64,000 bases of DNA from an uncultured bacterium (lineage in GTDB: Bacteria; Bacteroidota; Ignavibacteria; Kapaibacteriales; UBA2268): assembly GCA_942492935.1 (NCBI GenBank), contig OW818654.1, forward strand, positions 3,587,918 through 3,651,917, read 5' to 3'. Numbering within the stretch: position 1 is the stretch's first letter; each line of letters starts with the position of its first letter. Positions 1 to 64,000 of the stretch are shown piece by piece. A model generated the notes under the pieces. It had not been told where the DNA came from. It saw only the letters and a program-made list of their open reading frames with translations, and made no database searches. A program made the translations under genes and the position numbers.

Positions 1-1753
1 ATCCATTTTACTTGTATCACTATTCACTTCACCAAAATCCAAATTATTTAGATTAACAGAGAATGAAGATGATACACCAGTACCTGTAACTGAAATTGAA
101 TCTTTCAAATTACTTGAATGGTTAAAATAAATAAAGCCATTTTGTAAGCCATCTACAACAGGTGTAAATGTTACATAGAATTTCTTTGATTCACCAGCAG
201 GAATAGTTCCATTTTCAGGACTATAAGTGTATTTAGTATTTGAACTTGAAATACTACTTATAACTAAATTCACAGTACCATTATTGGATACTGTAACTGA
301 ATCCATTTTACTTGTATCACTATTCACATTGCCGAAATTCAAATTATTTAGATTAACAGAGAATGAAGATGATACACCAGTACCTGTAACTGAAATTGAA
401 TCTTTCAAATTACTCGAATGATTAAAATAAATAAAGCCATTTTGTAAACCATCAACTATTGGAGTGAAAGTTACATAGACTTTCATAGAGTCACCGGCAG
501 CAATAGTTCCATTTATAGGACTATAAGTATATTTAGTATTTGAACTCGAAATACTGCTTATAACTAAGTTTGTACTTCCATTATTTTTAATCATTACTGA
601 ATCAACTTTACTTGTATCACTATTCACTTCACCGAAATTCAAATTATTAGGATTTACAGCGAATGCTCCTGAACCTCCTTCTCCACTTACGCTAATGGAA
701 TCTTTGGCGTTTGAAGCATTATGATTGAAATATACAAATCCTGTCCTCAAACTATCGTCAAGAGGAGAGAATGTAACATAATATTTCTTTGTTGCACCAG
801 CTGAAATTGTACCATTTTCTGGTGTAACTGTATATGTAGTATCTGAACTTGTAACACTTGTGATGACCAAGTTTGATGTACCTGTATTAGTAACTGTAAC
901 TGAATCCATTCTACTCGAATTGATTTCAACAATCCCGAAATCTAAACTATCAGGGTTAACAGAAAATATTGGATACAATCTAACGGGTTTTGTAGATGAA
1001 AAACCTGCAGCCATGGTAACTGCACCTGTAAATGCTAATGCCCTACCATCCATTGAAGAACCTGTACCGAATGATATTGATTGGTCAGCAAGAATTGTAC
1101 CTTTGAACGTGGCGTAAGTTCCTATAGTAGCTGAAGAACCAACCTGCCAAAATATATTTGCAGCTTGGGCGCCACCTGCTAATATTACTTTAATACCACT
1201 TCCAACATTAAGCGATGTACCAATTTGAAAAATCCATACATCGTCAGCACTACCTGTAAGTGTAACATCAGAACCCGTAATGGCAGCAGCTGATGTAAAT
1301 TTATACAATCCCGGTACCAAGTTTAAACCACCAATATTTCCACCATTTGGATTTAAAAAATCTCCTGTTGGAACTGGTGTTCTACCTGCTGCATCATTAT
1401 ATGACGTTGTCAAATCACTTTTTGCAGTTTGTAATAGCGATGCATCAATTACCGACCCTACTGGTCCAGTTGCATCAACAACATATAAATATCCTGTTAC
1501 ATCTCCACCATCAAAACCTATAACATAGCTACCAGCAGCTGGACTTAATCCAACGTTTCCTGTCATTGAAACAGTAGGAATTCCAGTAATCGTAGAACCG
1601 GCAAGAATTACGAAATCCTCATTTGATAGTAAGTTCAAAGCAGGGATTGATAATGCAAAAGGTGTTCCAGTTAAGGCAATAAATAACATTGCCACAAGGA
1701 ACCGTGTGGAATAGTTATACATACTTGCTATGTTAGTCTTAAGAAATTTCATA
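1..1753 (-). CDS. Secreted ice-binding-like (DUF3494/IBP family) protein with tandem choice-of-anchor-D (ASH-like) repeats; 3' end (C-terminus) lies beyond window start
   Basis: Manual minus-strand translation from ATG at 1753 gives the signal peptide MKFLKTNIASMYNYSTRFLVAMLFIALTGTPFALS. It is followed by an IBP-fold region (…ILAGSTITG…AAGRTP…LVPGLYKF…IFWQVGSSATIG…DGRALAFTGAVT) strongly resembling DUF3494 ice-binding proteins. Then come ≥4 ~100-aa repeats (LDFGxVxxxSxxxDSVTVxNxGTxNLVITSV…). The ORF is open to position 1 and is absent from the ORF track only because it is edge-truncated. Confidence 0.7.
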
Positions 1754-2295
1754 GATTTACCCATAATAAAATTAATTTTGTTTACTGCTTCCATTCTGAA
1801 AGCAAAGTATATTTACAGAAGTTTACTTCTGTTCATCATGATGTCATAATTAGACTTTTTTTTCTCTTGCTACTTTTTTTTTATTAGTAGCTGCTACCCA
1901 TTCGTAGATTATTTTTTTCCATTTCCTCCTTAAAATATGGGAAATCAGTACACTACAAAAGTAATAGTTTTGTTCATACTAAATGTTACAAACTATAAGC
2001 TATTAGTTACATGCTTTACTTATTTTCGGATTTTTTATTTATGATTGACATTTGTCATAAAATCAATATACGATATTTCAGCTGGGATTTTCAAAAGAAG
2101 AAACAATGTGATTTTTAAAATGGATTATTGAAACAAATTATTGAAAATTATTTGGATAATATTAAATTTATGTTTAATTTTCCTTTTTAATAATTGTAAT
2201 TCTCTAATTATAATTCAAACATACGTTTTGGGGAATTCTAAAATAATAGAAGATTTTTATCGTAAATAGTTCCTATACTAATTATAAAGGTTGAT

Positions 2296-3708
2296 ATGAA
2301 AAAGTATTTTTTAAATTCGCTAGTTGCAGTATTTGTTATAATACTTGCTACTTTTTATTTTACAAATAGTTCCCAGCAAGGACACGACCATAGTTCTTAT
2401 TTTAGTGAGCCGTTTGCAACTCCGCAAGACCTAACCAAAGCATGTTTGGAGTGTCATGACGATGCCGCTGTTGATTTCATGAAAACACGCCACTGGAATT
2501 GGGAAGGCGATGAATTTGAAATGAAAGGCAAAGGAAAAATGAAATTTGGCAAAAAGCAAATAATCAATAATTTTTGTATTGCCGTGCCATCCAATGAGCC
2601 AAGATGCACAAGTTGCCATCCGGGTTATGGCTGGAAAGATAAGTCTTTCGATTTCACCAAAAAAGAAAATATCGACTGCGTGGTTTGTCATGACGGCACA
2701 AAGACTTACACAAAAACTCCAACCGCCGCAGGTATGCCCGACCCAAAAGTTGATTTGCTCAAAGTGGCAAAAAGCGTTGGCAAACCTACAATCGAAAATT
2801 GCGGTGCTTGCCATTTCAATGGTGGTGGCGGAGAGGCGGTTAAGCATGGAGATTTAGATCCTGCTTTGCTCAAAGCAACCAAAGATGTAGATGTTCATAT
2901 TGGTGGAATGGGCTTCCAATGCACAAATTGCCATAAAACCGAAAAACATAAAATTTCTGGTGCCGGACATGGTTCGATTGCCGCAAATACAAATCATATT
3001 TCATGCGAAAATTGCCACAGCACAAGCAAAGCAAATATTCACAAAAATCAAGTTTTGAACAAACATACAAAATCTCTTGCTTGCGAAACTTGCCATATTC
3101 CTTCCATCGGAAGAAATATGCCTACAAAAACGTTTTGGGACTGGTCAACAGCCGGTATGAAAGTTGATGTTAAAGATGCAAATGGAAGATACACTTATTC
3201 GAAAATGAAAGGTGATTTCAAATGGGAAAGCAACGTTGTTCCAGAGTATTTATGGTATGATGGTAGCGGCGATTATTACCTTGCAGGCGATAAAATCGAT
3301 CCAAATTCTCCAATTTATTTGAATAAAATGAATGGAAATATCAGCGATAAAAATTCCAGAATCACTCCATTCAAGAAGATGGTTGGCAAGCAACCTTATG
3401 ATAAAGTTAACAATTATCTTATCGTACCAAAATTATTCGGTCCTGACGGCTACTGGAAAACTTACGACTGGACAAAAGCATCTACTCTTGGAATGAAAGA
3501 AATCAATCTTCCGTTTTCTGGTGAAGTTGGCTTTGCCGAAACATACATGTATTGGCCTCAAAATCACGCAGTTGCACCAAAAAATCAGGCAATAAAATGT
3601 AATGAATGCCATTCAAAAGGCACCCGTATGAATTGGCAAGCACTTGGCTATCCAAATGGCGACCCAATGAAAAAAGGTGGCAGAGAAAAAATTGGTTTGC
3701 TAAAGTAG
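2296..3708 (+). CDS. Octaheme c-type cytochrome (tetrathionate-reductase/Otr-like family), secreted/anchored
   Basis: Eight CxxCH heme-binding motifs (CLECH, CTSCH, CVVCH, CGACH, CTNCH, CENCH, CETCH, CNECH) in 470 aa. N-terminal hydrophobic signal/anchor. The size and motif spacing are typical of the OTR/ONR octaheme family. Confidence 0.8.
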   Translation: MKKYFLNSLVAVFVIILATFYFTNSSQQGHDHSSYFSEPFATPQDLTKACLECHDDAAVDFMKTRHWNWEGDEFEMKGKGKMKFGKKQIINNFCIAVPSNEPRCTSCHPGYGWKDKSFDFTKKENIDCVVCHDGTKTYTKTPTAAGMPDPKVDLLKVAKSVGKPTIENCGACHFNGGGGEAVKHGDLDPALLKATKDVDVHIGGMGFQCTNCHKTEKHKISGAGHGSIAANTNHISCENCHSTSKANIHKNQVLNKHTKSLACETCHIPSIGRNMPTKTFWDWSTAGMKVDVKDANGRYTYSKMKGDFKWESNVVPEYLWYDGSGDYYLAGDKIDPNSPIYLNKMNGNISDKNSRITPFKKMVGKQPYDKVNNYLIVPKLFGPDGYWKTYDWTKASTLGMKEINLPFSGEVGFAETYMYWPQNHAVAPKNQAIKCNECHSKGTRMNWQALGYPNGDPMKKGGREKIGLLK

Positions 3709-3719
3709 TAATGAAAAAA

Positions 3720-3753
3720 ATCTATCCGTTGCAAAATTAAGCAACGGATAGAT
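3720..3753 (+). terminator. Stem-loop (13-bp stem ATCTATCCGTTGC/GCAACGGATAGAT) 11 nt after cytochrome stop; probable intrinsic terminator
   Basis: Perfect inverted repeat seen in sequence, preceded by an A7 run. The downstream U-tract is weak. Confidence 0.45.
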
Positions 3754-4311
3754 TAACTTTACTGCATATTTATTGAAATATTCCTAATTTCCTCCAAAAG
3801 TAACCATTAAAAAATAAAAATAATCCTAAATCCCAAGTCGAGCGTTAAAACACCTGCAATTTGGCATTAATTATGTAATTTATATTTGTCGATATATAAT
3901 TTAATTGAAAGGCGAATTGAAGTAATTCAATAATGAAAACGCTATAACACAAGACACAACAACTTTGAACAAACGAAATCCTCCAATTTTGAGAATATTT
4001 TTGAAATGAGAACTAAAATCTATGAGTAAAACTATCAATTTTTTTAATACAAAGTCAAAAAAACAACAAAATGCTTATATTTATTCTTTGGTAATTATTA
4101 ATTTTAAAAATATTTTTTTTGAAGAATGAATATAAAATCCCCGCTTTTGTTTCCAATGATATAGTGCTTATAATCAATGTTTTATAAGCTTATACCTATT
4201 ATTACCACGCAATTCACAAATGAAGCCGATAACATTTGAATATTTATCGGCATGTTCTCTGGTGAAGAAAAAATATTATTAGAACAAAATAATTCAATAA
4301 CAAACTTGGTA

Positions 4312-6906
4312 TTAATTTCTAAAATAAAATCTTGATGACTTAGCAATACGAATATAATGAGAATTTTGAGGCATCTTTACTTCTTCTCTTTTCATATTAT
4401 TTTTTATCTTATTTCGCAATTTAACGGTTTTTATATAATCAGAATTTTCATATCTTAAAATTTTACTTCTTATTTCAAATGCTTTTTCTATGTAAAATTT
4501 TGCTTTCTCATAGGATCCGGTTTGAAAAAGTGTTTCAGCAAAATTATAATAAGATAATGCTAAATCCGGATTATATTTATCTAAAGTTTTTTCCTTTATT
4601 TTAATTGCATCTATATTGTACTTATTAGAAAAATTATATTCTTTCAATTGAGCATAAGCAAAAGCGATGTTTGTATAATTTGCTGCTATTAAAATTTGAT
4701 TTTCTTCCGAAAAAACTAGATTACTATCTAATGCTTTGAAGAAATAGTTTAAAGATTTAGTATAATTACCAATACTTAAATAGGAAATTCCAATTTCATT
4801 ATATATAGCAGCTAAATGTGTTTTTGGTCTGTCCACTGATGTGATCAATATATCTAATTCACCGAAATTATTTGTAATAGTTTCCCAATTATCAGGTAAT
4901 TTTTTATATATTTCAGCAATTTTCAAGTAAACTGAATCCAAATCTGATTTTTGTTTATCCAATACATTTTCTAATATTTTTATTTCTTCTAAATAATTAT
5001 TTATTGCTAAAGATGACGATTCTAAAATAATATATAAGGAAGCAATATCATTATACGTTTTGGCAATTTCAATATCAACATCATCATCATTATCTTCATT
5101 ATCTAACAATTTATTATATATTTCCAATGCTTTTAAATAATACTTCAAAGATTTATTATATTCCTTTAAATTTTTATAAATTAAAGCCAATTTATTAAAT
5201 GAGTGTACCAAAGTAATACTACAATTACCAAATACTTCTTGTACTATATCAATTTTTTTTAAACAATATCCTATAGCATTATCATAATAGCCCATATAAT
5301 ATAAAGAATTTACAATATTATCATAAATTTCGACTAAATCAGGATGTTGTTTATTTGAAATTTTCTTTTTGATTGCCAATATTTTTTTTTCAAATAATAT
5401 TGAATTTTCGTAATCTCCAATTAATCTATATGTTGTTGCCAAACTTTTATAAGAATCAGCTAAATCAGGATGTTTTTTCTTTAAAATTTTCTTTCTAATT
5501 TCTAATAATTTCAAATCAAAAATGATTGAATTTTGGTAATCGCCTAAGAATCTATATGTTGTTGCCAAATTTTTATAAGATTCAACTAAATCAGGATGTT
5601 TTTTCTTTAAAATTTTCTTTCTGATTTCTAATAATTTCAAATCAAAATTGATTGAATTTTGGTGATCGTCTAAGAGTCTATATATTGTTGCCAAACTATT
5701 ATATGATTCGGCTAAATCAGGGTGATATTTACTCAAAATATTCTTTCTGATTTCTAATAATTTCAAATCAAACAAAATTGAATTTTGGTAATCGCCAAAA
5801 AGTCTATAAGTTGTTGCCAGACTTTTATAAGATTCGACTAATACAAGATGTTTTTTATATAAGATTTGGTTTCTGATTTCCAATACTTTTAAATCAAAAT
5901 AAATTGAATTTTGGTAATCCCCTAAACATCTATACGAAACAACTATTTTATTGTAAACTTCAACTAATTTTGGATGACATTTATTCAAAACTTTCTCTTT
6001 TATTTGCATTGCTTTTAAAAGAAACTCAAGAGATTTTCGATAATTATTTAATTGTTCATAAAATGAGGCTATCTTTTCATAATACTCTGCTAATTTAAAA
6101 GGATGTTCAACAAACATTTTCTCCTTAGTATTAAAAAACTTTAACTCATATTCTAAACTTTTCTGATAATTGCTGGATTGAAAAAATATTTCTGCCAAAT
6201 TATTCGATAAATCTGCAATTATACAATTTTCAATATCAAAATTTTTTATAATACTTTCTGCAAAGGCAATTAAAATATTTTTTGACTGATTGTCTAAATT
6301 TGAATAATTTTCAATTTGATTTGTTATATTATTAATTAGAATGCTGCAATTCTTTGTATTCGGATGCAATTTATTTTGAATAATTTTTTGGATTAATGGA
6401 TTGATATCTAACATATTATCTTCGATTCTAAGCCAGCCCCTTTTTATTAAAGAATTCAATGTTTTTTCAAACTCATTTTTAGTTTCAATAGTTATCGAAA
6501 AATATTTATGTAAATCATTCGAGCTAATTTTGATTGAGGGTAATATTGAGAAATAAAGAAGATACTGTTTTTCAATATCAATTAAAGACCTATATTCAAG
6601 CATCTTGCAAATATATTTGAAAATCTTCGTTTCTTTACTCTTAAAAAATATTTTTTCTTCAATATCAAAGGAAGGGTTTTCAGCTTTTTCATTGCATACT
6701 TTAATAGTTAATTCATCTAACTTCATCTGAAATTTTGATTTATCCTTAATCCTTTGAAAATTGATATCATCGAATAGCAATACTATAAGATTCTCATGAT
6801 TATAAGTACTAAACTGATTGATATTTGAATTAATTTCATCAAATAAATTGCAATTATCATTATTTGAAATTAATTTTATTGTTTCACTATTATTATTTGA
6901 TTCCAT
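4312..6906 (-). CDS. Tetratricopeptide (TPR_12-like) repeat protein, 864 aa, with N-terminal non-TPR domain
   Basis: About 14 consecutive ~42-aa repeats of form HPDLxxSYxxLAxxYRxxGDYxNSIxFDLKLLEIRKKIL. The N-terminal 280 aa has an hhhhDD motif (NLIVLLFDDINF) and an LPxxxK…FP-like segment reminiscent of the NB-ARC Walker B and winged helix, but no P-loop. Confidence 0.6.
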   Translation of the reverse strand: MESNNNSETIKLISNNDNCNLFDEINSNINQFSTYNHENLIVLLFDDINFQRIKDKSKFQMKLDELTIKVCNEKAENPSFDIEEKIFFKSKETKIFKYICKMLEYRSLIDIEKQYLLYFSILPSIKISSNDLHKYFSITIETKNEFEKTLNSLIKRGWLRIEDNMLDINPLIQKIIQNKLHPNTKNCSILINNITNQIENYSNLDNQSKNILIAFAESIIKNFDIENCIIADLSNNLAEIFFQSSNYQKSLEYELKFFNTKEKMFVEHPFKLAEYYEKIASFYEQLNNYRKSLEFLLKAMQIKEKVLNKCHPKLVEVYNKIVVSYRCLGDYQNSIYFDLKVLEIRNQILYKKHLVLVESYKSLATTYRLFGDYQNSILFDLKLLEIRKNILSKYHPDLAESYNSLATIYRLLDDHQNSINFDLKLLEIRKKILKKKHPDLVESYKNLATTYRFLGDYQNSIIFDLKLLEIRKKILKKKHPDLADSYKSLATTYRLIGDYENSILFEKKILAIKKKISNKQHPDLVEIYDNIVNSLYYMGYYDNAIGYCLKKIDIVQEVFGNCSITLVHSFNKLALIYKNLKEYNKSLKYYLKALEIYNKLLDNEDNDDDVDIEIAKTYNDIASLYIILESSSLAINNYLEEIKILENVLDKQKSDLDSVYLKIAEIYKKLPDNWETITNNFGELDILITSVDRPKTHLAAIYNEIGISYLSIGNYTKSLNYFFKALDSNLVFSEENQILIAANYTNIAFAYAQLKEYNFSNKYNIDAIKIKEKTLDKYNPDLALSYYNFAETLFQTGSYEKAKFYIEKAFEIRSKILRYENSDYIKTVKLRNKIKNNMKREEVKMPQNSHYIRIAKSSRFYFRN

Positions 6907-6914
6907 AAATAACC

Positions 6915-7103
6915 TTAAAAAAAATTTACCCTATTACCCCTCTCTACCACACCATTTACCTTCAATTTGATGATTTCAATTGCTTCTAATCCGTCATTAT
7001 CAACAACTTTTTCCTCTTTACTCATTTTTTTCAATACCAGCTTGTTGAGCAGATGCAAAGCATAATATCGAAACAAGCAAATATAGCTCAATGACCAAAA
7101 CAA
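6915..7103 (-). CDS. Small hypothetical protein (possibly starting at internal Met, MSKEEK…, coord 7025)
   Basis: ORF-track only. It lies between acd and the TPR gene on the same strand, with no recognisable domain. Confidence 0.2.
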   Translation of the reverse strand: MFWSLSYICLFRYYALHLLNKLVLKKMSKEEKVVDNDGLEAIEIIKLKVNGVVERGNRVNFF

Positions 7104-7119
7104 GCAACATTTTAATTAT

Positions 7120-9177
7120 TTATTTTTCTATTCTAATTCTACCATCAACAGCAATAACAGTATCTTTTTTCCCTAATAGTGGGTTCAAATCAAGCTCTGA
7201 AATTTCAGGAGCAGCATCAAGTAAGGCACTTAACCTAACAATAATATCTGCAAATATTTCTTGATTGACTCCTTCACGTTTTCGGACGCCTTCAATTAGC
7301 TTATAAGATTTCAACGATTTTATCATAGTCAATGCCTCTACTTTACTGATTGGTGCCAATCCAAAAGACACGTCTTTCAGAACCTCTATAAAAATTCCTC
7401 CAAGTCCGCAAAGAATTATATGTCCAAAATTGTCTTCATGTTTTGCACCTACAAATAATTCAGTACCATTCAACATCGGCTGCAAAAGTACACCAATAGC
7501 TCCTTCAATTTCCATCATCTTTTCAAATTCTGCTTCTACAGTAACTGCGTGCCTTAAATTAAGTGCAACTCCTCCAACATCTGTTTTATGAATAGGTCCA
7601 ATCACTTTCATAACCACAGGAAAACCTAATTCTTCAGCAAATTTAACTGCCATTTCTTTAGTATTTGCTAATCGTTCTGGTACTCTTGGTATTCCTGCAG
7701 AATCTAATAGAATTTGTATTTTATCAGGTGAGAGATAACCACTTTCTGACTTATCTATAATTTCTCTGATTTTTACTCTGTCAATTTCTGGAAATTCATA
7801 AGTTTCTGCTGGTTTTGGAGTAGTATAAACTTTTGAAAGTGCTGCTCCTAAAGATACTTCATCTGTAAAATCAATTCTGCCAAGTGAAAGGAAATGCTGA
7901 ACTGCTTTTCCTGCTTGTACTACTGATGGTAAGCATGGATAAATTGGCTTCTTGCACCATTTCATTTTTTCGTGAAGAACATCATAAACGCCGGTTACAT
8001 CAAACATACCGGTAGTTCCAAATATTACTACAGAAGCATCAATATTATGAAATTCTCTATCTACATATTCAAGAATTGTTCCTAATTGGTCAGCACTACC
8101 AGTTGCGAGAAAGTCAATCGGATTAGAAACTGAAGAACCATGATAAAGTTGGGAAAGCAATTCTTCGGCAGCAGCACCTGATATTGGAGGTACATTCAAG
8201 CCACCTTTTGCTAAAGCATCAGTTAGCATAACACCAGAACCACCTGCATGAGTAATAACCGCTATATTCGGACCTTGCAATTCTTTGTGAAGTAGCACCC
8301 CTGCTACATAAACAAGTTCAGCCCTTGAATGACAACGAACAACTCCAGCTTTTTTAAACAATGCATCAACAGCTGCATCCGAACCAGCCAATGCTCCTGT
8401 ATGAGATGATACTGCTCTTGAACCAGCTTCAGTAGTTCCAGCTTTAATTGCTGCAATCCTACAACCTTTATTGATTAAAGAACGACAATGTTTGAGTAAT
8501 TTTTCTGGTTTTATGATTTGTTCAATATAAAATAATTTTACTCTTGCACTTGTGGCTGGGTCAAAATGTTCGTCCCAATATTCAAGCACTTCTTCTACAC
8601 CTATTTGGGCGCTATTTCCAACTGATAATATATTTGAAAATCTCAAACCTCTTGGCACAGCCATTTCCAAAATAAAGCATATTGTAGCACCTGAACCTGA
8701 AACTAAATCACAACCATTTTTTTGAGCCAATTGTGGAACTAAACCAGCAAACACACCTTTATAATTTTCATTGAGAACACCAATACAATTCGGTCCAATT
8801 AAAGAACCATTTACAGATTCTGTAATTTCAACTAATTTTGCCTCTAATTTCTTGCCTTCTGCTCCAAATTCACTAAAACCTGCTGATAATACAATAAATG
8901 CTTTTGTTCCTTTTTCTTTTGCAAGAATTTCCATAGCACCGGGTATTGCTCTTGCAGGAATTGCCAGAATTGCAAGGTCTGTATTTTCAATTTCAGAAAC
9001 GCTCTGATAACATTTCAAACCCTGAACTAAATTTTCTTTCGGATTAACAGCGGTAATTCTACCTCTGAATCCACCGTCAATGATATTTTTAATAATTTTG
9101 CCACCGGGCTTTTCTACATCATTCGAACCACCCACAATAACAATACTTTTCGGATTTAATAATTCTTTAACTAACAT
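7120..9177 (-). CDS. ADP-forming acyl-CoA synthetase (acetate--CoA ligase [ADP-forming], fused alpha/beta; NDP-forming family)
   Basis: N-terminal CoA-binding domain (IVIVGGSN…). Succinyl-CoA-synthetase-like ligase-CoA domain. C-terminal ATP-grasp (…VMKV…GGVAL…). 685 aa, typical of the fused Acd. Confidence 0.8.
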   Translation of the reverse strand: MLVKELLNPKSIVIVGGSNDVEKPGGKIIKNIIDGGFRGRITAVNPKENLVQGLKCYQSVSEIENTDLAILAIPARAIPGAMEILAKEKGTKAFIVLSAGFSEFGAEGKKLEAKLVEITESVNGSLIGPNCIGVLNENYKGVFAGLVPQLAQKNGCDLVSGSGATICFILEMAVPRGLRFSNILSVGNSAQIGVEEVLEYWDEHFDPATSARVKLFYIEQIIKPEKLLKHCRSLINKGCRIAAIKAGTTEAGSRAVSSHTGALAGSDAAVDALFKKAGVVRCHSRAELVYVAGVLLHKELQGPNIAVITHAGGSGVMLTDALAKGGLNVPPISGAAAEELLSQLYHGSSVSNPIDFLATGSADQLGTILEYVDREFHNIDASVVIFGTTGMFDVTGVYDVLHEKMKWCKKPIYPCLPSVVQAGKAVQHFLSLGRIDFTDEVSLGAALSKVYTTPKPAETYEFPEIDRVKIREIIDKSESGYLSPDKIQILLDSAGIPRVPERLANTKEMAVKFAEELGFPVVMKVIGPIHKTDVGGVALNLRHAVTVEAEFEKMMEIEGAIGVLLQPMLNGTELFVGAKHEDNFGHIILCGLGGIFIEVLKDVSFGLAPISKVEALTMIKSLKSYKLIEGVRKREGVNQEIFADIIVRLSALLDAAPEISELDLNPLLGKKDTVIAVDGRIRIEK

Positions 9178-9497
9178 AATAACATTCTATAATTTATTTC
9201 AAAAATTAATTAATTTACACAATCAAATATATTAGCAAAATTACTCAAAACCTATTAAATTACAAAGTATTATAAAGAAAAATAAAACAATATACAGATT
9301 TTAAAGCTGACCATATCTTAAAACAAATTGATAACTATTCGACCGATATAATTTTATATTTGCCAGTTAATTTCAATTAAATATAAAGTACATTTGAAAT
9401 TAATGGAAAATAATGCACCCGTAAACAATTAGTTCCAAAATAGTATGTTTATTTTGATGCTCTAATTATGTTAATAATTCCTGCATAATTTTAAATT

Positions 9498-9671
9498 ATC
9501 GCGTAGTGATTGCATTATGGTAATAAATTTCAAATACAAAATTTCATTTATCACGTAGTGATTATACCATTTAACTTATAATATTACAAAATGTTACTAA
9601 TAATTTAATCACTACGTGATAACTCATCAAATAGCAATTCATCGCTTACCATAATTTAATCACTACGCGAT
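9498..9671. promoter_or_regulatory. Four 13-bp palindromic operator-like sites ATC(A/G)C-N3-GTGAT at 9498-9510, 9550-9562, 9608-9620 and 9659-9671, nested as outer and inner inverted pairs
   Basis: Read directly from the sequence. Sites 2 and 3 are perfect palindromes. Sites 1 and 4 are reverse complements of each other. Centre-to-centre spacing is 51-58 bp. Flanks also form a 28-bp inverted repeat (9490-9518 vs 9648-9676). Confidence 0.5.
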
Positions 9672-9918
9672 AAATTAAAAACATTTAGGAAAATTATTTA
9701 TCATTTTTACCCATAGAGTAAACATAACAGTACCAAACTCTTGTCTAACTTAGTAGTCAAACATCCTATGTTTTGGAATCATCGGATGTTTTAAAATAGT
9801 TAGCTGTAATATACACATGATTTTTTCACTTAGAAACTGAGCAATTTCAAAAAAATAACAATTCTTATAATTGAAAATTTGTTATTTTTGCTTTTTTGAA
9901 ATATAAACGGTAAAAATT

Positions 9919-10341
9919 ATGAAAAAATTAGTTGCTGTATTATTTATTATGAGTGTGATTTGGGGATGCTCTTCAAGTACTTCACCAGAAAGCATAATTG
10001 ATAACAATTGTATAGAATCTCGAATATTCTTTGGATTATCAAGTCCAGCAGGTGAAATAACAGATGAACAATGGCAATCATTTATGACAAATGAAATTGC
10101 TTCAAGATTTCCATCTGGATTCACTATAATAGATGCAATTGGATATTGGAGAGAATGTGATACGTGTCAATTTTATCAAGAAAAATCAAAAATGATGCTA
10201 TTAGTTTATCCTGATAGTTTATTCAAAAAAAATATACCGATAATTGAAGATATGGCTTACAAATATATAGAAAAATTTAATCAGCAAGCCGTACTTCAAT
10301 CATCAACAGAGGTCAATTGCGAATTTTATTTCAAAAAATGA
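9919..10341 (+). CDS. Hypothetical lipoprotein
   Basis: Signal peptide with lipobox (…VIWGC). 140 aa. No confident family assignment. Confidence 0.5.
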   Translation: MKKLVAVLFIMSVIWGCSSSTSPESIIDNNCIESRIFFGLSSPAGEITDEQWQSFMTNEIASRFPSGFTIIDAIGYWRECDTCQFYQEKSKMMLLVYPDSLFKKNIPIIEDMAYKYIEKFNQQAVLQSSTEVNCEFYFKK

Positions 10342-10343
10342 AA

Positions 10344-10700
10344 TCAATTAAACAATTTAATTGCTTCTTCTTTAGTTTCGCAAACAGGCATAACAGTACT
10401 TATTTTCAAAATTGATAATAAGTTTGATACCGTTTTATTTGCACCAAATAATACAATCTTAAAATCCTTATTATGCTTTTTTGCAAAGTCTTCGAGATTA
10501 TTATTTACAGTAATTATAGAACCAATACCGGCACTATCAATATAATCAACAGCGGTCAAATCAATTGCAAAAAATAATGACTCTGAAAATTTCTGTTCAA
10601 ATTGCTCTCTGAATGAAGCAAAATGTAAATTAGTGAATTTCGGTTCAAATACTTTAACTAACATAAAATTGTCGTTTTTTTCGAATGATAACTCAATCAT
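10344..10700 (-). CDS. STAS-domain anti-sigma-factor antagonist (SpoIIAA-like)
   Basis: 118 aa single STAS domain with the phosphorylatable DSAG motif (…VDYIDSAGIGSI…). Confidence 0.75.
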   Translation of the reverse strand: MIELSFEKNDNFMLVKVFEPKFTNLHFASFREQFEQKFSESLFFAIDLTAVDYIDSAGIGSIITVNNNLEDFAKKHNKDFKIVLFGANKTVSNLLSILKISTVMPVCETKEEAIKLFN

Positions 10701-10768
10701 TATTATATCCTTTAACAGTTATTTAAATTACAAATTTATTAAAAATATTCTAAGTTCTTATCATTAAA

Positions 10769-11377
10769 TTATTTTTTCTTTTGCATAATATCTCTTAAAA
10801 AGTTCTTTTGAAGAACGGGATTTTCGCTTGATGGAAATACTCCACCACTTATTTGTCTTACATCTTCAATTGAATAGAATGCATTAGGAGCAAAATTATT
10901 GATAATTTCTTTCACCTTTATCAAATCAAATCTTTTAATAACCATAAATATTACCTTGACTTCGCCATATTTGCCTTCTCCATCAACCAAAGTAACAGAA
11001 TAGTCCAAATCACGAATTTTTTGAACCATTTCTGGAGAATTAACACCCGATATTACGCGAACAATTATATATCCTAATGATATTTTACCTTCCAACCACA
11101 TTCCAACATAAGTACCAGTAGCAAATCCAGCAGCAAAAGCAGCATAATTGAACACGCTATTAGCACTGCTTAGTAATTGTCCAACTGTTGTTATCCAGAT
11201 AAATACTTCGATAAATCCAAGTGTAGATGCATAACCTCTATAACCTTTGCTAATTAGAATAATTCTCAATGTTCCTAAGCTCACATCAATTATTCTTGCG
11301 AGAAAAAGAAATAAAGGCAAAATCAGATAATTTATTATGTCAGGATTTACGCCTTCAAAAAAATTCAATAAATTCAT
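10769..11377 (-). CDS. DUF2179/UPF0316-family membrane protein
   Basis: N-terminal TM helices followed by a C-terminal soluble domain resembling DUF2179 (YebE/UPF0316-like). Confidence 0.45.
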   Translation of the reverse strand: MNLLNFFEGVNPDIINYLILPLFLFLARIIDVSLGTLRIILISKGYRGYASTLGFIEVFIWITTVGQLLSSANSVFNYAAFAAGFATGTYVGMWLEGKISLGYIIVRVISGVNSPEMVQKIRDLDYSVTLVDGEGKYGEVKVIFMVIKRFDLIKVKEIINNFAPNAFYSIEDVRQISGGVFPSSENPVLQKNFLRDIMQKKK

Positions 11378-11550
11378 TCTGCTAATTCCAAAATTTTGTT
11401 ATACAATTTCTAAATAATTTACAATCAAATAATATAATATGTGAATAACATATCTAATAATAATGTAATTATTCAAAAAATAATACTATAAATTAATATA
11501 AAAGTAACGTTTATGTTTATGATTTATTTGTAATTTGTTATATTTGATTT

Positions 11551-11565
11551 TTTGCATAATGCAAA
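11551..11565. promoter_or_regulatory. Perfect 15-bp palindrome TTTGCAT-A-ATGCAAA ~65 bp upstream of ptb; candidate operator
   Basis: Seen in sequence. It sits in the 250-bp AT-rich promoter region of ptb-buk. Confidence 0.3.
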
Positions 11566-11629
11566 TTTGAAATTTTATTAAAATGATGATAAATAATAAT
11601 ATTACTATAAAAATAATTAAAGGATAGTT

Positions 11630-12526
11630 ATGATTTTAAAAACATTAAATACGTTTATTGAAATAGCGAAAAGTAAGCCAAAGAAAAATTTAGTTATCGC
11701 TGCTGCCGAAGACGAACCAGTATTGCAAGCTGTCAAAGCTGCATTGGTAGAAGATATTTGTACTCCATTATTAATTGGCGATACAAATAAAATCAAAAAA
11801 ATTGCTGATGAAATTGAGTTTGATTTGGCTAATATTGAAATTATTGAAGAAATAGACCCTGCAAAATCAGCACTTAAAGCTGTCAGTATGGTTAAAGAAG
11901 GTAAATCACAGATAATAATGAAAGGTCTTGTGGGAACAGCTGATTATTTAAGAGCAATTCTCAATAAAGAAGGTGGATTAAGAAAAGGTGCTTTACTATC
12001 GCACATAGGTTTTTTTGAATCGCCTTATTATCATAAATTGCTTGGCTTAACAGATGCAGCTCAAAATCTTGCTCCAGATATAAATGAAAAGGTTGCAATT
12101 ATTCAAAATTCTGTTGAATTGTATCAAAGATTAGGTGTTGCAATCCCTAAAATTGCTTTAATTGCAGCAATAGAAGGAGTAAATACAAAAATGGCTGCAA
12201 CAACAGACGCTGCTATTATAACTATGATGTATAAAAGAAAGCAAATTAAAGGGTGCATAATTGATGGGCCTCTTGCATTTGATAATGCAGTTTCAAAAGA
12301 AGCAGCTGAGCATAAAGGTATCGAAAGTGAAGTTGCTGGCGAGGCAGATTTGATTTTTGCTCCTAATATTGAAGTTGCAAATGCTCTTTATAAAAGCTTT
12401 ACATATATGGGTGGTTCGACCGTTGCGGCAATTATACTTGGAGCTTCTGTTCCTATTGTTCTTACATCAAGAGCAGATTCAGACAGAAGTAAATTGATGT
12501 CTATTGCTTTGGCGGCATCTTACTAA
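11630..12526 (+). CDS. ptb: Phosphate butyryltransferase (phosphotransacylase, PTA/PTB family)
   Basis: 298-aa PTA_PTB-fold protein immediately followed by butyrate kinase. The size is typical of Ptb rather than full-length Pta. Confidence 0.8.
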   Translation: MILKTLNTFIEIAKSKPKKNLVIAAAEDEPVLQAVKAALVEDICTPLLIGDTNKIKKIADEIEFDLANIEIIEEIDPAKSALKAVSMVKEGKSQIIMKGLVGTADYLRAILNKEGGLRKGALLSHIGFFESPYYHKLLGLTDAAQNLAPDINEKVAIIQNSVELYQRLGVAIPKIALIAAIEGVNTKMAATTDAAIITMMYKRKQIKGCIIDGPLAFDNAVSKEAAEHKGIESEVAGEADLIFAPNIEVANALYKSFTYMGGSTVAAIILGASVPIVLTSRADSDRSKLMSIALAASY

Positions 12527-12533
12527 GGAGAAA

Positions 12534-13604
12534 ATGATGAAATTACTTGCTATTAATCCGGGTTCAACATCAACAAAAATTGCTGTTTATGAAGATTTGA
12601 ATCCATTATGCGTGAAAACTCTAAGACATAGTGTTGAGGAGTTGTCCGAGTATCCAAATATAATCGACCAATATGAATTTAGAAAAAATGTTATTATTGA
12701 AACTTTAAAAAATGAATGTATTGAATTATCTGAACTTACAGCAATAGTTGGAAGAGGTGGTTTGGTTAAGCCAATTCCAGGCGGTGTTTACAAAGTTAAT
12801 GAAGAATTACTTGAAGATTTACGAAAAGGTGTAATGGGAGAGCATGCTTCAAATTTAGGTGGAATTATTGCTTATGAAATTGCAAAGGGTTTGAATATTG
12901 AAAATAATTCATTTATCGTTGACCCAGTTGTAGTTGATGAAATGGACGATATTGCACGCTATTCAGGTCGTCCAGAATTGCCGAGATTAAGTATTTTTCA
13001 CGCTTTAAATCAAAAAGCTGTTGCAAGACGATTTGCAAGAGAACATTCATTAAATTATGAAAAAATTAATATAATTGTGGTTCACCTTGGCGGTGGGATT
13101 ACTGTAGGCGCCCACAAGAATGGAAGAGTGATAGATGTTAATAATGGTCTTGATGGTGATGGACCATTTTCACCTGAAAGAACTGGCAGTTTACCTGCAG
13201 GTGCTTTAGCAAAACTATGTTTTACTGGAAAATTTCAATTACATCAGGTAAAGAAAATGATTACAGGACAAGGTGGAATTGTGGCTTATCTTGGTACTAA
13301 TAATGGCACAGAAGTAGAAAAGAGAATCGAAGAAGGCGACCAAAAAGCAAAAGATGTTTTCGAAGCAATGGCATATCAAATTTCAAAGGAAATTGGCTCA
13401 TGTGCAGCAGTTCTGTTTGGTAAATGTGATGCAATTGTCATTACAGGCGGTATGGCGCATTCAAATATATTGGTTGAATGGATTACTGAAAGAGTAAAAT
13501 TCATTGCACCTGTTTATGTTTATCCGGGTGAAGATGAAATGCAAGCATTAGCAGAAGGAGTATATTTTGGGTTGAAAGGTGAAATTCCAATTAGAGATTA
13601 TTAA
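12534..13604 (+). CDS. buk: Butyrate kinase (ASKHA superfamily acetate/butyrate kinase)
   Basis: MKLLAINPGSTSTKIAVYED N-terminus, ~357 aa. AGGAG RBS lies 7 nt upstream of ATG 12534. The track ORF start at 12504 overlaps ptb and is less likely. Confidence 0.85.
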   Translation: MMKLLAINPGSTSTKIAVYEDLNPLCVKTLRHSVEELSEYPNIIDQYEFRKNVIIETLKNECIELSELTAIVGRGGLVKPIPGGVYKVNEELLEDLRKGVMGEHASNLGGIIAYEIAKGLNIENNSFIVDPVVVDEMDDIARYSGRPELPRLSIFHALNQKAVARRFAREHSLNYEKINIIVVHLGGGITVGAHKNGRVIDVNNGLDGDGPFSPERTGSLPAGALAKLCFTGKFQLHQVKKMITGQGGIVAYLGTNNGTEVEKRIEEGDQKAKDVFEAMAYQISKEIGSCAAVLFGKCDAIVITGGMAHSNILVEWITERVKFIAPVYVYPGEDEMQALAEGVYFGLKGEIPIRDY

Positions 13605-13625
13605 TTCCAATATGCACAAAAAAAA

Positions 13626-13647
13626 AGTCCTTGAATAATCAAGGACT
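13626..13647. terminator. Bidirectional intrinsic terminator (9-bp stem AGTCCTTGA/TCAAGGACT, loop ATAA) flanked by A8 and T7 runs
   Basis: Seen in sequence. It terminates buk (+) and lies just downstream of the minus-strand tRNA-Glu. Confidence 0.8.
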
Positions 13648-13661
13648 TTTTTTGTTAGGTG

Positions 13662-13733
13662 TGATCCCAAGGGGATTCGAACCCCTACTGCCAGCGTGAA
13701 AGGCTGGTGACCTAACCGTTAGTCGATGGGACC
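13662..13733 (-). tRNA. tRNA-Glu (anticodon UUC)
   Basis: Manual cloverleaf on the reverse complement: acceptor GGTCCCA/TGGGATC. D-stem GACT/GGTC. Anticodon stem CCAGC/GCTGG with loop CTTTCAC (anticodon TTC). T-arm AGGGG-TTCGAAT-CCCCT. 72 nt, CCA not encoded. Confidence 0.8.
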
Positions 13734-13997
13734 AACTTGTAAAAGAACAAGAATTCAAAATTACGAACTTTTTGTGAATCTACCAAATAAATATTTAATT
13801 ATTTTTATGAAATGAAAAAAAAATTGCATTTTTGTTCAAATTCTGGCAAAAATGATTAATCTACAAGGTAACTTATCTATCAAATATTATAATTTACATG
13901 ATTTTCAAAATGTTTTTTGTTACTCAAAAAAAAACCGAGTAGTATAAACAAAATAAAATAGCAGTGCAGTTACTATGTTTTTTAAAAGTTATTTGTT

Positions 13998-14285
13998 TTA
14001 ATGGTAATCCCTTATATATTTTAACAAATTATCAAGTTCATCATTGTTGAAATTATCAGGAAATAATACACGAATTATTTGATTTCCTTCACTACCTCGA
14101 ATTGTATATCTTGCACGGTTAATTATTTTGAAAAATGGTTTTTCAAATACATGAATGTAGGTTAATTTACCTAATTGTGCAAGATATTCAATAAAAGCCA
14201 AATCAATTTCTTTATCAATAATTATGTCATAAACATTTCTTGCTTCAAGGCAGTCTTCTACTTTTGCAATTTGTAATATATTCAT
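13998..14285 (-). CDS. Hypothetical protein (95 aa), co-directional and 6 bp downstream of the cysteine desulfurase-like gene
   Basis: ORF-track. No recognisable motif. Confidence 0.35.
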   Translation of the reverse strand: MNILQIAKVEDCLEARNVYDIIIDKEIDLAFIEYLAQLGKLTYIHVFEKPFFKIINRARYTIRGSEGNQIIRVLFPDNFNNDELDNLLKYIRDYH

Positions 14286-14291
14286 ATAATT

Positions 14292-15428
14292 CTACAAATC
14301 TGATTCACATATTTTTTGTAATGCTGTTATAAAATAATAAATTTCTTCCTCGTTTGTAAAATATGAAGGACTTACTCTAACAGTTCCTTGAGGATAACAA
14401 CCGATTGCCATTGCTGATAATGGGCTACAATGAAGCCCTGCTCTTGCAATTATTTCAAATGAATTTTCCAATATAAAATTTACTTCTTCTGGCAAAATTC
14501 CTTTTATATTAAAAGTGAAAACTCCAAAACTATTATGTATGATGGAATGATATATATGTAATTTATCATAATGGTTTAGATTTTCATAAATGAGCATCCA
14601 AAGTCTTTTTTTCCTTGCCATAATATTTTCTAAGTCAACGCTATTTATCCAATTAATTCCTTCAGTCAATGCAATTATACCAGCATAATTTAATGTGCCA
14701 GATTCATATCTATAAGGAAATTCTTCAGGTTGAGATGTTAAAGTACCTAAAACACCCGTACCGCCATGACGAAATGGCTGAATTATATGTTCTTTTTTTA
14801 GAATTAAAACACCACTTCCAGTAATTCCGTAAAGTGATTTATGACCCGTTATTGCAACCGCATCAATATCAACTTCACTCAAATCAATACAAACTGCTCC
14901 AGCTGATTGTGAAGCGTCAAGAATGAAAAGCAAACCATTATCTTTGGCAATCTTTGAAATTGCTTTAATATCTTGTATTGTACCAGTAACATTTGAGCAA
15001 TGATTAATAACAATGGCTTTCGTATTCTTGTCTATATGATTTCTAATATCATCTGGCGAAACAAATCCTGTATTATCAGCATTAACAATTTTGGTTTCAA
15101 CATTAAATTTATTAAGATAATTAAGCGGTCTTAGTACAGAATTATGCTCAATTTGCGTAGTAATGATATTACAATTTTCAAATCCAAATCCCTTGATAGC
15201 AAGATTTAATGCTTCCGTACTACCTGAGGTTATTATTACATTATGTGTATTATTACAATTAAAAAATTCAGAAACTTTACTTCTTAATTCAGAAGTATAA
15301 CTTTTTGAACCAGTTTTATTTCCCGAGCGTGTAAAATCTACAGGTGCATTTGTTAGATATCTATTTACAGCATCAATTACTGTTTGTGGTTTTGGAAAAG
15401 TAGTAGCAGCATTATTCAAATAAATCAT
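14292..15428 (-). CDS. Class V aminotransferase-fold PLP enzyme, SufS-like cysteine desulfurase
   Basis: PLP-lysine motif ITGHKSLYGITGSGVLILKK. C-terminal RAGLHCSPL (catalytic Cys loop, SufS-type RxGxHC). 378 aa. Confidence 0.7.
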   Translation of the reverse strand: MIYLNNAATTFPKPQTVIDAVNRYLTNAPVDFTRSGNKTGSKSYTSELRSKVSEFFNCNNTHNVIITSGSTEALNLAIKGFGFENCNIITTQIEHNSVLRPLNYLNKFNVETKIVNADNTGFVSPDDIRNHIDKNTKAIVINHCSNVTGTIQDIKAISKIAKDNGLLFILDASQSAGAVCIDLSEVDIDAVAITGHKSLYGITGSGVLILKKEHIIQPFRHGGTGVLGTLTSQPEEFPYRYESGTLNYAGIIALTEGINWINSVDLENIMARKKRLWMLIYENLNHYDKLHIYHSIIHNSFGVFTFNIKGILPEEVNFILENSFEIIARAGLHCSPLSAMAIGCYPQGTVRVSPSYFTNEEEIYYFITALQKICESDL

Positions 15429-15430
15429 TG

Positions 15431-16594
15431 TTAAATTCCTATTGATTGAAATAAAAACGTAAATATAGCATCAGTTAATATTATTAAAAACACGCCGGCA
15501 ACTACTGCAGATGTGGTATATTTTCCTACAGCAGAGGCACCGCCTTTAGCTTGTAAGCCCTTGAAACATCCAATTGAAGCAATTAAATAAGCAAACACTA
15601 TACTCTTGAATACTCCCGAAAAAACATCACCAAAACCAAGCGACATTTCTAATCTGTTTGTAAAACTTGTTATAGTTATGTCAAGAGTTCCTAATGCCGC
15701 AATTAAACCACCTGCAACACCTATCAAATCACATATTATAACCAATATCGGCATTGCAACAACTACAGCTAATACGCGTGGAATTACTAAAAAATAAGTA
15801 ACATCAAATCCCATTGTAGTTAAAGCATCTACCTCATCAGATACACGCATTGTGCCTATTTCTGCTGCATAAGCAGAACCAGACCTACCTGCAACTAAAA
15901 TTGCAACGAGCATTGGAACAAGAGTTCTGGTCAGCGAAATACCAATCAAATCGGCTATAAATATATCTGCTCCAAATTGTTTCAATTGATTTGCACCCTG
16001 ATAGCCAGTAACTAATCCGATTAGAAATACTATTAAAGCACTGATTGGTAAAGCATTTACGCCCGCTGAAGTGAAAAATTCTGGAAAATCCTTCCATCTG
16101 ATTTTAGATGGTTTGAATAAACCAATTATCAACTTGTTTGTAAGTTCACCAAAGAATTCAATAATATTATATACTTCTTTAAAAAATCGGTAAGTTTTAT
16201 CGCCTACTTCTGTAATATGTACTTTTAGTGGAGAAATTTTTTCAAATTGAGTGGCAGGTAATATTGGTTTCTTTTTAAAAACATTGATGAATCTTTGTAA
16301 ATCTTCGGAAATATTCTGAAAAAATATTTCTTTTTTCTTTTTATCGCAGAACTTTTGAATTGAATTTAGAAATACAACCAAATATGTATCATAATTAGTT
16401 ACTTCGTTAAAATCAAGAATAACTTTTTTGATTTTATCATCTTTAAGAAAAGTGAAGTTTAATTTAAAATTGGCAGCATTATTTTGTGTTATTTCACCAA
16501 TTAAATATAATGTCAAAACCTCATTTTCTGTTTTAGTTTTGAATGGTTCTATATCGTTTTTCTTTTTTGACATCAAAATCTTAATTTTAACCAA
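15431..16594 (-). CDS. MlaE-family ABC transporter permease with N-terminal STAS domain
   Basis: C-terminal ~250 aa match the MlaE/YrbE permease topology and motifs (…LVAILVAGRSGSAYAAEIGTMRVSDEVDAL…). The N-terminal ~120 aa is STAS-like. Stop and start are separated by 2 nt from the downstream desulfurase gene. Confidence 0.7.
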   Translation of the reverse strand: MVKIKILMSKKKNDIEPFKTKTENEVLTLYLIGEITQNNAANFKLNFTFLKDDKIKKVILDFNEVTNYDTYLVVFLNSIQKFCDKKKKEIFFQNISEDLQRFINVFKKKPILPATQFEKISPLKVHITEVGDKTYRFFKEVYNIIEFFGELTNKLIIGLFKPSKIRWKDFPEFFTSAGVNALPISALIVFLIGLVTGYQGANQLKQFGADIFIADLIGISLTRTLVPMLVAILVAGRSGSAYAAEIGTMRVSDEVDALTTMGFDVTYFLVIPRVLAVVVAMPILVIICDLIGVAGGLIAALGTLDITITSFTNRLEMSLGFGDVFSGVFKSIVFAYLIASIGCFKGLQAKGGASAVGKYTTSAVVAGVFLIILTDAIFTFLFQSIGI

Positions 16595-16768
16595 AATTCA
16601 CAATATAAACATACAAAAAAAATACAACAAAAAATAATTTTTGTCAAAAAAATTGTATTGCTATGCAATAATTTTATTACAACAAAACCTCCGATAGGTA
16701 AAAAATGGGCATTTGTACATCTGGTTTATAATGAAATTTGGTTGAATTTTTACAAAAATCATATAAAG

Positions 16769-19700
16769 CTAATTGGCTAATTTAATAGTTTTAATATGTT
16801 TGTTGTTGTAGATTATATTCAAATAATAAATTGATTGTGCAAAATTTTTCAAATCAAATTTTGATTTATAATATCCATAATGTTGGTTATTTGATTCATT
16901 TGTAATCAATTTTCCATTTAAGTCATACAATTCAATTGTTAATTCAGAATTAGAAGGTAATAAAGTATTGAATTCATATTCTCCATCAATAGAAGTAGTA
17001 TTAATTGAAACAGGTATCGGAAAATCTCTTGGAATTATGATAATTATTTCCTCTGATGTTTGATTGCAATAATTTTCATCATAAATTATCGCTGAGTAAA
17101 TTCCAGAACTGTCTATTTTTATACTTTCTTGATTTATTTCATCTGTCTCTATTTTTACGCCATCTTTAAACCATAATACAGAAGCAAGAATCCCTGAATT
17201 TGAAGAATTGTACAGAAATATTTCATTCGTTTTGCTATTGAAACTTAAAATTGGTGTTGATGGTTTTGAATTGAATTTTATATCATGAATTTTTGTAGTA
17301 TTTCTACATCCGTTTGCAAATTCCACTGTACAGTAATATTGCCCATCTTCAGTAACTTTTATAGATTGAGTAGTATCTCCTATTGACCAAAAATATTTTA
17401 TCGGAGTAAACCTATAAACATCTACGAATAAAATAGCTGTATCACCTTTGCAAAATTTACTATATGTATCAACGAAAATATTGAAATTATACGATTTTGA
17501 ATCGACATTGAAAAAATTTGAATTAGAAACACAACCAAATTTATCAAAAGCCGAAACGAAATATTCCCCGCTTTCCTTGATATCAACTTCTGTTCCTGTT
17601 TGACCATTACTCCATAAATAAATTAAATCTTTTTGTGGGTTCAAAACCTTCACTTTAATTGAACTATCTTTACATACATAATTATAAGTATTCTCTATAT
17701 CAATTAAAATTTTATTTTGCTCACAATTCCATAATTTTGCTTTCCAAATGCCCCTCCCCCACGTTCCTGCAATTAAATAACCTGAAGCATAATTGATTTT
17801 TATATCATTTACAATTACATTTGGTATTCCTGAACCAAACAATTCCCATTTATTGGCTGAAGTGTCTTTTGCAAAAACTCCCAAATCAGTTGCTATTATT
17901 AAATAATCTGGATTAGTATTTGGAATAATAATTTTATTTACTGGTACATTCATTAAGTTGAAAGAAATATTCCTCCAAGTCCCATTTTTATATTCATAAA
18001 CTTTGTTTTCAGAATCATATCCAGTTAATGAAATATAAGCAATTTTATTATCTTCAGGATGAATTACAATTGATGAAATTTTGTATTTAGATTCAAATAT
18101 GGAACTCCAATTTTTACCACCATCTATTGTTTTTATGACTTCACTACCACGAACAATATAAATTACATCTGAATCTGATTTATCAACATCAAAAAAAGTA
18201 ATGGTTTTATTATCTGTAAATTGTGATAATTTTATTAATGAATCCAAGATAACATCATATATATACAAATTCTGGAAACCAAAATATATTTGTCCAGAAT
18301 TTTTATGATGTGCTATATAATGAGTAGTCCATGGTTTTGATTCATTTATATTGTAAATTTTTAACAGTGTTATTTCAGAATTATTCCGAATAATATAACC
18401 ATTTTGAGCAGATTTATAATTTATTGCAGGAATAAAATTATCATATACACATTCCATCCCATCAGCTTCAAGTATATTATACCATTTTTCATTCTGGAAA
18501 TCCACAACTCCATTATCCTGTGAACCAGCCATCAAATTACTTGAATGAAATGGATTTGGTGTTGCTCTATAAACTTGCATTATGCTTAGACCGTTTGAAA
18601 TATTTTCCCACTTATTATTCTGCGGGTCTCTTGTTCTGTAAATTCCACCATCAGTACCACAATAAAAATATGAATCATGTTCGTTGTAAACCACACAATG
18701 AAAATCAACGTGTGGTCCATTTTGATAATACAATTTTGTGGACTTGGTATCCACATAACCTAAATAAATTCCGCCTATAAAAAAACTTGAATCAGACATA
18801 TAATCATTGAATAGTACCAAATTATAAAATCCCTGCCCATGAACCATATCTATTTGACGATTAGTTTTATTTATCCAAGTATCTCCTTTATTATAGGACA
18901 GCATATATAATCCCAAATTTGAATTTTCAAGTGAGGAACCAATAAAATATAAATTATTAGGATATTTTTTATTAACAGAAATAGCAATTCTATTTATTAA
19001 CTCAAATTTTGCAATTTCAGTCCAATTTTTTCCTTCGTCTGTTGTTCTGATTATTTTAGTATTTCCTCTCCAATGAGCAGTTCCTGCGTAAAGAATTTCA
19101 GGATTTTCAGGGTGCATTTTAATCGAAGAAAAGCAATTGCCAGTAACTTCATAAAACCAATTTAAACCACCATCATTTGTTCTAATTATTCCATTATTTG
19201 TAGCTGCCCAAACAATATTTTCGTTATTTGGGTGAATAATCAATTCATAAATCAATAATCCATCAGATAAATTGTGAAAATTAGTAATATTCCAAGTTTG
19301 TCCATTATCTGATGTTTTTATAATGCCGATTGAATAAGTACCAGAAAACATACCACCATCAGCATCACCTGTTGCCGCATAAGCTATATTTGGATTGTGA
19401 GTAGAAAATTTAATATCAGAAATACCAATAGACATAAATTGAGTCATATCAATAGGTTTCCAGCTGTTACCGCTGTCCTCAGATTTCCACATTCCTCCAG
19501 AAGCTGCACCTATCCATATTTCCTTTTCTTTTAATGGATTAAATGCAATACAATTTACCCGACCATTTCCTGCATTTTCTAAATCAGTTTCAATTTTCAT
19601 TGGACCTAATTCTTCCCAGTTAATTGATTGTAACTTTTCGTTATAATTATATTTATACTTCGTTTGAAATTCATTATATAATCTTACAATGTCAGGATAA

Positions 19701-19918
19701 TTACCATTATCTAAACGATTTTTTCTGAAATTAATAAATCTGTCTAATTGTTTATTGGTTCTTCTTAAATTGCTTGTATCTTTTATATTTATTATTGTTG
19801 AATTTCTAAAATTTACAATTGAATCAAAATTAAAAATATTTTGTGAAAATATATCTATTGAATTTATTGTTAGTAATAACAATATTAATAAAACACTATT
19901 TTTCAATAAATTTTGCAT
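16769..19918 (-). CDS. Secreted BNR/Asp-box repeat protein (sortilin/VPS10- or GH74-like beta-propellers) with T9SS type-A C-terminal sorting domain
   Basis: Signal peptide. Multiple SxDxGxTW motifs (SDNGQTW, TNDGGLNW, TDEGKNW, NKGDTW, IDGGKNW). C-terminal ~80 aa T9SS CTD (…ELYDLNGKLI…YYLNIIYNNKHIKTIKLAN). Confidence 0.75.
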   Translation of the reverse strand: MQNLLKNSVLLILLLLTINSIDIFSQNIFNFDSIVNFRNSTIINIKDTSNLRRTNKQLDRFINFRKNRLDNGNYPDIVRLYNEFQTKYKYNYNEKLQSINWEELGPMKIETDLENAGNGRVNCIAFNPLKEKEIWIGAASGGMWKSEDSGNSWKPIDMTQFMSIGISDIKFSTHNPNIAYAATGDADGGMFSGTYSIGIIKTSDNGQTWNITNFHNLSDGLLIYELIIHPNNENIVWAATNNGIIRTNDGGLNWFYEVTGNCFSSIKMHPENPEILYAGTAHWRGNTKIIRTTDEGKNWTEIAKFELINRIAISVNKKYPNNLYFIGSSLENSNLGLYMLSYNKGDTWINKTNRQIDMVHGQGFYNLVLFNDYMSDSSFFIGGIYLGYVDTKSTKLYYQNGPHVDFHCVVYNEHDSYFYCGTDGGIYRTRDPQNNKWENISNGLSIMQVYRATPNPFHSSNLMAGSQDNGVVDFQNEKWYNILEADGMECVYDNFIPAINYKSAQNGYIIRNNSEITLLKIYNINESKPWTTHYIAHHKNSGQIYFGFQNLYIYDVILDSLIKLSQFTDNKTITFFDVDKSDSDVIYIVRGSEVIKTIDGGKNWSSIFESKYKISSIVIHPEDNKIAYISLTGYDSENKVYEYKNGTWRNISFNLMNVPVNKIIIPNTNPDYLIIATDLGVFAKDTSANKWELFGSGIPNVIVNDIKINYASGYLIAGTWGRGIWKAKLWNCEQNKILIDIENTYNYVCKDSSIKVKVLNPQKDLIYLWSNGQTGTEVDIKESGEYFVSAFDKFGCVSNSNFFNVDSKSYNFNIFVDTYSKFCKGDTAILFVDVYRFTPIKYFWSIGDTTQSIKVTEDGQYYCTVEFANGCRNTTKIHDIKFNSKPSTPILSFNSKTNEIFLYNSSNSGILASVLWFKDGVKIETDEINQESIKIDSSGIYSAIIYDENYCNQTSEEIIIIIPRDFPIPVSINTTSIDGEYEFNTLLPSNSELTIELYDLNGKLITNESNNQHYGYYKSKFDLKNFAQSIYYLNIIYNNKHIKTIKLAN

Positions 19919-19937
19919 TTAAACCACAAAATAATTT

Positions 19938-21161
19938 TTAATAAAGAGCAAAACCTGCAAATGTAACAGCGGATTCAGTAGCTTTTTCGTTCCATTGTTT
20001 ATAATCAATAAACGATGCTTCAGAAAATTTTATTGATTTAAGCATTGAATAAATTGGAGAAGCACCACAAATTTTCCATTTATCTTTATCTAATGAAATT
20101 TTCTCAAAAAAAGCATCTGGATTTAAATCTTGAATATATTTAATTAGTTGATTATCTTCAATTGCAACTGTATCGAGCATTGTATCAGCATTAAAATTAT
20201 CATCAAACTTTCTACCGATATGAGCAAAATCAACACTTGCAATGTAAGTTGCTTTTCTACCGCTTTTTGAGATTATCTCTTCAATATTTTTTGTAAACGT
20301 ACTTATTTTATTATTCTCAGAAGGAGATATTCCTTTTTTAGAAAATTCAAAAAATGAACTTACCAAAATAGGTAAGATTTTAATTTTTCGATTTCTAAAT
20401 AAATAACTAAGCAAAACAACTTGCAATTCAATTGAATGTTCGGGGCGATGTGCCAAGTCATCAATTTTAAAACTATTTTCAATTTCTTTTTCGAGAATTT
20501 CAATTAATTCAGAATCAGTTTCAACTATTCCAAGAGGTGTTTCAAAATTTTTCTTGGTGAGCATAAAATAGTCAGAAAAAGCATAATGCGATGTACCAAA
20601 AATCACGAACAAATCTGAATTTGAATTTAAAATACTTTTATAAGCTTTTGCATAAACAGCTTGGGATAACTCTCCTAAAGTGAAATCAATATGAGGTGCA
20701 ATTATGGCTTTTGCATTGCCATCTGAGATAAACGAATCAGAATAATTCATAAGAGTATCGCAAAATGCGATGAATTCTTTTTTTTCACTCGGATAAGAAT
20801 GGTCAACACAAACCATTGGTCTGCTTGGCAGTGCAATATAATTCTGCTCGAACTCATATTTTTTTAAAAGAAAATTAACGCTTTCGAGATAATAAAGATT
20901 GTCAAGATTATTTATTTGTTCAATTATCAAATCTAAATCATTAGCTAATCCTTTAATATCTGAAAGAATTGCTTTAAATTCATCTAAAGATAAACCTGAA
21001 TTTAAAATATTGAGAATTAAAAAGAAATTGTAATTTAGAGCAATTTGTTCGGTTGCAATGCCTAAAGGGTCGTTTAATACAACAAAATTTAGTCCGTCTT
21101 GCTCAATCAAATTAAGATGTAAATCGCTTCTTAATTTTGGCATTAAAATTTTATTTTTCAT
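19938..21161 (-). CDS. MEMO1-family protein (AmmeMemoRadiSam system protein B-like) with ~130-aa N-terminal extension
   Basis: C-terminal region contains the MEMO-like motifs IIAPHIDF…, EHSIELQ… and SVDFAHIG. Confidence 0.6.
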   Translation of the reverse strand: MKNKILMPKLRSDLHLNLIEQDGLNFVVLNDPLGIATEQIALNYNFFLILNILNSGLSLDEFKAILSDIKGLANDLDLIIEQINNLDNLYYLESVNFLLKKYEFEQNYIALPSRPMVCVDHSYPSEKKEFIAFCDTLMNYSDSFISDGNAKAIIAPHIDFTLGELSQAVYAKAYKSILNSNSDLFVIFGTSHYAFSDYFMLTKKNFETPLGIVETDSELIEILEKEIENSFKIDDLAHRPEHSIELQVVLLSYLFRNRKIKILPILVSSFFEFSKKGISPSENNKISTFTKNIEEIISKSGRKATYIASVDFAHIGRKFDDNFNADTMLDTVAIEDNQLIKYIQDLNPDAFFEKISLDKDKWKICGASPIYSMLKSIKFSEASFIDYKQWNEKATESAVTFAGFALY

Positions 21162-21396
21162 TTTCGGTTTCTTGCTTTTTGATTGCAGGTAAATATCTAT
21201 TTTCCAAGGATTTAATTACAAAAACAAATGCTATACTTGCTGTAAAGCACACAACGGCAAGAATTAGAAACCAGATAATTCCAATAAGTATATATGTTAC
21301 CAAAAACAATAATGCACCAACGAGAAAAGAACCAAATGTAATATACATTGATTGCTTTAAGTTATCTTTTATCGATTTTTCTTGTTCTTTTTTCAT
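21151..21396 (-). CDS. Small two-TM membrane protein, hypothetical
   Basis: 81 aa with two hydrophobic helices flanked by charged termini. It overlaps neighbours by a few nt (operonic). Confidence 0.4.
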
Positions 21397-22241
21397 CTTA
21401 AATCGTAATTTAATGAAGTTCTTGCATCAGTTTTTTCATCTCTGTATTTAATAATTAATGGAGAAGAAATCGTCAATCCATGTTTCTTACCAAATTCTGT
21501 ATTTATTGCGCGAGTACCAGGTACAACAACAGCAGATTCAGGGATTTCAAGAGGATTATCAGGAGTTGATTGTAAAATTGTTTCATTTACAAGGTCGAAT
21601 ACTTTTGTCGAAGCAGTTAAAATTACTCCTGACCCAAGAACAACTCTTTTTCTTAACATTACACCTTCATATATACCACAATTACCGCCTACCATAACAT
21701 CATCTTCAATAATCACAGGTCTTGCACCTGCTGGTTCGAGAACTCCACCAACTTGAGCTGCAGCACTTATATGTACTCTTTTCCCAACTTGTGCGGCAGA
21801 ACCAACCAAAGCATGGGAATCAATCATAGAACCTTCATCTATATAAGCACCAATATTTATATACATTGGAGGCATACAAATTACACCAGGGGCAATATAT
21901 GCTCCGGTTCTAACAGATGAGCCGCCGGGAACTATTCTAACATTATCTTCTAAATTGAATGATTTAAGAGGAATTAAATTTTTATCATAAAATTTGAAAT
22001 TTTCATTGATTGACATATCTGTTAATTTGCCGACTTTAAACAACGATAAAATACCTTGTTTTACCCATTTATTTACTTTCCAATTTCCATTTCCATCTGG
22101 TTCGGCTGTACGGATAGTACCATTATTTAATCCAGCAAGCAATTGTTTAAAATAATTATAAACTTCTTCGTTGATTTCAATAGATGAGTTGTTATAAAAT
22201 GAATCAATAAAATCAATTAGTTTATGCATAATAATTCTCAA
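21393..22241 (-). CDS. dapD: 2,3,4,5-tetrahydropyridine-2,6-dicarboxylate N-succinyltransferase (DapD)
   Basis: Left-handed beta-helix hexapeptide repeats. Strong similarity to the E. coli DapD core ([39 protein letters not shown]…IIEDD…) and C-terminal tail. Confidence 0.8.
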
Positions 22242-22289
22242 AAAATTAATTACTAAAAATTATAGATACGAAGTAAATCAAAAATATTG

Positions 22290-23801
22290 CTATTTTTTAT
22301 GCAAGTAAAATTCTACCCTTCTGTTTAACGCTCTTCCTTCCTCTGTGTCATTTGAGGTGATGGGTTCTTTATTACTTTTACCTTTTGTTTTTATTCTATC
22401 TTCTGGAATACCTGCTTTAACAAGAGTTTCTTTAGCGTTTTTTGCTCTTTGTTCGGAAATTTCTTTATTTTTTTTATCGGTGCCAATATTATCTGAATGA
22501 CCAACGATTTCAATATAATAATCTTTATTTTGGTTTAGAAATTTTGATATTATCTCAAAATATGGATTAGATTCATGGTCAAAATTTTCTTTACCTAATT
22601 CAAAAAGAATATTTCTCATCAAAAATATTGAATCTAATTTTGGAGTTAATGAAAAATCCCTCTGCAATTCTGTATATTCTTCAATATTTGATAAATCAAG
22701 AATACATGTTTGCGGTTCATAATTTTCAGCAGAAATTTTCATACTCCATACATCACCGATTTGCAGAGTAAACCCATATTGACCATTGAAGTAATTTGAT
22801 TTTACAGCTGTTTCTGATTTATTTTCTGGATATGTCATCACTTCAATATCTGCTAAAATAGGTTTTAATGACTTACCATCTTTTATTGTGCCTTGTACTA
22901 AAACCACAGTTTGTGGTCTAACTCTTTCAGGTACTTTTATTCTGAAAATATCACTTTGTCCATAGCTATCTTTATTTGAAGCAAAATATGCATAATCACC
23001 TTTTGCTGTAATTTTAAAAAAAGCATCCCAATCAGGAGTATTTATTTCTGGTCCGAGATTAATTGGGTGAGACCAATTTAACCAAGAATCGTCAAGTCGT
23101 TTACTAACAAATACATCAGCACTCCCGCAACCTTTTCTCCCATCTGATGAGAAATATAGATAAACGCCATCAGAAGCAAGAAATGGAGAAATTTCTTCTC
23201 CTTGAGTATTTATTATATCACCTAAATTCAAAGGTTCACTCCAAATATTTCCTTCTACCAAAAAACTTACATAAATATCTTTCTCGCCAAATGAATCATC
23301 ACCTTTTATTGTCATTAATAATACTCTTCCATCATTTGAAAGAAAAAATCCATAACTTTTAGAATGGTTTTTGAAGTTGGTAATGATTAAATTTTCTGGT
23401 TTAGACCAGCCATTTTCTGTTCTCCTAACTAAAGATACTCCCTCAATTTGTTTTCCTAATGAATCAAAAGCTGAGCCAAGTAAAATTGTATTCCCATCAG
23501 CCAAAACAGAACTTGCAAAATTCGACTGACCGATATTCAAACTTATACCTGCATTTACTGCTCGTGTCCATTCATCATTTTCATCAAGAAAAGAAACCCA
23601 AATATCTTCTTTACCTAAATTACCTCGACAATAACTTCTGCAAAAGTAGATTGTTTTGCCATCTGGAGTGATAATTGGACTAAGTTCATCGCAAACAGAA
23701 TTTATAGCAGGTCCAAGATTTTCTTTATTATTCGATAAAGAAAAAGTTTGCACTAAGCTAAAAAAGAAATATATGATTATTAATAGTAAATTCAATCTCA
23801 T
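22290..23801 (-). CDS. OmpA-family protein with TolB-like (PD40) beta-propeller repeats and C-terminal OmpA peptidoglycan-binding domain
   Basis: Signal peptide MRLNLLLIIIYFFFSLVQTFS (the track start at 23831 is probably too early). Repeated …SP.IT.DG…YF.S.R…G..DI. C-terminal OmpA motif (…IVGHSDNIG…NQ.LSE.RA…V….L…G…). Confidence 0.7.
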   Translation of the reverse strand: MRLNLLLIIIYFFFSLVQTFSLSNNKENLGPAINSVCDELSPIITPDGKTIYFCRSYCRGNLGKEDIWVSFLDENDEWTRAVNAGISLNIGQSNFASSVLADGNTILLGSAFDSLGKQIEGVSLVRRTENGWSKPENLIITNFKNHSKSYGFFLSNDGRVLLMTIKGDDSFGEKDIYVSFLVEGNIWSEPLNLGDIINTQGEEISPFLASDGVYLYFSSDGRKGCGSADVFVSKRLDDSWLNWSHPINLGPEINTPDWDAFFKITAKGDYAYFASNKDSYGQSDIFRIKVPERVRPQTVVLVQGTIKDGKSLKPILADIEVMTYPENKSETAVKSNYFNGQYGFTLQIGDVWSMKISAENYEPQTCILDLSNIEEYTELQRDFSLTPKLDSIFLMRNILFELGKENFDHESNPYFEIISKFLNQNKDYYIEIVGHSDNIGTDKKNKEISEQRAKNAKETLVKAGIPEDRIKTKGKSNKEPITSNDTEEGRALNRRVEFYLHKK

Positions 23802-23933
23802 ATTTATCCAAAAAATCAAATTCAAATGCATTCTAAAAGTGATTGCAAAATATAAAATATTTACATTGCAAAATCTACGTATAAATACTTAATTTTAAAT
23901 GTCATATTTCCAAATTTTAACTATTTTGCAATA

Positions 23934-25142
23934 TTATATTTTAATCTCTTTGTAATTGTCAGTATGCTCCCACTCACTACATAAATTTAAAATGCCTCTG
24001 AATATAGCATAAATATATTCAATATGATTGTATGATAAATTTTGATGAACTGGTAAACCAATTATTGAATTGGCTTGATTATATTTATGTTCAATTTCAA
24101 ATTCGACCAACTTTCGATGATATTTGTCATTCAAATTGTGAGAAAAATAAAAGTATTCGTAAATAAATTGTTCATTTAAAATAGGTAGAATATCTTCAAT
24201 TAAAAAATAGTTTTCAAATTGCAAGTAATTTCTCTTTCTATTTTCAATTGATACACTTAAATTATTGATTTCATTATAAATTGCGTTCAAAACAAATTTG
24301 CGTTTATAAACATCAAGACAATGAAATTTATTCCACATATCAGTATCATTTATTTCAAGATTGACAATTATTGCACCAAATTGAACGGTGAACAAGCGAG
24401 TTAAATCAATGATATATGGCTTATTTTTTTTTGCATTTTTATAATCAAATGTCGAGTTGATTACTTCATATTCTAATAGAGTTAATATAGTTTCAGCAAA
24501 TTGAATATTAGGTACAAATGTTATTTTTGGAGTATCAAATATTTCTTTGAGCAATGTTGTTGATAATTCTTCATTATCAGATGGAATTGTATATAATTGT
24601 GGTACAAATGGTTTATCTGATATTTTAATCACTGATTCGGGTTTATTAAAAATAACTGGATATGAAATTGTCTGCCATTTTTTGAAGAAATTGTAAAGCA
24701 TTTGACGATATGACACGCCAACATCAATATATTTAAATCTACTATCTTTAAAAAAATTCACAGTATGCCACAGCAAATAATCCTGAATTCCTAATGCTTT
24801 ACCTTTGGCATTTCCAGCAAGATTATTCAAAAAAAGATGATTCCCAACCGGCAATAAAATTACAGCGCCAATAGGTTCATTCATTCCATTATATGCAATA
24901 AACATATAATCATCAACACTCAATTGATATGGCATATTTGGGTCATCATAATCATACCACATTGATTTTAATACTTCAATATCTTCTTTTGAACCGATGA
25001 CTTTTTCAATTCTTACATGATTTCTAATGGCTTTTTTAATATTTTTTTGAACAGAGTAAGGAATTAGTTCCCATACTTTATCAGGTTCTAATATCAGACC
25101 ACAGCCATAGTGTACAAAATCTTTACTAATATAATGAGCCAT
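23934..25142 (-). CDS. Hypothetical protein, possible GNAT/FemAB-like acyltransferase fold; last gene of STAS-ABC operon
   Basis: 402 aa. Only 6 bp separate it from the ABC ATPase stop. Weak resemblance of the N-terminal half to FemAB/BioF2-like acetyltransferase. No confident motif. Confidence 0.3.
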   Translation of the reverse strand: MAHYISKDFVHYGCGLILEPDKVWELIPYSVQKNIKKAIRNHVRIEKVIGSKEDIEVLKSMWYDYDDPNMPYQLSVDDYMFIAYNGMNEPIGAVILLPVGNHLFLNNLAGNAKGKALGIQDYLLWHTVNFFKDSRFKYIDVGVSYRQMLYNFFKKWQTISYPVIFNKPESVIKISDKPFVPQLYTIPSDNEELSTTLLKEIFDTPKITFVPNIQFAETILTLLEYEVINSTFDYKNAKKNKPYIIDLTRLFTVQFGAIIVNLEINDTDMWNKFHCLDVYKRKFVLNAIYNEINNLSVSIENRKRNYLQFENYFLIEDILPILNEQFIYEYFYFSHNLNDKYHRKLVEFEIEHKYNQANSIIGLPVHQNLSYNHIEYIYAIFRGILNLCSEWEHTDNYKEIKI

Positions 25143-25148
25143 TTTCTT

Positions 25149-25961
25149 CTAATAATTATTACGAAATTCATTTAGTAATTCGGGAGTTAGTTTTTCGATT
25201 TTTCTGATATTTGCAAATTTATCAAGTAAATCATCAACTGTAAACATACTTTTTTCTTTCTGAGAAATTTCTTCGATAATCTTTCCTTTATGCATCATAA
25301 TAGTTCTATTACCAAGTTCTATTGCCTGTTGCATACTATGAGTAATCATAATAGTAGTAAGGTTATCTTTTTCGATGAACATTTTTGTCAATCTGATAAG
25401 TTGTGCTGCAGATTTAGGGTCTAATGCCGCTGTATGTTCGTCAAGAAGCAATACATCTGGTTTTTGAATCACAGCCATAAGCAAAGTAATTGCCTGCCTC
25501 TGACCTCCTGAGAGAGTACCGATTACATTATTCATTCTATCTTCAAGTTGCATTTCGAGTAATGCAATTTGTTCACGATAAAAAGATTTATGTTTAGTAT
25601 CGAGTGAAATCCATAAATTTCTACTTTTTCCACGCATATAAGCGAGATGAAGATTTTCTGCAATAGTCATTCCTGGAGCTGTGCCAAGGAATGGATTCTG
25701 AAATACTCTTGCAATGTATTTTGCTCTTTTAAAATCAGGTTTTTTTGTTACGTTTTTATCTTTGACAAAAATTTCTCCTTCATCAGGTAGGAATGAACCA
25801 GAAACCGCATTCAATAATGTAGATTTACCGGAGCCATTTGTACCAATAATTGTAATAAAATCGCCTTGTTTAATTTCAAGGTCAATTCCACGAAGAGCAT
25901 AAACTTCGTCAAAAGTTCCTTCATTAAACTTTTTATGCAAATTATTTATCTTAATCATCAT
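25149..25961 (-). CDS. ABC transporter ATP-binding protein (COG1101-like)
   Basis: Walker A GTNGSGKST. Signature LSGGQRQ. Walker B LLLDEHTAALD. 4-nt overlap with the upstream permease gene. Confidence 0.85.
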   Translation of the reverse strand: MMIKINNLHKKFNEGTFDEVYALRGIDLEIKQGDFITIIGTNGSGKSTLLNAVSGSFLPDEGEIFVKDKNVTKKPDFKRAKYIARVFQNPFLGTAPGMTIAENLHLAYMRGKSRNLWISLDTKHKSFYREQIALLEMQLEDRMNNVIGTLSGGQRQAITLLMAVIQKPDVLLLDEHTAALDPKSAAQLIRLTKMFIEKDNLTTIMITHSMQQAIELGNRTIMMHKGKIIEEISQKEKSMFTVDDLLDKFANIRKIEKLTPELLNEFRNNY

Positions 25962-28795
25962 AACTTTGTCCTTATTTTATTAGCTGATTTAAGAACATCA
26001 TCAGGAATACTAATCTTCAATTTATCAGCAAGAGCTTTATTTAAATATATTCTTTTCGGCATAAAGTCATTAATTGGTATTGCTTCTGGTTTCTCGCCTT
26101 GCAATACTCTTTTGAAAATATTTGCCACTTCAGCACCAACTTCTTGATAATCGGCACCGATTGTTAAAAATGCACCAAAATCTACATCAGAAAAATTGTT
26201 GGTATAATAAAGAATACCCTTGTCCGCCAATATTTTTGCAACGGATTCTGTAGCAAGCATTACTGTAACATCTCCCGAAGTTAAGAAAATTTCAACTCCC
26301 TTGTCGGCAACTGATTTAACTGCTTCGACTACTTCATTTGGATTTGATGCATTTGCTTCAATTAGTTTGAAACCATATTGTTTAGCAAATATTCTTGCTT
26401 TTTTTGTACATGCTTCTGAGTTAGCTTCAGATGGGTTCCAAACTATTCCGATTGATTTAGCTTTGGGCGATATCTCTCTCATTAATTTTATTGTAGCTTC
26501 AATAGGTTGAAATGTTGAAATTCCTGTTATATTTTTCTGATGGTCAGTAGTAGTTTTTGCTACACCGGCAACAAATGGGTCAGTAACTGCACCGAAAATA
26601 TGCGGTATCTGTGTATTTGATTTAGCACCCAATTGCAATGCAATTGTTGAAAATGTAACTATATAATCATATTTGCTTCTAACAATATCATTTATAATAG
26701 ATTGACCAATAGAATAATCATTTTGGGCATTTTTATCATCAATTTTCAAATTATATTGTTTAATCATACCTGATTCATTTGCTCGTGCCACAAAGCCATC
26801 TCTGGCTTCTACCAACGCTTTGCTTTCGCTAAACAGAAACAAAGCAATTTTCTTTTGAGGAATAGCATTTGACAAAAATTCTGTTTTTAATGTTTTATCT
26901 AAAATTGAACCATCTTCTTGAACGATATAATTAAAATCTTTAATTGTTTGTGCATCAATTTTAATATTCATTGCTTTAGCAGTTTGAAGATTTATACCTT
27001 TAATCACATAAGTATATTTTTCAAATGGAATATCTTTTGGTTTTTCACCGTTAAATATTCTTTTCATAATATGAGCAGCTTGAATACCACTCGCAGCGTA
27101 ATCGTAACCGTAAGTAGCAAAAGCACCATCTTTTAACCTATCCACATCGGATAAAAATGATGGGATTTTCTTATACAAACTAATTTTTGCGATTGCATCA
27201 AAAGCTGAATAAACTATATTATCAGGAGTAAGCAAAAACGCTTGAATGTCTTTTTCGGCAACTGTTTGTGCTGCTTGCTGCACTTCTGCGGAAGAATTAA
27301 CAGTCATTGCTTGTAATTTAACTTTTCCTTCTTTTGCAACAGCTTTGAGCATCATTTCATAATTGAATACAGAATTTGATTGCCCTGGGTCATATATCAA
27401 ACCAGCTTTCTTAAGATTCGGTACAAATGTTTTTGCTAATTTTAATAAGCTATCTGCTTCCACCCAACCATATACACCAGTTACATTAGGTAGATGGTCT
27501 GTATCACTTTTTCCTGCACCAATAATAAATGGATTAGCAACAGTTGCAAAAATAATTGGAGTGCTTTTTAATTTATTAATAGCAGCTTGAGTTACAGGTG
27601 TGGATATTGCAATTAAAACATCGTAATCGCCTGATTCTATTTCATCAAGAATTTGATTCACAGTCGGAATATCACCGTGGGCATTTCGATAAACAATTTT
27701 TGCATTTCTACCATCAATATAACCGAGCTGTTTAATTTCTTCAAGAGCAGCCAATCTTGTTACATCAAGTAAGCCGTTTTCAGCAAACTGAACGATTGCA
27801 ATTTTATAAACTTTGCCTTGATGAACTTCTTCTTTTTCAGAGCCAAAATAATAGTAAGATAATGAAATAACAGCAATTGAAAATACAGCGAGAATAATAT
27901 ATTTCAAATTCTTACTGAATTGGTGCATTTTCTTTCTATCATTCGATATTTTTGAAACAAATAATGTAAGCAATACAAACAATGATGTCAATAATTTCAA
28001 ATCAATTGGGTTCATTCCTGCGTAAAGTGCGAATGCAATAATCAGACGATAAACTAACGAGCCGATTATTGCACTAAATACCATTACTGCAATAGATTTA
28101 CTTTTGAATACAGTTTCACCGATAATAACTGAGGCAAGTCCAACCATCAATGTACCTATACCCATTTGAATATCTGCAAATCCTTGATATTGTGCTACCA
28201 AACCACCAGCAAGTGCAACAAGTCCATTTGAAATAGCAAGACCAATTATGTATATTAAATCAACATTTACTCCTGTTGCTTTCGACATTTCAGGATTATT
28301 TCCAGTAGAACGAAGTGTTAAGCCAAAATCTGTTTTTAAAAATAAAACTGTTGCGAGCCAAGAAATTGCTGCAAATACTGATAAACAACAAAAATACCAT
28401 ATTTCTTTTGCTAAACCAGGATTAAATGGGTCGAAATAATTGAATACAGTTGGATATTGTAATAATGGTACATTTGATTTTGTCATAATATGCAAATTGA
28501 TTGAATATAATGCAATCATTACCAGAATACCTGCAAGTAATCCCGAAATTCTAAGCCAAGTATATACAATTCCTGTTGCAACTCCAGTAAGCATACCTGC
28601 AAGAAATGCTATCACTAAAGATAAAGATGGGTCTAATCCCATTGTGATTAAAATGGCAGCAACTGCCGCACCGGTTGTAAACGAACCATCAACAGTAATA
28701 TCAGCAAAATTTAAAATTTTATATGTGAGTAAAGCACCAATTGCCATTAATGAGTACAAAATACCCAAATTTAATGCACCAAACCATAGTTCCAT
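25958..28795 (-). CDS. ABC transporter permease (COG4120/BPD_transp_2-like) fused to two tandem ABC_sub_bind (COG2984-type) substrate-binding domains
   Basis: N-terminal ~310 aa polytopic membrane domain. It is followed by two ~300-aa repeats with the PF04392-like pattern (…IVQFAE…LD…G…; …IVWNPSEANS…). 945 aa. Confidence 0.6.
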   Translation of the reverse strand: MELWFGALNLGILYSLMAIGALLTYKILNFADITVDGSFTTGAAVAAILITMGLDPSLSLVIAFLAGMLTGVATGIVYTWLRISGLLAGILVMIALYSINLHIMTKSNVPLLQYPTVFNYFDPFNPGLAKEIWYFCCLSVFAAISWLATVLFLKTDFGLTLRSTGNNPEMSKATGVNVDLIYIIGLAISNGLVALAGGLVAQYQGFADIQMGIGTLMVGLASVIIGETVFKSKSIAVMVFSAIIGSLVYRLIIAFALYAGMNPIDLKLLTSLFVLLTLFVSKISNDRKKMHQFSKNLKYIILAVFSIAVISLSYYYFGSEKEEVHQGKVYKIAIVQFAENGLLDVTRLAALEEIKQLGYIDGRNAKIVYRNAHGDIPTVNQILDEIESGDYDVLIAISTPVTQAAINKLKSTPIIFATVANPFIIGAGKSDTDHLPNVTGVYGWVEADSLLKLAKTFVPNLKKAGLIYDPGQSNSVFNYEMMLKAVAKEGKVKLQAMTVNSSAEVQQAAQTVAEKDIQAFLLTPDNIVYSAFDAIAKISLYKKIPSFLSDVDRLKDGAFATYGYDYAASGIQAAHIMKRIFNGEKPKDIPFEKYTYVIKGINLQTAKAMNIKIDAQTIKDFNYIVQEDGSILDKTLKTEFLSNAIPQKKIALFLFSESKALVEARDGFVARANESGMIKQYNLKIDDKNAQNDYSIGQSIINDIVRSKYDYIVTFSTIALQLGAKSNTQIPHIFGAVTDPFVAGVAKTTTDHQKNITGISTFQPIEATIKLMREISPKAKSIGIVWNPSEANSEACTKKARIFAKQYGFKLIEANASNPNEVVEAVKSVADKGVEIFLTSGDVTVMLATESVAKILADKGILYYTNNFSDVDFGAFLTIGADYQEVGAEVANIFKRVLQGEKPEAIPINDFMPKRIYLNKALADKLKISIPDDVLKSANKIRTKL

Positions 28796-30009
28796 TATTT
28801 ATTCTCCGGAATAATTATACCAGCAAGCATTTTCTTAAAGTTAGACATTCCAAGCAAATGAAATACTCGCATAGGATTTAATTCAGTAGTGATTCTAATT
28901 AATTCTTTATCAAACAAATTCAAATCGTTATTAATAAATCCTCTTTCAAAAACAACCGAATGGAAATGATAATTTGTTGCATTAGGAAGGAATGGTAGTA
29001 ATTCAGGATATTTGCTTTTATCTTTTACAACAATTCCTGTACTAACTACTAAATGATGATTCCATTCTGGCTCCATTGGAAAATTGAACCATTCTGCAAA
29101 ATTTGATTCTGCAAAAATATCGCCTTCTTTCTGAGGTTTGTTTTCCTTCAATGGAACTTTTTTGATATTCATTCCCCATAATCCTTTGCTTTCAAATATC
29201 ATTACAACACAAAAAAGTGGAGCATCAATTATTTCAGTTAATTCTGAAATTAATTTATTCAATTCAGAAAATTCATTTTTCGATTCGGCAAGTATGATTT
29301 GTGAATATTTCCCTGTAAATGCTATTCCATTCAGAAATTGTTTATTATAAGAATTATTCTTTGCAATCATATAATCTACAGTAGGATTTTTGACTGCTGG
29401 ATACCAGAATAAATTATTATTAACAAGTAAAGCATCACCAAAAAACTTATTATAATCAACAAAATTATCCCCAGCTGTTGCAAGTCCAAGCCCATATTCA
29501 TAATTATTAGTATCAATTGTAACTATATCTTTATCAGTATATTCTGATTTTAGAAATGGATTCATGTTGCCAATTGTTTTGAATTTTCCATTTGAATTCT
29601 GATTTAGATTTTTAATTTTAAACTTAATTTCATCTGTTTCTTTAGAAATAATATCTGATAAGGAAACTTGTTTCACATCCTTAGCAGAGATTTCATCTAA
29701 ATTATCTACAAATTGAAAAATTTTCAGAAAGCCAGATATTTTGAAAATTTCTTTGATAGAAGGTGTTACTTTGTAGAATGCCATTTTGCCACCAGCAGAA
29801 TCTAACTCCTTGCGAAAACTCATAAAAACACGAATACCCACACTACTAATGTAATTAACATTAGTAAAGTCGAGTATAAAATTTCTGTTTCCGTCAAGTA
29901 TGGATTTGCTGAAAGAAGCCAGAAGTTCTGCAGATGTAATACCATCAATTCGACCATTTAATTCAACCAAAGTATAATTTTGGTCTTGCTTGTAAATAAA
30001 TTCTAACAT
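28795..30009 (-). CDS. STAS-domain (anti-sigma-factor-antagonist-like) protein fused to a ~290-aa C-terminal domain of unknown function
   Basis: N-terminal 110 aa SpoIIAA-like (…LVELNGRIDG…ILDFTNVNYISSVGIRVF…). No recognisable motifs in the remainder. Its stop overlaps the permease start. Confidence 0.6.
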   Translation of the reverse strand: MLEFIYKQDQNYTLVELNGRIDGITSAELLASFSKSILDGNRNFILDFTNVNYISSVGIRVFMSFRKELDSAGGKMAFYKVTPSIKEIFKISGFLKIFQFVDNLDEISAKDVKQVSLSDIISKETDEIKFKIKNLNQNSNGKFKTIGNMNPFLKSEYTDKDIVTIDTNNYEYGLGLATAGDNFVDYNKFFGDALLVNNNLFWYPAVKNPTVDYMIAKNNSYNKQFLNGIAFTGKYSQIILAESKNEFSELNKLISELTEIIDAPLFCVVMIFESKGLWGMNIKKVPLKENKPQKEGDIFAESNFAEWFNFPMEPEWNHHLVVSTGIVVKDKSKYPELLPFLPNATNYHFHSVVFERGFINNDLNLFDKELIRITTELNPMRVFHLLGMSNFKKMLAGIIIPENK

Positions 30010-30105
30010 TTCTATGCCTTGATAATAATCCAGATTCTAAATTATATAAATAAATCGAAACTTCAAACTAAATTCTTTGTGAATTAATTGACAAATAAAT
30101 ATTGA

Positions 30106-30876
30106 TTATTTGCTTAATTTTTCTCTTTTTAATATATTTTTTAAACTATCAGGTTGCGAATAATTATTATTGTATAGTGTTGATTCCCATTCACCATACA
30201 TTGGATTTGGAAATACAACAAACTTTTCTAAATACTCATCTAAATTTTCATAAATTAATTCTTTCCCAAACGTTCTACGTTTAGCAAAAATTTCTGAAAA
30301 ATCAATTAAATTATCACCCAACAAAAGAACAATATTATAATTTTCTGAAATTTTATTTCTTCTTTCGGATTTGTCTGATGTAGTAGATTTTAATAGCACA
30401 TAATGACTATCTGCATTTGGGAAATTGTGCTTTTTCAAATTGATTATTGTGGGTAATAATTCCTTTTCTAAACGATTTGAAACATAGAAAACTTCTACCC
30501 CCATAAATTTTGCAAATTCAAGAAATTGAACAGCACCGGGAAGTGGTAATGCTTCAGCTTTATTAACCCATTGATTCCAAGATTCTGGATTATAAGATTG
30601 ATTCTTCAAGATTAACTCAGCTTGATATGGGCTATTGTTTAACACAGTTTCATCAATATCTAATACAATTGCAGGTTTCTTTTGATTTTTAAAATTATAA
30701 TCTTTCAACTTATCTACTAATAGAAACTTTGCATGATTATAAGTTTGTAAATAGCAAAATTCAGCTTCAGCAGATGTTTTAAACCAAGCTACTGCATTTA
30801 CACTTTGTTCTGTTAAGAGATTTTGAGAGAATAATTCAAGATTAATAAGAATTATTAAAAGAAGAATTTTTTTCAT
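30106..30876 (-). CDS. Class B acid phosphatase / 5'-nucleotidase, lipoprotein e(P4) family (HAD superfamily)
   Basis: Signal peptide. Motif IVLDIDETVLNNSPY (DxDET). Confidence 0.75.
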   Translation of the reverse strand: MKKILLLIILINLELFSQNLLTEQSVNAVAWFKTSAEAEFCYLQTYNHAKFLLVDKLKDYNFKNQKKPAIVLDIDETVLNNSPYQAELILKNQSYNPESWNQWVNKAEALPLPGAVQFLEFAKFMGVEVFYVSNRLEKELLPTIINLKKHNFPNADSHYVLLKSTTSDKSERRNKISENYNIVLLLGDNLIDFSEIFAKRRTFGKELIYENLDEYLEKFVVFPNPMYGEWESTLYNNNYSQPDSLKNILKREKLSK

Positions 30877-31201
30877 AATAATTTATCATTTATATCACAT
30901 ATCAATACAAAAATACAAAAAAGCTATTAATATTTCAGCATTTATACTTAATTAAATAATTGAAATTTGTACTTTGTGGAAAAATTGACAATTATTGTAA
31001 CAGTAAAGCCATCAAGAATAAATAGATTAAATGAAATAATTTTCAAATTTCATTGGCTTATTTAATTTGAAACATAATATATTAGCAATTGATAATTTTA
31101 AACATTTGAATTTATCTCAATCTACTTATAAATGAATTTCATAAAATGAAATTCACTAAAAGCAGGATGAACCTACTTTTAGTGAATATAGTTTTAAAAA
31201 A

Positions 31202-32800
31202 TTATGATGGATTTGATTTGTCTTTTAATGCTGAAAGGATGTCAACACCTGTTGCATTTTCAATCATTTCAGAAAGGGAAATTACTGAACCGGGCAGTTG
31301 ATTTACTAATTTACTTAAACCGGTTTGCTCGCCGGAATTACCGTTTTCAATAACAGAAATTTTATCAATTTTGATATTTTTAACAACCCCAGTAAGCATT
31401 TCGGTAATTTGAGGGAGCATATTAAGCATAAATATTTTATTGCCTTCACCATTTGCAGATAGATACGCTTGAATTTTGCGGAGCAAAATTTCAATTTCTG
31501 CATTACCATCAGCAATAATACTTGCAGCTTCACCTTTTGCTTTTAATTCCATAGCTTCCTTTTCAGCTTTTGCAGGTTCAATCACATCAGCCATAAGTCG
31601 CTTTTGTTGCAATTTAATACGTTCTTCTTCGAGTTCCTGTTCGAATAAAACTTTTGCTTTTTGTCCAGCCACTTCTGCTTCTTTTTCTTTAATAATCGCA
31701 ACTTTTTCAAGTTCTGCTTTCTTTACTCTATAAGAATTATTTTCAATTTCAACATTAGTATTTGCTTTAGCGTTTGTAACTTTTACATTTTGTTCTGATT
31801 CAATTTGAGCTTGTTTAATATTTTGTTCTGCAACTGCTCTTGCTTTTTCAGACCTTTCCTTTGCAACAGCTTCAGCTTCTTGTGTAGCAGCTACTCTATT
31901 AGCATTTGCAATAGCAATATTTTGTTCAGTTTCAATTTGAGCTTTCTCAATTTCTTGTTTAGCTTTAGCTTTAGCTTTTTCTGCCCTTTCAAGTGAAAGT
32001 GATTCAGCTTCATGAGTGGTTGCTGTTTTATTAGCATTTGCAACAGCAATATTTTGTTCGGTTTCAATTTGAGCTCGTTGAATTTCCAATTTAACTAATG
32101 CTTTTGCTTTTTCAGCTCTTTGCGTTGCGAGTGCTTCTGTTTCTTCAGCTTGGGCTTTGCTATCAGCTTCGGCAATTCTTGCTCTTGTAATAACTTCTGC
32201 AGTTTTTACACGACCAATCGAATTCAGATAATCACTTTCATCAGAAATATTTGTGATTTTCAAAGTATCAAGAAGTAATCCTAATTTGTTCAAATCAGTT
32301 TCAGCTTCTTCCATCAACGACTCTGCAAATTTAAGTCTGTCTTCGTTCACTTCTTCAGGTGTAAGAGTAGCAAGAATACCACGAAGGTTACCTTCCAGCG
32401 TGTCTTTTGCAATTTGATGAATTTCACCTTCTGTTCTGTTTAAAAATCTTTCAACTGCATTTCCAAAACTTGGCTCAGTAGAATTAATTTTGATATTTGC
32501 AATTGCCTGAACAGCCAAAGGAATTCCTCCTTTTGAATAAGCATTTGCGATTGATAATTCAATAGGTATAGTATTTAATGACATACGTGCCGCTTTTTCG
32601 AGCAAAGGTATTTTCAAAGCCCTGCCGCCTCTTATCATTCTATAACCTACAATTTCACCATTGTTAGTTTTACGTTTTCTTCCAGATAATACGATAACTT
32701 CATTTGGTTGGGCAATTAAAAGTAATCTGCTAATAGTAATTATTATAACAACAATTGCTAATGCACCAATACCAGCTAATGCAAGAATAAAATCTTCCAT
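31202..32800 (-). CDS. Flotillin-like SPFH/band-7 protein (YqiK/FloT-like) with triplicated coiled-coil repeat
   Basis: N-terminal TM plus SPFH domain. Three ~40-aa repeats (EKAKA..QEIEKAQIETEQNIAIANAN…TQEAE). Gene order NfeD-flotillin. Confidence 0.75.
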   Translation of the reverse strand: MEDFILALAGIGALAIVVIIITISRLLLIAQPNEVIVLSGRKRKTNNGEIVGYRMIRGGRALKIPLLEKAARMSLNTIPIELSIANAYSKGGIPLAVQAIANIKINSTEPSFGNAVERFLNRTEGEIHQIAKDTLEGNLRGILATLTPEEVNEDRLKFAESLMEEAETDLNKLGLLLDTLKITNISDESDYLNSIGRVKTAEVITRARIAEADSKAQAEETEALATQRAEKAKALVKLEIQRAQIETEQNIAVANANKTATTHEAESLSLERAEKAKAKAKQEIEKAQIETEQNIAIANANRVAATQEAEAVAKERSEKARAVAEQNIKQAQIESEQNVKVTNAKANTNVEIENNSYRVKKAELEKVAIIKEKEAEVAGQKAKVLFEQELEEERIKLQQKRLMADVIEPAKAEKEAMELKAKGEAASIIADGNAEIEILLRKIQAYLSANGEGNKIFMLNMLPQITEMLTGVVKNIKIDKISVIENGNSGEQTGLSKLVNQLPGSVISLSEMIENATGVDILSALKDKSNPS

Positions 32801-32823
32801 GTTAAACTCCTTGTATAAAAAAT

Positions 32824-33456
32824 TTATAAGTCATTTTTTTCTATATATGCCATATTATTAATTATTTCTAAAACTAATACTTCCTCGCCTCTCTTTAAAT
32901 AATCGTATTCAGAATTTTCTGCAATAAGTGCTTGTATTTCAAAATATTGACCACGGCTTTCAAGTAATAATTTGCCCGGTTTGTTTTTTGAAACTGGTAT
33001 TACAACTTTACCGATTCTTCCTTCGAGTAATTTAATAGAACTATCAGTTCCTGTTTCAGAATTTTTCAGATATTTCATAAACTGATACCCAAATCCTGCT
33101 GAAAATCCACCCATTACAAAAGACACCAAACCCGTTAAGATACTACCAAAATGTAAAAAATTCAGTACAGTACCAGTTAGACCAAAAAATGTAAGAAAGA
33201 AAATAATATTTCTAAAGCTGAAAAACTTAATTGCATCAGTAATGTGAGCTGAATTGTCTGAAAAATCTGTTGTGTGTTCTGCTGAATGCTCGAAGGAATG
33301 TGTTGTAATTTCATTTGTGGAGTCTATATCACCAAAATTATGGTCTGAATCAAAATCATGGTCAACATCACTATCTGTATCCGATGAACCACTAAAAAGT
33401 GAGACTGAAAGCAAAATTCCACCAAAAATTAAACAAGCAAGATAAATTGTCAGCAT
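32824..33456 (-). CDS. NfeD-family membrane protein (YqiJ-like) with C-terminal OB-fold
   Basis: TM helices. Acidic D/H-rich loop. C-terminal OB-fold-like segment (…GRIGKVVIPV…GKLLL..RGQYFEIQAL…). Immediately upstream of flotillin. Confidence 0.6.
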   Translation of the reverse strand: MLTIYLACLIFGGILLSVSLFSGSSDTDSDVDHDFDSDHNFGDIDSTNEITTHSFEHSAEHTTDFSDNSAHITDAIKFFSFRNIIFFLTFFGLTGTVLNFLHFGSILTGLVSFVMGGFSAGFGYQFMKYLKNSETGTDSSIKLLEGRIGKVVIPVSKNKPGKLLLESRGQYFEIQALIAENSEYDYLKRGEEVLVLEIINNMAYIEKNDL

Positions 33457-33719
33457 AATGATTTGTTCTATATTAATATTTCAAATTTTTATTCATTTCA
33501 AAAATCGAAATTTAAATAAATTAAATTGATTAATCAAATAAATTTGAAAAAAAATTAAAAAATACAGATTGAAATAAATATATAGAAAATATCAATATAA
33601 TAATTCATACTTATCTGATATTGGTTTGATTGAATCTATAACTACAAATTCACATAAGCAAAAAGAGCTTGATATTCAAGAATAGCAAGCTCTAAGATTT
33701 GTAAAAAAAGAAATAAATA

Positions 33720-34217
33720 TTATATGCCTAACTTTTCTTTTAATTTTAATTGTGTATATGCAATTAAACCGCCTGCTTTAACAATTGCTTGTCTTGCTGC
33801 TGGAAGTGGAATTATAGCAAATGTTTTATTTTTTGTTAAGTTTCGGACTTCTGTTTCAGTTAATTCGATTTCATCATCTAAATCTGCTTCAATATCAGGG
33901 CAAATTACTGTATTTAAACCAAGATTAATGCTATTTTGTAAAAATATTCTCGCAAAATCTCTGGCAATTACAGTTAAATTATGACCTTTCAAAGTTGATG
34001 CAGCTTGTTCTCTCGAAGAGCCACATCCGAAATTTTTTCCACCAATGATAATTGCTTCTTCAGATTTATCTTTCTTATTAAGCAAAGTATTCAAATCCGT
34101 TATATCAGAAAATGCAAACTGTGGAGTTTCAGATGGCAAAACAGTTGCCATAAATCTTCCAGGATAAATAATATCAGTTGAAATATCATCACCTATTTTA
34201 TAAATTACTTTTGCCAT
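33720..34217 (-). CDS. leuD: 3-isopropylmalate dehydratase/homoaconitase small subunit (LeuD type 2)
   Basis: 165 aa aconitase swivel domain (…IIIGGKNFGCGSSREQAA…). 1-nt gap from the large subunit. Confidence 0.75.
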   Translation of the reverse strand: MAKVIYKIGDDISTDIIYPGRFMATVLPSETPQFAFSDITDLNTLLNKKDKSEEAIIIGGKNFGCGSSREQAASTLKGHNLTVIARDFARIFLQNSINLGLNTVICPDIEADLDDEIELTETEVRNLTKNKTFAIIPLPAARQAIVKAGGLIAYTQLKLKEKLGI

Positions 34218-34218
34218 T

Positions 34219-35511
34219 TTATAAATCTCCTTTGTTTGGGTTGGAAATTACGCCAGTCAATGCTGAATAAGCCGCAACTGCAGGCGATGAAAGATAAACA
34301 TCAGAAGTAGGATTGCCCATTCTACCAAGGAAATTACGGTTCGTTGTTGCAAGTGCAACTTCTCCATCACCTAAAGCTCCTTGATGCACGCCAAGACAAG
34401 GACCGCAGCCGGAATTCATAACTACTGCACCCGCTTTCATCAAGTCAGCTACATAGCCAAGTTCAAGTGCTTCCTGATAGATTCTCGAAGAAGCTGGAAA
34501 TACTAACATTCTTGTATTTTTGTCCACTTTTTTGCCACGAATTATATCCGCAGCAATTTTTATATCGTCTAATCTTCCATTTGTGCAAGAACCTATTACA
34601 ACTTGATGAACTTTTGTACCTTCAACTGCTGAAATTGGTTTTACATTATCAACTGTATGCGGACAAGCAATTTGTGGCTCAAGTGTTGAAGCGTCTATTT
34701 CAACTACTTGAATATATTCAGCATCATCATCTGGCGATACAAACTCAATTTCACCTTGATAGTTTGCAACATTGCGCAGATAATTTACTGTTTCTTCATC
34801 TGGAGGAACAATACCACTTGTTGCACCTGCCTCTACACTCATATTGCATAAAGTAAGTCTTCCAGAAGTGGACATATTACGTATAGTTGAGCCGTGAAAT
34901 TCAAGTACTTTATAATTTGCACCTTCTGCGGAAATTTTTCCAATTAAATGCAAAATCAAATCCTTTGGTGAAACATATTTTGGAAGTTCGCCTTCAACAA
35001 CAACTTTGATAGTTGCTGGTACTTCAACATTGAGAATATTTCCAAGTGCCCAAACTGACGCCATTTCTGTTGCACCAATACCAAATGAAAAAGCACCTAA
35101 CGCACCGTGAGTTGTAGTATGACTATCAGTACCAACAACTATACCCCCAGGCAAAACATAACCTGATTCTGGTAAAATCTGATGACAAATGCCACCTTCA
35201 TCGCCTCGAATATCATGAAATTTTTCAATACCTTGATTTGCTACAAATTCTCTGATTTTTTTCTGATTGGTAGCTGTTTTTTTACTTTCAGCTGGAACTC
35301 TATGGTCAAAAATGATTGCTATTTTGGAAGGGTCCCATACATTTGCAGCTACATTCAAACCTTTATAAATCTCATTAAACTGATTGATAACTAATGCCGC
35401 ATTTTCGTGCGACATAGCCAAACTAACTTGTGGTTCAACAACATCACCTACCATCACTGTTGGTAAATTGCATTGTTTTGCTATTATTTTCTGAACAATG
35501 GTTTTTCCCAT
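34219..35511 (-). CDS. leuC: 3-isopropylmalate dehydratase/homoaconitase large subunit (LeuC type 2)
   Basis: 430 aa aconitase catalytic domain with Fe-S cysteines (…GSCTNGR…, …NSGCGPCLG…). Confidence 0.75.
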   Translation of the reverse strand: MGKTIVQKIIAKQCNLPTVMVGDVVEPQVSLAMSHENAALVINQFNEIYKGLNVAANVWDPSKIAIIFDHRVPAESKKTATNQKKIREFVANQGIEKFHDIRGDEGGICHQILPESGYVLPGGIVVGTDSHTTTHGALGAFSFGIGATEMASVWALGNILNVEVPATIKVVVEGELPKYVSPKDLILHLIGKISAEGANYKVLEFHGSTIRNMSTSGRLTLCNMSVEAGATSGIVPPDEETVNYLRNVANYQGEIEFVSPDDDAEYIQVVEIDASTLEPQIACPHTVDNVKPISAVEGTKVHQVVIGSCTNGRLDDIKIAADIIRGKKVDKNTRMLVFPASSRIYQEALELGYVADLMKAGAVVMNSGCGPCLGVHQGALGDGEVALATTNRNFLGRMGNPTSDVYLSSPAVAAYSALTGVISNPNKGDL

Positions 35512-35705
35512 TAAAACACCTTAAAATTACATTATTTTAATAAAATGCAATACTTTAAGATTCAAAATTAAGGAAAAAATATGTAATTATTTTTATTAGA
35601 GTGAAAATTATTTAATAACTTAACCAGAATTTTCAAATTTCCATTTCATTTACTAAATATATACAGCATTATTGAATATCATTTCAAAATTAAATTAGAT
35701 GCTAT

Positions 35706-36971
35706 TTACACTTTGATTGGTATTTCAATTGCAAATGTTGTGCCTTTGCCGATATTTGAATCTTTCACATAGATTTTGCCATCGTGATATTCTTCGATAA
35801 TTCTTTTGCATAAACTTAAGCCCAAACCCCAGCCACGCTTTTTGGTAGAAAATCCAGGGTAGAATATTTGCCTTCTTAATTTAGGCGACATTCCTTTGCC
35901 TGTGTCTCTTACAAAAATATAAACTTTTTTATCAGGAATTAGTTTCATTGTAATGAATATTTCACCAAATTTCTCTTCAACAGCTTCAGCACCATTTTTC
36001 AAAAGATTTTCAATAACCCAAGCAAACAAATCTGTATTTACCTTTACGTAAATATTATCATATAGACTTCGGTTAATCTCAATTCTTTTGCCAAGATGTG
36101 GTAATCTTCTATCGAAATATACGCAAACATTTTCAATTAAATCTGGCAAATTCACAAGTTCTTTATCGGGCATTGAACCAATTTTTGAGAAACGAATTGC
36201 AATTGTATTCAAACGATTTACATCATTCTCCATTTCTTTGATTGCTTCGTTGGTTAGTTCTTCGTCTTTAAAATCAGATTTCAATATTTCTAACCATGCA
36301 AGCATACTCGATAATGGCGTTCCAAGCTGATGTGCAGCTTCTTTTGCCATACCAACCCAAACTTTTGACTGCTCGTGATTTCGTGCAGAACTGAATGAGA
36401 AATAACCAAGAATTACAAATACCGTGATAGCTATTAATGCAATAAATGGAAAAAACCTCAATTTGTCAACCAAAGTGGAATGTGTGTAATAAAATTTGCC
36501 AATAATTTTCCCTTCTTGGTCCTTAACAATTATTGGCGGATAATTTTCTTGCATATTTTGTAAATAATCTACAACAATTTCTCTCTGTCTTTCAATTGTG
36601 GTTTTTGGCTTAAAGTCTAAATTCAATGTCCATTGTTCATAAGGTTCTTGTGGTTCGCCTTTTTCATTTGTGAAAATAATTGGAAATGTAATTGTTGGAG
36701 TAACTTCTTCACTGAAAAACAATATAAAATCTGCATCACTAACTTCTGAATCTGTGAATTGCAATGCAAGCAATTTTTGAAAAATTTTAGCATATAATTC
36801 TACAGATTTTTGTTCTCTAATAATTATTTCATTTACCAAAGAATTTGTAAATAAAACAATTGAAAGCATAATTGATAATGCAACAATTGCAAATGCAAGT
36901 TTTAATTGCCATTTCGATAAAGAAAAAGCAATAAAATCACCTATTTTTTTTTCAGGAAATAGTTTTGGCAT
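35706..36971 (-). CDS. Sensor histidine kinase (two TM, HisKA + HATPase_c), no adjacent response regulator
   Basis: H-box HQLGTPLSSMLAWLEIL. G-boxes DTGKGMS… and GWGLGLSLC. Confidence 0.8.
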   Translation of the reverse strand: MPKLFPEKKIGDFIAFSLSKWQLKLAFAIVALSIMLSIVLFTNSLVNEIIIREQKSVELYAKIFQKLLALQFTDSEVSDADFILFFSEEVTPTITFPIIFTNEKGEPQEPYEQWTLNLDFKPKTTIERQREIVVDYLQNMQENYPPIIVKDQEGKIIGKFYYTHSTLVDKLRFFPFIALIAITVFVILGYFSFSSARNHEQSKVWVGMAKEAAHQLGTPLSSMLAWLEILKSDFKDEELTNEAIKEMENDVNRLNTIAIRFSKIGSMPDKELVNLPDLIENVCVYFDRRLPHLGKRIEINRSLYDNIYVKVNTDLFAWVIENLLKNGAEAVEEKFGEIFITMKLIPDKKVYIFVRDTGKGMSPKLRRQIFYPGFSTKKRGWGLGLSLCKRIIEEYHDGKIYVKDSNIGKGTTFAIEIPIKV

Positions 36972-36975
36972 ATAA

Positions 36976-38226
36976 TTATTTCAATTCTAATTCATGTATT
37001 TTGCTTAATTCAATCTCTGTTTGTTCGGAAGTAATCATATTTTTCAACAATACTGTATTTCTATTTAATTCTTCTTCAGCTACAATGACGGAGTATTTAG
37101 CATTAAATTTATTAGCTTCTTTAAATTGTGATTTCATAGACCTACGGTTAATATCTGTAATAACTCTTAAATTTTTATTTCTAAACAATTCTGCAATAGA
37201 ATTTGCTTTTGCACTTAAATTTTGATTAGCACATACTACATAAATATCACATTCTGAATCAGATTTTTTGGATATATTTAATGCTTCAAGAATTAATAAA
37301 ATTCTTTCAACACCCATAGCAAATCCTACAGCAGGATTAGCTTTCCCGCCTAATTGTGCAAACAAACCGTCATATCTACCACCACCACCAAATGAATCTT
37401 GAGCGCCCAACGCTGAAGATTGAAATTCAAAAACAGTATGGCAATAATAATCCAAGCCACGAACTAAACGTGGTTGAATTGTAAAATTAACATCTTCTGC
37501 GGAAAGTAATTTTTTGACTGTTTCAAAATGTGTTGAACTTTCTTCATCAAGATAATCAAGAATGACTGGAGCTTTGTTGATAACTTCAATATCCTTTTCG
37601 CTTTTTGAATCAAGAACTCTTAGAGGATTATTTTCCAATCTCTGCTTAGATTCTTCTGATAAGAATTCTTTATTTTGATTTAGATATTCTATCAATGCAG
37701 TTCTGTAATTCTGTCTTGAGTTTTCTGTACCGAGTGTATTTATCAATAAATTATATTCACTAATACCAAGTTCTTTAATAATTTTATTAGCTAAAAGCAG
37801 TATTTCAACATCTGCTTCTGGATTTGGTGAACCAATAGATTCTGCTCCATACTGATGAAATTGGCGTAAACGTCCTTTTTGTGGTCTTTCATAACGGAAA
37901 TAAGGACCTATATAATATAATCTTAAATTTGCTCCATCTCTATCTAATGAATTTTGAATAACTGCTCTCACAAGTGCGGCAGTTTGTTCAGGACGAAGTG
38001 TGATTGATTCTCCACCTTTATCAGTAAAAGTGTACATTTCTTTATTTACAATATCGGTATCATCACCAATGCTACGTGAAAATACTTCAGTTTTTTCAAA
38101 AATAGGGGTTCTTAATTCCTTATAGCCATAAATTTGGGATACATTTCTGAATACATTTTCTACAAAATGCCAATCAGAAATAGTAGCAGGAATAATATCT
38201 TTTGTACCACGAACAGTATTAATCAT
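36976..38226 (-). CDS. hisS: Histidine--tRNA ligase
   Basis: Class II aaRS motifs (…YRYERPQKGRLRQFHQ…, …GGGGRYDGL…). C-terminal anticodon-binding domain. 416 aa. Confidence 0.9.
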   Translation of the reverse strand: MINTVRGTKDIIPATISDWHFVENVFRNVSQIYGYKELRTPIFEKTEVFSRSIGDDTDIVNKEMYTFTDKGGESITLRPEQTAALVRAVIQNSLDRDGANLRLYYIGPYFRYERPQKGRLRQFHQYGAESIGSPNPEADVEILLLANKIIKELGISEYNLLINTLGTENSRQNYRTALIEYLNQNKEFLSEESKQRLENNPLRVLDSKSEKDIEVINKAPVILDYLDEESSTHFETVKKLLSAEDVNFTIQPRLVRGLDYYCHTVFEFQSSALGAQDSFGGGGRYDGLFAQLGGKANPAVGFAMGVERILLILEALNISKKSDSECDIYVVCANQNLSAKANSIAELFRNKNLRVITDINRRSMKSQFKEANKFNAKYSVIVAEEELNRNTVLLKNMITSEQTEIELSKIHELELK

Positions 38227-38435
38227 AATGAATTTCTTATTTAAGTTCTTAAAAACAACTAAAATAATAAAACAAATCTTAAAAATAAAACAATTAAGAT
38301 TTTTTTTGGAAAAATATGATATATAATAACTTTCTACAAGCTCAATTTTTCAAATTTGAAAATGTCAACGGCTGATATTTTTATTTTTCTTATTTTTGTA
38401 TATTGTAAAATGATAAATTATGGAGATTATTTTTT

Positions 38436-39482
38436 ATGAAATTTATATTATACATTTGTGTTGCTACAATAATATTATTAGTATCTTGTTCGGATAATGG
38501 CTCGAATCAAACAAGCGATGATAAAATTAATGTATTATATCTTATGGATAGTACAGGACATTATAGTCAATTTGGTATTGAAGCAATGAACGGAATGAAA
38601 TTGGCTGGAAAAAACTCTGAAAAATTAAATATAATAACAATAGATACTAAATCTGATGCAAATTTTGCAATCATTGAATTTAATAGAATAATTTCTGAAA
38701 AGAAAATAACAGCTGTCATTACATTAACAAGTTGGGTTTCAAATGCAATTTCACCAATCGCAAAACAAAATAATATTTCACATTTTGCTATTGGTAGTGC
38801 TGTTTTTGATAATAAATCCTTAAACAATACAATTAGATTTACAACAGATGTACTTAAAGAATCACAGTATATTCAAACATATCTGAATAAATTTAACAAA
38901 GTTGCAATGATGTATTTTGTGAATGATTATGGAATTGGCTGGAAAAATAGAATGGAGCAAGGATTGGGAAATAAACTCACAAAAATTGTTAGTTATAGTG
39001 ATTTAAATGATGATTTTACAGATGAATTAAATTCGATTAATACCGAAAAACCTGATGTTTTGCTATTAATTAGCACAAAAGAAGCTGCCATTATTGCAAA
39101 ACAAGCTGCTCAACTTGGAATCAAAACACAGTTAGTTGGCGTTAGACCTACATTTTCTGACTATTTAAAAGATGAACCTACAGCTGAAGGATTTATTTTT
39201 TCATATCCAGCAATGGATTTTACAAATAAATTATTTGCTGATTATCAATCAATTTATGGAAAAAAAGCATCTGCTTTTTCAGCTGAAGGTTATGATTTAA
39301 TCAATTCATTAATTGATGCAATTAATTTAAATAAAATTACAAATACCGAAATTTTCGATTTTTATAAGAATAAATCTTATAATGGTGCTTTAGGTAAAAT
39401 TACATTTGATGAATTTGCCCAAGCAGATTATAAGTTTAGCTTAATGAAACTAACAAATAAAAATTATGTTACAATTGAATAA
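38436..39482 (+). CDS. Periplasmic-binding-protein type I lipoprotein (LivK/Peripla_BP_6-like ABC substrate-binding protein)
   Basis: Lipobox LLVSCSD. Overall fold-level resemblance to the Leu/Ile/Val-binding protein family. Confidence 0.5.
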   Translation: MKFILYICVATIILLVSCSDNGSNQTSDDKINVLYLMDSTGHYSQFGIEAMNGMKLAGKNSEKLNIITIDTKSDANFAIIEFNRIISEKKITAVITLTSWVSNAISPIAKQNNISHFAIGSAVFDNKSLNNTIRFTTDVLKESQYIQTYLNKFNKVAMMYFVNDYGIGWKNRMEQGLGNKLTKIVSYSDLNDDFTDELNSINTEKPDVLLLISTKEAAIIAKQAAQLGIKTQLVGVRPTFSDYLKDEPTAEGFIFSYPAMDFTNKLFADYQSIYGKKASAFSAEGYDLINSLIDAINLNKITNTEIFDFYKNKSYNGALGKITFDEFAQADYKFSLMKLTNKNYVTIE

Positions 39483-40164
39483 TAATCAGCTAACAATTGA
39501 TTTTCGTAAATATCCTTATTCTACAAAGATAAGACATCATGTTACAGCTTATCACTATTTGCCTATCGAGGAATTGAAAGTAGTACCTGAAAATTATCCT
39601 GTAGTACATAAAGAATTGAATTGGTCTAATATTTTTCTAAATGGGAAAAAACCAGATAGATTAGATATTGGGTGTGGAAAAGGTATTTTCTTACTAAGTA
39701 TGGCAGTTCAAACCCCAGAAAAAAATATAATGGGAATTGAAATTAGAGATATTGCTGTGGACTGGATAAATAACTACATTCAAGGTGAAAATATTCAAAA
39801 TTGTTATGCACTTCTTTATAGTGTTGCTAATGGTTTGCCTTTTATTGAAAGTAATTCCATTGAAGAAATTTATTATTTGTTTCCTGACCCTTGGCCCAAA
39901 AACCGACATCATAAAAGACGTGCTTATAATTTGAATTTCTTGAATGAAATATTTAGAGTATTAAAACCGGATGGAAAATTATATCTTGCTACTGATGTTG
40001 ATTATGTAGATTCCTATCAAAAAAAATTACTAAATGATTTTGGAAAATTTGAAATTAATGAAATTAAAGATAATTCAGATTGGAATTTACCTGTTACAAA
40101 TAAAGAAAGCTTTTGTTTGATAAAAAATATTCAGCAATATAAAACCATTTGCAGAAAAATATAA
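39466..40164 (+). CDS. trmB: tRNA (guanine46-N7)-methyltransferase
   Basis: SAM motif DIGCGKG. Signature FPDPWPKNRHHKRR. Confidence 0.85.
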   Translation: MLQLNNNQLTIDFRKYPYSTKIRHHVTAYHYLPIEELKVVPENYPVVHKELNWSNIFLNGKKPDRLDIGCGKGIFLLSMAVQTPEKNIMGIEIRDIAVDWINNYIQGENIQNCYALLYSVANGLPFIESNSIEEIYYLFPDPWPKNRHHKRRAYNLNFLNEIFRVLKPDGKLYLATDVDYVDSYQKKLLNDFGKFEINEIKDNSDWNLPVTNKESFCLIKNIQQYKTICRKI

Positions 40165-40266
40165 TAGTTCTTAAACTATATCAAGGTGGAATTTTCGGTA
40201 TAATATTTGATTTTACTTTATTGCTATTTTGATTGAATTTTTGCTAACTTAACTTGAAGAGTATCT

Positions 40267-43200
40267 ATGAAAATGAATATAAAATTGCTTATAACGATGC
40301 AAATATTTCTTATTTTTATCTGTTATAAGAGCTTGGCTCACGATTGGACTGGACTTGTAAAACCAACTATTTTAAATAATGGAACTGGATATTCCACAAT
40401 GGATATTGCCTATTCCATTACAATTGATGCTTCAGGTAATTACTATTTTACAGGTTTTTTTGATGGTAAAATTGGCTTCGGAAATGATACTTTGGAAAGT
40501 GCAGGTAGTAGAGATGTTTTTATTGTCAAGATGCATAGTTCAGGAACATATTTATGGGCAAGACGTGCTGGTGGTTTAGGTTCTGACTTAGCGAGAGATA
40601 TTGCAGTTGACAATTCTGGAAATGTTTATATCATTGGATATTATTATGGAACAGCAAAATTTGGCAGTACAACGCTTACAGCAAATAGAAATTCTGATAT
40701 TTTCGTTGCTAAGTTAAATAACTCTGGCACTTTTCAATGGGCTAAATCAGCAGGTGGGATTGGATTTGATAAAGGTAATGCAATATGTGTAGAATCAAAT
40801 GGAACTGTTTATATTGCTGGTTCTTACGAGAATACATCTACATTTGGGACAGTATCACTAAATTCTTCAGGTAGCAAGGATATTTTTATTTCAAAATTAT
40901 CATCGGCTGGCAATTGGATTTGGTCAGTAAAAGCTGGTGGTAGTTCTTCTGAAGAGCCAAATTCTATTAAATATCATTCTACATCAAATAAATTAATAGT
41001 TGGAGGATTTTTTGCATCAAGTTGTACTTTTGGAGCAACTGTTTTGACTTCTGCTGGACAGCGAGATGGCTTTCTAACTAAATTGGATAGTAATGGAACT
41101 TTTAATAATTCTCTTAAAATTGGAAGTACAGGTTTTGATGAAATCAAGAATCTCGTAGTTAATTCAGATGGAAAAGTATTTGTAACAGGTTATTTTGAAA
41201 ATCAAGTTAGCTTTGGCGAATCTACAATTACATCATCTGGTAGCAGAGATTTATTTGTTTCTGGATTAAATTCTGATTTAAATTGGGAATTTGCTATAGG
41301 AGCTGGAGGTACAAGTGAAGATGAAGGCACTGGAATTGCAATTGATAATTCTTCAAATATATACATAACAGGGAATTTCTACCAAACTGCATATTTTGGG
41401 GAAAATTCAATTACAAGTAATGGAGATAAAGATGCTTTTATAGCAAAAATTAATACAGCAAAAGAATTTGAATGGATATTACAAGCAAAATCATCATCGA
41501 GTATTGATTCATATAATATTGTTTCGGATAACTCGGGAAATACTGTCATTGCAGGTTCATTTAATAATTATTTGGAAACAACTGGCGATGTGTTAAATTC
41601 AGTTGGTGAATCAGATATTTTTGTTGCAAAAGCAAATTCAAATGGAGAATGGCAGTTTGCTAAAAGTAAAGGCGGTGTTTTCGGTATAATTAACACTAAA
41701 GCAATTACTGTTGATAAACAAGGAAATAGATATATTTGCGGTGGTTTCTATGGAACTATTTTACTTGGAAGTGATACATTACAAAGTAGTGGCTCTGAAG
41801 ATGTATTTGTTTACAAATTAAGTAAAAATAATCAATTTCTATGGGCAAGAAAAGCTGGTGGGATTGATTTGGATAGAGCTGAGAGTATTGCTTGTGATAC
41901 TAACAACAACATTTTTATAACTGGATATTTTGGAAATGACGCTACGATTGGCGATTCATCATTCAGTTCAAATGGGTTTGACGATATATTTATTGCAAAA
42001 TTAGATAGTAATGGCAATTGGATGAATGCTAATTTTGGCGGCAGTATGCTTACAGACAAAGGGTTATCAGTTGCAATATCTTCTCAAGGAGATATTTACA
42101 TTTCTGGAATCATAAACAATGATGTCATTTTTGGGGATATTACAATTTCAAATTGTATTGAAGATGATATCTTTGTTGCAAAATTAAATAGTGAATTTGA
42201 ATGGATTTGGGTAATCAATGCTGGTGGGTCTGGTTGGGATGCCGCTACTGCAATTACAGTTGATACTAATGAAAATATATTTGTAACAGGATATTTTGAG
42301 GAAACTGCAACTTTTGGAAATAATAGTATTTCTTCATTGGGCTATGACGATATTTTTATTGCAAAATTAAATTCATCTGGCAACTGGATATGGGTAAATT
42401 CCACAGGAAGTGAATATCTTGGTGAGAATGGAAATAGCATTATTTCTGACAATAACAATTCAGTATATTTCACAGGATATTATAAAAATATTTCTGCCTT
42501 TGGAAATACGAATCTTGTAAGTAAAGGATTATCTGATGCTTTTATAGCAAAATTAAACTATGATGGCAATTGGATTTGGGCAAAAAATGTTGGTTCAACA
42601 GCAGATGACGAAGGTAAAAGTATAAGTTTTTTTAATGGAAATATTTATCTGAGTGGAAATTATTCTGCTACATTTAATGTTGGGGATACTACTTTTACAA
42701 ATCAAGGCGGTAAAGATATATTTTTAATTAAATATAATCCTGCTGGCAATTTATTATGGAAAGAAACTGCTGGTTTAACTTATGATGATGATATTGCAGG
42801 GCATTGTATTGACAATGAAAGCAATATTAGTCTGGCAGGTTCTTTTTATCATAGTACAAAATTTAGTAATTTACAATTTACTAATTTCGGTGCCAAAAAT
42901 AGAAATTCTTTCGTTTCAACTTTGGGATTAATTTCACCAGCTAATAGTTGGACATTTAAAAACAATACCGGTAGAAGTGCCGAAATAAAAATTCCCTCAA
43001 ATATAAATCCAAGATTCAATCATAGAAATTTGCAAAGTGGTGATGGCATTGGAGTATTCTATACAAGAAATTCTAATTTGTATTGCGCCGGTTGGGGATT
43101 ATGGAATGGTTTAGACCTTACAGTGGAAGTCTGGGGTGATGATAATATTACTTTAGTAAAAGATGGAATGGCAAATAATGAGCCATATATTATTAAATTG

Positions 43201-43806
43201 TGGGACGCTATTCGAGGTATTGATACTTTGATTTCTGTTAGGTTTGTAGATAATAACAAAAAATATAATGACAATAATCTTTCTATTGTGTCAAGAATGC
43301 CCGATTTTGATGATACATTAAGAATTCCATTGAGAGCTGGTTGGAATATGATTGCATCAAGTATTTATCCCTACAGAGAGCCAAGCATGGTTGATGTATT
43401 TAAAAACATTAAAAATAATATCAAAATTGTGAAAAATATTGCAGGGAAAGTATATATACCCGAAAATAATATTAACACAATCGGAAATTGGAATTTTAAA
43501 GAAGGTTATACAGTATATTCAACAGTTGCAGATACTTTAAAGATAATTGGTATGGCTATAGATATTGATACAGTTCAAATCAACTTAACAAAAGGATGGA
43601 ATATGTTGCCATCTTTATTAACAGAACAAATGCTTATGCCAACAGTAGTTCAATCTCTTGTTCAAAGTGGAAATCTCAAAATTGTTAAGAATATTTTCGG
43701 AAAAGTTTACTTACCAGAGAATGGACTTAATACGATTGGAAATATGCTCCCAAAAGAAGCATATCAAATATATATGAATGAAGCACAAGTATTTTCATTT
43801 CCATAA
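40267..43806 (+). CDS. Secreted SBBP (beta-propeller) repeat protein, 1179 aa, with duplicated ~75-aa C-terminal module
   Basis: Signal peptide. About 14 PF06739-like repeats (D.F.AKL.S.G.W…GG…D.G..I..D..GN.Y.TG.F). The C-terminal ~300 aa contains two copies of …GWNM…KIVKNI.GKVY.PENG.NTIGN…. Confidence 0.65.
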   Translation: MKMNIKLLITMQIFLIFICYKSLAHDWTGLVKPTILNNGTGYSTMDIAYSITIDASGNYYFTGFFDGKIGFGNDTLESAGSRDVFIVKMHSSGTYLWARRAGGLGSDLARDIAVDNSGNVYIIGYYYGTAKFGSTTLTANRNSDIFVAKLNNSGTFQWAKSAGGIGFDKGNAICVESNGTVYIAGSYENTSTFGTVSLNSSGSKDIFISKLSSAGNWIWSVKAGGSSSEEPNSIKYHSTSNKLIVGGFFASSCTFGATVLTSAGQRDGFLTKLDSNGTFNNSLKIGSTGFDEIKNLVVNSDGKVFVTGYFENQVSFGESTITSSGSRDLFVSGLNSDLNWEFAIGAGGTSEDEGTGIAIDNSSNIYITGNFYQTAYFGENSITSNGDKDAFIAKINTAKEFEWILQAKSSSSIDSYNIVSDNSGNTVIAGSFNNYLETTGDVLNSVGESDIFVAKANSNGEWQFAKSKGGVFGIINTKAITVDKQGNRYICGGFYGTILLGSDTLQSSGSEDVFVYKLSKNNQFLWARKAGGIDLDRAESIACDTNNNIFITGYFGNDATIGDSSFSSNGFDDIFIAKLDSNGNWMNANFGGSMLTDKGLSVAISSQGDIYISGIINNDVIFGDITISNCIEDDIFVAKLNSEFEWIWVINAGGSGWDAATAITVDTNENIFVTGYFEETATFGNNSISSLGYDDIFIAKLNSSGNWIWVNSTGSEYLGENGNSIISDNNNSVYFTGYYKNISAFGNTNLVSKGLSDAFIAKLNYDGNWIWAKNVGSTADDEGKSISFFNGNIYLSGNYSATFNVGDTTFTNQGGKDIFLIKYNPAGNLLWKETAGLTYDDDIAGHCIDNESNISLAGSFYHSTKFSNLQFTNFGAKNRNSFVSTLGLISPANSWTFKNNTGRSAEIKIPSNINPRFNHRNLQSGDGIGVFYTRNSNLYCAGWGLWNGLDLTVEVWGDDNITLVKDGMANNEPYIIKLWDAIRGIDTLISVRFVDNNKKYNDNNLSIVSRMPDFDDTLRIPLRAGWNMIASSIYPYREPSMVDVFKNIKNNIKIVKNIAGKVYIPENNINTIGNWNFKEGYTVYSTVADTLKIIGMAIDIDTVQINLTKGWNMLPSLLTEQMLMPTVVQSLVQSGNLKIVKNIFGKVYLPENGLNTIGNMLPKEAYQIYMNEAQVFSFP

Positions 43807-43996
43807 TCAGTAGTAATTTTTGAAATAACTTTGTAACTGTAACAAAATAACAAGTTCGACTAACATTTTCTGTTAATCAAACTTGTTGTTAAGTTTAATT
43901 TGCAATAACCAATTACTCAATCCCAAAACGGATTTTCAAGGTGCAATTTTATTTATTTATTTTACATATTTGATAGCAACCTGATATTAAATGAAA

Positions 43997-44815
43997 TCAA
44001 TTTGGTAAAATTGATTTCATTTGAGAGTACTTTGTTCCAAATAAGTTACTTTCTGATGCAGGTTGTACTTTATTATCTGTGATAAATTTATTAATTGCAT
44101 CTATCCTTTTTTGGTCCATTGGATGGGTAGATAGCAATTCTTCGATTGATGACTGGTTAGCATTCTTAATTTTATCAAAGAAATAAGTTGAGGCACCCGG
44201 ATAGTATTTACTGTTTAATAAATAATTGAAAGAATATTCATCGGCTTCATATTCATCTTCCCTGCTATTCCACAAGAAACCAAGACCAGTAACTAAGTTG
44301 GCTCCAATTTCAGTGAGTGCATCAGAATTTGTTCCTAATACTATATCAAGCATTAATGAAACTCCATATTGTTTTGTTAATCTCTTGGTTGCGTGCCTGC
44401 GTTCAGCGTGAGCAATTTCGTGAGCAATTATTGCAGCTAAAGTAGCTTCATTGTCAATAAATTTCAACAGACCTGTATAAATATATATATATCCTCCTGG
44501 TGTAGCAAAAGCATTGACAGTCTTTGAATTGATGAGTGTCATTTTGTATGGAAATTTATCTTTGTATTCAATATACTTTGACTTAACAATTTCATCTCTA
44601 ATACTATTGACATAGTTTTGCCAATCTGTATTATTGTAAATTGGATATTCTTGAGGATTACCTGCAATTTGTGTGTCAAGGTCTTTCCCAAGCTGGACGT
44701 CATCATCTGTTGTAAAAATATTTATATTGTTAATGTTTACACCATCTTCGCATGAAGAAAATGAAATTGATGCGATAATCAATAAAATAGCAAATAGAAA
44801 TTTAAATTTAGGCAT
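43997..44815 (-). CDS. M48-family zinc metallopeptidase lipoprotein
   Basis: Signal peptide plus Cys (…ISFSSCED). HExxH motif AHEIAHAERRH. Confidence 0.75.
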   Translation of the reverse strand: MPKFKFLFAILLIIASISFSSCEDGVNINNINIFTTDDDVQLGKDLDTQIAGNPQEYPIYNNTDWQNYVNSIRDEIVKSKYIEYKDKFPYKMTLINSKTVNAFATPGGYIYIYTGLLKFIDNEATLAAIIAHEIAHAERRHATKRLTKQYGVSLMLDIVLGTNSDALTEIGANLVTGLGFLWNSREDEYEADEYSFNYLLNSKYYPGASTYFFDKIKNANQSSIEELLSTHPMDQKRIDAINKFITDNKVQPASESNLFGTKYSQMKSILPN

Positions 44816-44826
44816 AAAATGTCCTT

Positions 44827-46203
44827 TTATCTTGATATATAAAATTTGTTTGATTCAAAATAGTCATTATATTTAAATTTGTAAATATATAGTGAAGCTG
44901 GATATGTAGAAAAATCGAATGAAAAATTGTGTTCCCCTTCTGTTAAATTTTTGTCAATCAATGTATCAATTTCATTACCCAAAATATTGTAAATTTTCAA
45001 AGTAACTTCACCTGATTTAGGCAAATAAAATGAAATATCAGCTTTTGAATTTACAGGATTTGGAGTAATTTTAACTGCCAAAGCTTTTACATTTTTTGGC
45101 CTCTCTTTTACAGAAGCTGGTTTGTCTATTGTTTCACGAATTGACTTCTTTAATTTAACATAAGTTGGCATAACTGTTTCTAAATCACTAAAAACTGATA
45201 ATACGCCAACCATATTTCTATCATAATCAATCCATGGACTAAATCCTAAAGCACCTTGCGATGAAGATTCAAATCGTTCATTATTTGAAATAGATTGTTC
45301 TCTCCAATTTCCAATGCCATATTTATATTCTGTTTTGCCATCAGATAAATATGTGTATTTAGTATGTGGCGAGAATGCAATTGGAGCATTATTTGTCTGG
45401 TCTTTGAGCATTTCTTTAACAGAATTTGATGACAATACTTGATTTCCATTAAATTTTCCATTTCCTATTAGCATTGATAAAAAATTGGCGTAATCAGTAG
45501 CATTCGAATAAACACCGCCACCAATTCTCGGGTTTGTAGATTCTGTTAATGGATTAAGATTATATCTTGTATTTGGCATATTACATTCTGACTTGATATA
45601 ATTATCGAATAAACTATTCCAAGCATATCCAGACTGCATTTTAATACCACTCGCAATTTCTGCTATTCTACCAGCAACTTGCATAGATAATCCACCATAA
45701 GCAAAGAATTGCCCTGGGTTAGATGCTAAATCTAATTCAAGTATTTTATTTGCACAATCCTCAAGTGTACTGCTTTTATCTGATAAGCACTCTTCATCTT
45801 CACTTGCTAACATTCCTGAAGTATGTGAGAATAACTGACGAATTGTTATTGAGGATTTTGGCGAAGTCAAATTTGGATAAAACTTACCAAGTGTATCGTC
45901 TAAACTTAATCTACCGTCATCAACGAGTTTCATAATTACACCAGCAGATAGCCATTTAGAGGCAGATGCAATTGGAACTACTTTTTTTGAAGAATATGAT
46001 GATTCACCTTTTACATTAAAGCTTTTGTCATAAATAGTTTGACCATCTTTTATTAAAACTAATGAAGCACCTTTGCCAAAACCGGCAATAACTTCAATTG
46101 AATCTTCCAAAATTCTTTCAACTTCACTGAAATCATATTGTGCATACATTGCTAAATTTGTCATAACGATTAATATAAGTACAATTTTTTTCATTTTTAT
46201 CAC
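44827..46203 (-). CDS. Serine hydrolase of beta-lactamase/transpeptidase fold with T9SS C-terminal sorting domain
   Basis: Signal peptide. SxxK motif ASASKW. The C-terminal ~80 aa is T9SS CTD-like (…TLKIYNILGNEI…YIYKFKYN…). Confidence 0.7.
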   Translation of the reverse strand: MIKMKKIVLILIVMTNLAMYAQYDFSEVERILEDSIEVIAGFGKGASLVLIKDGQTIYDKSFNVKGESSYSSKKVVPIASASKWLSAGVIMKLVDDGRLSLDDTLGKFYPNLTSPKSSITIRQLFSHTSGMLASEDEECLSDKSSTLEDCANKILELDLASNPGQFFAYGGLSMQVAGRIAEIASGIKMQSGYAWNSLFDNYIKSECNMPNTRYNLNPLTESTNPRIGGGVYSNATDYANFLSMLIGNGKFNGNQVLSSNSVKEMLKDQTNNAPIAFSPHTKYTYLSDGKTEYKYGIGNWREQSISNNERFESSSQGALGFSPWIDYDRNMVGVLSVFSDLETVMPTYVKLKKSIRETIDKPASVKERPKNVKALAVKITPNPVNSKADISFYLPKSGEVTLKIYNILGNEIDTLIDKNLTEGEHNFSFDFSTYPASLYIYKFKYNDYFESNKFYISR

Positions 46204-46398
46204 TCAAAAAAATAATTAAACAATTATTTTGACAATTTCAATCATAAAAAGTTTAATTTGAATCTAATATACGAATAAATATCAAAAATATTTAGTTATA
46301 TCACTATTATCAACATCCATCAGATGTTAGACAAAATAATGATTTCAAAATAATAACGTCTCTTTGATGTTGTTTGACGAATTTTATTGAATAAATAA

Positions 46399-47271
46399 AT
46401 GAAAGTAAGTGGATTTACAATAATTAGAAATGCTGTGAAATATGATTATCCAGTTGTTGAAGCAATTAAATCAGTTTTGCCATTAACTGATGAATTTATT
46501 GTTCTTGTAGGTAATAGCGATGATGATACTGAATTACTAATTAAATCAATAGATTCCGATAAAATAAAAATACATCATTCCATTTGGGATGATAATCTTC
46601 GTCAAGGCGGCAAAGTACTTGCTGCTGAAACAGATAAAGCGTATAAATTAATCTCAGATGACACGGATTGGTGCTTTTATATTCAAGCAGATGAAGTATT
46701 GCATGAAAAATATTTAAATACAGTCAAAAATGAGATGTTTCGTTGGAAAGATGAAAGTAATGTTGATGGTTTACTTTTTAATTATAGACATTTTTATGGG
46801 TCTTACGATTATATTGGTGATTCATATCGCTGGTACAGAAAAGAAATCAGAGTTATTAGAAAAAGAGAGGATATTTATTCATACTTAGATGCACAAGGTT
46901 TTCGCAAAGGGAATAATCAAAAATTAAATGTCAAACTAATTGATGCCTACATTGAGCATTACGGCTGGGTTAGAGAACCATCGAAACAACAGCAAAAGAT
47001 AGAAAATTTTGAAAAACTTTGGAATCCTGATAATTGGATTGAACAGAATATAAAAAAAGCTGATGAATTTGATTATTCTGAAATTGACTCATTGAAAAAA
47101 TATAATGATACTCATCCTTCTGTAATGCTTGATAGAATTAAAAGAAAAAATTGGCAATTTGATTTTGATTTATCTAAAAAGAAATCATCTACCAAAGATA
47201 AAATACGCAAAGTTTACGAAAAGCTAACAGGTAAAGTATTAGGAGAATATAGAAATTATATAATCATTTAA
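46399..47271 (+). CDS. Putative glycosyltransferase family 2-like protein
   Basis: Recollection of a conserved Bacteroidota family annotated GT2 (MK.SGFT.IRNA.KYDYP..E…). No DxD motif was verified. Confidence 0.4.
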   Translation: MKVSGFTIIRNAVKYDYPVVEAIKSVLPLTDEFIVLVGNSDDDTELLIKSIDSDKIKIHHSIWDDNLRQGGKVLAAETDKAYKLISDDTDWCFYIQADEVLHEKYLNTVKNEMFRWKDESNVDGLLFNYRHFYGSYDYIGDSYRWYRKEIRVIRKREDIYSYLDAQGFRKGNNQKLNVKLIDAYIEHYGWVREPSKQQQKIENFEKLWNPDNWIEQNIKKADEFDYSEIDSLKKYNDTHPSVMLDRIKRKNWQFDFDLSKKKSSTKDKIRKVYEKLTGKVLGEYRNYIII

Positions 47272-47319
47272 CTTCTAATTAAAAAATTTTAATGGTTATT
47301 ATTCGTTTATATTACTTAT

Positions 47320-48064
47320 GTGAAATTTATTAGATTCAACTTTAAAATGAATATGATTAATGAAATTTATAGAGCTAATACGAGGGGCTTTGCAAAATAT
47401 GACTGGCTCGAATCCTTTCATTCATTTAGTTTCTCTTCATATTATAACCCTCAGAGAATGGGCTTCGGATTGTTAAGGGTTTTAAATGATGATTGTGTCC
47501 AACCAAAAACAGGTTTTAGTACACATCCTCATAAAAATATGGAAATTATTTCCATTCCTTTGTCTGGTACTTTGACGCATCAGGATAGTACGGACGGTTT
47601 TATGGATATTTGCGAAAACAATGTTCAAATTATGTCTGCTGGATATGGAATTGAACATTCCGAAATGAATAACTCAAGCACAGAAGAAGCTAAGTTTTTT
47701 GCAGATATGGATTTATCCTAAGCTTAAAAACATCGCTCCAAGATATGAAATGAAGTATTATAATCGTGAATTATATAAAAATAATTTTTTTCCAGTAGTT
47801 GCTCCTGATAGAGCAGATACTTCCCTTTGGATAAATCAAGATGCTGTGATTTCATTATTAGATTTAGATAAAGATAATTCTGCTGAATACAAAGTAAATT
47901 TTTTTGGTAATGGTTTATTTTTATTCGTAATTGAAGGCAAAGTTGAATATAAAGAGAATATTTTAGACAGACGTGATTCTATTTCGGTTGCAACAGTTGA
48001 ATATTTTGAGATTAAAGCACAAGAAAATTCTAAATTATTGCTGATAGAAGTTCCATTAATTTAA
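47320..48064 (+). pseudogene. Pirin-family (bicupin) gene interrupted by a +1 frameshift in a T6 homopolymer (~47695-47700)
   Basis: ORF 47320-47721 carries the pirin N-cupin (HPHKNMEIISIPLSG…SAGYGIEHSEMN). ORF 47699-48064 in the next frame carries the motif QIWIYPK and the C-terminal cupin. Deleting one T restores …EEAKFLQIWIYPK…. Confidence 0.6.
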
Positions 48065-48096
48065 TAATAATAACAAATAATATATAAAGTATAAAT

Positions 48097-50271
48097 ATGA
48101 ATTCTTACTCTCTCGGTATAAGTGGTAATTGGTTTCTGGTAGTTTTGCTTGTTTTGATTGCAGTTGGGATTTCATTCTGGACGTATCGCAGAACTGTTCC
48201 TGAAATTCCATTAAATAAAAAGATATTATTAATTTCATTTAGAATTATTGCAATATTTTTACTGTTATTTGCTCTTTTTGAGCCGGTTCTTACTATGATT
48301 ACAGGTAAGAGTTTGCCACCGGGAATAGTTTTTCTATTTGATAATTCAGTATCATCTTCACTAAAAGATGCAAAAACTGATAGAAAGCAAGATTATCAAA
48401 GTATTATAAATAATATTGATTTTGAAAAAAATAAAGAAAATTCAAAATACAATTTATTTGATGAAACTGTAGTTCAATTGAATGATTTTTCTTTCGATTC
48501 ATTGAATTTTAAAGGACAATTAACAGATATTTCAAAAGCAATTAATTTTGCATCGGTTGATGCTGAAAAATCAAATCTTAAAGCAGTAGTTTTGTTAACT
48601 GATGGTGCTTTTAATACTGGTAGCAATCCTTTATATTCTGCTGAACTACTTGGCAAACCAATTTATGTGGTTGGATTAGGGGACTCTTCATTTCCAAAAG
48701 ATTTATCTGTTCAAAGTATAATTACTAATGAAATTGCTTATATAAATAATCCTGTTCCTGTAAATGTAAATGTTAGAATTTCAGGTTATGAATCTGGCGA
48801 AGCAAAACTAACAATTTCAGATAATAATAAGAAAATTTCTGAACAGAATATTTTTATAAATCCTGATATCAATGATTATTCTGCTGTCATAGATTATTTG
48901 CCAACAGAAGAGGGAATTCGAAAAATTACCGCCACAATTTCAAAAGCAGATGAGGAAATTACAGAAAAAAATAATTCAGCTTCAGAATTTATTAAAGTAT
49001 TAAAAAACAAAAGAAAAATTGCTTTGTTTGCAGGAAGTCCAAGTGCGGATGTTGGTTTTGTGAAACAAGTATTAGCTAAAGAAGAAGGTATTGAAATTGC
49101 AGAATACATTCAGCAAGTTGGTGCTAAATTCTATAATGAACCAAATGCAAGTTTGTTAAATGATGCTGAATTTTTTGTACTTATAGGATTTCCTATTAAT
49201 ACTACTCCACAAAATGTACTAAATTTAATTGCAAAAGAGCTTGAAAGGGGAAAATCTATTCTTTTTATTGCAGGGCAACAAACTGATTATGCTAAATTAA
49301 AATCTTTAGAACAATATTTGCCATTTAATACAGCTTCTTCTTCACCACAGGAATTTTTAGCTACATTAGATGTTAGCCCTCAATCATTATCAAGTTCTTT
49401 GTTAAGAGTTACAGGTACTGATGCGGATATTGATTATTGGAATAATTTGCCTCCTTTGTTTAGAACAGAAACATTTGTGAGAACAAAACCAGAAAGTGAT
49501 TTCGTTGCTGGTTTCAAAGTGAATAATGTAGTTCTGAAAGAACCAATGATATTGACACGCGATTTTCAAAATAAAAAATCTGTAGCTTTCCTTGGATATG
49601 GCTTATATCGCTGGAAATTACTTGGTTATGCTCAGGATATGTCCAAAGGTAGAACAGAAACTCCTGATTTATTCAGTATATTAGTTGCAAATTCATTCAA
49701 ATGGCTTTCCATAAATGAAAAGCTAAAGAATGTAATTATCAAAACAAATAAGAAAATTTATGCAAGTTATGAAAAAGTGGAATTCATAGCATCTGTTTAT
49801 GATGCGGCATATACACCTTTAGATAATTGTGATTTAATTGTAAATTTAAAATCTGGTAACGAAAGCCGTGATATTCCATTGGTGAATATTGGAAATGGTA
49901 GATATACAGGTATAATTGAAGGATTAGAATCTGGGGATTATAATTTTAGTGGAACTGCAAAATACAAAGACAGAGTTATCGGAACTGATAATGGAAGATT
50001 CAATATTGGTGATTTGTCCGCTGAATATCAAAATCTGCAAATGAATATTGGGTTGCTGAAAGAACTTGCTATTAGAACAGGCGGTAAATTTTATACAAAA
50101 GACAATGTTTCTCAATTAATAAATGATATTAATTCTCATAAAAAATTCAAAACAAAAGATGTTACTGTTAAAAGTGAATTTGGAATATGGAATATTTGGT
50201 GGGTTTTGGCTATAGCATTACTTTTGTTTTCATTAGAATGGGTAATTAGAAAAAGAGCGGGGATGATTTAA
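48097..50271 (+). CDS. VWA-domain membrane protein with BatA-like N-terminal double-TM anchor and C-terminal TM helix
   Basis: N-terminal two TM helices. MIDAS-like FLFDNSVSSS. LLTDGAFNTG motif. C-terminal IWNIWWVLAIALLLF. Its stop overlaps the next gene start (TAATG). Confidence 0.55.
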   Translation: MNSYSLGISGNWFLVVLLVLIAVGISFWTYRRTVPEIPLNKKILLISFRIIAIFLLLFALFEPVLTMITGKSLPPGIVFLFDNSVSSSLKDAKTDRKQDYQSIINNIDFEKNKENSKYNLFDETVVQLNDFSFDSLNFKGQLTDISKAINFASVDAEKSNLKAVVLLTDGAFNTGSNPLYSAELLGKPIYVVGLGDSSFPKDLSVQSIITNEIAYINNPVPVNVNVRISGYESGEAKLTISDNNKKISEQNIFINPDINDYSAVIDYLPTEEGIRKITATISKADEEITEKNNSASEFIKVLKNKRKIALFAGSPSADVGFVKQVLAKEEGIEIAEYIQQVGAKFYNEPNASLLNDAEFFVLIGFPINTTPQNVLNLIAKELERGKSILFIAGQQTDYAKLKSLEQYLPFNTASSSPQEFLATLDVSPQSLSSSLLRVTGTDADIDYWNNLPPLFRTETFVRTKPESDFVAGFKVNNVVLKEPMILTRDFQNKKSVAFLGYGLYRWKLLGYAQDMSKGRTETPDLFSILVANSFKWLSINEKLKNVIIKTNKKIYASYEKVEFIASVYDAAYTPLDNCDLIVNLKSGNESRDIPLVNIGNGRYTGIIEGLESGDYNFSGTAKYKDRVIGTDNGRFNIGDLSAEYQNLQMNIGLLKELAIRTGGKFYTKDNVSQLINDINSHKKFKTKDVTVKSEFGIWNIWWVLAIALLLFSLEWVIRKRAGMI

Positions 50272-52280
50272 TGATGAAAAAAATAATATATATATCATTT
50301 TTTGTAATTGTATTCAATAGCTTATTGTTGGCAGATTTGAGAGATTCTCTCTTTAATGCAACAGGTGAAAGAAGATTGGAATTATTAAACAATTTGTCAT
50401 CTCAACATACACTTGGTTCGCCACGTGAAGCATTGAACTATGCCACAGAAGCTATTAAACTTGCAACAGATTTAAAAGATACTCTTGCACTTGCAAAAGC
50501 ATATTACAATCTGGGAAATTCATATTTTTTTGCTGGATATTACCCTGAATCAAAAAAATCATTTTTGCAATCTGGAACTTATTATTTATCATCAAATAAC
50601 AAAACAGAATATGCCAATGCTATAGTTGAAGCTGCAAAAAAAGCAACAATTTTAAATCAATTTGAAGAAGCATATAAATTATTTGATGAAGCAATTAAAG
50701 TATTTCAAGAGCAAAAGGAAATTCTTTATAATGTTACCGCATTAATTGAATATAGTAAATCTCTTAGAGCTACTAAAAATTCCAAAGCATTAGAAGTTCT
50801 TGATGAAGCTTTTAAAATTTCTGAAGAAAGAATGAGGGACAAGCAAATTAAGCCATTGATAATTTTTGAAACAGGCAACTATTATTTTGCTTTAGGTGAA
50901 TTTGATTTAGCAATTAAAAAATATTCCGAAGCAAAAGCAATCTATGATAAAATGAAAGATAGACAAAATTCAGCAGAATGTTTGATGAATATTGGTTATG
51001 CTCAAAAAGAACTTGGAAATAATGCAGAAGCCCAACAAAAATTTATACAAGCTCTTCCTATGTATGAAAATCCAAAAGATAGAGAAGGACTTAGATTAGT
51101 ATATGATAATTTATATAGAATTGAATACGAGAATGGGAATTATAAGGAAGCTATCAAATATCTTGAAAAACATACTGAAATACTAAAAGAATATTACAGC
51201 ATGAATGTTTTTAGAGCCGAATCTCAAAAAAAATTAGAAAGGGAATCTAATAACAGAGAAAAATATGAAATGCAAAGTCGTCAGCAAGAACTCGAAAAGC
51301 AAAGAGTACTATTAGAAAAAAAAGCAAAAGAAATGCAGCTTTCTACAGAAAGGTCAAGATTAATATCGTTAGCTGTTCTGTTGATTTTACTTGTTGTAGT
51401 AGCATATTTTCTTTTTAAACAGAATAAAATTAAAAAGAAAATCAATATTATGTTAGAGGAAAAAAATCTTGCATTGACTGAGAAAAACATTGAAATTGAA
51501 AATCAGAAAAAGGCAATTCAAGAAAAGAATAATGAGATTCTGGCAGGTATTCGCTATGCAAGTCAAATACAAAATGCAATTTTACCAAATGATGATGAAG
51601 CAGCCCAACTGTTTAAAGAATACTTTATATTTTTCAAGCCAAAAGATATAGTTTCAGGTGATTTTTATTGGTTTTACCAAACCGAAAAAGACATTTTCAT
51701 TACAGTAGCAGATTGCACAGGTCATGGCGTTCCGGGAGCATTTATGTCTTTAATAGGAACGGTTTTTCAAAATGAAATTGTGATTGAAAAGAAAGAAACA
51801 AATCCAGCAAATATTTTGAAATTACTTAATAATGCAGTTCGTGATGCCTTAAAGCAAGACGAGAATGATGCTAATCAAGATGGGATGGATATAGCCGTGT
51901 TAAGAATATCAAAAAATGACAACAAACTTACTTTTGCTGGAGCAAAAAGACCTCTTTATTACTTTGATAATGATAAATTAATTGAAATCAAAGGTGATAA
52001 ATTTTCTATTGGTGGCGTGCAATTGACAGATGTGAATTTCACTGAAATTGAAATCATGCTTAAAAAAGACATGAAATTCTATCTCACAACTGATGGATTT
52101 GCTGACCAAAATAATTCTCAAAACAAAAAGTATAATACAAAGCAATTAAAATTATTCCTTGAAAAAATTCATAACGAAAAAATGGCAACACAATTGAAAA
52201 TGATTGAAGATGAATTTAATTCATTCAAAGGTGATGAACCACAGAGAGACGATGTAACAATTCTTGGATTCAAGATTTAA
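50271..52280 (+). CDS. Transmembrane sensor PP2C-type Ser/Thr phosphatase (signal peptide + TPR repeats + TM + coiled coil + SpoIIE/PP2C domain)
   Basis: TPR-like repeats (AKAYYNLGNSYF…). TM LISLAVLLILLVVVAYFLF. PP2C motifs ADCTGHGVPGAFMS and TTDGFADQ. Confidence 0.75.
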   Translation: MMKKIIYISFFVIVFNSLLLADLRDSLFNATGERRLELLNNLSSQHTLGSPREALNYATEAIKLATDLKDTLALAKAYYNLGNSYFFAGYYPESKKSFLQSGTYYLSSNNKTEYANAIVEAAKKATILNQFEEAYKLFDEAIKVFQEQKEILYNVTALIEYSKSLRATKNSKALEVLDEAFKISEERMRDKQIKPLIIFETGNYYFALGEFDLAIKKYSEAKAIYDKMKDRQNSAECLMNIGYAQKELGNNAEAQQKFIQALPMYENPKDREGLRLVYDNLYRIEYENGNYKEAIKYLEKHTEILKEYYSMNVFRAESQKKLERESNNREKYEMQSRQQELEKQRVLLEKKAKEMQLSTERSRLISLAVLLILLVVVAYFLFKQNKIKKKINIMLEEKNLALTEKNIEIENQKKAIQEKNNEILAGIRYASQIQNAILPNDDEAAQLFKEYFIFFKPKDIVSGDFYWFYQTEKDIFITVADCTGHGVPGAFMSLIGTVFQNEIVIEKKETNPANILKLLNNAVRDALKQDENDANQDGMDIAVLRISKNDNKLTFAGAKRPLYYFDNDKLIEIKGDKFSIGGVQLTDVNFTEIEIMLKKDMKFYLTTDGFADQNNSQNKKYNTKQLKLFLEKIHNEKMATQLKMIEDEFNSFKGDEPQRDDVTILGFKI

Positions 52281-52290
52281 AGAGGCAAAT

Positions 52291-52824
52291 ATGAAAGCAT
52301 TGGATTTATTTAACGCAACCGATAAAGCAGAAAACATACTTTTCTTTTTTAGAGGTGGATTATCACAAGAAATATTGGTTGAATTTAGTAATTATATGAA
52401 AGCACAATATTTCCACGGTAAAGTTTCTAAGAAAATATTATCTGTTTTTGTAGAATTATGGCAAAATATTATGCACTATTCTTCAGAAAGAGTGTGTTTT
52501 GATGGTAAAGATATTGGCTCGGGAATAATTATTTTCTCTGAAAATGCAAACAAATATATCATAACTTCTGGAAATCAGATACAAAATATTCAAGTTAATA
52601 AATTGCTTAGTAAACTATCCGAATATAAAGGCAAAAGTTCTGAAGAACTAAAAGAAATATATATGAAATTAATAAATCAAGACCCAGAATCAGACAGTAA
52701 AGGAGCAGGACTTGGTTTTATTGATATTGCAAGAAAATGCAATGGTAATTTTGATTTTTCGATTACTGAATTAAATGAAAATTATTCTTTTTTTGAGTTG
52801 AATGTGGAAATTTTAAAAGGGTAA
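52291..52824 (+). CDS. SiaB-like GHKL-type Ser/Thr protein kinase (anti-sigma-factor-like HATPase)
   Basis: N-box-like ELWQNIMHY. G2 box SKGAGLGFIDIARK. About 177 aa. AGAGG RBS upstream of ATG 52291; the track start at 52264 overlaps the upstream gene. Confidence 0.6.
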   Translation: MKALDLFNATDKAENILFFFRGGLSQEILVEFSNYMKAQYFHGKVSKKILSVFVELWQNIMHYSSERVCFDGKDIGSGIIIFSENANKYIITSGNQIQNIQVNKLLSKLSEYKGKSSEELKEIYMKLINQDPESDSKGAGLGFIDIARKCNGNFDFSITELNENYSFFELNVEILKG

Positions 52825-52827
52825 ATT

Positions 52828-53199
52828 ATGAATAATCTTATAGTAAAAGCAAGTAAAACTACTCCTGAAATTAATTTTAATTTTGAAACAGGAATTTTGT
52901 GTATTTCTGGTGAATCATATCCTGAAAATTCAAAAGAATTTTATGCGGAGCCATTTCAATGTATTAATAGAGCCGTTGAGCAAAAAAAAGAACTTAGTTT
53001 TAATTTTAAATTGACTTATTTCAATACAAGTTCATCAAAAATCATTCTTGATATAATTAGATTATTGAATAATTATCATCTAAATGGTGGTAAAGTGATT
53101 TTAAACTGGTTCTATGAAGAAGATGACGAAGATATTTATGACAGCGGTGTTGAATTTACAGATGGTTTAGAATTAAAATGTAACTTTGTTTCCTATTAA
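52828..53199 (+). CDS. DUF1987-family (SiaC-like) partner-switching substrate protein
   Basis: Characteristic DUF1987 pattern: …FNFETGILCISGESYPEN…FKLTYFNTSSSKIILDII…VILNWFYEEDDEDIYDSG…. Confidence 0.7.
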   Translation: MNNLIVKASKTTPEINFNFETGILCISGESYPENSKEFYAEPFQCINRAVEQKKELSFNFKLTYFNTSSSKIILDIIRLLNNYHLNGGKVILNWFYEEDDEDIYDSGVEFTDGLELKCNFVSY

Positions 53200-53211
53200 A
53201 AGAATAAAATT

Positions 53212-54219
53212 ATGTCAGAAAGTATATTTGAAAGAGAAATACAGCTTAGCCAAACTATTAATGATTTTTTAAATAGTTACTCAAATGAAGTTGATGAATA
53301 TAGAAATCAATTGGTAATGCTTGTTGAAGAATACAACGCATTATTATCGCAATCTGAAAAATTAGTAAAAATTGGCGATACAACTCAACGAAAATTACGT
53401 AATGCTAAACAATTACTTGAAGAGCAAAACGAAGAGATTAATGAGAAGAATTTAAAATTGATTCAGTTAAACCAAGAAAATGAGAATTATTTAAAACAAA
53501 TAAATAATGATTTGAATCAAGCGGTTAAATATATTCATTCTTTATTACCGCCATATTTAACAAATGAAAATATTGGAATAAGCTGGAAATTTGTACCATC
53601 ATCATCACTTGGTGGTGATTTATTTGGATATAGATGGTTAGATGATAAGAATATAATGATATTTCTTATTGATGTTTGCGGACATGGAGTTAGGTCTGCA
53701 TTATATTCTGTTTCAGTACGCAATACATTGTATTATATGAATTTACCAAATACAGATTTTTATGAACCCCCGAGTGTATTTGCTGGGTTGAACGAAATGT
53801 ATAAGATGAAAGAGCATAACGATTTATATTTTACTATCTGGTATGGAGTTTACAATGTTAAAAGTAGAGAATTGAATTATTCTACTTCTGGGCATCCCCC
53901 TGCATTTGGAATTATAAATGGTAAAAGATTTGAACTTGCCACAGATAACTTTCTAATCGGTGTATTAAGACAATATCCTTATATTTCAGAAAAAATTATT
54001 GTTGAAAGTGGAACAAGTTTGTATATTTTTTCTGATGGTGCTTATGAAATTCAAAAAGAAGATAATGAAATGTGGACACTTGAAGAAATGCAAAATTATT
54101 TGATTGAATCACAATCAAAAGAAAATACAGAACTAAATATGCTGTACGAATATATTCAGAATCTGCATATAAATAAAAATATTGATGATGACTTTACGAT
54201 TATGAAAATTTCATTTTAG
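53212..54219 (+). CDS. Cytoplasmic PP2C-type Ser/Thr phosphatase (SpoIIE/RsbU-like) with N-terminal coiled coil
   Basis: Motifs IDVCGHGVRSALYS and FSDGAYE. No TM helix. Confidence 0.75.
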   Translation: MSESIFEREIQLSQTINDFLNSYSNEVDEYRNQLVMLVEEYNALLSQSEKLVKIGDTTQRKLRNAKQLLEEQNEEINEKNLKLIQLNQENENYLKQINNDLNQAVKYIHSLLPPYLTNENIGISWKFVPSSSLGGDLFGYRWLDDKNIMIFLIDVCGHGVRSALYSVSVRNTLYYMNLPNTDFYEPPSVFAGLNEMYKMKEHNDLYFTIWYGVYNVKSRELNYSTSGHPPAFGIINGKRFELATDNFLIGVLRQYPYISEKIIVESGTSLYIFSDGAYEIQKEDNEMWTLEEMQNYLIESQSKENTELNMLYEYIQNLHINKNIDDDFTIMKISF

Positions 54220-54425
54220 AGGATTAATTATTACTAACTGTCTGTTGCTCAAGTAATATTGAAATGATATTCCAAGTGGCTAAAATAAATTCTTTGAAAA
54301 ACCCAGCGGGATTTATTTGTAATTATTTGTAGAGAATAGGTCTTTTGATGGGACATGTCGCTACCTATCCCTTCGAGATACCTCAACATGAAACTATCTA
54401 AAATCACCCAATTCCTATTGAAATT

Positions 54426-54956
54426 TTATCTGTTAATCTCTCTTCTTGGCAAATTGATTAGCATTGCAATTATTGAAAAAACTCCAGTGTATGCACTTGT
54501 AGCAAGTCCGTAACGAATAAAAAAATCAAAATAATTTAAATCACTTAAACGAATATAAAAGAAATAATATATTAAATTATGCAAAATTGAAGAGAAAAGT
54601 GTAATTAAAACAAAAAAGAAACTTCCCAATCTTTCAGATTCATAACCTTCTTTATAAAAATATCCTACAAAAAAAGCAGTAATGGTTTTGGCAAGAGCAT
54701 TTGTACCAATGACATCTAAAGTAAATATATCGAATAACAAACCAATTCCAAATCCAAAAAATAAACCAGCAAATCTACCTTCAGCAAGAGTGATCCATAC
54801 AACAAGAATGATAAGTAAATCAGGTGTAATTCCTCGTACTTCAATTAAATTTACAACTGAAATTTGCAGTAAAGTAAGCATAATTGCAATCAAAGAAAAA
54901 ATCGAATATTTCTGTACTAAGTTTTTATTTTTAATTGGGTCAAATAATAATCTCAT
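54426..54956 (-). CDS. mreD: Rod shape-determining protein MreD
   Basis: 176 aa polytopic membrane protein directly downstream of mreC (2-nt gap). Confidence 0.55.
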   Translation of the reverse strand: MRLLFDPIKNKNLVQKYSIFSLIAIMLTLLQISVVNLIEVRGITPDLLIILVVWITLAEGRFAGLFFGFGIGLLFDIFTLDVIGTNALAKTITAFFVGYFYKEGYESERLGSFFFVLITLFSSILHNLIYYFFYIRLSDLNYFDFFIRYGLATSAYTGVFSIIAMLINLPRREINR

Positions 54957-54957
54957 T

Positions 54958-55812
54958 TTATTTCTCGCTTCTTTTGGATTTTAACTTCTTTTCAATTTCA
55001 TCTATCAGTCGCTGTCTTTCTGGGTCTGCAATTTGTTTGATAATAAAAATCTGTTCTAATGATTGAAAATTCACATACGGTTGAACTAAAATTTTTAAAA
55101 ATAGTGACGATTTATCATTTTCTACTTTTGCAATTTTACCAAAGGGAATATTTGGAGGGTATTTGTTACTAAAATTAGATGTAACTACTTCATCACCAAC
55201 TAACACATCAAAGGAACCTGGAATATTATTTAATGTAAACAATTCATCACCGTTCCAACTCAAAATTCCATCAATATTTGTTCTTGTAATTTTACCCGAA
55301 ATCTTGACATTCCTATTTGCAATTAATTCAATTAATGAATAATTCTCAGTTGAAGCAATTACAGTACCAACAATACCAGCATCTGTTCTTGCTGTCATAC
55401 CTTTATAAATGCCATCATTTTTACCAGTATTAACGGTAATGTAATTTCTCATTTCGACTGTATTTCTACCAACTATTTCACATGAAATCAATTCTGTTTC
55501 TGAAATACTTTTAAAATTTAACATTCTTTTAAGTCGTTCATTTTCAATGATTGATTGTCTCATTCTTGTAACTTCAGTAGATAATTGCAAATTCAGTTCA
55601 CGTAAAGCTCTATTTTCACTCTGAATTGCAGCTGGATTTGGAATCCAAGAAAAAGCCCCTTGCAAATGCCCCATTGTTCCAATTAGAATTGTTCTAAATC
55701 CACCAATTTGTGAAACTGAACCAACAGAAATTAAAGACATACAAATAATTACCAAGGCAATGAATGCTATGTACTCTTTAAATTTAACTATGAAATTAAT
55801 AAAAATCTGCAT
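54958..55812 (-). CDS. mreC: Rod shape-determining protein MreC
   Basis: N-terminal TM, then a coiled coil, then the MreC beta-domain motifs (…GIVGTVIAS…, …VVTSNFSNKYPPNIPFGKIAKV…). No mreB is adjacent. Confidence 0.75.
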   Translation of the reverse strand: MQIFINFIVKFKEYIAFIALVIICMSLISVGSVSQIGGFRTILIGTMGHLQGAFSWIPNPAAIQSENRALRELNLQLSTEVTRMRQSIIENERLKRMLNFKSISETELISCEIVGRNTVEMRNYITVNTGKNDGIYKGMTARTDAGIVGTVIASTENYSLIELIANRNVKISGKITRTNIDGILSWNGDELFTLNNIPGSFDVLVGDEVVTSNFSNKYPPNIPFGKIAKVENDKSSLFLKILVQPYVNFQSLEQIFIIKQIADPERQRLIDEIEKKLKSKRSEK

Positions 55813-55971
55813 TATATATTTATTATTAAAATTTTCAAAATTATTAAACTCAAAAATACGAAATTATTGAAAAATAAAATTAAGTTATGCTAATTTTTTG
55901 AATTTTCATTAATTTAGTTTAATTTTGAGTTTATTTTTTATACAAATTAAAATATTTGGAGAGTTAATATA

Positions 55972-57156
55972 ATGCATGATTTAAAAAAAATGGGTATGGA
56001 TACTATTTGTATTCATGCTGGACACAAAGAAAACCCAGAAGGAGCTGTTGTTACTCCTATATATCAAACATCAACATTTAAATTTAAAGATTCTGACCAT
56101 GGAGCAAGATTATTCAAAGGTGAAGAAGAAGGTTATATTTATACAAGAATGAGAAATCCAACTGTTGAAGCAATGGAAGACGCTGTTGCTGCATTAGAAG
56201 GTGGTTATAAGGCACTTGGCTGTGCCAGTGGAATGGCAGCTGTTCATACTTTATTTGCTTCATTATTAAAAAGTGGCGACCACGTAGTTTGTTGTAATGC
56301 TGCTTATGGACCAACCATTGTAATTTTAAATACTTTCTTTGCAAAATATGGCGTAGAAACTACTTTTGTTGATACATCTGATTTAGAAGCAGTTTCTCAT
56401 GCAATGAAAGATAATACTAAGTTAATATTTGTAGAAACTCCTGGCAATCCTACCCTTGTAATTTCTGATATTGCAGAAATTTGCAAAATCGCACAAAAAT
56501 ATAATGCAAAAGTAGCTGTGGATAATACATTTATGAGCCCAATTTATCAAAGACCTTTTGAATTAGGAGCAGATTATGTTATGCATAGCATGACAAAATT
56601 CTTAAATGGTCATGCAGATGTTGTTGCCGGAATAATAATTGCAAAGAATGAAGCAGATTATTTATTATTCAGAAAAACTCTCAATATGCTTGGTGGAGTG
56701 ATTGACCCATTTAATTCTTTCCTTGTTCATAGAGGATTACGCACTTTAGCTATGAGAGTAAAACTTCAAACAGAAAATGCGATTAAAATTGCTGATTTTC
56801 TTGAAAATCATCCTAAAGTAGAAAGAGTATTTTTCCCTGGATTACCTTCTCATCCTCAATATGAAATTGCCAAAAAACAAATGACTGGTTTTGGTTCGAT
56901 GATTGCAATTGAATTAAAAGGTGGTTTTGATGCAGGTAAAAAATTGATGGATAATATTGAACTCTTTGCACTTGCAGTAAGTCTTGGCGGAGTAGAATCT
57001 CTAATTCAGCATCCTGCTTCCATGACACACGCTGGTATGGGTAGAGAAGCTCGTCTTGAAGGAAATATCACTGATGGATTGGTACGTATCGCAGTTGGTT
57101 GCGAAAATGTAGAAGATTTGTTAGATGCAATGAAACATGGATTAGATTTGATTTAA
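55972..57156 (+). CDS. Cys/Met-metabolism PLP-dependent enzyme, methionine gamma-lyase / O-acetylhomoserine sulfhydrylase-like
   Basis: 394 aa. PLP lysine in SMTKFLNGHADVVAGI. N-terminal …TPIYQTSTF…. Confidence 0.7.
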   Translation: MHDLKKMGMDTICIHAGHKENPEGAVVTPIYQTSTFKFKDSDHGARLFKGEEEGYIYTRMRNPTVEAMEDAVAALEGGYKALGCASGMAAVHTLFASLLKSGDHVVCCNAAYGPTIVILNTFFAKYGVETTFVDTSDLEAVSHAMKDNTKLIFVETPGNPTLVISDIAEICKIAQKYNAKVAVDNTFMSPIYQRPFELGADYVMHSMTKFLNGHADVVAGIIIAKNEADYLLFRKTLNMLGGVIDPFNSFLVHRGLRTLAMRVKLQTENAIKIADFLENHPKVERVFFPGLPSHPQYEIAKKQMTGFGSMIAIELKGGFDAGKKLMDNIELFALAVSLGGVESLIQHPASMTHAGMGREARLEGNITDGLVRIAVGCENVEDLLDAMKHGLDLI

Positions 57157-57852
57157 GTATTTTAGAAATAACTTAAATTTTAAATTAATTATTTTCATTT
57201 TTTTGAAGGAAAAGAATGTCTTTGTAACTGGTTTATAAAAATCAGTTGTGTGGATATTCTTTTTTTTATGCTGTATTATTCTAAAAGCATTTGCACATTG
57301 AATAAGTATTTTACAAAATTGCTATAAAGAATAAAATAATCATCTTCCCAAATTACCCAATATTACATTTTCAGAATTAATGTTTTAAGAATTTATGAGT
57401 TGTTATTTTTTTGTAACGACTAAGCCCTTTTATAATTTTAAATATGTTATGTTTTTTGAATGCGAATAAAGTACAATTGGAACAAGTTGAAAATAATTAT
57501 AAAAATGAAATTCCTTGAAAATCCCGTTAGGGATTACCTGTTTGTAATAAAAATACACAACTTGAGATTTCCCCTCTAAAAAGAGGGGAGCAAGGGGTGT
57601 GTATTGATGGATGCGGGTTTTGGGCGAAATTGCAACCATAATTCAACACCTACGGCGTTGCAGTTGGTCATGGGAGATTCATCAGTTACAAACATTAATT
57701 CCCTATGGGAATTTCAAGGAATTTTTTACAAAAAACAACAGAAATTCGATATTATTCAAATGTGGCTAAGTTGTTATTTTTTTAAAATGTTGAAAAATAA
57801 TTAAAATTTTTTTTTATTTATAACAAATCTTTCCGTAAATTGCATTTGTGAA

Positions 57853-57877
57853 GTGGGTAAAAGTGGGAAATTTTCCC
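57853..57877 (+). promoter_or_regulatory. Candidate MraZ operator: two direct GTGGG repeats with 10-bp periodicity (57853, 57863) plus adjacent palindrome GGGAAA-T-TTTCCC. A TTGACA -35-like hexamer lies at 57900
   Basis: Seen in sequence ~80 bp upstream of mraZ. MraZ is known to bind GTGG(G) direct repeats at its own promoter. Confidence 0.35.
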
Positions 57878-57941
57878 TAAATTTTGCAAACTTTGTTCAT
57901 TGACAAGAAATTTTAGAAATTTTTAGTATATTTAATCAGAA

Positions 57942-58385
57942 ATGACATTCTTTCAAGGCGAAGAAACATACTCTATAGATAATAAAGGTAGAGTAAATAT
58001 TCCGGCTAAAATGAGAAAGGCAATTTCTCCTGAAGCCAATGATACCTTTGTATTAACAAGGGGTTTGGAAGATTGTGTTGTTGCTTATCCTATGGATGAA
58101 TGGAAAAAATATATGGAAAAGTTTCAACAATTAAATCACTACAACGACAGTAACCGATTCTTTTTAAGAACTTTACTTCGTTGGAATGAAGAAGTTACTC
58201 TTGATGCACAGCAAAGAATTAATATTTCAAAAAAATTAATTGATTTTGCAGGTATTGATGGAAAAGTAAGAATTGTTGGATTAGTTGACCATATTGAATT
58301 TTGGAATCCTGAAAAATATGATAATTACTTAGATAGTCATATTGAGAAATATGAAGAAGTAGCAGCAAAAGTAATGTCAAACTGA
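57942..58385 (+). CDS. mraZ: Transcriptional regulator MraZ
   Basis: Tandem MraZ/SpoVT-AbrB domains. N-terminus MTFFQGEETYSIDNKGRVNIPAKMRK. Confidence 0.85.
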   Translation: MTFFQGEETYSIDNKGRVNIPAKMRKAISPEANDTFVLTRGLEDCVVAYPMDEWKKYMEKFQQLNHYNDSNRFFLRTLLRWNEEVTLDAQQRINISKKLIDFAGIDGKVRIVGLVDHIEFWNPEKYDNYLDSHIEKYEEVAAKVMSN

Positions 58386-58387
58386 TT

Positions 58388-59359
58388 ATGAAAAAAAAGA
58401 GTAAAAATAGACAACACTTTCGTAGAAAAACGGATAAAGACAAGATAGCAGAATATGACTATCATTTACCAGTTTTACTGAACGAATGTATTGAAAATTT
58501 GATTACTAAAAGTAGTGGCACCTATATAGACGGAACACTCGGAGGTGGGGGGCATGCAGTTCGGGTTCTTGAAAGCTTGACAGAGGGGGGAATTCTGCTG
58601 GCGTTCGATAAAGACCCAAATGCTATTGAGCATTGCGAGAGGAAGTATCATTCTTATATGATAAATACCGCATCCGTACAACTTCGTTTATATAATGACT
58701 GCTATAGCAAGGCTCCCGTAATTGCTGAACAATTTGGGAAAATTAACGGTCTTCTGCTTGACTTGGGCGTTTCCTCAAGGCAATTGGATTCCGAATCGAG
58801 GGGGTTAAGTTATCGGGTGGAATCACCACTTGATATGCGATTCGGCACAAAAGGTAGTTCGGCAGAAGACCTGTTGAATTCAGCAAATGCGGATGAGCTG
58901 GAGATGATTCTTCGCAATTACGGCGAAGAACCACGTTCAAAGTTGATTGTGCGGCGAATAATTGAACGTCGCCGCCTCTCTCCTTTAAAAACTACTTTCG
59001 ACTTGAAAGAAATTGTCGAATCTTGCGTACCGTTCAATTTACAATTCAAAACTCTTTCTCGTGTTTTTCAAGCAATTAGAATCTACATAAATGATGAACT
59101 CAATGTTTTAGAAAAAACAATTGAAGCAATTATTCCAAAATTAGAAATTGGCGGAAGAATTGTAATAATGTCATATCATTCATTAGAAGATAGGATAGTA
59201 AAAACTTCATTTAAGAAATTCTCAATGAAAAATGATGATGAAATCCCACCAACTCTCAAAATTCTTACCAAAAGACCTATTTATCCATCTGAAGAGGAAA
59301 TAGAAATCAATCCAAGAGCAAGAAGTGCCAAATTAAGAATATCAGAAAAATTAATTTAA
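58388..59359 (+). CDS. rsmH: 16S rRNA (cytosine1402-N4)-methyltransferase RsmH
   Basis: Motifs DGTLGGGGHA, FDKDPNAI, LLDLGVSSRQLD and LDMRF. Unusual 27-aa basic N-terminal extension. Confidence 0.85.
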   Translation: MKKKSKNRQHFRRKTDKDKIAEYDYHLPVLLNECIENLITKSSGTYIDGTLGGGGHAVRVLESLTEGGILLAFDKDPNAIEHCERKYHSYMINTASVQLRLYNDCYSKAPVIAEQFGKINGLLLDLGVSSRQLDSESRGLSYRVESPLDMRFGTKGSSAEDLLNSANADELEMILRNYGEEPRSKLIVRRIIERRRLSPLKTTFDLKEIVESCVPFNLQFKTLSRVFQAIRIYINDELNVLEKTIEAIIPKLEIGGRIVIMSYHSLEDRIVKTSFKKFSMKNDDEIPPTLKILTKRPIYPSEEEIEINPRARSAKLRISEKLI

Positions 59360-59412
59360 AACAACAAAATTTTCGTAATTTTGTATTTTAACAATTAAGC
59401 TATTTAAAATAA

Positions 59413-61698
59413 ATGTCATATTATTCTGAAGAAATTAATAGTAATTTAAGTCATAATATATCTGCTATTACTGAAGGTTTGAATCCTGAGCAAAAATCCG
59501 CAGTTGAAATAATTAATGGACCTATTCTTGTACTTGCTGGTGCAGGTAGCGGAAAAACAAGAGTTTTGACAAACCGTATTGCATATTTAATTGAAAAAAG
59601 CATCAATCCTTATAATATTCTTGCCCTCACATTTACAAATAAAGCTGCAAATGAAATGAAGGAGAGAATTTCACGGCTCGTACATTACAGATTGGCAAAG
59701 AATATTTGGGCTGGTACATTTCATTCTGTTTTTGCAAGAATCCTAAGAATTGAAGCTGAAAATATTGGATATCAAACAAATTTTTCAATATATGACCAAG
59801 ATGACTCGCTAAGTGTTGTTAAAAATATAATGAAAGATTCTGGATATAGTTCAGCAAAACTCCAACCAGCAAATGTGAGAGGAGTAATTTCTTCTAATAA
59901 AAATAAAATGATTAGTTGGCAAGAATTTGAAAGAAATGCAAGTAATGCAATAGAACGACAAATTGCTGATATATTCAGAGAATACGAAACTGTTTTACTG
60001 AAAAACAATGCTATGGATTTTGATGATTTACTTTTAAATTTTATAATTTTATTGAAAAAATCTAAAGAATTACTCAATAAATATCAGCAACAGTTTAAAT
60101 ATATCCTTGTTGATGAATATCAGGATACAAATAAAGCACAATATATTGCAATTCAAATGCTTGCAAAAGCACATCAGAATATTTGTGTTGTTGGTGATGA
60201 TGCACAAAGCATTTACCGTTGGCGTGGAGCTGAAATTCAAAATATTCTTGATTTTCAGAAAGATTATCCATATTCTAAAATAGTTCGTCTTGAACAAAAT
60301 TACAGGTCAACAAAAACCATATTAGCCGCTGCACATGCAGTTATTTCAAACAATAGCAAGCAAATCGCAAAAAAATTATGGACTGATAATCCAGATGGTG
60401 ATTTAATTGAGGTCTTAGCTTGTAATGATGACCGAGAGGAAGCAAGAAAAGTAGCTGATTTAATACAAAAAATGTATAATTCAGGTCGAAATTTGAAAGA
60501 TTTTGCTGTTTTGTATAGAACAAATGCCCAATCACTTGCTTTAGAAACATCATTAAGAGCTGCAAATTTACCCTATATAATCGTTGGTGGGGTTTCCTTT
60601 TACAAGAGAAAAGAAATCAAAGATGTTCTTGCTTACATTAGAATTTTGATGAATAATCGTGATGCTGAATCATTATTACGAATAGTTAACGAGCCACCAC
60701 GTGGGCTTGGGCAAACATCAATCAATCATTTAAAGGAATTTGCAAAAGAATATGATAAAACATTATATGAAGTATTCCAAAATGCAGATAGGGTTGTAAG
60801 TTTGCAAAATAGAGCTGCTCAATCAGCAAAATCTTTCATAGAATTTCTCAATAAATACCGTTCTTTACTCAATGATTTACCGGTTTATGAAGTAATTACC
60901 GAATATATCAACGCAACTGGTATATTGGATATGTACCGTCAAATAAATACGGAAGACTCATTAGACAGATGGAACAATATCAATCAATTATTATTTGATA
61001 TTAAGCAATTTTTCATAAATAATCCTGAATCAACAATTGAGGATTATGTTCAGCAAATTTCATTAGTAGCTGATATTGATGAAAAAGATTTGCATGGTAA
61101 TGCAATAACATTAATGACATTACATTCCGCAAAAGGATTGGAATATCCTTGTGTATTTATCACTGGTATAGAAAAGGGTTTATTTCCATTAACAAGAATG
61201 GATTTTACTAAAGATGAGGAAGAAGAGGAAAGACGCTTGTTTTATGTTGGGATAACAAGAGCAAAAGAAAAATTATTTCTTAGTTATGCACTTAGAAGGG
61301 CAAAATTTGGTGATGTTCAAACATCAGTGCCGTCTCCATTCTTGAGAGAAATACCTGATAATCTTACAAAATACGGATTGAAAGCCAAAACACAAACTTC
61401 AAATGAAGTTTTTCTCCCACAAAAAGCATATACAGGCAATCCATTTCAAAAGCCAGTTCCAAAACCAGTAGTTAAAAGTTCATATAGTCAAATACCTGAT
61501 GCAGAACAAAGTTATTCTCAAATACCAGTTGATGATTCAAGTTTTAATGTTGGAGATAAAGTTCATCATTCACAATTTGGAAAAGGTACAATTTCGGCAA
61601 TAACTGGAGTTGGTCAATCCAAAAAAGCAACTGTAATATTTAATTCTGTAGGTCCGAAGCAATTAATTTTACAATACGCGAAATTACAAAAATTTTAA
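59413..61698 (+). CDS. UvrD/PcrA/Rep-family ATP-dependent DNA helicase
   Basis: Walker A GAGSGKTRVL. Motifs DEYQDTN, YRS, and a C-terminal Tudor-like tail. 761 aa. Confidence 0.8.
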   Translation: MSYYSEEINSNLSHNISAITEGLNPEQKSAVEIINGPILVLAGAGSGKTRVLTNRIAYLIEKSINPYNILALTFTNKAANEMKERISRLVHYRLAKNIWAGTFHSVFARILRIEAENIGYQTNFSIYDQDDSLSVVKNIMKDSGYSSAKLQPANVRGVISSNKNKMISWQEFERNASNAIERQIADIFREYETVLLKNNAMDFDDLLLNFIILLKKSKELLNKYQQQFKYILVDEYQDTNKAQYIAIQMLAKAHQNICVVGDDAQSIYRWRGAEIQNILDFQKDYPYSKIVRLEQNYRSTKTILAAAHAVISNNSKQIAKKLWTDNPDGDLIEVLACNDDREEARKVADLIQKMYNSGRNLKDFAVLYRTNAQSLALETSLRAANLPYIIVGGVSFYKRKEIKDVLAYIRILMNNRDAESLLRIVNEPPRGLGQTSINHLKEFAKEYDKTLYEVFQNADRVVSLQNRAAQSAKSFIEFLNKYRSLLNDLPVYEVITEYINATGILDMYRQINTEDSLDRWNNINQLLFDIKQFFINNPESTIEDYVQQISLVADIDEKDLHGNAITLMTLHSAKGLEYPCVFITGIEKGLFPLTRMDFTKDEEEEERRLFYVGITRAKEKLFLSYALRRAKFGDVQTSVPSPFLREIPDNLTKYGLKAKTQTSNEVFLPQKAYTGNPFQKPVPKPVVKSSYSQIPDAEQSYSQIPVDDSSFNVGDKVHHSQFGKGTISAITGVGQSKKATVIFNSVGPKQLILQYAKLQKF

Positions 61699-61723
61699 AT
61701 GTTTGGGTTGGATTTTGGAATCT

Positions 61724-62063
61724 GAAACAAGTTCAGAATGACACTTATTAGATGTCCAACACTTCAAAAGTGTTGGACATCTTGTATCAAAATTGACAGT
61801 ATTCAATAATGATTTCTGAAATGAGTTCAGAATGACTGTAATGTTTCCTTGTCATTCCCAACTTGATGCGGAATCTAATATATGCAGATGTCCAACACTT
61901 TCAAAGTGTTGGACATCTTGTATCAAAATTTACAGTATTCAATAATGGTTTCAGAAACAAGTTCAGAATGACATAATTGTTTTCCTTGTCATTCCTCACT
62001 TGATGCTGAATACACATCAAATTATAATTGAAAATGTCCAACCATAACAATATAGTTGGACAT
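61724..62063. repeat. About 2.7 tandem copies of a ~136-bp unit, each with two hairpins (GAATGAC…GTCATTC and GATGTCCAACAC-loop-GTGTTGGACATC), filling the convergent uvrD-like/rseP intergenic region
   Basis: Direct alignment by eye. S-motif GAAA(C/T)(A/G)AGTTCAGAATGAC at 61724, 61818 and 61954. 12-bp-stem hairpins at 61751-61781 and 61887-61917. Degenerate third copy at 62035-62063. Confidence 0.65.
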
Positions 62064-62105
62064 AAGAAAATAATTTTGACAAATAAACTTTGGTTATCAA
62101 AATTC

Positions 62106-63470
62106 TTATAAAAATCTTGATACGTCATTTATTATAACATAAATTGATAATACGATTATTAGTATAATTCCTGCTTGCTGAATGTAGAGTTTTGCTTTTG
62201 TCGGAATTTCGCGTCTAAAAATACCTTCTATTATTAGCATAGCAATATGCCCGCCATCAAGAGCTGGTAATGGTAGAATATTCAAAAATCCAAGGGAGAT
62301 TGAAAGCAATGCCATAAAATTCAGCAAACTTGCTAATCCTTCCTTCGCTTGTTTTGAAGTCATATCAAAAATCATAACTGGACCAGCTATTGATTCTTTG
62401 AATGTTACATTACCTTTAAACATTTGAGCAATTGATGAAACAATAAAGACTGTTTTATCAACTGTTTCTGATGCACCAAATTGAATTGATTCAATTAAAG
62501 AATAATCAATTTTAGTTAGTGGTGCGATTCTTAATTGTATTCCAAGTAAACCGTCATCGTTTAATTGAGCAGAAGAACTCATCAGTTGATTGTTTCTTAG
62601 CCATTCTACATTTACTTGTTGATTTTTAAATTTTTTGAGTGTTTCTTGTAATTTATTTTGTGCATTAATTGGAATAGAATTTACAGCAATAATTTGGTCG
62701 CCACTAATAATACCTGCTTTTTCAGCTGGTCTGCCTTTAACAACATCAGCAACAAAAACTTGTATCCCGCCTGGATTCAATCCAAGTGGAGATTTCCCTG
62801 CAAATAACTTTACTAATTTTCCGCCATCATATTTCAAATTAACATTTTCATTATTTCGTATAACTTCTACATTGAGTTGGTCACCAAAATCTTTCAAAGT
62901 TAAACCATAAATAATTTCGTTCCAAGTTCGTACTTTTTCATTATTTATTTTGATGATTTTGTCATTATTTTGAAAACCAATTTGCTCGGCTATTGAACTT
63001 GTTTCAACTGTTCCAACAGTAGTTACTCCGAGTTCTGTTCTACCTTCGGAAAATGCAATGAAGCTGAAAATGATTGCAGCAAGTACAAAATTCATTATTG
63101 CACCAGCACTCATGACTAGAATTTTTGCAAAAGAACCCTTTGACCTAAATTCGTAAGGTTGTGGTGGTGCATTGATAAAATCTGTATCCATACTTTCATC
63201 TACCATACCTGAAATTTTGACATAACCTCCAATTGGAAACATCGCAAGACGATAATCAGTATTACTTCCCAAATCAATATCATCGTTTAACTTCCCAAAG
63301 TTAAATCCAGTCTTTCTATTCCAACCAAGTAATCTTGGTCCCATACCAATGCAAAATACTTCTGCCCGCATACCCGTTAACCTTGCAGCTAGAAAGTGTC
63401 CGAGTTCGTGAATTGTAATCAAAACTCCGATTACAAGTACAAAATAAAATATATTACCGAAAATATCCAT
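62106..63470 (-). CDS. rseP: RIP site-2 metalloprotease RseP
   Basis: HELGHF zinc motif at N-terminal TM. Tandem PDZ domains. C-terminal TM helices. 454 aa. Confidence 0.85.
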   Translation of the reverse strand: MDIFGNIFYFVLVIGVLITIHELGHFLAARLTGMRAEVFCIGMGPRLLGWNRKTGFNFGKLNDDIDLGSNTDYRLAMFPIGGYVKISGMVDESMDTDFINAPPQPYEFRSKGSFAKILVMSAGAIMNFVLAAIIFSFIAFSEGRTELGVTTVGTVETSSIAEQIGFQNNDKIIKINNEKVRTWNEIIYGLTLKDFGDQLNVEVIRNNENVNLKYDGGKLVKLFAGKSPLGLNPGGIQVFVADVVKGRPAEKAGIISGDQIIAVNSIPINAQNKLQETLKKFKNQQVNVEWLRNNQLMSSSAQLNDDGLLGIQLRIAPLTKIDYSLIESIQFGASETVDKTVFIVSSIAQMFKGNVTFKESIAGPVMIFDMTSKQAKEGLASLLNFMALLSISLGFLNILPLPALDGGHIAMLIIEGIFRREIPTKAKLYIQQAGIILIIVLSIYVIINDVSRFL

Positions 63471-63511
63471 AAATCCTTCTATTTTAATTTTTTTGATGCA
63501 AATAATTGTAA

Positions 63512-64000
63512 TTATATAGATACGTAATTACTTTCAATGTATTTTTTTGTAAATTCTCTTGTTTCCTTATCAGTTTCTACAATATCCATTATATCAGGAT
63601 TTTCAATCATATTTACAGACTCTAAAGAAATATCAATAATTTTGCTTATATCAGTAAAATGAATTTTCTTATCAAGAAATGCGGCAACACATATTTCATT
63701 AGCGGCATTTAAAACAGCAGTAGAATTTCCTCCGTTTTGAATTGCTTTATAAGCTAAATCAAGACAAGGATACCTTCTCATATCAGGTTTATAAAATTCT
63801 AAACTGCCCATTTCTGATAAGTTCAATCTTGGAAAATTATATGAAAATCTTTCAGGATAAGTTAAACTATAAGAAATTGGAATTCTCATATCAGGTAAAC
63901 CAAGTTGTGCTTTTACAGAACCGTCAATAAATTGTACAAAAGAATGAATAATACTTTGTGGATGTATAACAACTTCAATATTTTCATAATCAATTCCAAA
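63512..64000 (-). CDS. dxr: 1-deoxy-D-xylulose 5-phosphate reductoisomerase, C-terminal portion (N-terminus beyond window end)
   Basis: …MRIPISYSLTYPERF… matches the Dxr C-terminal domain. The reading frame stays open to position 64000. Confidence 0.75.
   Translation of the reverse strand, partial: FGIDYENIEVVIHPQSIIHSFVQFIDGSVKAQLGLPDMRIPISYSLTYPERFSYNFPRLNLSEMGSLEFYKPDMRRYPCLDLAYKAIQNGGNSTAVLNAANEICVAAFLDKKIHFTDISKIIDISLESVNMIENPDIMDIVETDKETREFTKKYIESNYVSI

Follow-up and report, generated by a model that had tools for sequence, protein, structure and literature searches.

Within the 64-kb stretch of DNA that was analyzed (hereafter the window), an intergenic spacer of 407 bp (61699-62105) lies between uvrD/pcrA on the plus strand and rseP on the minus strand, and this spacer is filled with repeats. 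The repeat that the initial annotation had reported between convergent genes was present at its coordinates, and Pfam identified the flanking genes as UvrD/PcrA (+) and M50/RseP (-) in convergent orientation, both of them complete. The first element of the array, R0, begins 18 nt past the end of uvrD. All components of the locus are compiled in Table 1.

Table 1. Genes, palindromic elements and connecting segments at the uvrD-rseP locus (positions refer to the window; for the CGTC/SRM-type elements, tag, arm, loop, arm and tail are given in this order)
Feature	Position	Strand	Remarks
UvrD/PcrA-type helicase, 761 aa	59413-61698	+	Pfam UvrD-helicase, UvrD_C and PcrA_UvrD_tudor, matched to residue 760
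R0, CGTC/SRM-type	61716-61743	-	TGTC-ATTCTGAA-CTTGT-TTCAGATT-CCA; one stem mismatch; no inverted partner
Hairpin 2, copy A	61750-61782		Perfect palindrome AGATGTCCAACACTT-CAA-AAGTGTTGGACATCT, 15-bp stem; 52 nt past the uvrD stop codon
Conserved linker, copy A	61783-61809		TGTATCAAAATTGACAGTATTCAATAA
R1, CGTC/SRM-type	61810-61837	-	AGTC-ATTCTGAA-CTCAT-TTCAGAAA-TCA; one mismatch
Spacer core, facing tags of R1 and L2	61838-61849		Full 14-nt spacer 61837-61850 = TGTAATGTTTCCTT; homologous to the copy C spacer
L2, CGTC/SRM-type	61850-61878	+	TGTC-ATTCCCAA-CTTGA-TGCGGAAT-CTAA; two stem mismatches
Hairpin 2, copy B	61886-61918		Perfect palindrome AGATGTCCAACACTT/AAGTGTTGGACATCT, 16-bp stem, 1-nt loop
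Conserved linker, copy B	61919-61945		Direct repeat of the copy A linker
R2, CGTC/SRM-type	61946-61973	-	TGTC-ATTCTGAA-CTTGT-TTCTGAAA-CCA; two mismatches
L3, CGTC/SRM-type	61987-62014	+	TGTC-ATTCCTCA-CTTGA-TGCTGAAT-ACA; two mismatches
Hairpin 2, copy C, degenerate	62034-62063	-	ATGTCCAACtatattgttatgGTTGGACAT then TTTCAATTAT; 43 nt past the rseP stop codon
RseP-type site-2 protease	62106-63470	-	Pfam Peptidase_M50 and PDZ; convergent with uvrD

To characterize the array, its repeats were located and compared with each other. A repeat search detected a direct repeat of 97 nt at a spacing of 136 nt (61750-61846 and 61886-61982, 89% identity), which confirmed the period of the 136-bp unit proposed by the initial annotation, although the array turned out to be less regular than had been described. 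The arm ending in GAATGAC (TG..TCTGAAA..AGTTCAGAATGAC) is present in three copies, starting at 61716, 61810 and 61946 and ending at 61742, 61836 and 61972, while the arm beginning with GTCATTC (TTTCCTTGTCATTCC..) occurs twice, at 61844 and 61981. The GATGTCCAACAC palindrome was found as two perfect copies and one degenerate copy; in the perfect copies, its stem comprises 15-16 bp instead of the 12 bp given before. Copy A of the unit is 42 nt shorter than its counterparts due to the absence of the GTCATTC arm. An identity of 85-95% had been stated for the copies. This range holds for A and B (87%) but not for B and C, which are 69% identical overall (82% within the first 66 nt, but 57% in the remainder, the second half of copy C having diverged). 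Tandem Repeats Finder missed the array, and no further copies of its pieces were detected anywhere else in the 64-kb window. That the repetition goes beyond chance can be concluded from a 30-mer spanning the linker, which occurs twice in the window versus zero occurrences expected by chance, and from the folding of the 407-nt spacer compared to shuffled sequence (z = -9.2 and -10.7 for RNA of the two strands, -10.8 for DNA). The linkers of copies A and B are identical at 29 of 30 nt. Since the segments between the repeats are themselves repeated and do not represent unique spacers, the earlier statement that the array is not CRISPR-like was borne out.

Other tandem repeats were also noticed in the window. 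A 126-nt repeat (5329-5934, 4.8 copies, 83% matches) is located inside an 864-aa ORF (4312-6906, minus strand) and thus is a coding repeat of 42 residues rather than an intergenic array. A 300-nt repeat (2.2 copies) covers the window start (1-665), and a 132-nt repeat (2.5 copies, 31787-32121) lies inside ORF 31202-32800 (-). Besides, gene orientation changes from mostly minus to mostly plus at the divergent pair 36976-38226 (-) and 38436-39482 (+), and the minimum of the cumulative GC skew falls into the same interval (38226-38436). This switch could be a replication origin or a mere gene-strand effect.

The initial annotation had interpreted GAATGAC and GTCATTC as the arms of one hairpin. 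They belong, however, to two independent 25-nt palindromic elements of opposite orientation that face each other, and the pairing of the two motifs is a mere junction between them. The spacer contains five copies of this element (family 1), three of them oriented one way and two the opposite way. Each has a tag (TGTC in four elements, AGTC in one), an 8-nt arm starting with AT, a 5-nt loop and a short tail, which reads CCA(A), TCA(T), CCA(T), CTA(A) or ACA(C). According to the repeat search, L2 is the inverted partner of R1 as well as of R2. One or two stem mismatches were found in every copy, all of them of the T.T or A.A kind with no wobbles, and for this reason the five elements look decaying rather than active; with two mismatches, the hairpin of R2 itself is degraded. 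Along the spacer, the elements follow the order R-(hairpin 2)-R/L-(hairpin 2)-R/L-(hairpin 2), with conserved 30-nt linkers and spacers of 14-15 nt.

Family 1 is represented in many other genomes. When the 19-mer GAAAYRAGTTCAGAATGAC was scanned against one genome per species (596 Gb), at least 119 genome stretches matched, compared to approximately 17 expected by chance according to an estimate, and the 19-mer of R0 (GAAACAAGTTCAGAATGAC) is identical to the copies in these stretches. The hosts, Bacteroidota among their phyla, include Flavobacteriia, Sphingobacteriia, Bacteroidales, Ignavibacteria, Balneolales, Calditrichia, several Patescibacteria and Melainabacteria, and furthermore Elusimicrobia, Spirochaetes, Dehalococcoidia, Planctomycetota, Nitrospirota, Thermodesulfobacteriota, Campylobacterales as well as Gamma- and Alphaproteobacteria. 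Among the matches listed, the loci have only about 27 nt in common, their wider flanks being unrelated. The upstream pentamer ATTCT, which was not part of the search string, was present in 105 of the 121 copies among the matches listed. With it, the 8-bp stem (ATTCTGAA/TTCAGAAT) that encloses the 5-nt loop is complete, and GAC follows. The stems of the copies in other genomes are perfect, and neighbouring variants exhibit compensatory stem changes (ATCCTGAA/TTCAGGAT, ATGCTGAA/TTCAGCAT and ATCCCGAA/TTCGGGAT). Due to the complete stem, the compensatory changes and the unrelated flanks at these other sites, each arm of the presumed hairpin 1 is to be regarded as an independent element with the layout GTC-ATTCTGAA-CTTGT-TTCAGAAT-CTN.

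A scan of the 119 fetched genome loci for GTC followed by an 8-bp stem with a loop of 4-6 nt yielded 209 elements in 846 kb, whereas nine were obtained with shuffled sequence. The base preceding GTC was T in 134 elements, C in 57, A in 10 and G in 8. Loops at these other sites read CTTGT, TTTAT or CTCGT. Among the tails, CTC, CTA and CTT predominate, and CCA was counted eight times. Inverted dimers with the tags pointing outward prevailed over those with the tags pointing inward (45 versus 6 in the 119 loci); the spacers of the dominant type measure 5-110 nt, mostly less than 40 nt. Solitary copies were sometimes situated exactly in the loop of a terminator-like hairpin of the host (L003, L023, L081, L107 and L141/L148/L150).

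In 5.1% of 136 copies, the sequences abutting the element pair in a perfect stem of 8 bp or longer, compared to 0.3% in permuted-flank controls, and this excess hints at an insertion of the element into hairpin loops. The 19-mer was moreover encountered in 15 viral-contig stretches (L139-L153, corresponding to 14 distinct IMG/VR contigs) with GC contents of 0.31-0.55. It is possible that such contigs are a vehicle of the spread across phyla, or that they are misclassified host DNA.

Among the matches listed, four of the 119 fetched loci carry an ORF for a GIY-YIG protein of 91-109 aa that matches PF01541. In L113, L036 and L010, elements are present on either side of this ORF, and in L021 on its 3' side. 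L113 is a Lutibacter MAG, and its gene has GTCATGCTGAACTTGTTTCAGCATC on the upstream side and CACTGAAACAAGTTCAGTGTGAC at the stop codon; in L036, the gene is enclosed by the searched element together with arrays of half elements. The C-terminal codons and the stop codon of the gene are supplied by the element itself in L021 and by a GTCATTGCGAGG-type variant in L010. This variant is not of the CTGAA type, which flanks the GIY-YIG ORFs of L113, L036 and L021. In L036, a gammaproteobacterial MAG with an Ssn-like GIY-YIG gene at 7381-7656, a region (7160-8000) was noticed in which half elements (TTGTCATCCTGAAC...) recur every ~15-25 nt on both sides of the gene in addition to complete elements. 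No GIY-YIG ORF was detected within the 64-kb window or near the 19-mer copies of the viral contigs, and a PDB sequence search with one of the Ssn-like proteins gave no match. The notion that every element lies at the 3' end of a GIY-YIG gene was rejected, as the gene is present in four of 119 loci and adjoins the searched copy in two of them. By analogy, this ratio is what a many-to-one relationship like that between REPs and RAYT would give.

The second module, hairpin 2, is a perfect palindrome of 33 nt (AGATGTCCAACAC...GTGTTGGACATCT) in the window and of 31-33 nt across the copies in metagenomes. The metagenomes were scanned with the pattern GATGTCCAACAC-N(4-10)-GTGTTGGACATC. Hairpin 2 was found in 18 metagenome contigs (GC 0.29-0.42), in which its flanks are unrelated. 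An additional C-G pair of the stem (CACC...GGTG), symmetric on both arms, occurs in 6/18 contigs and 7/23 copies. In five of the contigs (L121, L124, L126, L130 and L136), the palindrome is located 10-15 nt after the end of an ORF, in L136 between convergent ORFs. Tandem arrays were identified in L125 (three copies, 168-nt period) and L123 (two copies, 84-nt period). The array of L125 lies within a larger composite unit that is single in L134 and L138. Hairpin 2 is often accompanied by a half-site and a TATATATA run, and in L127 a CGTC-type element lies 17 nt away from it, an arrangement also seen for copy A of the window. The 18 loci had no protein family in common other than low-complexity repeat ORFs, and the palindrome was absent from 0.85 Mb of hairpin-1 loci and from the viral contigs. 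Rfam contained no match, and no published description of hairpin 2 was found in the literature searched by sequence; full-text searches with either hairpin sequence returned only chance primer matches. Judged from its occurrences, hairpin 2 appears to be a separate, uncatalogued family of dispersed palindromes that are typically located just after stop codons.

In the vicinity of hairpin 2, two kinds of sequences attracted attention. Low-complexity tandem DNA repeats, which translate as NAHRKASNVHRK... or SKLFKTLSKEFK...., lie 0.2-5 kb from the palindrome in L126, L129, L131 and L134. In L128 (934-1508) and L137 (1133-1707), hairpin 2 has GTAG-type palindromes (GTAGAGACACAGCATGCTGTG.CTCTAC) as neighbours, which brings the number of palindrome families mixed in these spacers to three.

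Regarding transcription, the initial annotation had brought up stacked terminators and a tandem sRNA array. The former found marginal support in a single terminator-like site, namely the degenerate copy C of hairpin 2, read on the strand of rseP, since only 62063-62034 (-) passed the intrinsic terminator scan. Neither of the perfect hairpin 2 copies A and B has a T run behind it, whichever strand is read. The sRNA array found no support, as no Rfam match at or near any family threshold was obtained with E values up to 10 and permissive searches revealed only sub-threshold noise from eukaryotic miRNAs and snoRNAs. Inside uvrD (61201-61291), a sub-threshold match to RF03531 (n00280) was observed (38.8 bits compared to a gathering score of 65.2). 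According to Rfam, this family is an sRNA of Clostridioides difficile contained in a helicase gene, and the match probably reflects conserved helicase coding sequence.

How did the array come into being? The spacer is probably a BIME-like mosaic of two palindromic repeat families, the composite unit of which was subsequently amplified in tandem at this locus. Of the three options raised by the initial annotation, a family of the REP/MITE type is the one that found support, namely from the dispersal of both modules in many genomes and from the agreement of module 1 with the published CGTC-REP/SRM architecture. A composite MITE ranks among the rival explanations. Local amplification is indicated by the fact that the linkers and the junction spacers of 14-15 nt, which lie outside both elements, are duplicated together with them, and that the composite was not found elsewhere in the sequences searched. 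No other copy of the 136-bp composite was detected in the rest of the 64-kb window or, by blastn with the whole spacer, in plasmids and phages, and for a spurious 75-aa ORF spanning one unit there was no candidate among 5.8 billion predicted proteins. In the nearest relative found (L120, UvrD 79% identical), the region downstream of uvrD is not syntenic and neither of the elements is present.

The following course of events is conceivable. The two kinds of palindromes would have come to lie together in the uvrD-rseP spacer, the copies of family 1 presumably arriving by Ssn-linked spread. Afterwards, unequal recombination or slippage may have multiplied the whole unit in the manner of BIMEs. 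Most economically, the unit would be parsed as L element-10 nt-hairpin 2-30 nt-R element, i.e. as a tags-outward dimer with a structured spacer, and units so defined would be joined by the 14-15-nt junctions. The first unit would then have lost its L element, while the last one would have lost its R element and retained a decayed hairpin 2, both units having been eroded after the amplification. The dimer spacer of 73 nt assumed by this parse lies at the long end of the range determined for the other genomes, and the tags-inward pairing at 14-15 nt seen in the spacer corresponds to the type that is rare there. In its present host, the array may act as a two-way transcription stop or as a 3'-end stabilizer between the convergent genes, as suggested by its position and by analogy with REPs.

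Alternatively, the array might go back to a composite MITE, although this is unlikely. It would be a mobile unit of ~122 nt with L and R as terminal inverted repeats and hairpin 2 inside, which inserted repeatedly next to itself. The L and R arms are in fact inverted repeats (75-79% complementary over 24-32 nt), the larger composite unit that contains hairpin 2 in another metagenome is both dispersed (L134 and L138) and tandem (L125), and L127 displays the order L-R-hairpin 2 in a short stretch. On the other hand, the 14-15-nt junctions of the units are homologous, which independent insertions would not produce, and a second copy of the composite was lacking in the window, plasmids, phages and the 5.8 billion predicted proteins. 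Target-site duplications, in turn, are indistinguishable from the period in a tandem array.

It is quite improbable that merely the genes' own terminator hairpins were duplicated at this site, without any mobile or repeat-family identity. The initial annotation had linked such a simple duplication to a unit unique to the locus, and where searched, the 136-bp composite is apparently unique. Moreover, the third palindrome resembles a terminator of rseP, and the closest relative found possesses different genes past uvrD, so the uvrD-rseP junction is lineage-specific. By contrast, neither module is confined to the locus: amid unrelated flanks, module 1 reappears in at least 119 genome stretches and hairpin 2 in 18 metagenome contigs, and the tag, stem, loop and tail of module 1 are arranged as in a repeat superfamily already described. 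The recurrence of both modules largely refutes a plain duplication. Finally, it is hardly credible that the spacer is transcribed and works at the RNA level, be it as a series of small RNAs or as a cis-regulatory RNA, despite the strong structure predicted for both strands and the frequent transcription of REP-type repeats downstream of genes (PMC3733652), given the result of the Rfam searches, the T.T and A.A mismatches in place of one-strand G.U wobbles, folding that is just as strong on either strand and for DNA, promoter-like matches that are weak only (9 versus 5.3 expected) and the action of Ssn on single-stranded DNA but not on RNA (PMC11893778).

Thus, the array is an ordinary REP/BIME-like feature and not a new system. 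The appropriate annotation is that of a repeat region (REP/BIME-like) and not of genes, small RNAs or CRISPR. Its AT-rich 25-nt element is near-identical to the nucleotide across many bacterial lineages and viral contigs. The published search pattern for Ssn-related motifs (SRMs) is blind to this very widespread variant, and surveys of Ssn/SRM systems in low-GC phyla therefore probably undercount, the phyla concerned being Bacteroidota, Ignavibacteriota, Patescibacteria and Melainabacteria. Ssn enzymes are under development as sequence-specific cutters of single-strand DNA, which makes the putative, highly conserved recognition hairpin a useful lead. The GATGTCCAACAC palindrome adds a repeat family for which no description was found and which forms tandem arrays in several organisms. 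A joint reading of both families is possible but doubtful: GTC-ATTCTGAA-CTTGT-TTCAGAAT might mark a far larger, horizontally moving population of Ssn-type hairpins and nucleases, some copies of which inserted into the loops of host terminator hairpins, while the GATGTCCAACAC palindrome would be a second family with its own partner protein, both families spreading as one composite module.

Among the systems known so far, the CGTC-tagged REPs (Di Nocera, De Gregorio & Rocco 2013, BMC Genomics 14:522; PMC3733652), which include dRS3 of Neisseria and RPE-4/RPE-6 of Rickettsia, and the SRMs are close to module 1, and by its sequence this module can be assigned to the CGTC-REP/SRM superfamily as an AT-rich member. 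CGTC REPs have an unpaired, terminal tag that is often TGTC and may also be CCTC, stems of 8-9 bp with complementary A-T residues almost invariably at positions 1 and 2, loops of 4-5 nt and a short unpaired tail with the consensus CCA (PMC3733652). They occur in many dispersed copies per genome, mostly as dimers, some of which have spacers with stem-loops of their own, and adjoin the 3' ends of ORFs between convergent or unidirectional genes (PMC3733652). The elements studied here share the terminal unpaired TGTC tag, the 8-bp stem starting with AT, the 5-nt loop and the short tail, and likewise the array is intergenic, close to the 3' ends of the convergent uvrD and rseP genes. Inverted dimers are also frequent, with a spacer able to hold its own stem-loop. 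What separates them from the four published families is the AT-rich stem (TCTGAA/TTCAGA), the stems of the latter being G+C-rich. While CGTC REPs are found mainly in Alphaproteobacteria, the hosts of the present element belong to the FCB group and to many other low-GC lineages. In addition, every local copy carries stem mismatches. Within the 64-kb window, the five copies are all located at one locus.

For Neisseria, dRS3 has been redefined as NTS with the sequence CGTCATTCCCGCGMAVGCGGGAATCYRG, and NTS has been generalized to the SRMs, which flank ssnA, typically on both sides (Chenal et al. 2025, Nat Commun 16:2388; PMC11893778). The product of ssnA is a single-domain GIY-YIG protein of 94 aa (cd10448), and Ssn binds and cuts its motif solely as single-stranded DNA and on one strand only (PMC11893778). 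It has been proposed that ssnA and its motifs constitute a domesticated mobile element that seeds repeats, and a clustering of motifs at particular loci has been described for Neisseria (PMC11893778). The elements of the window match the NTS layout CGTC-ATTCCCGC-loop-GCGGGAAT-CYRG and are also clustered at one locus, and the AT-rich variant flanks small single-domain GIY-YIG genes in L113, L036 and L021. The 64-kb window is devoid of an ssnA-like gene. The published SRM pattern, HGTCWYN(0-2)YYVSBRHN(0-5)WNVSBRGN(0-2)RNCYNB, had no match in the window on either strand because the AT-rich stem lacks G or C at the S positions.

The arrangement of the elements, on the other hand, recalls the BIMEs of enterobacteria, which are tandem mosaics of alternately oriented REPs and conserved linkers. 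BIME/REPIN units consist of GTAG-tagged REPs and are tied to RAYT tyrosine transposases. By contrast, the tag of the present elements is GTC, a second, unrelated palindrome family is mixed in and no RAYT is implicated. What the array has in common with BIMEs are short palindromes alternating in orientation, conserved linkers and a tandem iteration downstream of genes and, by analogy, a likely role as punctuation of transcription or mRNA stability.
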